Source of the DNA: Octopus vulgaris | Taxonomy: Eukaryota | Direction of reading: 5' to 3' | DNA: 64,000 bases | Assembly: GCA_951406725.2 (NCBI GenBank) | Contig: OX597819.1 | Span: forward strand, 57,784,001 to 57,848,000 | In this document: positions 1 to 64,000 of the stretch, one piece after another | Numbering within the stretch: position 1 is the first letter of the stretch | How the letters are laid out: the number at the start of each line of letters is the position of its first letter | Made by a program: the position numbers and the translations under genes | Notes under the pieces: model-generated | Seen by the model: the letters and a program-made list of their open reading frames with translations, nothing else | Databases searched by the model: none | Told to the model about the DNA's origin: nothing

Positions 1-210
1 TAAGTTTGTCTTAAATCAATGGATGCAGACATCAAGGGCTATGTAAAAATCATTATGTGGTGAGAAAATGCCGCAGTTACTCCAATGTCGAATATTATTT
101 TCCTTTCTTCAGCTTATAGGAATGACAATTATCATTATGTTCCATAATTATTTGACCAATTCAGTTGTCAGAGTATTAACAAGTGTATTGCTTGGTGAAT
201 GTGTAATATT

Positions 211-814
211 CTTTTCTACTCTAGGTACAAAGCCAGAGATTTTCAGGAAAGGGCAGTCGATTAGATCGGCCCCACTCCCCAGTACGCAACTGGTACTTAA
301 TTTATAGACCCTGAAAGGATAAAAGGCGAAATCGACCTCCGCGGAATTTGAACTTAAAACGTGAAGACAGACGAAATACCGCGAAGAATTTCGCCCTGCG
401 TGCTAACGCTTCTTTTTTACTCTAGGCACAAGGCCGAAAAATTGGGGTGGGGGTGGACGCTCAGTCTATTAGATTGCCTCCAGTATGCAACTAGTACTTA
501 ATTTATCGACCCCGAAAGGATGAAAGGCAAAGTCGACCTCGGCGGAATTTGAACTCGGAAGGTAAAGACAGACGAAATATCTATTTCTTTACTACCCACA
601 AGGGGCTAAACACAGAGAAGACAAACAAGGACAGACAAACGGATTAAGTCGATTACATCGACACCAGTGCGTAACTGGTACTTAATTTGTCGACCCCGAA
701 AGGATGAAAGGCAAAGTCGACCTCGGCGGAATTTGAACTCAGAACGTAATGGTAAACGAAATAAGGCTACGCATTTCGCCCGGTGTGCTAATGATTCTGC
801 CAGCTCGCCGCCTT
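211..814 (-). mobile_element. SINE family A (tRNA-like head, Meta-domain-like core): one partial plus one internally dimeric copy
   Basis: Reverse complement aaggcggcgagctggcagaa..gagttcaaattcc (B box)..gactttgcctttcatcctttcggggtcga..agtaccag. Confidence 0.85.
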
Positions 815-2754
815 GGAGAATATACAATATTGTAATCGTGTGTGCATGGAAATCACCGAGTTAAATACTTTGAGAATCCATGGAAATTAAGAAAATAATA
901 TGAGTCATTCAGCAAATGGTGTCTTTTCTACATATAATAACACAACTCCTTTCAGGTATTATGGAGCTACTCAGCATACGATTGGTACTTCGGAAGTATG
1001 CTTTTGAAACCATTTGTAATGTCCCGAAATTTTGGATACATACAAAGTTTATAATTTACCTTATGTCAAATTTGTTGCTGACGAAACGAATAGCTTTCTT
1101 CAGAAAAATATTTATTACCTGGAAATGAAATTAAATAAAACAAATTTTTCATTCGTATATTTCCAATAAATATGTTATCATTTTCCTTAAATTTTTCAAC
1201 GTAAGCGCAATCTACTCCTTGAAAATGTTGTCTCTGCAAATTTTTATAAAACAGAAATTGGTATTTTTCAAAGTTTTGAGACGTTTATCCTGGACGCCTT
1301 ATGTAAACTCTCTCATTCTTTCCTTTTACCTCCTCCTCTCCTCCTCAGTTCAATGTTAAGAGTAATTGGAGAGTCAATTCATCTTTTATCTTTTACTAGT
1401 CTCTATCATTAGATTGCAGCCATGCTACAGCATCGCCTTCAAAATTTTTAAATGAAAGTATCGTTCCCAGTACTTACTTTTTTATACCTGGTACTTATAA
1501 TATCGGTGTCTTTTGAAGAGGAGGTAAACACACGAATACCGGTTGTCAAGTGGTGTGGGGGAGACAGACAGAAAGGAACAAACACACACACACACACACA
1601 AACACACACATACATACACATACAAGCATACACACACACACATGAACCCATGCAAATTCTTTGGCTGCTGAGGAACCGAAAATCTGAAAGGAACATTCCA
1701 AAATGTGAGCACAGGTATCATTCATTGATATCTCAACCCTAGATGCACTAATTTGTCAGGATTTTTGTTACATATCTCCCTAGCTATGTCATCATATAAT
1801 TTTACGATTAATTAAACATTTAAGAATATTACATTATTATTTTCAGCCCTATTGTTAACATTGAACAATGTTAAGTTATATTGAATAATATTAAATAATA
1901 ATCAATAATGCATTGGACGTTATTTTATTTCATAATGAAAATCAAAGCCCATTTGCATTTATAATTAACCAGTTATTTATGGTTCATTTTAATCGACTGT
2001 TATTATCGAAATGTGTTTATAAGAACAATTATAGACAAAACGTTTCAAATCTATGTAAATTTAGATTTCGTGCCATGAGATAAAAATAAAACATCTTTTT
2101 TATGCAAATGAGAAGGTCTGGTCTTTTAATAATTGCTTTTTCTTTGCCCGAAATAAATAGAAAATTAATGAAAATTCGTTCTACGTTCTCGGTTTTCAGT
2201 CCCACTGCGTCGTACGTTAAACTGCACGACATTTAACAGACTGTATCTATGCGAATATACTTATGAATATATGGTTGTGTTGAAAGTAATTTTGAATTTA
2301 TTTTGGCCAAATACAAACAATTCTCAAGATGAAGATATTTTCATATATTTGCATTAAAAAAGCTATTTCGTTTTACCTCATAATATGAGATGGAAATTAG
2401 TACATATTTAACAAATATGGATGCATTGGCACGTGATGGCAAAATCAGTATGACGAATAAAAAACTGACGTGGTATTAAATTTTATCTAGGTAACTTTAT
2501 TTGTGTGTGATCTGCTTTGACTCTCACTCAATTCCAAATTAATTAAATAAGAATCGTACAAAGTATTACAAGGTATTAGGGCGACATGAAGTATTAAAAC
2601 CTTTCAAGGCGATGACCAGGCATGACTGAATCCCAATGGCGAAAATCAGTGAAAATGTAGAAATGAGAGGCAGCTGATGAGATGCTGACATGCTACATGA
2701 ACTTTCATTCAATTTCAGAAAAATATATGCGTTCGTAGTCGATATACTCTCTCC

Positions 2755-3441
<687 letters not shown>

Positions 3442-3856
3442 ATGTCGACAAATTTAGCACAGTCGTAAAAATCACTTATAGTAATAGTTACAGAATTACG
3501 CTTGATAATAAATATAAATATATTCATCAGAAAGTAAAAGAAAAATGGAATAACAATTCTATGAGCTGCATTAGTAATTCTTTAGTGCGTTTTAACACTT
3601 AAACCATAAAATCGGTTTCGGATGAGGGTGCTTTCTGCATACAAGTTTCCTAATCATTCCTGTGCACAATGTGTCAAGACCCTCTCATCATTCATGTGTA
3701 CAATGTGTCTGTTGTTGGCTTGTAATGCTTCGATTTCAACTTCTCGAAATCAATAGCAGACGATAAATACAGACCTTTGCCATAACCTAAACGAATAAAA
3801 AACATTAAAGAAATTTACTTCACATACACCACACACATATACACACCTGATTGTAT

Positions 3857-3857
<1 letters not shown>

Positions 3858-3888
<31 letters not shown>

Positions 3889-4100
3889 TTAACATGCGAT
3901 TTCAAAGCCGGCATGGGTTCGACGGTTCGACAGAAGCTGGCAATCTAGACGGCTGTAAGGACTCCAGTCGTATGTTTGGGAGTGGTTTCTGCAGCTAAAT
4001 GCTCTTCTTAATGCTAGCTACTTTACAGAGTATACTGGGAGCTTTTTACGTGACACCAACATGATTGTGGAACGCCAAGTAGCTTTCAAGACAAGAAGGA
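3858..4100 (-). mobile_element. retroposon 3' end with (GAT)n tail
   Basis: (cat)n followed by ttaacatgcgatttcaaagccggcatgggttcgacgg, a tail architecture typical of RTE-dependent elements. Confidence 0.45.
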
Positions 4101-4504
4101 GAGGAGCCGAGAGAAGTGGCCGTCTGCCAGACGAGATTTGGAGTACGATACAGAGACAGTGATAGCAATGTTAGAACCAAGGAGATACTTGCGTAACATG
4201 ATAGGACAAGGTAAGTGATGGGGTGGGAGTGGGAACAGATAGAGACCGTCAGAGAGAGAGAGAGAGAGAAGACCTACACGCAGGGAATAGTGAGGGATTG
4301 TAAGTAGTATAGAGGGGTTAGAGGAGATACTCCATAAGTGTGTGAGGGAGGATATTTAGACACAGCAAGTAATGGTGAAAGGAACTGAGGGAGCCTGCAG
4401 CGGTTAATGAGGTTTGGGGGAGATGGGTTGTGAGTGGAGGTAAATGAGAGGAAGAGTGGTTATAGTCGTAAAGGACATTCCTGAATGTATGGATGTCCAT
4501 GATT

Positions 4505-4800
4505 TAGCATGACATGGCTTCTCAAGCAAATCACCAGAAGTCTCGGTCCCTTGTCATCTCTTCTGAGATGATCAACATCTGTAAATCATTTCTCAGCACT
4601 TTGTCTCAGGTCTTGTTAGGTCTACCTCTTCCACAATGTACTTCTTTATGCAGCTGTTTTCAACCGTATGCATTGCACGACCATACCAGCACATTCTTCT
4701 CTCTTGTACCTACATCTGTCGTCTATTATACCCAGTTTTGTAATCATTAGTGCGCCTCACCTCACGTGTGCTTGCATGAGCGTGTGTACTCCTGCCATGC
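4505..4800 (-). mobile_element. RTE-clade LINE 3' remnant
   Basis: The minus strand gives RRMCWYG..ENSCIKK, GRGRP and EEMTRDRDFW segments, typical of RTE ORF C-termini. Confidence 0.65.
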
Positions 4801-5013
4801 AGCTTGCCCAAGGGCAATTTATACATACATATCTGTTAACGGTTATTTTCAATCGCTGGATTAAGTGTTCGTTTCTCTTTTTGTCGTCTGCAATTTTATT
4901 TTTGGATCTTCTATATATATGAAGAATTTTCCTCCATCACGCTGTCCTTCTCTCTGCAAAACGGTAAGTTGAATTATAGAACAGTCATTTTAACGAGTTT
5001 TTTTTATTTATTT

Positions 5014-5117
5014 ATCACTCGATGAGATACGTCTGCACCACCCGGTACTCCTGAACCAGTTCTTGTGTGTCCCTTTAGATAAGTCGATGCTAGATGTGTT
5101 GAAACAATTGTTGTGAT
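5014..5117 (+). ncRNA. degenerate hammerhead motif with extended stem II
   Basis: atcac-TCGATGA-gatacgtct..agatgtgtt-GAAA-caattg-TT-gtgat. Confidence 0.5.
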
Positions 5118-5909
5118 TAATAATATATTCTTGTATATTCCATCTTCTGTCTTTCATTTGTTACATATATACATATATATGTGTATGTGTGTGTGTGTGT
5201 GTGGGTATGTGTGTATGTGTGTGTGTGTATGTGTGTGTGTGTGGTTGTGTGTTTGTGTTTGTCCATTATCGCTTGACAATCGCCCCATTATCGCTTGACA
5301 ATCTGTGTTGGTGTGTTTACGTCCCCGTAACTTACTGGTTCGGCAAAAGAGACCACTAGAATAAGTATTCTTACAAAGAATGAATTCTGAGGTCGATTTG
5401 TTCGACTTAAGAGTGAAAAATATTTGGATGGATGGATGGCTGACTGGCTGGCTGGCTGGCTGGTTGAATGGATGGATGGGTGGATGGATTCATTCATTCA
5501 TTCAATTATTCAATCATTCATTCATTCATTCATTCAAGAGAATCACTTAAGAAAACAATGATCTGTTAGAGGCTTTAGTAATTGTCGCTTTTCCATGATT
5601 TCGTGCGACAGGAATGACCCTTGAACTATGAGGTCGGGAGCGAAATTTTGATAACAGCCATGTCTGTAGCTGCACAGCCGTTTCTGTGATTTATAATTGA
5701 TTCCAAGCCCAATGGAGCATTCTACTGTATACTGCATGAAAGCTGTGAAATTTTGTAGAAATTCGTACATTAGAGTAATGTTACATATGGAGCTCTAAAA
5801 TTGCTGCTTGTTCCACGTGCATGAGCACCACATTGACTAGTAAGGTGGTATACATATATACATACATATATACATATATACATACATATATACATACATA
5901 CATACATAC

Positions 5910-5944
<35 letters not shown>

Positions 5945-6481
5945 CATACACAAATATATATACGCCCGTGTATAGACATGTCTGTGTATGTGTATATGTA
6001 CATATCTTCACTGGAAATATGTATCTGTTTCTTTGTATGTGTATGTATGTGTAGGTTTGCGTAAGTATAGTCTCGTGTGCGAAATTAGATTTATTTAATT
6101 TAAGTCTCAAATAAAATAATGCATTCAAATGTAATTGCCTAAGTTTATCTATCTGGAGAATAGACGCAAAATCTTCTGATAAAGCCATTTGTAATAGCTT
6201 TCTCTGCAAGAAGATAAGATACTGCCTTGCCAAGAAGATATTCCTCATACACTCTCTTGATGCTACAACATTTGCAGTTAACATATGAACTCTGGTGACT
6301 TTTCTAATTTAATTTCTTTGATTCAAATACATTTGAAATTGTATATAGAAATCTAAGCACAATCCGGTATGTCGGCACACATGCATAACACAGATACATA
6401 TATGTGTGTGTAAATCCTTGAGTGTCTGTGTACTAGTAAATACATGGGCATTTGTGCGTGAGTGCGAACGTGTGTGTTCAC

Positions 6482-6548
<67 letters not shown>

Positions 6549-6558
6549 TGTGTCTGTG

Positions 6559-6589
<31 letters not shown>

Positions 6590-7093
6590 ATGTGTGTGTG
6601 TGTGAGTGAGTGAGTGTGTATGTATTTATATTATCCTTTCTACTAAAGGCCCGAAATTTTGGGGCTGAAGGGACAAGTCCATTACATCAACACCAGTACT
6701 CAACTGGTACTTAATATATCGGAGGAATTTGAACTCAGAACGTTGCAGCAGAACGATGATTGTGCCAGCTGCCACCTTGTGTGTGTGTGTGTATATTATG
6801 ATTCTGCATAACGTTACCAATAGCCAGTTTACAGTAAACAAAAACGCACATCACTCTACCAGTAGGTTCCGAAGTATCTCTAAGTGATTGCACTGGTACT
6901 AATCTCTGGACGTGCAGTTTTTTTTTTCATACCCAAACAAATTACGAATTACTGAAGGTGATTGCGTAGCTCCTTCTCTTGCTCATTAGTTATTCATTCA
7001 TTAATCAACATATACATATACTTAGATGTATCTATACCTGAATATCGACATCTATCTACCTATCCTTCTATTTATCAACATATATATACATAG

Positions 7094-7146
<53 letters not shown>

Positions 7147-7149
<3 letters not shown>

Positions 7150-7561
7150 TCTTTTACTCTTTTACTTGTTTCAGTCATTTGACTGCGGCCATGCTGGAGC
7201 ACCGCCTTTAGTCGAGAAAATCGACCCCAGGACATATTCTTTGTAAGCCTAGTACTTTTTCTATAGGGTCCTTTTGCCGAATCGCTAAGTTACGGGGACG
7301 TAAACACACCAGTATCGATTGTCAAGCGATGCTGGGAGGAAAAAACACAGACACACAAGCACATACACACACACATATACATATACATTACACATATACG
7401 ACGGGCTTCTTTCAGTTTCCGTCTATCAAATCCACTCACAAAGCTTTGGTCGGCCCGATGCAATAGTAGAAGTCACTTGCCCAAGGTGCCATGCAGTCCG
7501 GCGGAACCCGAAACAATGTGGTTTGTATGCAATCTACTTACCACACAGCCACTCCCACGCC

Positions 7562-7562
<1 letters not shown>
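7147..7562 (-). mobile_element. SINE family B
   Basis: Colinear with 2755-3441. Confidence 0.85.
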
Positions 7563-7602
<40 letters not shown>

Positions 7603-8449
7603 TGAGAACTTCAATTTTGTATCTCTAGCAATTATATTTCCGTATTTTAGTAATATTTCCAACGAAGTACATCTTATTTTGCATATACAATGGCAATATG
7701 CCAGTGAGTAAATCGTTTGGTGTTATATTGCTTCACATATAAATATAATGGCTCAGGGATGACTTCTGTTCTTCTAAATATCGCTGTCGTTGTCATTTCT
7801 TCTACATTCCACTGTTTCGTTGCTTTTCCTAAATTGTCTATGCGAACCAATGCAATCGAATCATAACTCCCATGCAGCTTATCACAGTATAATATCATCC
7901 CTTGTTATATTCAACAAGAGAATACATATTTGTCGGCGCATCTTCTCTTACATCACATAAATTTAATCGAAATACTTTCAAGAATTTCGATATTTTAATA
8001 CTAACAGACTTTGTTCTGTGCACCCGTGAATCTATACAGGTAAATACTATTCAGAAATAAATCTAAGTCAACTACAGATAAAAATGCAACGTTTTAAATA
8101 TACAAGATTGTCTATTACGGAAATGTACTTGCATAGCAAGTGACCTGATCTGAGATCGTGTGCTGAAGCAAAAACAATTGCAGCGAGGAAAGTGTTTATA
8201 AGCCATTTAGACACACAATAACTTTGTCTATGTTATACCTTTAAAACATTTCAAAATACACAAGAACATTGTGTATGTTATACCTTAAAACGAAACAAGT
8301 GCTATAGGTGCAAAAGGATGGTTGAAAAAGAAAAACTTGTTTAAAGTTATGCAATCCTGTAGATCACAAAACCTTCAATCATGCAAATACAAAGGCGAAC
8401 ACCAAAGAGAAAAAGTAGAAGGTTCTTTGCACTTTCTAAACATCAGACA

Positions 8450-8915
8450 ATGATTTTCTATAAGTGAATTCCAATAGACGGTATGAGAAAGAAGCTGGGC
8501 AAATGTTCCTAGTGTGAAACATTTTCTACATGTGTAGGATTTAATTTCAGGGATTCCCTGCATGAAACACCATTTCAGTTTCTACTGCGGTTCTGGGCCA
8601 ATGAAACAATAATTCCTTCCAGGTCCAACTCCTGAGCTTCAAAAGCCTTTCTTGGATGTAAAATACAAATTTAATATCTGGCCCATCAACATTGACATCC
8701 TGAGATATCACATGCGCAAAATTGATATTGATCAAATGTGTTATGTATACAGTAGACGATTGTGTCTAGAGCACCACGGTCAGAAACAACGATTTGCTTG
8801 AGTATATATTGATGACACAGCATGCCAGTTGGATCAGTAATACGGAACAGAGATCCTTACAAGATATGCTGCTAAAGAATAAGAAAATTCAGCACCATTA
8901 CAAAATTTCAAGCAT
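8450..8915 (+). mobile_element. decayed Helitron RepHel N-terminal fragment
   Basis: Broken frames give FYCGSG..FLPGPTPELQKPF, HGQKQRFA*VYIDDT and SLQDMLLKN..HYK, resembling Helitron CC..G..LP..P, P.FAQLYIYDT and LQ.ML...N motifs. Confidence 0.55.
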
Positions 8916-9530
8916 GACTTCCTGGAAAATTCCGAAGAGAAGAAGAGGGGCAACTTCCTGTCCGATGAGGGGCCTTAGGGACTTCATGAAAAACTCCGAG
9001 GAAGGAGACGCTCTGGAAAATTCCGAGGAGGGGGAATAAGGAATGGGAGGAGGGACTTCCTGGAAAAGCCCAATGAGTGGGAGAAGAGACCAACTTCCTG
9101 GAAAATGCTCCTCCATTATTCCTCTTCCTTCCTACCCTTCTTGGACTTTTCAAGAAATTTACCCCTTTTCAACAACCCTCGGACTTTCCAGGACGTCTCC
9201 GTCCTCGGACTTTACCACGAAGTCCCCCAGAAGCCCACCTCTTTGGTCAGCAAGTTAGCCCTCATCCCCTCCTCGGAGTTTTTCAGGAAGTCCAGATTCG
9301 ACTTTCCAGGAAGTCCTCAGCCTCTCCCCCTCGGACTTTTCTGGGAATTTCACCCTCTTCCCCCGCTTTCTCCCTTTCTTATTTCCCCATTACACTTTTC
9401 CAGGAAGACTCACCCTCGGACTTTTCCAGGAAGTTACCCCTATCCCCCTGACATTTCCACGAACTTCCTTCTTGGACTTTCCTATGAAGTCCTTCTACAC
9501 CTTCGTTCCTCCCCTTCCTTATACTCCCTC
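8915..9530. repeat. degenerate minisatellite (core cctcggacttttccaggaagt) in two oppositely oriented blocks
   Basis: 8915-9105 has acttcctggaaaa(t/c)tccgagg copies. 9135-9490 has the reverse-complement cctcggactt(t)tccaggaagt copies. Confidence 0.75.
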
Positions 9531-9599
9531 GGTCCTTATACCCCTTCCTTATACCCCCTGGGCGCAGCATGCTTGTTTCGTAAGAAGCAACAGGCGCAG

Positions 9600-9737
9600 C
9601 GTCCCTGTGTGGTAAGAAGCCACGGGCGTAGCATGCTTGTGCTTTCCTACATGTTTCCCTTCGGCAAGTGTCTTCTACTATAGCCTCGGTCCGACCAAAG
9701 CCTTGTGAGTGGATTTGGTTTACAGAAACTGAAAGAA

Positions 9738-9799
<62 letters not shown>

Positions 9800-10020
9800 C
9801 TGTGTTTATCCTCCCCACAAAAAACACACTGAACGTCGCTTGACAACTGATGATTGTGTATTTACGTCTCCGAACCTTAGCGGTTCGTCAAAAGACACCG
9901 GTAGAATAAGTACTAGACTTACAAAAAGAATAAGTCCTGCGGTCGATTTGTTCGACTAAAGTCGGTGCCCCAGCATGGCTGCAGTCAAATAAATGAAACA
10001 TGTAAAAGAATAAAAGAATA
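9600..10020 (+). mobile_element. SINE family B
   Basis: ggcaagtgtcttctactatagcctcgg..(TG)n..gcatggctgcagtcaaat..gtaaaagaataaaaga. Confidence 0.8.
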
Positions 10021-10174
10021 AATCCTCATCCGACGCAGTTTCCATTGTTTTCTTTTGTTTATCTGTTTTTTTCTTCCATCCGGTGAAAAAAACTGGAAAG
10101 GCGATTCAGCGTATCACTTTGAAGATAAAAGTCACAAAATACCAAACCTGGATTACAACATATTCAGGCCCACG

Positions 10175-10646
<472 letters not shown>

Positions 10647-10979
10647 GTCGTGCTTTTTCTTTACGTCGTTTATTTAAAGGATTCTACTGCCATATAGGCG
10701 CAGGAGTTGCTGTGTTGTAAGTAGCTTGCTTACCAACCAAGTTGTTCCGGGTTCATCTTCGGCAAGTGTCTTCTACTATAGCCTCGGGCCGACCAAAGCT
10801 TTGTGAGTGGATTTGGTAGACTGAAACTGAAAGAAGCCCGTCGCATATATATATATATATATGCGACGAGCTTCATATATATATGTATATATATATATAT
10901 ATATCATATAATATAATATAATTAATATATAAATATATGCATATATGCATAAATATATGTACATACCTACATATATATG

Positions 10980-11185
10980 ACCGCGTGTGTACCGTTGGCG
11001 ATTTTTTCCGCCGTCCTCCCTTCTCTGGATCTTTCCTTTTCCTATGTTTCTGACGAAGAGCTCCGCTAGAAACGTAAAACCCTCCTTCTTCTCTTCCTTC
11101 CTGAGCGTCCAATAATACTATATTTGTTCCACGTTCTCGCGTTTTTGTGTTTTCTTTTTGTGTTTTCATGTTTGGATTAACTTTA
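10980..11185 (+). mobile_element. Penelope-like terminal repeat with minimal hammerhead (family also at ~59705-59915 +, ~39058-39260 -, ~16655-16830 -)
   Basis: gttt-CTGACGA-agagctccgcta-GAAA-cg-TA-aaac. Shared downstream gagcgtccaataa..ttgttccacgt..gtttgga end abutting (TA)n. Confidence 0.7.
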
Positions 11186-11189
11186 TATG

Positions 11190-11500
11190 TATATATACAT
11201 ACATGTATGCATATATTGGTACAGGACATTAAATAAACGTAGACACAATGAGAAACATAAAAACAAAAACATAGGAAACGAACTTCTTTTCGAACAACGA
11301 AAAAACAGAGAGAGAACCGAAGCATGCAACATAAAGAATATTCCCCTTCATCAGTTGTCCCTGTTTCATCTACTCCGCGGTCGAAGGCAATGGCAATACG
11401 TGACTTCGTTGAAACAGTCCTTCCCGCAAAGCAAATCAAATAAAATTTGAGATTTTTGCGGAGGGTGAAAGTGTTAACAAAAACAGGACAGTGAGAACAA
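11190..11500 (-). repeat. interspersed repeat, second partial copy at 11920-12090
   Basis: gtacagg..acgtagacacaat..gaaaac..cgaacaacgaaaaaacag..gaaccga..aacataaagaa..ttcccc is shared between the two loci. Confidence 0.7.
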
Positions 11501-12380
11501 GACAGTAAAAGCAAACGGTAAGGGCTGTTAAGCCAAGACGATGTGGAAAATTATGAGCGCTAGAAAGACGAGCTTATGAGAGGAGACAGGTAAAAGCACG
11601 TCTTGTCTTTACGAAGGAAGTGGAAGAAAGAAAGATAGATCGCCTTTCGTCACGTATCAGCGACGAGAGAGTCAAGGAGAAAGAGTGAGAGAGAGAGGGA
11701 ACGGTGAAGGGAGGAGGAGAAGAATAGGGAAACTGTGGGAGAGAAAAGCAGAAATGAAGAACAAGAGAGGGAGATATATAGACAGAGAAGAGATTGAAGA
11801 GATAGAAGAAGAGTGCGCATCGTAATTATTAAGATAAAACTTACTTGGAAGGGGATGCATGTCGTTTGATCATATAATAATATAAATACTATATAAATAT
11901 ATATGTATATATATATGTATACATGCATGCATATATGGGTACAGGGCATAAAAAAGACGTAGACACAATAAGAAACGAAAACATAGAAACAAAAACAGAA
12001 ACCGACCTTTTTTTCGAACAACGAAAAAAACAGGGAACCGAGACATGTAACATAAAGAACATTCCCTTCAGCAGTTGTTCCTGTTTCGTTTGTGTGTCTG
12101 TGTTTGTCCCCCTTCCGTCGCTTGGCAACCGATGTTGGCGTGTTTGCATCCCCGTAACTAGCGGTTCGCAAAAGAGACCGACAGAATAAGTACTAGGCTT
12201 ACAAAGAATAAGTCCTGGAGTCTATTTGTTTGACAAAAAGCGGTGCTCCTGCAAGTTAATGAATAAAAGAATATGTATTCCTAAATTAAAGAATCAAACT
12301 AAAACTTGTTCACTTGCCATCAAAACGACTCATTGTTGAAATTTATCAAAATATTGTTTACACACATTCTCATATGGCCA

Positions 12381-12600
12381 TTATTCCTTTCTACTCTAGG
12401 CACAAGGCCTGAAATTTTGGGGGAAGGAACCAGTCGATTAGGTCTACCCCCAGTACGCAAGTGCTACTTAATTTATCGACCCCGAGAGGATGAAAGGCAA
12501 AGTCGACCTCGGAGGAATTTGATCTAAGAACGTAAAGACAGACGAAATACCGCTAAACATTTCGCCCGGCGTGCTAACGATTCTGCCAGCTCGCAGCCTT
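12381..12600 (-). mobile_element. SINE family A
   Basis: Same head and core as 211-814. Confidence 0.85.
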
Positions 12601-12639
12601 TCTCATACAACCACTAATGATAAAAGTATAGACCTACTG

Positions 12640-12960
12640 TATGATTCATACCTGTGATATTTATATGGGGACCATGATGGATGCATAAAATATAAACAGA
12701 TTCGAAGTTAGGAAAACGGAATTGTTCATTACTTTCAGCAGCAGTCTTCAATGGAAAGTAACCAGGGACAAACATTATCTTCGCCAAACAAACAGCAATC
12801 TCAAAGGCCAGACTAATAGACTTTCCAGTATGAAACATAGCGGTCTTTTTTTTATAGATTGTAAAAGGATAAACTGGGACAACATGCAAGGTGCATTTGT
12901 AACGTAATGGTTGAAATACGTGGGTTACCTTATTATCATATGTTATTCATTTTGAAAAGG
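12640..12960 (+). mobile_element. decayed Helitron Rep (HUH) domain fragment
   Basis: LFITFSSSLQWK (cf. LFITFTCNP.W) and RGLPYYHMLFIL (cf. KRGLPH.H.L). Confidence 0.7.
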
Positions 12961-13209
12961 ATTTGAAGCGGATCCACGAAACGATGACATGATCTTTTGC
13001 ACATACATTAATGCTAAAAAAGAACAGAGCCCAGAATATTTGGGCAGGTTACTAAGATAATGTTATATGCTTTGTGTAACAGAGAAATTCAATGTACTAT
13101 ATATGCTTGATTGGAAATATAAAACTAAATTTCCCAAAAGAATTCTAAATACGTTTAGAAAATCGAATGTAAAATTGGATAATCAGTTAGTGTTATTATC
13201 ACGCCGTTT

Positions 13210-13848
13210 ATGACGACGAAGCTGGCAGAACCGTCAGCACGCCGGTCAAAATGTTTAGCAGCATTTCGTTCGTCTTTACGTTTCTGATTTCAAATGCTGC
13301 CGAGGTCGACTTTGCTTTTCATTCTTTCAAGGTCGATAAATTTAATACTAGTAAAGCACTGGATTCGATGTAATGGACTGGTCTCACTCCTGCAAAGCTT
13401 CGAATATTGTGCCTATAGTAGAAAGGATTATTAGAAAAGATTTGAAGGCGGCGAGCTGGCAGAAACGTTAGCACGCCGGGCGAAGTGCTTAGCGATATTT
13501 CGTCTGCCGTTACGTTCTGTGTTCCAATTCCGCCGAGGTTCACTTTACCTTTCATCCTTTCGGGGTCAATAAATTAAGTACCAGTTACGCACTGGAGTCG
13601 ATATAATCGACTTAATCCGTTTGTCTGTCCTTATTTGTTCCTTCTGTGTTTAGCCTCTTGTGGATAGTAAAGAAATAGGTATTTCGTCTACGGTTACGTT
13701 CTGAGTTCAAATTCCGCCGAGGTCGACATTTCCTTTCATCCGTTCGGGATCGATAAATTAAGTACCAGTTACGCACTGGAGTCGATGTAATCGACTTAAT
13801 CCCTTTGTCTGTCTTTATCTGTCTCCTCTATGTTTAGAAAGGATTATG
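13210..13848 (+). mobile_element. two tandem SINE family A copies (13210-13432, 13444-13848)
   Basis: gctggcagaa heads and repeated gactttgcctttcatcctttcgggg cores. Confidence 0.85.
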
Positions 13849-14535
13849 GTAACTCCGTTTTTTTTCAATGTCAGATATAGAGGGTGAGGATTTCATTGCA
13901 ACGTAGAGATACATGCACTGGCGAAATCTGTCAAATATATCAGTGCATAAATTTATTAAGTTCCATTTTGGTGTCATCATCAATAACACAGGACAACAAG
14001 CACAACCATAAATGGTAAAATCGAAATTTTCATTAATGGATAGTGCAGTTAGTATCAGAGGCAGTATGGAGTGATGTTTAGGTATAAATTACACGGTTCA
14101 TAGACGCCTGTCCAACAATTTACAGTTCATTTACCCGAACAGTAGTACGTTTGCTATAACGATAACGCTGACACTCTAATAGATTATCCACTGGAATCTC
14201 AAGCCTTCTCCAACCGAATGGTTGATAGTAAGCAACCATTAACACAATTGCATAGGTTGAAGGCATGTATTTTGTTTATTGCATACATGCAGTGTATATA
14301 TATATATATATATATATATGCAAGTATGTATGTATATTTATATATAATATATACATGTATATATTTATATAATATATATATGGTTATACTTATATATATG
14401 TATACATATATTATGTAAGCATATGACCATACACTACACTCAATATCAGTGAAACTGAATACATTGTACACGCTTTCAAGATACTGTGAGCAAAGTAGTA
14501 TATATATGTGTATATATATATAGAGAGAGAGACAC

Positions 14536-14568
<33 letters not shown>

Positions 14569-15581
14569 AGGGAAAAGAGAAATAGATATATCTATGCATA
14601 TGTATATATGTGTGTGCATACATATATCTTTGCATATGTATATGTATGTATGCATGTGTGTATGTGCGTGTTTATGTAGATACATACATATGAAGGATCA
14701 AATACTAATTACAGGTGTGCTTGTGCATATATGTGCATAGCGTATATCGTATCTACCTTATAAACCAAGGTATGTCATGCAGCTATACATTATTATACAA
14801 GAAATCCTCCCAGAATAATATTACAAATAACACATCCTACTCATTCACATTGTTAATGATATGCCCTTTTTTCATAGCACAAAAGAAATTGTGGTTGCGT
14901 CACAGCCGTTCAGGTTAAACTTTGTATAATACAGCTCTCAAATTGTTTGTCAGTTATCTGATGAAAAAATTATCAATTAAATACGCTTGGTGAGTCTCTT
15001 TCATAGCGTCCGTCTGGGAAAACATTGTTTGAAGTAGTCAACAATAATAATTACATCAAAAATATATGTCTGTTAACTGCATGAATAAGAATTCCACCGA
15101 TCCGTCATGTTTCAAAGTTTGTTTGGTTTCTCGTATGTATGTATGTCTGTATGTATGTATGTATGTATGTATGTATGTATGTATGTATGTATGTATGTAT
15201 GTACGTATGTATGTACGTATGTATGTGTATGTGTGTGTGTTTTCCTTTCTTTTATGATTGGGTTGGTGGAGTAACTTTAAATTAATAGATCTTAGATCTC
15301 ATCGGTTCTACAGATAATCTCATTCTCGTTTTCTCTTAAACAAACACACATTAATGTTTGATTATAACCTCAAGTGATATATAAAAACATAATTTAATAT
15401 GTAATTGAAACATTACTCTGTAATTTTTAGAAAGTCAGTTGTTTATTAAATTTTACTTCGCAAATTCGAAAATTCGGGTATGCATACATACATACGTATA
15501 TTATTATTATTGTTACCATTATAATTATTATTGTTGGTGGTGGTGGTGGTGGTGGTTGTGGTATTGTTGTTATTGTTTTTG

Positions 15582-15645
<64 letters not shown>

Positions 15646-15691
15646 CATTATTATTATTGTTGTTGTTGTTGTTATTATTATTATTATTATT

Positions 15692-15860
15692 AAGGCGGTG
15701 AGCTGGCAGAATCGATAGCACGACGGACAAAATGCTTAGCGGTATTTCGCCCGTCCTTACGTTCAGAGTTGACTTTGCCTTTCATCCTTTCGGGATCGAT
15801 AAAATAAGTACCAGTTGATGACTAGGATTGATATAATCGACTCATCCCCCATCTCCCTCA
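15692..15860 (+). mobile_element. SINE family A
   Basis: aaggcggtgagctggcagaatcgatagcac head plus core. Confidence 0.8.
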
Positions 15861-15886
15861 AGCTGCTCCTGTAGCAAAAAGTTGAG

Positions 15887-16356
<470 letters not shown>

Positions 16357-16604
16357 TCACCCGCTCATAAGGTCCCTGAATAAAGGTTAAGGGTGTTGAA
16401 CAAAATACCCATGTTTCCGAATATGAATTATCCGAACCCCAAATAATTCCCCTCAACACATGGCTACGATGCTACCCACTACTTACTTCTGCTTGTGATC
16501 AGATATGCACATATCGTCGGCCACTAAGGGACATTCTCAATTGGTTAAGGTCAAACAACTGACAAGCAAATCTGTGGTATTGAGCAGAATATTGGCTGTA
16601 ACTC

Positions 16605-16659
<55 letters not shown>

Positions 16660-16836
16660 AATTTAAAGAACAAACAATTAAACAACATAGAAAACGAAAG
16701 TGAGGACGCGCACAGAAATGTTTTAATTTGACGCTTGGTGAAAGAAGAGAACTGTTAACGTTTCGAGCAAAGCTCTTCGTCCAAAGAGAAGAACAGAAAA
16801 GTCGCCGAAAATCCACGTGGGGTTACATATGTGTAC

Positions 16837-16871
<35 letters not shown>

Positions 16872-17899
16872 TTTGTGTTTGTGTGTGAGTCTGTGTGTTT
16901 GTGTGTGTGTGTACATATTGAGAAAACGAATTTGAACATGAAGGGATTTAAATCTGAAGTTTTTGTTTTTCCTTTCTTTTTTTTCTCTTTTTATTGTGAA
17001 GTGAGCCGATAAGAATACAATTTGAATTAATATTTCAAAACTGGCGAGAAATGAGAACTCCAAATAGATATTCAACCCCCAAAATGAGGAAAGATTTGTA
17101 AAATATATTTTACAGTTTAAAATTTAAATCATAATTCAAATCTGGAATTACAATTATGCATCACGTTATTGTGAAGGTATGTAATCTGCTTGTTAGCGTG
17201 TTACGCAAACAATTGCACTTGCGTTCGTGATTTCGGTTCCCGAGCCGGGTGGTGCCTTATGCGTTTGAGCAAAATAATTTTATTTCACGTTGCTTAAGAC
17301 CACTCGACTTTAGACGAGCAACCCTTCAACAGTCTGACGTCTCGTTTAGGCGAAATGCTGTGATGCAGCCCTATGTGTCCTAGAACTTGACATGGGGGAT
17401 CATAGTCTTATAATGGAACAATCTAAAAGACGAAATCCTTAAGAAATACTTGCCATAAACCATTAGAAAAATCAGATCAAGTTCTTCGGCATTGGTCATC
17501 GATCGCAAATTTAATGCTCAAAATGTCTTGAAAATATTTTACCATATTTTTTTACTAAATATTTTAACTAAATCTACTTTTTTTCCTCTCGTTTTAATCA
17601 AGATTCCTATAGAACCCAAAAGGAAAATATTTATGATTTTTATTAATATTTTTTACGCTTATTATTTATTTGTTTTTAATTCATTTCCTAATTCTTTTTT
17701 AGCCATTGATAAAACTGATTACTTCGTGATGTTGTCTTGCTTTCAAAGACAACAGTTAAAAGATGAGGAAATGACCAGCGAAATGTAAAAAGGAAATAGT
17801 GAAATAAAATATAAATAAATTAACAAAAAGCAAAGTTGAAACAAAGAGAATATTTCTTAAAGGATATGGCTGTAGTCTGAGCTAATTCTAATGGTGATC

Positions 17900-18262
17900 A
17901 CGATCATGAAGAGAGAGAGGAGAAGGAGGAGGAGGAGGAGGCTGAAGGAGACAAGATAATGAAGATCATGATAAGAAAGATAACGATATTGATGAGGATA
18001 GTGAGAATGGTTAATGATAATGAAAAGAAGAGGAGGCGGACGGGGAGGAGACGAATGAAAATAATGACGATAACGATGACGATCATGATGATGAAGCTGA
18101 TGACCATGTGATGATAACGATAATGATAATGATGACGATTATGACGATGTGGACAACGATGGGGATGATGATGGTGGTAAAGATGATGATGATAATGACG
18201 ACGACGACGACGACGACGATGATGATGATGATGATAACGATAAGGATGAGGATGATCATGAT
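17900..18262. repeat. degenerate (GAT/GAC/GAG)n
   Basis: Direct reading. Confidence 0.9.
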
Positions 18263-19699
18263 TCTGTTATGTTATCGTTTTCATTACTGGTTTTTGATTT
18301 TCATGCTTTAGAGGAATATTCCCCTCCTCGCCTGCTAAAGATGCTACTGCTGCTGCTGCTACTGTAGTTATTGTTGTTCTTGTTCTTGTCGTAGCTAATG
18401 AGGTACTGATTTAAGGTATTGTTACTGCTATTATTATTGTTAAAGTCCAATTTTTTGTTTTAAATTATTAATTTTTTTTGTCTAACTTTGTCTTTTATCT
18501 TTATATACGCCTACGTTTTGTTTAATGTTTAATGTATTTTCTTAAATTCATTTTTAACTCGTTGCTGTTTACAGAGTATTTCATTAATAATATTGACAAC
18601 ATGATGTAGAAATTCTAAGAAATATGTTCTTAGATAATTATTATGCTTTTAAATTTTTTTAAATATATTTTTAAAAAACAACACATTTGGAAAATATTAT
18701 TTCCTTCTTGTTGAAAATAACAAAGATGAGCCATATTCTAGAACTTGTATTTCCTTCCATTTCAATAGAGTCTGCTTCCAGAAAACATTAGAGACTTCAA
18801 TGGTAACAGTGATATTGCGTAACATGTAACATGTGGAATAAAACTACTTAATAAGACAGAAGAATAGCTTTGTACAGATACGAATCTTTGTGTCTATGTT
18901 TTTGAGTATTATATATAGACATATATATATTATATATAGACATATATATAGATACATACATACATACATACATACATACATACATACATAAATATATGTG
19001 TGTGTGTACCTATACATACATATAGCATTGTCATGTGTATTATATATTAATATGGCTGTGTACACAAGCACACACAAAAGTCTTTGTTATTAAAGATATT
19101 TAGAAAATACGAGTTTAATTAACTAACATGTGCGGATGGGTAATTAACAAGCGAACGTTCTGACGTCACAGTCTCAAACAATGCTCATTTATAAATGACA
19201 GTTCAAGAGCGAAAAATATCTGATATCCTCACAGAGAGAGTTCAAATTGTAACATTTACAGGCATAAGAAAACACAACTAACGACTACGTTAATAAGGAA
19301 TTCTGATAATTTTGATATTAGATATCTTAAACAAATTGTTTGTGAGAAAATAGAACCTGCTACATTCATTCTTTTCCCAATAGAACCAGAAATGTAACTG
19401 AGGTTAGACCCCAGTCAACACACTATCGAACCAGCATATTCTTCTTCATTACCATGATTACAGTTGCTTATTATGTTCAAGGTTTTGAATGATTCATGTT
19501 ATATGATATTAATCGCTAATTATGTACTCATCAAATAGAAAGGCGAGTTTTGGGTGGTTTTCGACAACATTCAGACTAAAGGTTAATTCTGTTTTAAAAA
19601 ATAAAGTTATATACTATCTACACAGAAAACAGCAGGCTGTCACATAACTATGAATGTACACATAGGTTCAAACAAACAAACAAACGCTTACGTACATAC

Positions 19700-19910
19700 A
19701 TTGGAGTAATGGCGTAAATTATCAAACCAGAAATCTCTGGATACTGTACAAGGCCGTGCAGGACGTTTACCTCGTCCTGCCCACACCTTGGGTATGTCGG
19801 GGACACTGGAATGCAGTGTCTGGACAATTTCTCTCGAACGGGTAATGCATTCCTATAGCACTGCGCGAAGTCAAGGGTTTTTTTGTAATTATCCAAATAC
19901 CCCGACCTGA
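19700..19910 (-). mobile_element. older fragment of the same L1/Tx1 family (zf-RVT region)
   Basis: DNYKKTLDFAQCYRNALPVREKLSRH..PTYPRCGQDEVNVLHGLVQYPEIS aligns by eye with DNFQRSLAWQCYREALPVRDKLYRH..PTCPRCGQSDETVLHALVQCPTIS of the 61.7 kb ORF. Confidence 0.85.
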
Positions 19911-19919
19911 CACTTTGTC

Positions 19920-19963
<44 letters not shown>

Positions 19964-19967
19964 CATA

Positions 19968-21430
19968 TTAGGTCATCCTATAAATGATGCGAATTTTTCA
20001 ATTGCATTAATTAAAAGTCGGAGGGGACAGGATACACTGCCTCCATCAACTTGCTATAATTTTTATCTTGTCCTTATTCTTAGTGCAAGTTTTGAAGAGT
20101 GCAGTTCGATTTTAACAGTTATTTTTTCAAAACTATAATGGAATCTGCTAAGGAGCATATTTGGCATATTTTGCTTTATGAGTTCAATAAAGGCAACAAG
20201 GTAAGAGAAAGTTCGAGGAATATTAATCCTTCGTGGGCCGGCAGGGTTAGAATTACACAAAAGGCCATTGGGGTCCCGAGGTAGCCCCCATTTATTTTTG
20301 CGCATTTCCGCAATATCCATAAATCCTCAGCGTTTAATGGAGGCGAATTAAACTATAATTTATTGACTATAAAAAATCTTTACTGAGAGAAATCAACATT
20401 TTTTTATAATTTTATTAATTATACATATAGCACTAAATATAAAATAGAACAAAATTATTTGGTATATCCATTCATATCAGAACAAATATGAAGAAAATAG
20501 ACTTATAGTTCATCAGAATATCTGAAAAAAGAACAGAAAAAATAATTTCACAGAAGGCCAATGGGGTCCAGTTGGCCCCCAATGACCGTATTTTATGCTA
20601 TAACATTCATATCAGTGGAAATTTTTCACTCAAAATTTGTATGTGCATACATAAATTATTGACAAGTCATGAGATATAAAATCATTTAAGCAAAATATAT
20701 AAAAGTTGTGCACTTTTTTTTTAAATTTTTTAAATTAAAAAAATTTTTTTCTAATGTTGGGGTCCCTTGGGACCCCGCCAACCTCGAAGGGTTAATGCAG
20801 TATATGGGGATCGAACATTAAGCGTAAGCCAGTGTCAACTGTGGTTTCAGAAGTTCCCAGTCGAAAACTTCAGGCGAGAAGGCGACTCTCGTCCAGGAAG
20901 ATCTGTAGAGCTATACGAAGACGTCCTGAAAACCCTTGTAGAACAAAAATCCCATAGTAACTGTTGAGGATCTAGCAGAGAAGCTTGAATTTGGTCATTC
21001 AACCATTCATCGACGCCAGCACTAGAAGAAAAACGACCTTCTTTGCTTTCAAGTCGACAGGTGTTCTTCCATCAGGATAATGCTCGACCACATACAGCGA
21101 GGATGACATTCCAAAGGCTGGAGCCGTTTGAATGAGAAACGATGCGTCACCCACCATATTCGCCGGACATTGCCCCATCTGATTATCATTTATTCCGCAC
21201 TTTTCTAAGTAATTTCGATGAATTCTGTAGACAAGTCAGAATAGTACTGGAGGAGTAGTTTTTGCCATGGACAAGTGAATTTTGGAATAGGAGCTTTGCA
21301 AGTCTACCTGATAGATGGGAGAGCATTGTAGAAAATGAAGGAGAGTATGTTTTATATTAAAAAAGAACTTTGTTGATATAAATTGTAAAAATAGTATTAA
21401 AAAATCCACATTATTTATGGGAAGGCCCGA
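19968..21430 (+). mobile_element. defective mariner (Tc1/mariner) transposon, internally deleted and interrupted
   Basis: Imperfect TIRs ttaggtcatcctataaatgatgcgaattttt / aaaaatccacattatttatgggaaggcccga with TA on both sides. Peptides KEHIWHILLYEF, AVYGDRTLSVSQCQLWFQKF, HQDNARPHTA and HPPYSPDIAPSDYHLF. Confidence 0.92.
20227..20791. mobile_element. piggyBac-like non-autonomous element (MITE) nested in the mariner
   Basis: TTAA at 20223-20226 and 20792-20795. Ends tccttcgtgggccggc / gccaacctcgaaggg. Removing it rejoins the transposase frame ...SSRNIN|AVYGDRT.... Internal ggggtcc..cccc motifs at ~20270, ~20563 and ~20759. Confidence 0.8.
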
Positions 21431-21442
21431 TATGTATGTATG

Positions 21443-21475
<33 letters not shown>

Positions 21476-21649
21476 AGTGGCTTCCCCTCGTTATCGAGTA
21501 TGGCCAATGCATGAAACTTAATAAATGTTGTTATCATGCAATGCCTATGCAAGAAGATTTTTTTAAAGTGAGGAAAGGCTGTGCACTGAGTCAATCCCAC
21601 TCACTAAGCAACAGCAGCCATAATCCGAAAAAGAAGAACAAGTCAACAT

Positions 21650-22029
21650 CATCGGTAACCATTGAGCCGCAGGTTTTATGTCGGAATTATCCCAGTTTTC
21701 TGAGTTACCTTCTCCTAGAAGGATGCTCTAGCAAAGGCTAGGAGTCCTTCACTCCCAATGGTTTAACCGCGCGATCGGGTATTCAGTCCGATTATTTCTA
21801 TGTCCCCGCGCATGATACAGCCTTAAGACATTTATTTGATGGCCGTTGACTCTGAAGAGTTCCTCCGCCCTTTTAATGGGTTTTGTTTTTCATCCCCGCA
21901 GGGTGTCCAATAAACACCCTCCTCACCAAGCAAGCTTGGTGGGGTTGCCGGTTTAGTCGCCGACGACCCGACCATTCAACAGGTTGTACTGGGTTACATG
22001 TTACCAGTAGCACTCGAAAGTAACCTGAC

Positions 22030-22031
<2 letters not shown>
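21650..22031 (-). mobile_element. GC-richer interspersed repeat, possibly an RTE-type 5' UTR
   Basis: Composition shift bounded by (TA)n, with no coding motif. Assignment is by resemblance only. Confidence 0.3.
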
Positions 22032-22103
<72 letters not shown>

Positions 22104-22866
22104 CATACATACATACATACATATACGTATATATAAATGTTATATACATACACCGGATCTAAAATATCTGTAAGTTATGAGATTCTGTTTTATTATTTTT
22201 GTTGTTTTGTTTGTTTGTTTTTTTGCCATAACTTCTTTTAAGTAGTTTTAATCCTCAAATCTAGTTATTCTTCTATTTTACACGTTTGTTACATTATACA
22301 AAGTGAGGATTGTCACAGTATAGCATATTTATACAGTAAAACCGCTTTTAGTTGCTACTTAAAGGTCTACGATCGACACAGCAAAGCATTCCACGGAACA
22401 ATTGGTAATTGTATGTAAACAAGAGCTTTCCAAAAGTAACATTGTTGTGTGGAAGAATTTATAAAGTATTTATTGAAATCCTGTTAAAATAATATGGTCA
22501 AATCTCTGAGTAGAATAGCATTAGCTTTTCACTTTTGCTTTTATAAACACTTATACAGAAATACAGATGAATAAACATGTAGGCGTCGACGTGTATTTAT
22601 TTTTAAGCGCATGCGTGTATGTGCTTAAATATGATGTCGTTCCTTTCCTTTTTGTTTTGTCGTTGCTGTGTTCAATCTCTGTATATATTGCAATCAAAGT
22701 GGGTGGGGTTGTTTGAGTGAGTAAAGAAGTATAAGGAAAAAATATATGACAAAAAGGATGCATTTACATAATGACCCGTATATTACGCAAGAAATCATAT
22801 TACAATATATATTTGAGATTAATTAAAGCCTTATATACTTATATATATATAGTTCACGCGTGCATA

Positions 22867-22946
<80 letters not shown>

Positions 22947-23084
22947 CATTTATGTGTGTGCGTATAGATGTGAGTTTTCGTTTTACTACTGATCAAGAAA
23001 GTATAAGTATTACGAGAGAACATATTGACTAACGAAGATCTTAGTACCAAGAGCAGAGTAAGTTTGTAAAACAGCTTCCTTTGA

Positions 23085-23141
23085 GAAAGACATTACTTTT
23101 CAACTCTGACTGATTAAACAGTCGGGCGACTCATCAGGTCC
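23085..23141 (-). ncRNA. degenerate hammerhead motif
   Basis: ggac-CTGATGA-gtcgcccgactg tttaat cagtcagagtt-GAAA-agtaatg-TC. Confidence 0.4.
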
Positions 23142-23517
23142 TGGATGGAAGTCAGCAATATATTTATATGGTGGGGGCGGGCTATATGTATGTATATATG
23201 AATATGTGTGTGTTTGTGTATACATATATATATATATATACTTACCTATTTGTGTGTGTGTGTGTGTATATATATATACATATATATATATATATACATA
23301 TATATATGTATGTATATATATATGTGTGTGTGTGTGTGTGTATGTATATACAACGGGCTTCTTTCCGTTTCCGTCTACCAATTTCGCTCACAAGACTTTG
23401 GTCGGCCTGAAGCTATCGAAGAAGACATTTGCTCAAGGTGCCACGCACTGGGACTTCACCCAGACACAACCATGTGATTGTGAAGCAACCTTCATACCAC
23501 AGGGCCACTCCTGCGCG

Positions 23518-23577
<60 letters not shown>

Positions 23578-23667
23578 CAGAGGCAGAGAGAGAGAGACAG
23601 ACAGAGACAGAGAGAGACAGACAGACAGTCAAATAGTTATATATACACATACACAAACAGGTATATG

Positions 23668-24491
23668 TGAGGTGGTATCAAAAGATTCCTTGACTAGTTT
23701 TATAGCGCGCCAACAGAGCGCAGCCTAAGGTTGCGTGCGCAGTGAGAGCTAGCAGTGACCTTCATGAAGCAGTGTGCCGAGTGGCATCGCTGTGATTACT
23801 TCACAAGTTATGAAATTTATGTTTTTGCGATCACGTGTATGATGATCTACGATGTTTTATCATGGATATGAAACTGGAATAAACAGCCAACGTGAATTGT
23901 TGCGTTAAACTTGGGAAATTTCCTATAGAAACATTGAGCATGCTTCGGCAATCTTACGCTGACGAGGCAATTTTTCGTACGCCATGTTTCGAGTGGCACG
24001 GGCGCTTCAAATGCAGAGGAACGTCCCTTGAAGACGATCAGCGATCTGGAAGACGTGTCACGAACGTCATCCACGGATATGTGGTATTGTACATCGAGAA
24101 TTCGTCAGGGTCAGACCGTCAAATCGAGAGTTTTATTACAAAGTTTTGAAGCGTTTGATGGAGGATATTCGGCGAAAGTGACAGGATCACTGGACTGCGA
24201 AGAATTGGATTATTTAGGACGACAATGCGAAGAATTGGATTCTTTACGACGATAATATATATACGACGGGCTTCTTTCAGTTTCCGTCTACCAAATCCAG
24301 TCACAAGGCTTTGGTCGGCCCGAGGCTATAGTAGAAGACACTTGCTCAAGGTGCCACGCTGTGGGACTGAACCCGAAACCATGTGTTTCATAAGCAAGCT
24401 ACTTACCACATAGCCACTCCTACGCCTATAGGTAAATAAGTTAATTTTTTATTGAACATAATTAGTCCGGAAACATTTTAATACCACTTCA
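23668..24491 (+). mobile_element. second defective mariner element, with a SINE half inserted at ~24262-24428
   Basis: TIRs tgaggtggtatcaaaagattccttgacta / tagtccggaaacattttaataccacttca. HTH-type peptide CVKLGK..ETLSMLRQSYADEA..CFEWHGRFK..SLEDDQRSGR. Confidence 0.85.
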
Positions 24492-24501
24492 TATATATAT
24501 G

Positions 24502-24613
24502 CGGCACATTGCTTCATGAAGGTCACTGCTAGCTCTCACTGCGCACGCAACCGTGTGCTTCCCTTTGTTGGTACGCTACAGCATTAGTCTGGGAAATTAT
24601 TGATACCACCTCT
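24502..24613 (-). mobile_element. inverted extra left end of the same mariner family
   Basis: The reverse complement matches 23668-23779 (ggttgcgtgcgcagtgagagctagcagtgaccttcatgaagca plus TIR). Confidence 0.8.
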
Positions 24614-25136
24614 TACATTAAAATTTAATTACTCGTTTTGTATTTGTCTAAACACAGGCACATAGACTAGTAATACATAGACTAATAATACATGATCAGG
24701 TGTAAATATATGCATACTTGTGAAACACGCCTCAACGTATATACAATATAAATACATATCTACATGCACACATACTTATGTATATAGATATATGTTTATG
24801 CCAAATACGTTGTACATGACGAAACAAAATAATTATAATGTGAAGTTGGAATGAATATAAATAATTCGTTTATTGCAAAATATAATTAATATATTAAAAG
24901 TTCATGAAACTGTGTAAAATCCATACATACGAACGTAGAAATACATATATGAATGTAGAAATATATGTTTGTGTATATATGAAAATATGATTTTAATATG
25001 TCCATGTACTTTTATATAATTCTATATTTTACGCTAACCTAATTTATCATTTTTACATTAAAATATATTTTATTTTTTATCACATACACACATACACACA
25101 CTCGCATATTTATACATACGTACGCATCTCTGCATT

Positions 25137-25175
<39 letters not shown>

Positions 25176-25180
25176 GTATG

Positions 25181-25259
<79 letters not shown>

Positions 25260-25839
25260 TTTACGAAAAAAACAAAAGACGAAGACAGGTGGCGTACACA
25301 ACAAACAGATGTATTAGTATATCGCTCAGGAATAGAAAAAGTCTTTTACATTTCGAGTCTATGCTCTTCTACAGAAAGAGACACAGAAAAAAAAGGAGAG
25401 AAACAAGGAGAAAAAAAAATGTGTGTAGTGGCTAACGATCTATCATGGCGATATATTCGCACCGAAAGCATAAAGTGCCCAATCTAAAATAACGCCACTA
25501 CCACCACTGACATCACCCTCACCAAATACTAAATCAAATTTGAAAAATCTACTCGTGTTGCACGGAACACTAGAGTCTGCCACTATTTCCAGCGTAACAG
25601 ATTATATCTAAGCAGAATTGTCCAGTTACCCATCTCCCGGGGACTCGTCGCAGAAATAAACCCACAACCACAAGCATTTCCAGTTTTCCAAACACAATTC
25701 TATTTTAGCCATAATGAATCTGGCAAAGGAGCTACAAAAGAACATTCCAACCATCACACAAGGCCTCCCATCACCACCACCCTATCGCACAAACTCCCAT
25801 TGCAGCCATTAACAAGCAAATCACAAAAACAGTCAAAAC

Positions 25840-27330
25840 CAGTCACCACTATCGCCTCAACATTTTTGCTCAATGCACAAGGCATCAGCCCTTCCACCAA
25901 TACCCAGAAATGGAAGATCCAATTTATTGAGAACTGGGTTAATGACCACTCACACCGTATCCCTTTTGTCGTCCTCACAGAGACCCATCTCAATAATCTC
26001 TACTTGGAAGCTGAGGTGAGAGAATTTTACAACCATCCATGAAGATCGTGCCGGCAGAAGAAAGGGTGGGACCGCCATTTTTGTGCACGTTTCTTTTTCA
26101 GCTGAAACAATGGACGTATTTACCAATGGCTACTGTGAAGCAGCTTCTGTATTTAGTAAAACCAACAATTTAATAGTAATTGGACTCTATAGGCCACCCC
26201 TAACTTTTTTCTACGCTTCAAGGGATGCCTCAACAGTATTAAGTGCTTCATCCACCAGTGTCATGCTGACTACATATTAATGATGGCGAATTTCAAGCTT
26301 CTCAGTGTTGATTGGTCCACAAACAGCTTGAAACTAGGTTTTTCCATCTCAACTCCTGATAAGAAAGTAATCGAATTGATTTTTGATTTCATAGGTGAGT
26401 TTTTCCTGACCCAACCTTTTCGTGTACCAAAAAGGTGTCACAAAAGCACATTAATCCTAGTGTTCAGTAACCACACAGACACAATCCACAGTACTGCAGT
26501 GGAAAATAACACCACTACTCTCAGACCATGACATGGTTCTCTGCGATCTGAGATTCTACTATCCAGAGATCAAATCCAGTGACATATCTCCAGTCCATCC
26601 TTTTGACACTATGGATCTTCATAACTCAGACTTGGATGCGATCAACCATGATCGTTCACAAGTTGATTGGGCCTTCGCGCATGCACACCTTCCTCCAACA
26701 TAAACACATAATGGCAGACATTATAAGATGCTGTGAAAAATATACGCGCAAAACAAACTGCATTAAATATCAGTATACAAATCTAAGTGCAGAATCCATA
26801 GAAATAGAAGAACAATTATAAGAAAAATAAAAAAAGAATTAACAAGAAAATCAACCAACTTAAATACAGCCAGCAGCAACGCACCTATTTGACTGCCATT
26901 GCATCACTCGAATAGAAAAAAACACGGCCACCAAAAAAGCATGATGACCATCATTAACAGTCAAAGAGCAGCTCAGGAGAGATGGGCAATTGAGAAAATA
27001 AAACTCAATTCCAAACTGTTCTTTTCATTTGCAAAAACAAACATTAAAACGCTGTGTCCATTGTCGGTCCACTGGTTGATGAGAGCAACACTCATGTGCG
27101 AGATACTGCAGAGACAAAACTGCTCTGTCGTCGGTAACCCTAATGCGGTTGATCTGGCTAGATCAACTTACCATATTTGTCATAACTTTTGGTGCTCCTG
27201 ATATCCTAAGAGTAATAGATAAGATGAAGCACAACTCGGCAGTTGGTCCCGATAATTTTCCGGCCACTGTTCTACTGATGTGCCGACATCAAATTGTACC
27301 CCTCCAGGTGAGCTCTGGAGAAACTCACTT
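25840..27330 (+). mobile_element. decayed LINE ORF2 (APE endonuclease to start of RT), CR1/L2-group-like
   Basis: Frameshifted APE motifs LLNAQG, VVLTETHL, GGTAIFV, IGLYRPP, MANFK..VDW and LSDHDMV, followed by KLNSKLFFSFAK and SAVGPDNFPA. Confidence 0.8.
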
Positions 27331-27423
27331 GATGCATTTATAAACTTCTCTTTATAAATGTCCTAGAAATTTCACACTGCCTTGGCGCTTTGATGTGTCT
27401 TATTTTATTCAACACACACGCAC

Positions 27424-27455
<32 letters not shown>

Positions 27456-27677
27456 GAGAGAGAGGGGAGAGAGGAGAGAGAGGGGAGAGAGGAGAGAGAG
27501 GGGAGAGAGTAGAGAGAGAAGGGAAAGAGAGTTACACTATTAGACATTGCCCATATATTAAGTACCTCTAAAATTGGAAAATGCAGACCACCAAGAAAAA
27601 ACTTACGTTTGAACCTACAGGTCGGAGTTGTACACCGTTGTACAATTAAGACAATAATACTGATTTTTATCATCATG

Positions 27678-27996
27678 GAAGGGAGAGGAGGAGGAGGAGG
27701 AGGAGGAGGAGGAGGAGGAGGAGGAGGAGGAGGGAGAGGAAGGGGAAGAAGAAGAAGAAGAGGAGGAGAAAGAAGAAGAAGAAGAAGAAGAAGAAGAAGA
27801 GGAGAAGGAGAAGAAGAGAAGAAAGAAGAGGAAGAGAAGGAGAAGAAGAAGAGGAGAAGGAGAAGAAGAGAAGAAAGAAGAGGAAGAGAAGGAGAAGAAG
27901 AGGAAGAGAAAGAGAAGAAGAGGAGAAAGAAGAAGAGGAGGGGGAGGAGAAGGAAGTGGAGGAGGCGGAGGAGGAAGGGGAAGTACAGGAGGGGGA
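27678..27996. repeat. polypurine (GGA)n/(GAA)n tract
   Basis: Direct reading. Confidence 0.97.
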
Positions 27997-28711
27997 TTTA
28001 TAAATCTTTCCGTTGGTAAAATCAACTTAGCTATAGCCTTTATTCATATGGGTGACGCTTAAGAATCGTTCATCCTCTGAACATTTTTTTATTTCTTTCT
28101 CCATCCATACAAGTGCATTATTGCACATTGACTTAGCTTTTTATGTTATTACACCTTCGGCAACTATTGTGAAGTCTATAATTCGCCGAGGAAGTAGAAC
28201 AGAACCGAAACGTATCTGAATTTCCTCACGTGCTTACCAAAAGAAACGGAAAAATATTAGGCGAATGACTAATATTAAAATGATCGTTAGCATAGCTGAT
28301 GTAATTAACCAAGGAATTTTAATTAGATAAAATTGCACATTTAACGATGAGAGCAATACTTTACTCAAGGACTAATTGTAGCCTGAAAAGGCAAGGAAAA
28401 GAACCCGGAAACTTTAGTTAATTAAAATTAATTTAATGTGAAAGACTGTGGGCTGGAATGGAGTGAATGTGACTTTTAGAAATACAGTGACATCTTGTCT
28501 TGTCTTTTATTTCCTCCATGTTCCATAAACTTTTACCATAGAGCTTTATGTAACGCTATGAACAAGAAAAATGTCGTTCACTCAAATATCTTAACATAAA
28601 TTAAAATAATTCAATTAACATTACTGTTATAATTACTGGCAGCTGCGAGTTATTCACGATGCCCCTTCTGCTTCTTTCGCTCGTGCTACTGTCAGTTTTG
28701 CATAACATTAT

Positions 28712-28787
28712 TCCTCTACTGCTCCTCCTCCTCCTCCTCCTACTACTACTACTACTACTAATACTAATACTTCTACTATTACTACTG

Positions 28788-28821
<34 letters not shown>

Positions 28822-29921
28822 AACAATTACTACTACTACTACTAATACTAATACTTCTACTATTACTACTGCTCCTCCTCCTCCTACTACTACTACTACT
28901 ACTACTACAACAATTACTACTACTACTACTAATACTAATACTTCTACTATTACTACTGCTACTACTACTACTACAACTTCTGCTGCTGCTACTGCTACAC
29001 CTCCTCCTCCTCCTCCTCAAAACTACTACTACTACTGCTACTGCTCCTCCTCCTCCTCCTACTACTACTACTACTACTACTACAACAATTACTACTACTA
29101 CTACTAATACTAATACTTCTACTATTACTACTGCTCCTCCTCCTCCTCCTACTACTACTACTACTACTACAACAATTACTACTACTACTACTAATACTAA
29201 TGCTTCTACTATTACTACTGCTACTACTACTACTACAACTTCTGCTGCTGCTACTGCTACACCTCCTCCTCCTCCTCCTCCTCAAAACTACTACTGCTAC
29301 TGCTACTGCTACTCCTCTTCCTCCTCCTCCTCCTCCTACTACTACTACTACAACAACAATTACTACTACTACTACTAATACTAATACTTCTACTATTACT
29401 ACTGCTACTACTACTACTACAACTTCTGCTGCTGCTACTGCTACACCTCCTCCCCCTCCTCCTCAAAACTACTACACTACAACAATACTACAACAATTAC
29501 TACTACTACTACTAATACTAATACTTCTACTATTACTACTGCTACTACTACTACTACAACTTCTGCTGCTGCTACTGCTACACCTCCTCCTCCTCCTCCT
29601 CAAAACTACTACTGCTACTGCTACTGCTACTCCTCTTCCTCCTGCTACGAGTGCTACTGCTGCTACTACCACCACTGTTCTACAACTTCTTACTTACAAC
29701 TATTATCACTACCATTACTACTACTACTACTACAACTTCTCCTACTACTGTTGCTACTTCTACTACTTCAGCTTCAACTAGTACTTCTGCTACTACTACT
29801 ACTACTACTACTACTATTACTACTGCTACTGCTGCAACACCTGTAGTACTACAACTACTAATTTACAATTATTGTCACTATTGTTGCTGCTGCTACTGCT
29901 TCTATTACTACTACTACTACC

Positions 29922-29955
<34 letters not shown>
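28712..29955. repeat. compound (ACT/CCT/GCT)n satellite with higher-order units
   Basis: Recurring acaacaattactactactactactaatactaatacttctactattactactgct. Confidence 0.97.
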
Positions 29956-29956
<1 letters not shown>

Positions 29957-30194
29957 AGTCAGATAAGCTAAGGAAGGCAACCAGCTACGGCGTTTGCATC
30001 CAGAAGAGTGATCAAGGTATTGGTTAATTTGGCGTTCCACTTTTCTAATCATCATGAAAACCGTTCATGTTTCTAGAAATAACAGACAGATCTCACTCAA
30101 ATGACACCCCTACCTTACTAAATGTAAAACACATCAGCTAATGTATACCCGTAAGAGGAAAAATACCTGATTGTCAATATTTGAATGCTTTTTG

Positions 30195-30699
30195 TCATGA
30201 TGATAACGATGATGATAAGGATGATGAGTTTAATGATGGCGATGAAGGGATACTTGGGGATAAATATCTATCCTCGTCGTCATCTTCATCATCATTATCA
30301 TTACCATCATCATCATCATCATCATCGTCATCATCATCATCATTGTCGTCGTCATCGTCATCGTTACCTTCATCATTATCATCATCATCATCATCATCAT
30401 CACCATCATTACAATCATCATCGTTATCATTATCGTCGTCGTCGTCGTCGTCATCATCATCATCATCATCGTCGTCATCATCACCATCTAATGATGATAA
30501 CGGTGATGATTGTAATCAATTATCATCGTCATCATCATCGTCATCATCATACTCAATTTTATATATATTTTATATCTACTATCATTATCATAATTGTCAA
30601 CATCATCTTCATTTTCACCATTTACAGGAACATCATCATCAACATCCTCATTACCCTCCTCATCAGCAGTAGCGGCATTGTAATCATAATCACCATTAT

Positions 30700-30732
<33 letters not shown>

Positions 30733-30785
30733 TCTTATCATCCATGCTACAATTACCCTGATCGTCGTTATCGTCGTCTTCGCCG
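30195..30785. repeat. degenerate (TCA/TCG)n
   Basis: Direct reading. Confidence 0.93.
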
Positions 30786-31360
30786 TTACCAGCGAAACAT
30801 AAATGCTTGAAATATTTTTTTTTCATTATAAACAACTTTTACATTTATCTCTGACATATTTCGAACATCTGTAAAGTTTTATTTTTATATTTAATTCTTT
30901 TATATTTTGATCTTTTTTTTTTTTATCAACATCGATAATTTAAAATCATTGCCAGAAGGTAATGAATTCCGATTAAGATAGTTATAAAAGTTAATTTTAA
31001 GTTATACTTGGTTCGTGTCAAATTGCAAAAATGTCATTTATCTTACGTAACTGTTTCACTTCGTTTGTCAAAGACATGTAGCGACAGCAATGAAACATCT
31101 TCGTTTGATTCATAAAACACCAAATGCAAATATGCAATTAACTAGAGAGCTCATTAATGATTGGAATCGACAATGTAATTTACTATTTATAATTATCTAA
31201 GTTACTCGTTAGTAACGCTCTGGCGTTCAACAAATATTTTTGAAAAGATCAAATGGCGGATGTGGTGAAGAAAATTAACAATGTGGTATAACTAACAAAT
31301 GATTTTTGCAGTGGATTGTAGAACTGAGCTCAGTTACTCAGTGAATTACCTACAGCAGTA

Positions 31361-31490
31361 AGGGCGGCGAGCTGGCCGAAACGTTAGCATGTCGGACGAA
31401 ATGCTTAACGGTGTTTCGTCTGTCATCATATTCTGCGTTCAAATTCCACCGGGGTCAACTTTGCCTTTCATCCATGCGGGGTCGATAAAT
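31361..31490 (+). mobile_element. SINE family A, 5' part
   Basis: ggcggcgagctggccgaaacgttagc..gttcaaattcc. Confidence 0.75.
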
Positions 31491-33390
31491 TTGACAGCTA
31501 CAGAATAAAATATGCGTGGCGAAATAATTTCAGAAGTATTACATTCTTGAAGAGCAAGTGTGATGAAATGTAAGAAGCAGTTATTGTCATTAGTATTCGT
31601 CTTTGAATACAGATAATACATGAGTACCGCGAGGACGAGAGACCAGCAAAGTTGGAGCACTAGAGTAACAGAACAATGAGAAGTAACTGGCGGGAAAAGA
31701 AGACTGAGGAGCCAGCACGCTTAGGTTATGCGAAAAACAAAGATAAACATCGAATGTGTTGACTACCGGGGTACACGAAGGACCCAGTCACCAACGAAAA
31801 AATGGCTAATTCTACTTTTAGGATGAATGGGTAGAAAGAGTAAAGCCGTAAATATTAACATGACATAAATATTGATTTCAAATTTTGGCATAAGCCAGCA
31901 ATTCTGGGTTGGGGTAAGTCAGTTGCATCGATCCCAGTACTCAACTGGTACTTATTTTATCGACTCCGAAAGGATGAATGGCAAAGTCGACCTCGGCGGA
32001 ATTTATCCTGATATAAATATTGCCACTTGAAATCAAATGAGATTTGAAAGCGCTTCATGGGTTTAGTTTTTTCCATATTTACGACTGTATTGCATCTTCA
32101 TTTTTCATACAAAAACCTGAGATAGACCAGATTACAGGAAGTCCTGACCCGAAGGTATTACCGATTTCGAGGAAAGGAAATGAATTCAGCCGCTGACAGA
32201 AACTGCACTAAAGGGCCTGTTCTCTTGTAGCTAACATCTGCCGTACCATTACTTCTTTTCTCTCCCTCTCGCTTTCTCTTTCTTCTCTCTTATTTGTTCC
32301 CTCTCTCTCCGAAATACTGACAATTTCCGATATTTTCATAACATTACAGATATTTTAGTGCGATAAGTTCAACTAAATTGGAATAAATGCCTTATAACTA
32401 TTTCGTCAGTAAACAAGGAAAACGAGCTAATGAGCGAGCCTCCATGCTGTTGCTCCGCTAAAAACAGCAGGCAAATATTTTTATTTTTGTCTTCCACAAT
32501 ATATTTAGATATCATCGAAACATCAGGTTATGTTGTCTTATATACATTATGTCTAAAAATAAATGGTATAATTAAGACATGAATATCATTGATGATAATT
32601 GAACCGGACCAAAAATGTTATTGTGCAGCTCCATTCTGCCATCTTACCTTGCATTTCGTGGTATAGTAATGACTTACTGGATATGTATAAGGCTTACATG
32701 TTTTCTCAATCAGAAAGTAATGGGGAGACCCGCAATAATTTTTCAGCGCTCCACAAGATCGATAAGGGAAGGGAGGAAGTTATCCCAAGCGAGGTGCGGA
32801 CCCGAATGTGCATAACTGGGAAATCCGCTAAATTTGTCCAATGGTCAGGTGATAGTGTTAAACTAGACGACAGATTAAGTCTACCATCCAAAATTCAGGG
32901 TGCAATAATCCTGATCAAACAACGCATGGGACCTGGTCCGACACTCTAGCAATTCTCCTATCAAACGACCTTGGCTGTTTCTTTATTTTATCGATCGCGA
33001 AACATTAAAAGATGAAGCCTATATGATCAGTTCTCAAACTCATACAGGCCAGCCCAGATACTGCAAACCTTTTTGTCTTGTTCTAAGGACTCTGCCAATA
33101 CAACACTTAACAGGAACTAGCAAGGTTTTATGAAGTGCATATACTCCCAAGTGGGATTTTGTTGTGTAACTTGGAGAATAACAAAGAATGGATCAGGTTC
33201 ACAGAGAAATTAGCATTCGATCACCATTTTGAAAGTTACACAACACAGTATGGTAATAACATGTGAGGAGGATGAATAGGAAGTTGATAGTGAACACGCA
33301 AAGATGTCTTTTCAATTAATCTATAATATCCTGGTGGTTAATTGTAGTAAATTTCGTTTTTGAAGCATGACCGGATTTTTACTGGTATAC

Positions 33391-33593
33391 ATACTCTTTT
33401 ACTTGTTTCAGTCATTTGACTGTGGCCAAGCTGGAGCACCGTCTTTAGTCGATCAAGTCGACCTCAGGACTTATTCTTTGTAAGCCAATTACTTATTCTA
33501 TCAGTCTCTTTTATCGAGCCGCTATGTTACGGGGACGTAAACACACCAGCATCGGTTCTCAAGCGATGTTGGGGGACAAACACGGACACAAAA

Positions 33594-33674
<81 letters not shown>

Positions 33675-33825
33675 CGACGGGCTTCTTTCAGTTTCCGTCT
33701 ACCAAATTCACTGACAAGGCTTTGGTCGGCCCGAGGCTATAGTAGAAGACAACAAGGAGCCACGCAGTGGGACTGAACCCGTAACCATGTGATTCGTAAG
33801 GTACTTACCACACAACAACTCCTAC
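33391..33825 (-). mobile_element. SINE family B
   Basis: Colinear with other B copies. Confidence 0.85.
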
Positions 33826-34361
33826 TTGTAGAAAATAATTAATTCCGCTTCTATTTTCTACATAACACGTCATTATACACTCTTGCTAGGAGTATTTGTG
33901 CGCTTAAGAACTTCATTTGTAAGTGGTGCACTTAGGGCAAGCATGCTTTTCCGCAGCTTTAGATCGACCAATGCTTTATTAATAAAATTCTTTTGCCAGG
34001 AACTGCATCAATAAATTGTTCCTGTTATGGGATGGTAAAGTCAAATTCCATGAAGCAGTTTAACATAAAATCCTTCTTTTTGGAACTATTAGTGGAATTT
34101 ATTCTGTTGCAAACAAGCCGGTCAGACCTTCAGCCGAAATTTCACTTTCTCTTTCCCTAACACCAATCTCAATGAAAAGACAGAAGCCACGAGTGCTACT
34201 TTTCTCCCTCTAGGAGTATCGCTGAAAACTTATGAGTGTGTGAGAATGAGTGTGTGTGCCGCGAGCGCACGTGTGTGTAATAAAACATGGATGCATACAT
34301 ATATACCATATCTCTCCTACATGATTTAGGAGGGATATATATTTGGATTTAACTGAATCCT

Positions 34362-34800
34362 CTCTCTTTACTCTTTTACTCTTTTACTTGTTTCAGTCAT
34401 TTGACTGCGGCCATGCTGGAGCACCACCTTTAGTCGAGCAAATCGACTCCGGGACTTATTCTTTGTAAGCCCAGTACTTATTCTATCGGTCTCTTTTGCC
34501 GAATCGGGACGTAAACACACCAATATCGGTTGTCAAGCAATGCTAGAGGGACAAACACAGACACACAAACATATACGCAAACATATACACACACATACAT
34601 ATATATATACATATATACGACAGGCTTCTTTCAGTTTCCGTCTACCAAATCCACTCACAAGGCATTAGTCGGCCCGGGGCTATAGCAGAAGACACTTGCC
34701 CAAGATGCCACGCAGTGGGACTGAACCCGGAACCATGTGGTTGGTAAGCTAGCTACTTACCACACAGCCACTCCTGCGCCTATGGCCACTCCTGCGCCTA
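34362..34800 (-). mobile_element. SINE family B (head 18-mer duplicated)
   Basis: Well-preserved copy with gccactcctgcgcctat twice. Confidence 0.88.
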
Positions 34801-36214
34801 TAACACTAGAATGTTTTATCATTTCCCATAGTATGAAAAGCAAAGTCTATTCTTGTAAGATTTGGAATCAGTATTTAGAGGAAGTAGACTAAATACTGAA
34901 AGAAATTTAGTAAAATGTTTTAACATTTGTGCAAACTTTGCTTTTCTAACTACTATGACATCAGCATGACAAAAGGAGTAGTTCTTAAGTGTGAGTAACC
35001 CAATATGTTTAGAAGCTATCAAGATGTTTACAAATGATCGCATTAGTGATGAAAAGATGAAGAGACAAGATAGGTAAGAATGATGATGAAACTAGATAAG
35101 AGAGATATCTAGCAAGCGATAGTAATCGATAAATGGAGAAAATGGAAGATGCAGATAATGTTACAATTGCATGCTTAATACAATTCTAATAGATGGCTTT
35201 TGAATTAAACACTTTATGAAGCATCAAGTACTTACTTGCTATAAATATTTCTAGTTTCTGTGGTGAATATCGTAAAATTAATTAATAGATAAGAACAAGA
35301 CTGATAAGTTTGAACTCCTGTTTGCACCAATAATTAACCTTATTTACACCGTTAACCATTAGGGGAATAATATGAATGTCACAACATCCATTTACTGCTT
35401 TTATGCATCTGTGGTCTTGTTCGTAGCTTAAAAGAAAGTGCATTAATAGTTTCCAAGATGGTGAGTTGATAGAAACGATACAGCGACATAATCTATTTAG
35501 TATAATTCCTTTAAGAATTCTGCCCTACCTTGTCATCCTTTGGTGTTTGTACCAATAATATATTAATATAATTTTAATTGACTACACTCGTTAATTATTT
35601 TTTCTAATATAGGCATAAATCTTGGTGTGGCGGTGGTAGTGTTTAGTCGAAACCACTACTCGTCGGGTACATTATTTTATCTCCCTCCCAAAGTCAACTT
35701 CAGAAGAATTTGAACTCAGAACACCAAGAACCATCAGGAATATCGCAAGGTATAATTTTTAGACACTCTAATGATTCTGTTATCTCGTATCCGATATTTA
35801 ACTGCACGAGTAATTATTTTCTTATCTGAAAGATCTCGATCTAATTTTCTTGCCTGGAAAAAGAAAAGTTACCTCAACCGGATCAGCATGGAGTTAATCC
35901 CGTTTTAATGCAGCAAGTTCATTTATATTTTATGACTGAGCCGACAGCTATTTCATTACTTGAATATTAAGCTGCGAGGCTTCTATTAAACTCACCAATT
36001 TTAGAAATATCTCAACATTCATGTTCCCATGGTGAAATAACTTAACAGAAAAGAAATAATGATTCTTCCAATTCATCAACATTTTAAAGGGAAAATGAAC
36101 AAAAAAAATTCAACTTAGTTGATGTTTAAACAGAAATTACTCAGGGATGTTACTACTCTTTATTTTAAGCCATGTAAAAACGAAAGACATCGGAAAAGAT
36201 TTGAATTCAAGTCT

Positions 36215-36281
<67 letters not shown>

Positions 36282-36450
36282 GATTAAGGTGGCAAGTCGC
36301 AATTTAGAAGCATGATTTCAACGCCAAGCAGTGTTTAGCTATAAGCGAACTTTAGGTTAGTTAAAATATTTTTGTGACATATTTCAATTACTAAAGTAAA
36401 ATTCACTGCAGCTAACGTGAAAAAAATACCATACATACATGCAGATATGC

Positions 36451-36558
<108 letters not shown>

Positions 36559-37060
36559 GACAAACATACATATATACATACACGTTTTTTAACTATCAGC
36601 TATCAATTTCATAGGCACAAAGCAAGATCAGATGTAAATGCAGAGTCGATAAGATCAGTACGATTTATATTCCATGTAGTTTATTCAGGAAAGGGAAAAA
36701 GAAAGAAAACTAACCCTAATGAGAATGTAAGCGGAGGAGAATACGGTGTATTTAATCTGGTACTTTTTCAAATCTGGTAATCGCTAGCTATCTCATGAAA
36801 GAAAGTGGTTAAGCAGCTGTGTTTAATAAAATCCGAAGTATTTTTTTTTTAATATTATCCGAAATTCTTCCTCCCCATATCTCATGAAACTTCATAAAAA
36901 TGTATTTCTATAAAGAAACCTATTGATATTTATCTGCACTAGATTTAGTTATATCTTTTCTTCTCATGATTTCGAATACAAACATACACATATACATGCA
37001 AATAGCCAGAGACATACACACACATACATAGAGAGAGAGAGAGAGAGAAAGACATACATA

Positions 37061-37425
37061 TACTCTTTTACGCTTTTACTTGTTTCATTCATGTGACTGT
37101 GGCTATGCTGGAGCACCGCCTCTAGTCGAGCAAATCGAACCCAAGACTTATTTTTTGTAAGCCTAGTACTTATTCTACAGGTCTCTTTTGCCGAACTGCT
37201 AACTGACGGGGACGTAAACACACCAGCATCGGTTTTCAAGCGATGTGGGGTGGGGAACAGAGACACAAGCATATACACACACATACATATATACAACGGG
37301 CTTCTTTCAGTTTCCGTCTACCAAATCCACTCACAAGGCTTTGGTCGGCCCGAGGTGCCACACAGTGGGACTGAACCTGGAACCATGTGGTTCGTAAGCA
37401 AGCTACTTACCACACAGCCACTCCC
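37061..37425 (-). mobile_element. SINE family B
   Basis: Colinear, with a small internal deletion. Confidence 0.85.
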
Positions 37426-37543
37426 AATTAAATATTTTTATATTTTCTTTTCATTAAATTAGATAGGAAATATATATAGTGACGGTGAAAGTTATAGTTC
37501 TGACAAAAAAAGTGCACTATATAACACAAGTAGACGTTTTATG

Positions 37544-37588
<45 letters not shown>

Positions 37589-38962
37589 GGGAGTTAAGGT
37601 GTTGTCAAAATATATATTTCAACATACGGTTATTTCAAAGTTTTAGTGTAGATTGATAATATTTTCCTGCTTTATTTTTAAATTAGGCTTTTATCGTTAT
37701 TCTTTGAAGAAAAGACTCGAGAAACTAATATTGTACCCAAGTGTATCAACGATGCAAAGTACTAGTTTCTTTCTGTGAGGCAGTGATTGTATCGGAGTGA
37801 TAATTAAGAAACTCAGATATACAGCATTTCTTTCAAATGCATTAACAACGCTAATGTAAAGAGAAATATCTTCTTGAGAGATTCGAAACCATTTTGGAAT
37901 TTTTGTTGGCTTACAATTAATCCCTTGTTCTGCGGCACCTGTTGAAGGATAAAGATAACATCCATTAGCGGCTCGCTGTGAATTCTCACAAGACAAAGCA
38001 AAAACAAAATATCATGACTACATATCGAAAACTTGTCAAGAACAGAAAGAAACTTGAGATGCAAAGCATTTGTAAAATAGCGAAAACATCATATAACAAA
38101 CCTGTTTATGTCAGTTATGAAAACCCGTAATGATAGCGAACTTGTTAATTTTGTTTTTATTAAAAATAACAAAACAATAAACAAATTAATATCTCTCAAT
38201 TTCTAATGGAATTCCAGTAATTGGACATGTATGAATTGATATGACAAGCGATTATTGTAGAATGTATCGATCATTCACCTAATGGAACGATTGATCGCTT
38301 CAAAAATCAATACAGTTTATAAATTATGACTCCGTTCCACTATTCATAAGTCTAATTTGTTTATGAAGCAATAATATAATTAATCGAATCAGCCCCCAGT
38401 ATATTTCTGGTACTTATTTTCTCGGTTTTCCAAGTGAGGAACACCAAATCGATTCTGTCGAATATTTCAGGCTAGCTGAATTCTGCGCCATTTGAGTGTT
38501 ATTAAGTAAGGAAGGAAGCTATAGGTTAATCAATCGATTGATAAAGATATATTATTGATTAATTGAACAATATATACCAACGAACAATGGAAAATCTGAA
38601 GCAATGTTGAAGAACTGATTTATGAATATTAACTTCAACTGATTTTGAATATTAGCTTGTGATTATTGATTTATAACTGCGTGCCTTGCATGATTGATAT
38701 CTGGATAGCTTCATTGAATGGCATCAGGATACCATGATTGATAAGTATCTGAATGGGTTGAATCGTAAAAAGAATTACATTGATATCAATTAAGGAATCT
38801 AAATTTCCATCTTCAAATCTAAAATTTCATTCGACTATTATTATTATCGTTATTGGATGAAGGGCTTCTCTAATACGCGTCTTGAAAATGTTATGTGTGC
38901 GTGTGTGTGTGGGGGGGCGCGTGTGGGGGGGGGGGCGTGGGGGCGTATGTGTGTGTGTGTGC

Positions 38963-39016
<54 letters not shown>

Positions 39017-39023
39017 GTATATA

Positions 39024-39057
<34 letters not shown>

Positions 39058-39063
<6 letters not shown>

Positions 39064-39520
39064 TAATCCAAACGGGAAAACAGAAAAAACAACAACACGT
39101 GGAACAATTACAGTATTATTATTATTAGGCGCTCAGGAAAATGGAAGAAGGAAGGTATGACGTTTCGAGCGGAGCTCTTCGTCGTAAACATAAGAGAAGG
39201 AAGAAAAGAAGAAAGATCCCGATGTGGGCGAAAGAGGGAAAAAAAACGCGACTGGTGTTTACGAGTTACACATGCTGAAATGACCGGAAGTTTTGGAAAC
39301 CAAGGCCAAAGTAGGTTTTTAAAGCCAAAAGAGTGGAGACAGGAAGGTTGGTAACAAAAAATGATGTGTATGTATGTGTGAGTGTGTGCATGTGTGTGTG
39401 AGGCGAGATAAAAAAACAAAAGATATATGTATATGTTAGTGCGTGCGTCAGTATGTAAGTGTGTAAGGTAGGGCGAACAGTAGTTGACATAGCAAGTCTC
39501 GAGTGAGTGGTCAGTAGTAA
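39058..39520 (-). mobile_element. Penelope-like terminal repeat
   Basis: Reverse complement gacgaagagctccgctcgaaacgtc and the gtttggattaacctt end match the 10980 family. Confidence 0.6.
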
Positions 39521-39666
39521 AAAATGGGAGGAAGGAGGGAAGAAGGGAAGGAGGGAAAGGGTGGGGGCGTATGTAACGTGCCAGTGTCTGTGTTGAGTGG
39601 TAGTGTGTGTGTGTGTCCAGTGTGCGTAGTTGTATGTAAGGCAAGTAATTTTGACGTGTGTGTAAG

Positions 39667-39718
<52 letters not shown>

Positions 39719-39749
39719 CATATATACACACATATATATACATATATTC

Positions 39750-40000
39750 ATTTTTCTTTTCTTTTATTTGTTCTAGTCATTTGGCTGCGGCCATGCTGGA
39801 GCACCGCCTCTAGTCGAGCAAAACGACCCCAGGACTTATTCTTTGTAGGCCTAGTAGTTATTCTGTCGGGGTCTTTTGCCGAACCGCTAGTTTACGGAGA
39901 CGTAAACACACCAGCATCGGTTATCAAGCGATGTTGTGGGAGGAGGGACAAACACAGACACACAAACACACACACACATACATACATACATAAATACATA
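39750..40000 (-). mobile_element. SINE family B 3' half (other halves at ~1381-1640, 5240-5420, 10696-10845, 12090-12275, 23350-23517, 24262-24428, 40160-40310)
   Basis: gcggccatgctggagcaccgcc..gacgtaaacacaccagcatcggtt. Confidence 0.8.
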
Positions 40001-40023
40001 CATGCACACACACACACACACAC

Positions 40024-40068
<45 letters not shown>

Positions 40069-40325
40069 ATGAGAAGCAAACAGCGACTGAAGGCAATGTA
40101 GGCAAGTGTCCGTGAGCACATCCCCCACTGGCACACTGGCACATACACGGGGAAGCGAACATCCAGTAAGAAGCATACTCTCAGCCACATGTTTTCGGGC
40201 TCAGTCCCACAGGGTGACACCTTGAGTATGTTTTCTACTATAGCCTCGGCTCGACCACAGCTTTTTGAGTGGATTTAGTAGACGGAAACTGAAAGAAGAC
40301 CGTCGTTTGTATATATATATATATC

Positions 40326-40655
40326 TATATATGAAAAAACAAGTCAAAATAGAAAATGCTAAAATAATTTTATAAAGAACATTTCAGTACCGGTTTCGGT
40401 CATTTTGAGACCTTTTCAACTGTAACGATTAAATAATTAAATTTAGAAAAATCAGAAAAGTTTTTTTAAAGGAATATTTGTATAGTGTTCAAATATACAA
40501 ATATTCCTTTAAAAAAACTTTTCTTTTAATTTTTCTAAATTTAATTATTTAATCGTTACAGTTGAAAAGGTCTCAAAATGACCGAAACCGGTACTGAAAT
40601 GTTCTTTATAAAATTATTTTAGCATTTTCTATTTTGACTTGTTTTTTCATATATA
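40326..40655. repeat. long inverted repeat, ~159 bp arms, 9 bp loop (40485-40493), with a hammerhead-like motif in each arm
   Basis: The arms are complementary except for one small indel/mismatch. Right arm 40559-40596 reads cag-TTGAAAA-ggtc-tcaaaat-gacc-GAAA-ccgg-TA-ctg. Confidence 0.93.
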
Positions 40656-40678
40656 TCAACTCGTGTGTTCCTTTTCAC

Positions 40679-40721
<43 letters not shown>

Positions 40722-40810
40722 TGTATATGTATATAGTAACATATTTCTTTATAGAACAGCCATGCCATAGTGGTAGAAAACGTTACTTCTCTCTCTCTCT
40801 CTCTCTCTCT

Positions 40811-40902
<92 letters not shown>

Positions 40903-40939
40903 ATGTTTATTTGATTTCTTGTATTATGAATCAAACAAG

Positions 40940-40982
<43 letters not shown>

Positions 40983-41519
40983 ATATATATATATTAAATA
41001 TATAGTTTCCGTTCCGTAAAGAATCAAAGTGCATGAAAGTGAAGGCGCCAATACCTAACGAGAGAGAAATACACAAGATGGATATTTGAGTAGTCCATTA
41101 CGATAAGCATAGAAGGTGCCGACGAAGGAAGGCCACGGATGATAAGGTAAGCTGAAATTCTTAATTGTATCTGAAAGTATCCAACGATGAATAGAATTTT
41201 AATTCAGTAGAACTTTAAATTCGGGAGAAACAATCGCATGGTTTATCTGATATTGCTGCAATTGTTTCATAAGAAATTTGATTTTCACGTAAGCATAATA
41301 CAATTATTTCGATTGTGTAATACTTATATAACTCCCAATTCATCAGGAGAAGCAGATTATCACGTTTTACCTGATTACCTGATGAGTTGTGAGTTATATA
41401 ACATATTACACAATCTAACTTATTGCATTATGCTCGCGTCAAAATAAAAGTTCCCGTGTGTATGTGTGAGCGTTTGTGTCTGTGTTGTATACATAAGCAT
41501 AAGGACATTTTTTCTTTCA

Positions 41520-42220
41520 GCTTGTCATAGTATAATAAAAGTTTAGAGGATAAGAATATTACAAAGTGACCAGGTCGAACATGAAGGCAATTCTACTTAT
41601 GTTAGTTGAGCGAGTCAATACAATAAGATAACAATGTAAAAGAGAATTAGTGTATTCTATTTTCAAATCAGAATTATACTTGATTTATCATATGTACTGA
41701 ATATAGATTTTGTACTATTACGATTCTATTTAACAACCATGATAAAACAAAATATATTTCAAAGCTAAATTTTCTAGCAAATTAGGACCAATTAACAAAT
41801 GAATATACATTGCTAACTGTTTAGCGAGATATCTACGCTTGAAAACGGAGGCGCTTCGCTCATCCATTAATACACCCAAATATATAATTATGTGACTTCT
41901 TATGGTTCTATTGATAGATAACTAATATAATTTATTGATAGATAATACATTACCAGACTACTTATCGATATTTAACGGTTTGAAATATATTTATTTTACA
42001 CTATCCGGAAATCTAGACTCTATCGAAGTCGATATCTATTTTACAACTAATTACCTAAACTTATTTCCTTATGAAGGTCACAGACGAATCATTGTCACTT
42101 CCTGGTAATACCATTCTAATTAAATTTTTCTGGTTGTATTAATAATTAGTTGTTGATTCCGTTATATAATTACAAGGAAAAATAAACATACATAAAGTGT
42201 TAACAAAATTTTGAAAATGC
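41520..42220. repeat. local duplicated non-coding block A, copy 1
   Basis: Core tttcaaagctaaa..tttagcgagatatc..aattatgtgacttcttatg..gatatttaacggtttgaaa..ccggaaatctagac..tcgaagtcgatatctatttta is shared with 51.6 and 57.3 kb. Confidence 0.9.
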
Positions 42221-42941
42221 TATCGTACTTTGCACAACTAGCATTTAGTATTTCATTTATTTATATAGAATATTAATTTTATATAATATAATTTATTTAG
42301 AATAATATACATACATACACATACACACACGGCTATCTATATATATATACATGCGTACAAAGTATGGGGATTTAGTTCACAAGTGATCTAAACGATTAGG
42401 TACGCTAGGCAAGTGCTGTAACAGATTACTGAGGCTTAAAGGTTATAGTCGAGACTGTAGTTATGGAGCTATTGCAGATTTTTCCGATGCAGCGGATATA
42501 CAATTGTTAAACAGGGCAGCTAACATTAAGGCAAGGCAAACATCTCATGTCGCATACGATACTATTATAGGAAGAAATCCAAAATATCCCCGAAACAGCT
42601 GTAAGATTTTGAATTTCTTCCTATAATAATATTACATGCGACTTCATATGTTTGCCTTGCCTTAATGTTTGCTGTCCTGTTTAACAATTCTATATACATA
42701 TATATATATATATATATTTGTGTGTGTAATCATACATACTATTATTACTCTGTTATCATTTAATATTTCTTTAAAAACAATAATATATGTTTATATTGTA
42801 CATAGCGTAATTCAAAATACCAGAAACATGTATAATGTGATAAGTCTGGAGTTATTTATTTGTAATCCTTAGTAGTAGAGATTGGCATGATGTAAAAACA
42901 TCATAGCTTTTTCTTGAATAAACAGAAAAATGATTAGGAAT

Positions 42942-42986
42942 AGTTTACAGAACTGTTTCGGAATAATTATCGCTCATCAGAGAAGA
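42942..42986 (-). ncRNA. hammerhead core, stem I decayed
   Basis: CTGATGA-gcgataattattcc-GAAA-cagttctg-TA. Confidence 0.4.
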
Positions 42987-43558
42987 CGTCACGTTATTCT
43001 TTTGCTATCTATACAGACTATTTCTGATTATTTTTCTATTTACTTAAGAGAACAATAATATCCGTTTCTCATCTTAAGCTAAGGTTTTCATATAAATATA
43101 CTACAGTGTTTAATCCATTATACTTACTATACAAAGTATTTCCTGATAGCATTCCGATATTGATATACTGGTTTTTGTTATGTATGTGACAACCTATAAA
43201 ACACATTACAAACTTTAAGGGAAATCACTTACTACACGAATGCCTTCTTATAGACTCAAGGCCACCCATTTCCAAGGCAGTAAGAAATACAAAATGAAGC
43301 ATTTGTAATTTAGGAGCTGATATTAACAACGTAATTGAAGAGAAATAACTGCTTTAGTCATTCACAACAGGTAATTTTGATACATTGTGTTCCTTTATTG
43401 TTGCTTCAACAACATGAAATGCACATTCTAAATCAAGATAAATAATCTACTGAGAAGCTCCAGTCTATTTATACTTGTTTGGTTATATGTATGAAACCTC
43501 CTTTTAAAAAGATGCTTTCGTACGTCAGGCATACAATATGTCTCTATCTGGCAAGTAA

Positions 43559-43644
<86 letters not shown>

Positions 43645-44154
43645 GCATACATACAGGCATACAGAGCCTTGTATCTTTGTTGGAAACCAGCTCCCTCCTC
43701 AGTGGAAGATTTATAATAATTAAAACATAGAAGAGATACATACCTACATACTCTCTCGGGAGAATATACCCACAAATACAGAGATTCAAACGCGTATAGC
43801 ATTTCTGTATGTGCCTTTTTTGTATTTGTGTAGGCCTCTGTGTATATATGTGCATATGTGTCGGTGAGAGGAAGAGAGAAACACACACGGGCACGCAGAT
43901 TTTCATTAGGGGCTTCCTTTGCCATCAGTCATTTCCGATACATTGACTGATTCATAAGCGTCGTGCCTGCACACACTCATACACACACACATACATAAAC
44001 ACACACACACCCGCACAAACACACACACACACATACAGGCATACACGCGCGCGCGCATACACACATATTTAAATATATGTCTGCATGCGTGTGCACATCT
44101 ATATCTATTCAAATCCCTCTCTCCAAGTATGTGTGTGTGTTCATGCATGCGTGC

Positions 44155-44196
<42 letters not shown>

Positions 44197-44298
44197 TCGG
44201 GGTGAATACTTGATAATTATAAGCACCTGTGTATACCGTTTGGTGGTGTAGGTGGTGGAGTAAATTGATCAAAATAAAAACATGATGCGAAGGATTCA

Positions 44299-44376
44299 GC
44301 GGTACATATGTTTCGGGCCTTTATTAGACAGATTTATAACAATGCATAATGTATGTCTGTGGCCTTCTTCAGCCGC
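44299..44376 (-). ncRNA. type I hammerhead ribozyme motif (left arm)
   Basis: gcgg-CTGAAGA-aggcc..ggccc-GAAA-catatg-TA-ccgc. Stem I gcgg/ccgc and palindromic stem III acatatgt. Confidence 0.75.
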
Positions 44377-44519
44377 GCACAACAGCTTCCACAAGGACAT
44401 GTGTTACATCAAAAATTCTTCTATGCTGCTGCCGCATTATGTCGTACGCGAATGAGAGGATTTGCATCCCCAACCAAGAATTTTTGATGTAACACATGTC
44501 CTTGTGGAAGCTGTTGTGC

Positions 44520-44597
44520 GCGGCTGAAGAAGGCCACAGACATACATTATGCATTGTTATAAATCTGTCTAATAAAGGCCCGAAACATAAGTACCGC
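44520..44597 (+). ncRNA. type I hammerhead ribozyme motif (right arm)
   Basis: gcgg-CTGAAGA-aggcc..ggccc-GAAA-cataag-TA-ccgc. Confidence 0.7.
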
Positions 44598-44628
44598 TGA
44601 ATCCTTCGCATCATGTTTTTATTTTGAT

Positions 44629-44662
<34 letters not shown>

Positions 44663-45036
44663 TTGTGTGTGTGTGTGTTTGTGTGTGTGAGGGTGTGGTT
44701 GAAGTGCTGCCTGTCCTTTGTCGTCAAGAGCGAAGCAGTCTAATACTAGACCAACAGCTTGTGAGAAAGAAAGAGACTGTGGTGTCCATCTGAAAGGTTT
44801 CCGATTGAATTGATTTCCGGTACTGTCTTGAAAAAGGTATCCTTTAGTATTGCGTCAGTCTTCATACTGAATCTAGTTCCATCATCGCGAAGACAGAGAG
44901 AGTGATGGTATTGTCATCCTACACAGCAGTGAATGACTTCCAGCATGCAAACAACGGGGCACATACAAACACGCACCCGCGCGGGCACACACACACACAC
45001 CCACACATTCACACAATTATATATATATATACATAC

Positions 45037-45083
<47 letters not shown>

Positions 45084-45099
45084 TACTTGTATATATTTG

Positions 45100-45130
<31 letters not shown>

Positions 45131-45131
<1 letters not shown>

Positions 45132-45211
45132 AAAGGTCTCAAAATGACCGAAACCGGTACTGAAATGTTCACTATAAAATTATTTTAGCATTTTCTATTT
45201 TTTACTTGTTT

Positions 45212-45220
<9 letters not shown>
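45131..45220 (+). repeat. solo partial copy of the 40.3-40.6 kb arm between (TA)n tracts
   Basis: aaaaggtctcaaaatgaccgaaaccggtactgaaatgttc..ttttttcata matches 40565-40651. Confidence 0.9.
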
Positions 45221-45266
<46 letters not shown>

Positions 45267-45451
45267 TTCAGCAAAATTTAGATTCAAATGAATATGGTAC
45301 TTAAGTTAGATGCACCAGTATTTTGTATGGTGTTATCCATAAAAAAAAAAACAGTTTAAAACTGTTGTAATACTTACAATATTTAATAAAATGATGTAGC
45401 GTGAAACGATCGTACCAAATTACCGGAGATATTCTTGTTGCTTATTTTGAC

Positions 45452-45495
<44 letters not shown>

Positions 45496-45814
45496 AATTT
45501 CGGGATGGTCGTTTTTTTAAACACACGCACAAATGCGGTCTTCATTCGTTTATCACTGTTTTTATTCTAACTCATGTCCATTGTCCGGAAATCTTCGTCA
45601 CACATCTGTGACTTCCTCAGTGAGACTTTTTGTCTTCAGGTGCCCTCGTGGTCTGCTTATTCCATTCTGTTTTTCTATGATGTGTATCGTTATATACGCA
45701 TGCATCTGTCTTTCTGTGTGTGTGTGTGTGTTTATGTGTGTGTGCGTGTCATTGTTCTTAGTAACACTATGACCTTCTCCTCAGCTCTGCTCCCTATTCC
45801 ATTGCCGCTGCTGC

Positions 45815-46186
45815 TGTTGAGTGAACGGTATTCGACCCAGAGCTCGCAATATGGGAGAAGTCCGAAACGTGGTCCTTTGCTATTCGTAAGACCCGCAGAA
45901 GAGAAAGCAGGTCAACCCCCGACAACGAGAGCATCGACGGATCGATGAATGCGCATACAGGCTCAGCGATTGCGTAGGAAGTCGGGGACAAGGAACAGGA
46001 AGAAAGAGTGAGAGAAAGTTTTGGGGAAAGAGTACAATAGGTGTTGCCACCACCCCCTGCCGGAGCATCGTGGAGCTTTAGGTGTTTTCGCTCAATAAAC
46101 ACACGCAACGCCCGGTCTTGGAATCGAAACTGCGATCCTCCGACCGCGTGTCCGCTGCCCTAACCACTGGGCCATTGCGCCTCTAC
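45815..46186 (-). mobile_element. tRNA-derived SINE with 12 bp TSD
   Basis: Head ggcgcaatggcccagtggttagggcagcgg..gtttcgattcc. TSD tgccgctgctgc (45803-45814 / 46187-46198). Confidence 0.82.
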
Positions 46187-46459
46187 TGCCGCTGCTGCCT
46201 TTGAGCCCGATTTTTTGTACAGTTCCTGTAACTTGCTGTACATGTGTGTTCGCCCACGCTGCTGCCATCGCGGTTGATATTTTTGTTGTTATTGCCATCG
46301 TTGTTAGTCGTGTTGTCGTCAATTCTGTAGCCGTCTGTAAAGTTACCGTATGTGTGTTTGTGTGTGTATATGGGTTCGCTTCCTCTGTTGTTTGTATCCG
46401 TGCCCTTTACACAATTTTTTTAATGTTTTTTTTTATTTCTTAATATTTAGTATAGGTAT

Positions 46460-46852
46460 AAGGCGGCAAGCTGGCAGAAACGTTAGCACACCGGGCGAAA
46501 TGCTTAGCAGTATTTCGTCTGCGCTACGTTGAGAGTTCAAATTCCGCCGAGGTCGACTTTACCTTTCATCCTTTCGGGGTCGATTAAATAAGTACCAGTT
46601 ACGCACTGGGGTCAATGTAATCGACTTAATCCGTTTGTTTGTCCTCTCTGTGTTTAACCCCTTGTGAGTAGTAAAGAAATAGGTATTTCGTCTGTCTTTA
46701 CATTCTGAGTTCAAATTCCGCCGAGGTCAACTTTGCATTTCATCCTTTCGAGGTCAATAGATTTAAGTACCAGTTGCGTACTGGGGGTCTATCTAATCGA
46801 CTGGTACCCTCTCCAAAAATTTCGGGCCTTGTTCCTAGAGTAGAAAAGAATA
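46460..46852 (+). mobile_element. SINE family A, dimeric form
   Basis: Full head, two cores and tagaaaagaat tail. Confidence 0.88.
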
Positions 46853-47020
46853 TTTATTATAGGTATGTGCATATATGTCTATTGTATGTGTATTACGCAG
46901 TTTGTATCTTTATTTTCTTCTTCTCCCTTTAGTCTTTAGTCTTTAGTCATTAAGTTGTGTGGTGTGGGCGTTATTGTTCCATTTGTTGCAACACAAATTC
47001 ATATACATGTGTGTGTGTAT

Positions 47021-47062
<42 letters not shown>

Positions 47063-47376
47063 GCATGTATGTGTGTATGTGGCTGTATGTATGAATATTA
47101 TTGACAGTGACTTCGAAGTTTCAGCCAGCTGAGTCATTGCTGAACGTTCCAACGATGGCTTAGCTGACAACAACATTCTTTTATAAGAATAAATAAAGTT
47201 GTACACCACAAAAGTATAGAGTGACCCATCGGTTTAATGTAAAATTGTTTTTATTATAACTGAGCATGAGAAAAAACGTAAATACACACACTCACACACA
47301 CACAGACACACAGTGAAAAAGAGAGAGAGAGAGTGAGAATTAATGTATAATATGTAATCTGTAATATATATGTAAA

Positions 47377-47708
47377 GCGCATGGCTCAGTGGTTAGAGCG
47401 TAGAGCTTACGATCATGATGTTGTGAGTTCGATTCCCGAACCGGGCTGTGTGTTGTGTTCTTGAGCAAGACACTTTATTTCACGTTGTTCCAGTTAACTC
47501 AGCTGTAGAAATGAGTTGCGAGGTCACTGGTGCCAAGCTGTATCGGTATTTGCCTTTCCCTTGGATAACATCAGTGGTGTGGAGAGGAGAGGCTGGTATG
47601 CTTGGGCGACTGCTAGCCTTCCACAAACAATCTTGCCCTCACTTGTGCCTCGGAGGGTAACTTTCTAGGTGTAATCCCATGGTCACTGATGACCGAAGGG
47701 TGTCTCCT
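47377..47708 (+). mobile_element. SINE family C (tRNA-derived head)
   Basis: A box tggctcagtggttag and B box gagttcgattccc, then ttgagcaagacactttatttcacgttg. Related copies at ~17200-17330 and ~57850-58118. Confidence 0.8.
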
Positions 47709-48042
47709 CAATACATGTAATGCATAATATATGTAATGTATAGATAGAACAATCAAACAATAAGATGTATAGTTACATGACTTTATATAGATTGAGAAGA
47801 TATAGAGTGTGTGTGAGAGAGAAAGAAAGGAAAGAAACCAAAGAAACAGATAAAACACCTCACTTTGTATACATGTGTAAATGATGTTACATGTATATAG
47901 AACTCTAACTCCAGTGTATGATCATACGTATTAGAGATGTGTATCTGTGTGTTTCTTAGTGTGTGTGTGTGTGTGTGTGTGTGAGGCATACACCACACCA
48001 GCTCATTAGAATAAGAGCGTGTGTACCTTAGGTCCTCTGTAT

Positions 48043-48376
48043 AAAATTAATTTCCCTAAAGATAAAATGTAACTAAGACTCCATGACACTTTATTAACCA
48101 GATTTCTATCACAGCTGTCAGCTCACAATGCATGGTGACCGCCAGAATCATAGAAAACATAGCAATACATAAATGTACACAATGAAACGGGACAAGCTGC
48201 ATGCATCTGAAGTGACAAGGCTAGCTTAATTCTGAATAAAGGTCAAAACTATGTATGAAATACAATATTTAATTAATCATCGTACAGTTTATCAAAAATG
48301 ATTAGCTTAAAGCGAGAATGGCTGGCTGATAAAAATCAGTTATCAACTAATTGTGGAAGACAAAAAAAATATCTGC
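48043..48376. repeat. local duplicated non-coding block B, copy 1
   Basis: Shares aaattaatttc, catagaaaac, tgacaag, gaataaaggtcaa, atgaaatacaatattt and attagcttaaagcgag in order with 55056-55381. Confidence 0.8.
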
Positions 48377-49347
48377 GTTCATTAATTAGATATCCGATAA
48401 TAATTGGGAGACCTCTGCGTATATATATATATATATACTCACACACATACATTCATACGTACATATATATAGACATATATATGTATGTATGTATGTATAC
48501 ATGTACATGTATGTGTGTAAACATAAATATATATATCATATACATATATGCATATAAGTATATTTGCATACACGTTTGTATATATATATGTGCGTGTGTC
48601 TGTGTGTGTGTATCTATGTATGTATGTATGTATGTATGTATACACATTCATGGATGATGTCGAAATCTATTCCTTTGTATATGTTTGTATGTCTGTGTAC
48701 GTTCACGCTGCGTGCTTCAGAGTCTCTATGTGTTCGCGGGGCATCAATATGTGTGTGCGTGTATCTGAGTGTGTGTGTGTTGTGCATTTGCTTGTGTGTG
48801 TGTGTGTAATAGGCACGAATGCAAAATATAATAAACAATATTAATGAATGGCAAAATAGTTTAGTCTAAGAACGCCACACGAAAAGTCTGTTAAGTTTTG
48901 GTATCGTAATAATTAAAATGACAGTTTTGAGGGGAAAGGGGTTAATCAACTCCAGTAGTTGACTGCCACCTTATTATATTGACTCAGAATGAATGATAGG
49001 CATTGTTTGCCCAGACTGGAACTGAACTATGCATGCATGCATGCATGCATGTATGTATGTATGTATGTATGTATGTATGTATGTATGTATGTATGCATGT
49101 ATGTGCATGTATGTATGTATAGAATGTGAGCGGTTTAGTTCACTTGTGATCTGAAAGAATGGATATGCTGGGTGAGGGCTATATTTAGTCGTGCGTTAGA
49201 TTCCAAGTTCACAGCTGAGACCGGATCTACGGATCCGTATTAAGGTTCCGTTATGGCAGGTATATATTATATTAGAGGAAGAGCAAAACCAAAGCACGAG
49301 TATCTTAAGTCATTTAGAATGATTTAATTAGAGTAATGTGAATTTGA

Positions 49348-49424
49348 AGTCTTACAGCCGTTTCTGTGATAACGCAAGTGGTAGGTTAGCATATTCACGT
49401 AGTGGGTATTCCGTCATCAGAGCC
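49348..49424 (-). ncRNA. hammerhead motif with extended stem II
   Basis: ggct-CTGATGA-cggaatacc..ttatcaca-GAAA-cggctg-TA-agac. Confidence 0.5.
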
Positions 49425-50109
49425 ACGGCATGAATATTTTAAAGAGGGAAAATTTATAGTTTACAAGGAATAAAATATATTCATAGTTTATAAGGAATAG
49501 AACAGAAAATAAAGAGTAAATGTAAAATGCAGGCCAGAGAATAATGTTCACAACTCATCTTCTTCCAGAAGATATGGATGTTGGTCGGTACTTTCGTGAA
49601 AGCACAGGTCCTTAGTTATAACACCAGGTAAATCTAGACGGTATTTTGGCAGTATTTTAAATGATGTATTCATATTGAAGTAATAGATAGTAAGTAAACC
49701 TGTATATAAACCGAGAATTTAAGATAGGCATAAATGGGTTTTGTGAATGGGTGTAGATGGGAGAGAGATGAAAGAGAGAAAGAAAGAGTGGAGAAAGGAA
49801 TAAAACTAAGACAGGGATAAAAGGGTAAAAATAAGAATAAAAATAAAAAATAAAATAAAAGTAAAGATAATGATAGAGATATGTCAGCATTGCATCGGGG
49901 TGAGAGGTCAAACGTTAAAGTTTCACTAAAGTATGGAGTGGAGGGCCAATCTAAGTAAGGTCACAAAAGACAATAGTTTACTGCGCATATTTAAAATTAT
50001 ATTTCAAACTTAATAAAAATTAAAACTTAAAAGCTAAGCTTAATATTACAAACTAAGAAAACTAAAACCTAAAAACTACAAAAACTGAAAATTATTGAAA
50101 AGAAACTAG

Positions 50110-50158
<49 letters not shown>

Positions 50159-50887
50159 ACACGCGAAACACTTCATAATCTCTCTCTACAGGAGGATACA
50201 CCAAGTTAACAAATTGTCCTGTGATAGATGTGAGAATCTAAAAATCCTAATTGAACGCCAGTCGAATTACTTTTTAAAGTAATTATTTTTTAAACATTTA
50301 TTATTTGTGGGTAATGTTTGTGGATGTGTGTGTGTCTGCGCGCGGGTTATACGTGTGTGTTAATGATATAGACGGATAGCTTGAAGTATATATGCATGTA
50401 CTAATGAAAGGTAAGAGAACACGAATCACATAATAGACTCTGTTGGCTTACAGCTGGCTTACATACTTTTATTTCTTAATTTTCCCGCGATTGCTTTTGT
50501 ACATATTCCTATCACATACCACACACGCTGGCAAATTTGTTTGGCACTCAACAGTAGTTGAAAAAAAAAAGAAAGAAAAATGATCGGGAGTGTATAAAAT
50601 ATGCATGTTGGTGTTAAGGGAGGCAACTCCCTTAATATAGTCGATTGTGCAACCAAAGAAAAGCGATTTCTCACGGCTTTATCGATCGCATTCTTTACCT
50701 GGAATCGATTTTTGTAATTTTTCGAAGACTTATGCACGCCCTGATACCCTCGATATCTACATATCAAATTTGGGTGCAAGCGGATGGAGGATGCCCGAGA
50801 TCCGAGAACATACACACACACTCATAGAAATAGATGCATAAAGATATTACAGAACCGATTTTATATAAGTGATATACATATGTATAG

Positions 50888-51125
<238 letters not shown>

Positions 51126-51369
51126 TGATATTATTTTGAATTCATCTGTGTTCGGTAGCTTATATTGGTAAACAAATTTATAATAATGGCGAAAACACCA
51201 AAAGCTGTTGATAGACCCTTGCTACTCTTCTCATCGCAAATGCTGATGACCAGAAATTTTTCTGATTGAAACTTGCGAGCCTAGATATTTCTTCAGAAAT
51301 TTCCGCAACAAAAATATAATGCATCAAACATATGTATATGAAAGATGATCAACGTGTTTAAACGTACAT

Positions 51370-52080
51370 TATACATAAGTAAAAATGAATTCTCTGAGTA
51401 GAAGAACAATACCGTATCAAAAGCAACTGTATGAGGCCAATTTTATTTCTTCTATCAATCTCCAAGTCAATTCAGCAAAACAACAATGGTAAAATAGTAT
51501 TAATTTATCCTATTTTGAAATCAGAAATGTCTGTTTTATTGTATGTTTTATTGACGCCAGGATTGTATTAAACGACCACGATAAAACAATGGATATTTCA
51601 AAGCTAAAGTTTCTGGCAAATTAGGACGAATTAACAAATGAATATACATTGCCAAATGTTTAGCGAGATATCTACGTTTGAAAACAGAGGCGCTTCGTTC
51701 ATCCATCAAAAAGCCCAAATAAATAATTATGTGACTTCTTATGATTCTATTGATAGATTACTAATATAATTTATTGATAGATAGATAATACATTACGAGA
51801 TTACTTATTGATATTTAACGGTTTGAAAGATATTTGCTTCACACTCTCCGGAAATCTAGACTCAATCGAAGTCGATATCTATTTTATGGTAGACGCATAG
51901 ACTAATTTACCAGAAATATTTCATTATGCATTACACAGACAAATCGTCGTCAAATCATCATTGTACCATTTTCACAAAATTTCCCTTGATGTAGAAAATA
52001 TTGCTTGGTGCTTCAGTGATTTGATGATAAGAAAAGAGTTTAGATGAAATGTAAAACAAAAATGTGTCTTGAAAATTTGC
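51370..52080. repeat. block A, copy 2 (same orientation)
   Basis: Same core at 51595-51887, with more diverged homology on both sides. Confidence 0.9.
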
Positions 52081-52964
52081 AATAAATGTTATAATATAGT
52101 GTTTTACAACTAAGAATGACAGGGGAAAAATTTTTTGATCGCGATTAGATATAGGTCCTGTGAATTTTTAACCACATCATTTCTACTTAGTGGCTATAAA
52201 AACCCATTATAAACAAGGGTATAGATCATGTGCTGAAAAGATTTTATTTTCTTTTCATCATTTTAGGCACAGTATCACGTTATGTTTAAGAGAAAAGGAT
52301 TTATTAGGAATGGGAAAATACATTATGAGCCGTTAGTAACTTCGTAATTAAAGAGAAATAAACCAGTGAGTTATTGAACGCTGATAATATTCCTGACTCA
52401 GCATAAAACGTAAGTGTTTATTTAACAGAGCAAATCGTAAATTAACAGGTGAGGACCTCTGTAAGTTTCCCACCAAGACAATGCTGCTTGATCATGTGTT
52501 TCACACTCATACCAGCCTGTTTTGATTTTATGCATACATCAACGAGGTTTCTGTATATCTCAATGAAACAAACACACAATAGTATGCATGACTGTTAAAT
52601 ACAAATTCAATCAGATACGCAGATGCATGCATACATGTGTGTGTGTGCATGCGTGTGTGTGTGTGTGTGTATGTGTGCGTGTGTGTGTGTGTGTGTGTGT
52701 TTGTGTGTGCGTGTGTATGTGTGTGTGTGTGAACATCAATTTGGTATTCTCTTTATTTAATTTGCAAGGTGAAAAGTTGAAATTCTTGCGATATTTGTGC
52801 CGGTTATCACTGCTGCCGGCTCTCCCAGCTCCGAATCCACAAAGCTATCTGATATACATTAGAGTTGTATATAAAGAGATGATAAATAAAGTAACTGTCA
52901 TGTATGGCAAATGATTCAATTCTCTTTCCAGCCCCTTCCCATTCTTTCTTTCTTTCTCTCTCTT

Positions 52965-53014
<50 letters not shown>

Positions 53015-53154
53015 GATCTCTGAATCAGCTGAGTTCTACTGGTCAAAATAGGTCTCTCTCGCTATCGCGTAAAAGAGGAAAGGTTGTCTGAGACAGAAAT
53101 TGAAGTAGAGTGCAACCATTGAAATACTTTCTACATGTAATCGACTACTTGTGA

Positions 53155-54729
53155 AGAGCAGCGTAGTCGATTACATGGACCCCAGTGCTCAACTAGTATT
53201 TATTTCATCGACACAGGAAGGATGAAAGAGGCAAATTAGACCCCGTCGCCTTTTAAAATCAGAACAAAAAGCTGGACGACATGCCGCTAATCATGTTTAC
53301 GATTCTGTCAGCGCACCGCGTACGAGCGCAATCATAATTATAAAAAAGTTTCAAATTTTTGTAGAAGGTCAGCAAGTAAAAGGTAGGTAGATCGATTACA
53401 TCGAACCCTGTGCTGATCTGGTACTTATGTTAGTTTGAAGCACTCTGTCGGTTACTATGACGACGGTCCCAGCTGATGTGATCAATGGAACAGTCTGCTC
53501 GTGAAATTAACGTGCAAATGGTTGAGTACTCCACAGATACGTGTAGCTTTCACGGTGTTCGCAGGGAGATTCAGCGTAACAAAGAGTGTGACAAGGCTGG
53601 CCCTTTGAAATACAGGTACGAGTCATTTTTCTCCAGTTGAGTGGACTGGTGCAACGTGAAATAAAGTGTCTCGCTGAAGGACGTAACGCGTCGCCGGGAA
53701 TTGAACTCACGACGTTACGATCGTGAGCCGAATGCCCTAACCACTAACCCATGCGCCTTATGTTATATATCCCGAAAGAATGAAAAGTAAAGTCAAAATC
53801 AGCAGAATTTGAACTCAAAATATCATGAGCAGGAAGAAATTCCATTAAGCTCTTTATCCGATATGTTTACAATTCTGCCAGCTCATCTCCGTAAACTAGT
53901 TTCAAATTTTGACCCAAGGCCAGCAATTCTAGGGAGAGGGAGTAGGTCGATTACATCAGGTCCATGTTGGAGTAGTAGTTATCTTATCGACCTCGAAAGT
54001 ATGACAGGCAAAGTTGGCATCTGTGTTATTAGAACTCACTACTTTAAGAACTGGCAGAAATGCCACTAACCATTCTATCTAACACTCTGACGATTCTACC
54101 AAATAATCCTTTCTACTATAAAGTCCTGAAATTGGGGGCGGGGGATAGTCGATCACATCGACCCCAGTACGCAACTGGTACTTGATTTATCCACCCCGAA
54201 AGGATGAAAGGCAAAGTCAACCTCCGCGGAATTTGAACTCAGAACGTAGCGACGGGCGAAATATTGCTATGCATTTCGCCCGGCATGCTAACGATTCTGC
54301 CAGCTCGCCACCTTAATTCTAACACATGTTCCTTTCAATTATAGACACAAGGCCTGAAATTTTGAGGGGGGGGGGCTAGTCAATTAAATAGACCCCAGTA
54401 CGTAACTGGTACTTAATTTACCAATCTCGAACGGATGAAAGGCAAAGTCGACCTCGGCGGAATTAGAACATAGAATGTAGCGACTGGCGAAATACCTATT
54501 TCTTTACTACCCACAAGGGGCTAAACACAGAGAGGACAAACAAGGACAGACAAACGGATTAAGTCGATTATATCGACCCCACTGCGTAACTGGTACTTAA
54601 TTTATCGACCCCGAAAGGATGAAAGGCAAAGTCGACCTCGGCGGAATTTGAACTCAGTACGTAATGGCAGACGAAATACGGCTACGCATTTCGCCCTGCG
54701 TGCTAACGTTTGTGCCAGCTCGCCGCCTT
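53155..54729 (-). mobile_element. head-to-tail stack of about five SINE family A copies, one interrupted by a family C SINE
   Basis: Repeated gatgaaaggcaaagtcgacctcggcggaatttgaactcag units of differing divergence. Confidence 0.85.
53433..53756 (-). mobile_element. SINE family C-related, nested in a family A SINE
   Basis: Head gcgcatgggttagtggttagggcattcggctcacgatcg..gagttcaattccc. 9 bp TSD cttatgtta (53424-53432 / 53757-53765). Confidence 0.85.
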
Positions 54730-55055
54730 GACTTTACTAAATAATGATAGTAAAAATTGTAAGAAACTGTAAAAGAGGAATGTTTCATTCGCATATCTAT
54801 CTCTCCTCTGTTCAACCAGTGAGTCATACAACTACTAGACATGTATATGCGTGTGTGTATGTGTCTTCCTGTATGAATACACCTATGTATATATGTCGCA
54901 TATATCTATACATATGAATATTTCTTAAACATGCACATATATTTTTGCGTGAGGATATAGCATGTATATGCTTAAAGGTATTAATGATATTTATCCAACA
55001 TACTGCAAATCAACTCATTAGTACATAAACAGGTTTGCCGTAGGTTTTGCATGTC

Positions 55056-55381
55056 AAATTAATTTCTTCCAGAATGTAAATTCAGCTAGAACTTAATCTC
55101 ATCTTATTAAGGAGTGTTATATCTCAACTGTCACCTTACAAGATAGTGTGGCCGCTTGAAACATAGAAAACTGAAGAATATATGACAAGGTTAGCGAAGA
55201 AGGTCAAGATGATATATCTTAAATGACAAGCTTTGCTTAAGATTGAATAAAGGTCAATACCTTATATGAAATACAATATTTTAATTAATTCAACGTAAAG
55301 TTTATCAATAATTAGCTTAAAGCGAGTATACCTCGCTCATAAAGTCTGTTGCCAACTACTTTGATAGAAAAAAGCACCTGC
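55056..55381. repeat. block B, copy 2
   Basis: Colinear motifs with 48043-48376. Confidence 0.8.
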
Positions 55382-55574
55382 TTGCACAACATAAATGCCG
55401 GAGATTAATGTAAAGCCTGTATGTATTATTCGTTAATACATAAAATATTTAAAATAGTTAAATGTCTATTTCTGTGTATGAATGTATATTTGTCAATGTT
55501 CATTGCGTTGAACCAAAAGACACACACGAAATAAACAATCACACACTCACAAACACATGCACACGCACATGTAT

Positions 55575-55960
55575 AGATCACCCCTTGCTCATTTTTAATG
55601 TTGCCACACCCTTCCGGTATAATCACCCTCACCGGACACAACAACCGCACATTCCACATTTTGGACTGTTTTCGTTGCACCTCTACCAGCTTCATATGCG
55701 GGCTCCATGTTCCATTTGCTACTCGAACTACATGGGACAAAGTGGTCACCAGGTTTGCAGTGCGCTTCACAAATGTACAACTTGTCAATGGATCACCGAT
55801 TATTCATTTCTACTTCATCGACCATTCCACAAAACATATCTTCGGGTTGGCCTTCAAAATCTGATCTTCTACTTCTGACTTCCAGAGAAAGAGGTGCTTC
55901 CTTCACTTTTTCTAATCTGCGCCTCCGCTCCCACCACCTGGTCAAGTTTGACATACCCTT
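55575..55960 (+). mobile_element. Penelope-like element GIY-YIG endonuclease remnant
   Basis: Across frameshifts: ITLTGHNNRTFHILDCFRCTSTSFI / CSICYSNYMGQSG / RFAVRF..NGSP..HFY..DHS. This matches the F.C.S.N.IY.I.C..C...YIGQT..L..RF.EH..HF pattern. Confidence 0.7.
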
Positions 55961-56059
55961 CCGATGTTCTTCCTTCGCTTCCTTACTCTCCTACACAGCC
56001 CCGAATGCTTTTGTTTCCTCAGAATTTGTGATCTTTGTCACTATTGCAATACAAATGTC

Positions 56060-56330
56060 AGTACCAGATTCAAAACGATTTTGTTTGTGCACTTCTGCTT
56101 TAAAATGTTGATGATTTCATATTTAGACTTGTGGCTAATTTTCAAACGTTTTACCACTTCCTCAATAGAGAATTGTTTGTTTAAAAGAACTCTCTCCCCA
56201 AATTATTTAATGCTGTCATCGACATCAGAACAGTGCTTTGTTGTTTGTCTTTATGCGTGACGCTTGTATGATCATTTTCCAATTATTGAATCGATTGGTG
56301 GTTGGTCCATAACGACAAAACAACGCTTGC
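56060..56330 (-). mobile_element. mariner transposase remnant
   Basis: DDSIK*FGERVLLNKQFSIEEVVKRLKISHKSKYEII..EVHKQNR resembles the second-HTH region of mariner. Confidence 0.5.
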
Positions 56331-57264
56331 GTTTTACTGAAGACTTAAGATGGAGTTCGGTCTCTGATAAAACTTCTAACTACAATAGAACCGGTCACTG
56401 AACTCTTTATTCCTTCAGAGAAAATATAAAATGAGGTAACTATAGTTAGTTTAATAACAATGGCAATTAAACAAGATTTGAAGTTCAAAATGACTCGAGA
56501 GAAAACTCGAATGTGTATTGATCGTAAATATAAATTACTCAATTTGGCATATATATGTGTGTGTGTGTGTGTGTGTGCCAGTGTCCTGGCATGAGCGAAT
56601 GCACGTCCGCCCCATCGTCTTCCTGGGTGCATATCATGTGGTGGATAATAACATGGGCAAAATATTGGAAAAAGGTGAGACTTCCATAGCATTCTCAGTA
56701 CTACAAACGCACTCAACCAGATATTGGTCTGATGGAAAGCTTATACCAAAAAGTTACTGTTCAGATGTAAACAAAATACTAATACGTTGATAATGAAACT
56801 TACTACCATGTTAAAACGTACATAAAAAAATAACTTTTCATCATTCGGAGAACAAGTTGCATTCTATAGCACCTCCCAGGGGTGGAGAAAATTGTAGTTT
56901 GATACCAACCACGCTCGAAACAATCCTTGGTTCTCAGATTCAGACTTCCTGTTTTAACGGGAACTAAATTAAAACCTACTATAAAAATGTCATGTTAATG
57001 TATGTTCCAAAATTAATCTTACTAATGACAGAATTATTTTACCAAAATCTTCATTAGTCAAATTTAATTGAGAAAATGCAGTGTATTTCATGAGTAGTTT
57101 GATAATGAGATCGTTTGGTCAATCCAACAAACTATCACACATACAAAAAAATTAATATATTCTAATTTCATACCAGAAACTTACTTCGTTTACCACATGT
57201 ATTAGATATAATAATACTTCTTTACCAGCAAGAACGACATTTCGGACCGACGACACGAAGAAAA

Positions 57265-57647
57265 AATGTATTTCAAAGCTAAATTTTCTAGCAAATTAAG
57301 ACCAATTAACAATTGCCAAATGTTTAGCGAGATATCCATGCTTGAAAACAACGACGCTTCACTCATCCATCATCAAATCCAAATAAATAATTATATGACT
57401 TATTATGATTCTATCGATAAATGACTAATATAATTTATTGATAGATTGTGCATTACGAGATTACTTATTGATATTTAACGGTTTGAAAGATATTTGCTTC
57501 ACACTCTCCGGAAATCTAGACCCAGTCGAAGTCGATATCTATTTTATGGGAGACGCGTAAACTAATTTACCAGAAATATTTCATTATGCACTACGCAGAC
57601 AAATCGCCGTCAAATCATCGTTGTACCATTTTCACAAAATTTCCCTT

Positions 57648-57650
<3 letters not shown>
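57265..57650. repeat. block A, copy 3 (closest to copy 2; ends in a GATA array)
   Basis: 57451-57650 is nearly identical to 51791-51990. Confidence 0.9.
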
Positions 57651-57721
<71 letters not shown>

Positions 57722-58119
57722 CAATGAGATGGATGGATAGATGCAAGGCAGATAGATAGATAGACAGATAGAGGGTTAGATAGCACGATAGATAGACAGA
57801 GAGAGACAGAGAGAATGCATATATATATATGACATTAATGTTATGAACGCATATGTGTCTGAGGCACGCCCGGCTGTGAGATCATAGGTTCGATTTCCAG
57901 ATCGGCTGTTCGTTGTTTCTTGAACAAAACACTTCATTTCGCGTTGCACCTGTCTACTCAGCTATATGGTTAATCTTGCGACGAAGTGCCATCCAATCAG
58001 ATGGAATGTTGTTCTTCTCTCCTAGCCAGCGGAGTGGCATCATTCGAAAGCTAAAATGATGCGAAGCGCATTGTGATCAGCAATGTATATCAGAATCCAA
58101 TAGTCTGGTCGATCACATG

Positions 58120-58406
<287 letters not shown>

Positions 58407-58483
58407 AATTACGAAAGGGATTTTAAACGCCGATTTTATTCAATACTTTATACAATCAGTATATTTACTGATCACCAAAAATA

Positions 58484-58826
58484 GAAATATTAAATTTCTA
58501 AATATCCCAGAGAGATATAAGTTTACAAAGTCTAGACAGGTATCTTTAGCTAGCAGACCATACTACTCCAGACTGATGACGAGGAAGACTCAGAAACATG
58601 TCTCTGGATGCAGGCCTAGCTGTTGGGGGTGCTTGTCTCCCCTTTATAAACATAAGGACACAGGAAATGTGTCAAAGCCGACAGGAAGCGTTGATGCTTC
58701 CTAGGGCTAAATAGCAGTGGTGCGATTCCCTTTATGGGACTGTCACGTTAAGTTGACAGTATACAACTGCTCTATCGTTCCACCACTACTTATATCTCTC
58801 TGATATATTTAGAAATTTGATATTTA
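58484..58826. mobile_element. small element with ~37 bp inverted ends enclosing the hammerhead (Penelope-like remnant)
   Basis: aatattaaatttctaaatatcccagagagatataagt vs acttatatctctctgatatatttagaaatttgatatt. Confidence 0.65.
58567..58608 (+). ncRNA. minimal type I hammerhead ribozyme
   Basis: tccaga-CTGATGA-cgaggaagactca-GAAA-catg-TC-tctgga. 6 bp stem I, canonical core, palindromic acatgt stem III and GUC cleavage triplet. Confidence 0.85.
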
Positions 58827-59057
58827 TACGTATATATATATAACTATACACACGCACATACACTCACACACAAATTCACACACAAACATATATGCATTCA
58901 TATATATATGTTACTGTTATTTAAACATATATATATATAAACAGTAAATACGTGAAAGCAAATTTAGTATAGATATTGATAATATAGAGCAGTGCTCTTT
59001 ATCATCAATATATTTGCACATATCAATATATATACATATAGTTGTATTTATATAGTA

Positions 59058-59487
59058 TAAAGTTTATTTGCCAACATAATGTCCCGGTTGGGACGAATGT
59101 TACTGTTATTTAAATTCAGGGAACATCGTCTCCAGCTGGCTATACGATACACTATATGTATCCTTATATTTTCGAACAGGGGAGTTCAGCATCCCTACTC
59201 TGCACAGAGCAATATCTGGGGATCACGGTTTCTGGGTTATTTATTTTACTCAGCCTCCTTTGGCTGGCTAGTCAAACAGTTATTCTGTGCTAAGAGAAAT
59301 AACTCAGAAACCGCGGTCTACAGATATTATTGTGTGTTGAGTGAGGCTGCTGAACTCTCCTGTTCGAAAATATAAGGACACAGATAGTGTGTCATATAGC
59401 CAGCTGGTAACGATGTATCCTTTGGTTAAATAACAATAACCTTCTTTCCAACCGGGACTGCCACATTATGTTGGCAAATAATCTTTA
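59058..59487. mobile_element. foldback MITE with ~190 bp imperfect inverted arms
   Basis: Pairs ttatttgccaacataatg/cattatgttggcaaataa, ccagctggctata/tatagccagctgg and tccttatattttcgaacagg/cctgttcgaaaatataagga. TA at both ends. Confidence 0.8.
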
Positions 59488-59567
59488 CTTTAAAGTACTG
59501 TTACTGAATGTCTTTCGTTGAGAGATTTAGAAATAACAATGTTGCTACACACTCACACACACACACA

Positions 59568-59631
<64 letters not shown>

Positions 59632-59704
59632 GCAACATTATTATTCCTAAATCTCTCAACGTTTATGTATATATATCTAAATATATATATATATACAATT
59701 CAAT

Positions 59705-59915
59705 ATGTGATCGCGTATATCGTTGGCAACTTTCTTTCTCCGTCTTCCCTTCCTTGGACCTTGCCTTTTTCTATGTTTCTGACGAAGATCTCCGCTCAAA
59801 ACGTTAAATCCTCCTGTTTTCTTTCCTTTCCTAAGCGTCAATAACACTATACTTGTTCCACGTCCTCGCGTTGTTATGTTTTCTCTTTGTTCATGTTTGG
59901 AGTAACTACATATAC
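59705..59915 (+). mobile_element. Penelope-like terminal repeat, same family as 10980-11185
   Basis: ctatgtttctgacgaagatctccgctcaaaacgttaaa, colinear with 11041-11180. Confidence 0.7.
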
Positions 59916-61192
59916 ATAGATACTTACAAACACACGCACACACACACACGCACACACGCACGCACACACATACACAACACACACACACACATACACACAC
60001 ACACACACATATATATATATAAGCAGTGGGTACGTGAAAGCAAGGTGAGTATAGTATTGGCATTGATGATACAGAGTAGTGTTCACATGGATGGGAACTC
60101 AAACTGCAATTTCTTCATCCGGATTTGGGGCTTCATCATCGAAAATCAGCTATATGAACAGTCTTTATCAAATTGTTAAGGAGGTAGTGAGGTAAACAAT
60201 AGTGTGATGGAGGACCAAATTAGTAGTTCACAGACAAGATGAAGCAATTAAGAACAATAGAAGTGAGGGACAGTATAGCGTGGAGAATAAGTGTTGTGGT
60301 AAGGAAGTGAGGTTTAGTAAGAGAAAGTAGGTGAGTGAAAGAGAATTTTAGCGAAGATAATGAGAAATTATAATGATTTTACATAATGAGCAGAGATTCT
60401 GTAGAATTCGTCTGGAAGCAAATATTACTTCAAAGAATCGATTAAGTATCGAAAGTCACATTCTGGCGTAGTACAGAAAGCGACTTTTAGCAACATAATT
60501 TAAAGGCGTGATGATTTGCGTTGTAGGGGTTCCACTACAAATTATAGACCAGCACAAATATATGGCGTGCTCTGGGTTTTCAGGGGGTGTATATTTTTCT
60601 TAACTGCATTATCTTGTCTATCTATAAACTACTAATTTGGTCCCCCGCTATTTTGAATTAACAACAATATTTCTACGGCCAGAAATTAACTTTCTTTTTT
60701 ATATCTGGTCTTTGTCAAGCAATATTTTCATCTCATATCTCCCCTTAACCACCCTTCTAATTGTGTTTCCTACGCCTTCTCCCCACCTCTTCCTCCCTAC
60801 TACACACTGCTCTCTTTAAATCTTTATATTTGCAAACATTGCAAGAAAATATATATTTGCCACCTTTCTCTTGAGGAGGAACACCTAACTTACTTTCACA
60901 ATTTCATCGGGTCTTGTCGCAGGCAACATGCATATGACGTCATACATGTGTTGCATATGAATAAAGTTATTACGTAAGTTGTCAAATCGTGAAACAGCAG
61001 TCGGGAAAAGTCTATATTTTTTGTCCTTATCATTTTTCTTTATTCTGTTATCTCTATTTTTTATATCCCATGCAAATACACGACAGAAGCCCTCTTGTGT
61101 TTATGTATCTTACAACATGCATACATATACGTAGGCATATATACATACACATAGACATACATATATGTATACATATAGAAAGTGTGAGGGGA

Positions 61193-63227
<2,035 letters not shown>

Positions 63228-63229
63228 GA

Positions 63230-63392
<163 letters not shown>

Positions 63393-64000
63393 AGGAAGGC
63401 AAGGAGGCAGACAGACAGATATACAATGGAAAGAGGAACATGTATCCGTTTAGGAATGTAGTTTGAAAACGCGGCCATGTTCTATACCATTTCAATTTTT
63501 CAGTTAATTGCATAGATTTAAGAATGTTAAAGTCTCCCAATTAGGAATGAATGTTTCTAGGCAGTCGTGTCGTCACCTTCTTGATGAAGTGATGTCGCCG
63601 ACTATTGCTGTTTGTCATTATGTAGGTAGGAGGTCCGATGCGACCGGTGTAGATATTACTGCTATAAGTTGAATAATGTACCTTGAGTTTTATTAAATAG
63701 ACTATTATTTAGGTCTTTGATTTGTTTGCCACAAGCTTATGTCATATAGTTGTTTATACAAGCATTAAGAGTACTACTTGAATTACTAATAATCTCTTTA
63801 CGGCTAGCAAGCTAATAGAATCTTTAGTTTCACAGATAATGCATAGCAAAACCTTCACTATACCATTGTCCTTTAATTATATCATCACTACATGTTGTCC
63901 ACTCAATAGTAAGTACTTTTAATTGCACAAAGATGGCCATTTAATAAACCATTCTAGAAACCGGACGGATCCAGCAGGTGTCAACACATTCTAGAAGAGA

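What the first reader, a model, noticed from the sequence alone, without database searches (positions are those of the whole stretch)
44191..44632. Near-perfect palindromic element with an intact hammerhead ribozyme in each arm
Seen: 157 bp arms differing by one base, a 55 bp spacer, a ~73 bp one-sided extension (44191-44263) and (TA)n on both sides. Each arm has stem I gcgg/ccgc, CUGAAGA, a long stem II insert, GAAA, stem III ACAUAUGU (palindromic in the left arm) and a GUA site. Established: Penelope-like elements (PLEs) carry minimal type I hammerheads with palindromic stem III and often show inverted terminal repeats with a short tail. Inference: this is a young non-coding PLE derivative. 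A transcript from either strand would contain one ribozyme plus its antisense, so self-cleavage competes with forming a 157 bp dsRNA (a possible ADAR/Dicer substrate).
Basis: partly seen in the sequence, partly recalled or inferred. Interest (0 to 1): 0.75.

Follow-up and report, generated by a model that had tools for sequence, protein, structure and literature searches.

The report
Back-to-back stumps of Penelope retroelement
This 441-base mirror-image sequence is two cut-short ends of a common Penelope-type jumping gene joined back to back, a known layout; its copies across the genome suggest that both halves are likely copied from the element's RNA at the moment of insertion, and its self-cutting RNA motifs are predicted to be masked here.

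Summary
Real, and mostly ordinary. The 157-bp arms (one mismatch), 55-bp spacer, 72-bp tail and (TA)n flanks are confirmed. All three parts are the colinear 3' end of a young Penelope-like retroelement with Hydra-clade motifs (1,132 exact hammerhead-motif hits; 842-aa open frames; telomerase-like RT and GIY-YIG folds). The locus is two 5'-truncated ends joined head to head at a junction found once in the genome, so it is a one-off insertion product, not a self-propagating non-coding element. Across copies, 33 of 33 position-sampled pairs (27 of 27 in a second family) have exactly one tailed arm; one tail-less/tail-less exception came up in a separate set. Either arm can reach further 5' (15 vs 15), which argues against fold-back and for two primings on opposite target strands. 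The hammerhead covaries across families and has a long stem II that Rfam misses. The right copy has lost its dimer palindrome, and read-through RNA from either strand makes the antisense arm first. Copies show no excess of 5' ends at the cut site. The scan noted this architecture before in other genomes (191 notes, at least 29 genomes).

The parts
44164..44191 (.). (TA)14 target microsatellite, left flank; a target-site duplication cannot be told inside it
   Evidence: nearly all family ends lie in (TA)n
44192..44263 (-). 72-nt 'tail': AC-rich RNA stretch downstream of the hammerhead, which in tandem copies runs on into the 5' UTR (ATG 80 nt past the tail end); one private base at 44206
44264..44420 (-). 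Left arm: with the tail, a 229-nt 5'-truncated 3' end of the element (tailed copy)
44299..44376 (-). Type I hammerhead, family wild type (helix III palindrome ACAUAUGU); predicted cut between 44303 and 44302
44419..44420 (.). Head-to-head junction with 2-nt microhomology (TT) beside a 6-nt complementary patch; found once in the genome
44421..44475 (+). 'Spacer': 55 nt of ordinary 3' UTR, present only in the tail-less copy
   Evidence: loose ends at 44419 continue into the normal upstream UTR
44476..44632 (+). Right arm: with the spacer, a 212-nt 5'-truncated 3' end that stops at the tail-less end point
44520..44597 (+). Type I hammerhead with intact core but a private T>A at 44590 that abolishes the predicted helix-III self-duplex; predicted cut between 44593 and 44594
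44633..44661 (.). (AT)n target microsatellite, right flank

Best explanation
The locus is one recent insertion made of two 5'-truncated 3' ends of an autonomous Penelope-like retroelement with Hydra-clade motifs, joined head to head in a (TA)n run, and it was likely built at this site by two reverse-transcription events primed from opposite target strands. Shown: the parts are colinear in linear copies behind an RT plus C-terminal GIY-YIG frame; one copy ends at the tail end, the other 72 nt earlier; junctions differ between loci. Inferred mechanism: the element's protein (probably a dimer) nicks both strands of (TA)n; one 3'-OH starts copying the uncleaved RNA at the far end of the tail, the other at its near end; both cDNAs stop early and independently; their 3' ends are then joined, often through short microhomology. 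The stump encodes nothing and has left no detected copy of its own. Its hammerheads are passengers: predicted to be buried in a 157-bp hairpin in read-through RNA of either strand, and the right one can no longer form the dimer helix.
For: Colinear spacer-arm-tail in 14 of 15 fetched loci; 842-aa stop-free frames in L128-L131; the model's top three fold matches are telomerase RT (E 2.6e-7 to 4.3e-7) and the C-terminal domain's top three are I-TevI GIY-YIG (prob 0.85-0.95, E 0.04-0.18). One-tail rule: 33 of 33 head-to-head pairs among 92 ends on contig C1 sampled by position (17 and 16 in the two orders; 1.2e-10 if ends were independent) and 27 of 27 in a second family. The tail-less arm reaches further 5' in 15 of 30 resolved pairs, the tailed arm in 15. 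Arms of a pair share a subfamily marker in 30 of 31 scorable pairs (shuffle mean 14.3, maximum 25 in 100,000). Microhomology of 2 nt or more in 9 of 19 cleanly resolved direct joints against 16% expected. No excess of 5' ends at the cut site: 1690, 1629, 1570 genome-wide hits as the probe is extended 5 nt across the site and 5 nt more, a 3.6% loss each time. In vitro, a Poseidon PLE protein cleaves and extends both strands and starts RT at two sites that bound the tail, using uncleaved RNA (PMC11167929).
Against: One head-to-head locus (L045, present twice, 92-95% identity) has two tail-less arms, so the rule is not absolute. One 10-kb pair has discordant markers, probably two separate insertions. 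26 of 92 ends had no partner in the fetched stretch, so many insertions may be single-armed. Marker concordance is also explained by two RNAs from one source locus or by gene conversion between arms. L002 has a junction at the same 6-nt patch, 3 nt shorter, which I read as an independent join but cannot prove. All mechanism steps are inferred from genomic footprints; folding results are equilibrium predictions. Pfam and PDB sequence searches of the frame gave no significant hit and the full-length model has mean pLDDT 50.8.
Confidence: 0.82

Rival explanations
1. A non-autonomous, non-coding palindromic element (MITE- or retrozyme-like) that is copied as a 441-nt unit, with hammerheads processing its RNA.
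For: Many loci align over the full 441 nt; outer ends are fixed; L002 has a nearly identical junction.
Against: Inner junctions differ among 31 distinct best-hit loci and 30 position-sampled loci; total size runs from 238 nt to over 5 kb; the window's junction occurs once; no tandem same-strand hammerheads, which retrozymes need (10.64898/2026.07.22.740005).
Confidence: 0.04
2. Fold-back (self-priming): one cDNA or an antisense RNA snaps back and copies itself, giving the mirror half, as proposed for head-to-head Penelope units in PMC3846280.
For: Arms of a pair are nearly identical and share rare variants; short microhomologies sit at junctions.
Against: A fold-back copy must lie inside the first arm. 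Here each copy has sequence the other lacks (spacer, tail); the tail-less arm is the 5'-longer one in 15 of 30 pairs, by over 3 kb in three; in the second family four tailed arms begin downstream of, or within a few bases of, where the other arm stops.
Confidence: 0.06
3. Two primings, but on two separate RNA molecules held together, possibly through the palindromic helix III of their hammerheads.
For: Helix III is a self-complementary 6-8-mer in four families of this genome with different letters (self-duplex -7.0 to -10.3 kcal/mol); dimer action is proposed for PLE hammerheads (PMC4209133).
Against: Two independent RNAs do not by themselves explain why one start is always at each end of the tail; Naiads lack canonical hammerheads yet show the same inverted, tailed layout (PMC8557442). 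This is a variant of the best explanation, not an alternative to the locus's identity.
Confidence: 0.25
4. The locus works as a regulatory RNA switch (self-cleavage versus a 157-bp dsRNA for ADAR or Dicer).
For: A read-through transcript would fold into a hairpin of about -308 kcal/mol, a plausible ADAR or Dicer substrate from general knowledge.
Against: No gene was recognised around it among 45 frames of 130 aa or more (exons of short length would be missed); the insertion is very young; stem I is predicted to be sequestered both by the antisense arm and, in the linear element, by upstream sequence (probability 0.77 alone, 0.004 with 20 nt of 5' flank).
Confidence: 0.05
5. Assembly artefact (chimeric fold-back).
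For: No listed contig from 4 runs bridges the junction.
Against: Arms differ at one base, the asymmetry follows the family's two end points exactly, and dozens of loci show the same layout with other junctions.
Confidence: 0.02

Closest known systems
Hydra clade of endonuclease-positive Penelope-like elements (Craig et al. 2021, PMC8557442; passages, section 11 and part 2 of 59 of the supplement read)
   Same: Single frame with RT and C-terminal GIY-YIG; RW(A/K) and DKT motifs; CxCX5C linker; CxxC and CxH around the conserved E and N; (TA)n targets; canonical hammerhead near the 3' end with an unpaired base on each side of stem II.
   Different: Unit is 4.7 kb (period 4,684 in L101) against generally under 3 kb; the motif reads RWA in this family; the hammerhead carries about 41 nt inside stem II against loops of 3-10 nt in the Hydra rows of File S2; no phylogeny with published Hydra proteins was made.
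PLE insertion architecture with an inverted 5'-truncated copy and a tail at one end (PMC8557442 Fig. 2 legend; PMC3846280 passages)
   Same: Head-to-head inverted copies, tail on one end only, microhomology at 5' joints.
   Different: Tail is 72 nt (about 150 nt in the second family, from one copy) against 30-40 bp; the one-tail pattern is nearly strict; the data speak against the self-priming model offered in PMC3846280.
Poseidon PLE of Anolis in vitro (Frangieh et al. 2024, PMC11167929; parts 1-2 of 4 read)
   Same: Two RT start sites bounding an AC-rich tail; AT-rich target; uncleaved RNA is the template.
   Different: There the tail lies inside the frame; here it is 5' UTR. The passages read do not link the two start sites to inverted insertions.
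Minimal type I hammerheads of metazoan PLEs (Cervera and de la Pena 2014, PMC4209133; parts 1-2 of 4 read)
   Same: 4-bp helix I, extra base after A9, palindromic helix III; dual motifs on opposite strands 100-700 bp apart were already reported there.
   Different: Much longer helix II insert; not matched by Rfam.
LINE-1 twin priming (recalled; no call)
   Same: Two primers from opposite target strands give an inverted 5' part joined by microhomology.
   Different: Here both starts are at fixed RNA sites 72 nt apart and the two cDNAs usually overlap in what they copy.

Membership tests
Penelope-like element (endonuclease-positive) | Telomerase-related RT in a single frame | tested here: met
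   842-aa frames in L128-L131 with FIQFD, MGS and YRDD motifs; top three fold matches are TERT. Pfam and PDB sequence searches blank.
Penelope-like element (endonuclease-positive) | GIY-YIG endonuclease | tested here: met
   C-terminal 160 aa, pLDDT 70.7; top three matches I-TevI, then T4 EndoII and UvrC; E 0.04-0.18, so modest.
Penelope-like element (endonuclease-positive) | Partial tandems forming pLTRs, inverted 5'-truncated copy, optional tail | tested here: met
   L101 holds inverted copy, partial tandem and full unit; pairs.
Hydra clade PLE | Endonuclease at the C-terminus, no N-terminal CxC or endonuclease | tested here: met
   Alignment A1.
Hydra clade PLE | RWK and DKT motifs | tested here: met
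   DKT present; RWA in this family, RWK/RWR in relatives L138, L133.
Hydra clade PLE | CxCX5C linker; CxxC and CxH around the conserved E and N | tested here: met
   CNCRCASEC, CQLC, CIH.
Hydra clade PLE | (TA)n insertion preference and canonical hammerhead | tested here: met
   the hammerhead has an unusually long stem II.
Hydra clade PLE | Short unit (generally under 3 kb) | tested here: not met
   4,684 nt because of a roughly 2-kb 3' UTR; the paper gives this as a tendency.
Hydra clade PLE | Groups with published Hydra RTs in a phylogeny | not tested
Type I hammerhead ribozyme | Core CUGANGA, GAAA, UH with three helices | tested here: met
   across four families helix I, helix II and the helix-III palindrome change letters but keep pairing.
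Type I hammerhead ribozyme | Self-cleavage at the predicted site | not testable with these tools
   No footprint of cleaved templates in genomic copies; needs an in vitro assay.
Non-LTR retrozyme | Tandem same-strand units each with a hammerhead | tested here: not met
   Two motifs on opposite strands, unique junction.
MITE-like non-autonomous element | Many copies of one fixed internal sequence | tested here: not met
   Junctions and sizes differ between loci.

The most novel reading that the evidence does not exclude
Penelope-like elements insert by two-site twin priming on one RNA molecule: a protein dimer bound across the tail primes the two target strands, one at each end of the tail, so every two-armed insertion carries exactly one tail and two arms of the same template. 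The 60 of 60 position-sampled pairs in two distant families are its genomic record, and the conserved hammerhead, with a long stem II that Rfam misses, does not cut the templates that get inserted.
Probability: 0.5. Interest if true: 0.55.

Novelty: new member of a known kind. Interest (0 to 1): 0.3.

Why it matters
The locus itself is a harmless-looking stump. Its value is as one of many footprints that constrain the poorly understood PLE insertion cycle: the near-strict one-tail rule, the free choice of which arm is longer and the shared variants between arms favour two coupled primings and speak against the published self-priming idea, and they give a sharp prediction for the existing in vitro system. 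The counts also say that inserted copies come from uncleaved RNA. Two side points: this genome's Hydra-type hammerheads have long stem II inserts that Rfam does not detect, and such elements scatter near-perfect hairpins through the genome that would be ADAR or Dicer substrates where transcribed (untested).

Tried and rejected
Rfam on both strands at E<=10: no hammerhead family among 49 matches. Pfam on four frame pieces of L043 and on four whole frames, and a PDB sequence search: nothing significant. The protein atlas gave no answer. Sequencing runs: no RNA holder listed; contigs of 4 runs were laid and none listed spans the stretch or bridges the junction by 31 letters a side; neither is evidence on expression or editing. 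A 7-of-8-bp pairing between loop II and the sequence after stem I was considered and dropped, because older or variant copies (L128, L135) break it without compensation. The stem II probabilities printed for the flank series used a wrong index and are not used; one search repeats them correctly. The 'insert' class is overcounted where copies differ from the references near the joint, so only the 19 cleanly resolved direct joints are used (11 of 30 set aside). A cluster of 5' ends about 306-331 nt upstream of the tail end may mark an RNA start or a hairpin stall; not resolved. Paper searches for a twin-priming model of inverted PLE insertions found none stating it, but the library lacks most subscription papers, including early Penelope work that may hold such a model.

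Full report
Observation. The inverted repeat is as described. Exact arms are 44264-44420 and 44476-44632 (157 bp, one mismatch at 44306/44590), with 55 nt between them. A 72-nt one-sided extension fills 44192-44263, and (TA)n runs flank both ends. A strict type I hammerhead pattern hits each arm, + 44520-44597 and - 44376-44299, two of four hits in the window. Rfam names no hammerhead among 49 matches at E<=10.

What it belongs to. The window lies in G000, a 2.8-Gb assembly, probably of a cephalopod (inferred from the microsatellite-dense DNA and from AI notes on the same genome; not tested). A DNA search scored 40 of 1,906 candidates and gave 92 matches. A 22-mer of the hammerhead has 1,132 exact hits and its reversed control none. 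In 14 of 15 fetched loci, spacer, arm and tail lie in a row on one strand, at the end of a long 3' UTR behind an RT-endonuclease frame. L101 shows the full layout: inverted truncated copy, partial tandem, then a 4,684-nt unit whose ATG lies 80 nt past the tail end. Four loci carry stop-free 842-aa frames (L128-L131). Pfam and PDB sequence searches were blank. The predicted full-length model (mean pLDDT 50.8, RT core about 60-90) matches telomerase RT best, and the C-terminal domain matches I-TevI and other GIY-YIG nucleases, at modest E-values. The motifs RWA/RWK, DKT, CxCX5C, CxxC and CxH and the (TA)n target are those that PMC8557442 gives for the Hydra clade; its supplement lists one octopus Hydra family, whose hammerhead has another sequence. 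The unit is longer than the usual 3 kb, and I made no phylogeny, so the clade rests on motifs.

What the locus is. The minus strand holds arm plus tail (229 nt); the plus strand holds spacer plus arm (212 nt) and stops where the tail would begin. Each differs from the linear copy L036 by one base, at 44206 and 44590. They meet 5' end to 5' end over a 2-nt microhomology. The junction 27-mer occurs once in the genome at up to one mismatch, and other loci have other junctions and sizes. So the palindrome is made anew at each insertion. It is not a family with a fixed interior. The layout is the one drawn for PLEs in PMC8557442 and PMC3846280, and opposite-strand hammerhead pairs 100-700 bp apart were noted in PMC4209133.

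How it is built. To avoid bias towards tailed copies I took the first 100 hits in order of position and examined 86 of them (14 later single hits were not fetched). Among 92 element ends, 44 lie at the tail end and 48 before it. All 33 head-to-head pairs within 12.5 kb have one of each (17 and 16 in the two orders); 26 ends had no partner in the fetched stretch. Independent ends would give this with probability 1.2e-10. A second family, 33% identical in the endonuclease region and with 1,863 motif hits, gave 27 of 27 pairs among 69 ends (the long ends run past my probe, and one is interrupted). In the tail-biased best-hit set, 30 of 31 distinct loci obey the rule; L045, an older locus present twice, has two tail-less arms. 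The tail-less arm reaches further 5' in 15 of 30 resolved pairs and the tailed arm in 15 (one of 31 pairs had no resolvable junction and two 10-11-kb pairs were not given to that call). A fold-back copy would lie inside its template, so self-priming as proposed in PMC3846280 does not fit; the window's own copies each hold sequence that the other lacks. Arms of a pair share a subfamily marker in 30 of 31 scorable pairs (shuffle mean 14.3, maximum 25), with 0.9% divergence within pairs and 2.3% between; the exception is a 10-kb pair. Microhomology of 2 nt or more marks 9 of 19 cleanly resolved direct joints, against 16% by chance. In vitro, a Poseidon PLE protein nicks and extends both target strands, starts at two RNA sites that bound the tail, and is predicted to be a dimer (PMC11167929). 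Taken together, I infer two coupled primings from opposite strands, one at each end of the tail, then independent truncation and end joining. Whether one RNA or two serve as template is open; two RNAs from one source locus, or gene conversion, would also give concordant arms.

The hammerhead. It is a conserved part of the element. In four related families of this genome, helix I (GCGG/CCGC, CUUC/GAAU, UUUC/GAAA, GCAG/CUGC), helix II and the helix-III palindrome (ACAUAUGU, ACACGUGU, ACAUAUGU, ACCGGU) change letters but keep pairing, and all carry long inserts in stem II (the fourth motif is assigned to its family by position only). Published Hydra loops are 3-10 nt. Alone, the 78-nt motif folds as a hammerhead. 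With 20 nt of its own 5' flank, stem I falls from 0.77 to 0.004, in line with the low or protein-assisted activity reported for PLE hammerheads. At this locus the right copy has lost the helix-III self-duplex (-7.0 to +0.9 kcal/mol), the two copies are on opposite strands and cannot form the tandem dimer in one RNA, and a read-through transcript of either strand makes the antisense arm first (stem I probability about 1e-79). Genome-wide, probes extended across the cut site lose 3.6% of hits, the same as the next 5 nt (1690, 1629, 1570), and none of the 5' ends seen in 22 long loci falls on the site. Inserted copies therefore come from uncleaved RNA. Transcription, editing and dicing could not be tested.

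Earlier notes and print. I reached this reading before opening the scan's notes. A word search then showed 191 notes in at least 29 genomes on similar PLE palindromes, several with the same twin-priming idea; these are unchecked AI notes, not support. One reports joints at the cut site in another genome, which this family does not show. Searches found no paper stating two-site twin priming for PLEs, within a library that lacks most subscription papers. Papers seen: PMC4209133 parts 1-2 of 4; PMC11167929 parts 1-2 of 4 and passages; PMC8557442 passages, section 11, a search of the supplement and its part 2 of 59 (supplementary alignments not seen; they bear on the clade call); PMC3846280 passages; 10.64898/2026.07.22.740005 part 1 of 5; all others as search listings only.

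Verdict. Observation confirmed; interpretation partly supported. A new member of a known kind: a miniature inverted insertion of a young Hydra-type PLE. Interest 0.3, carried by what the copies say about the insertion mechanism rather than by this locus.

Noticed in passing
window 58568-58608 (+); relative L195 1355-1758: A second, compact type I hammerhead-like motif (6-bp stem I, CUGAUGA, 3-bp stem II, palindromic helix III, C at the cut site). Its 22-mer has 2 exact hits in the genome; the other locus has a 52-nt direct repeat with period 352, retrozyme-like.
   Followed up: partly
window 42496-42585 and 42606-42695: Another inverted repeat, 90-nt arms, 88% complementary, 20-nt spacer, beside (TA)n; possibly an old MITE or PLE stump.
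   Followed up: no
G000 loci L132-L134, L137-L140, L143-L147, L180, L191: Several more Hydra-type PLE families (35-52% protein identity), some with stop-free frames of 900-1,090 aa and asparagine-rich inserts, and with long-stem-II hammerheads.
   Followed up: partly
family copies on G000:C1: 5' truncation points cluster about 306-331 nt upstream of the tail end, often in both arms of one pair, at a small predicted hairpin; a possible RNA start or RT stall.
   Followed up: no
L061 1309-2109 (G000:C1 near 19.712 Mb): A tail-to-tail arrangement of two tailed ends with 44- and 34-nt tail-end fragments between them in one (TA)n run.
   Followed up: no
L045; L096-L098: L045 is the one tail-less/tail-less pair, duplicated with its flanks; L096-L098 hold three copies of one stump at an 8.1-kb period, a segmental tandem duplication.
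   Followed up: partly
window 61745-63481 (-): A 578-aa stop-free frame that looks like the RT C-terminal part and zinc-binding domain of a LINE-type element (recognised from recalled motifs).
   Followed up: no
window 46525-46802 and 13496-13837: Two- copy repeats of about 175-184 nt period with a shared sequence, SINE-like.
   Followed up: no
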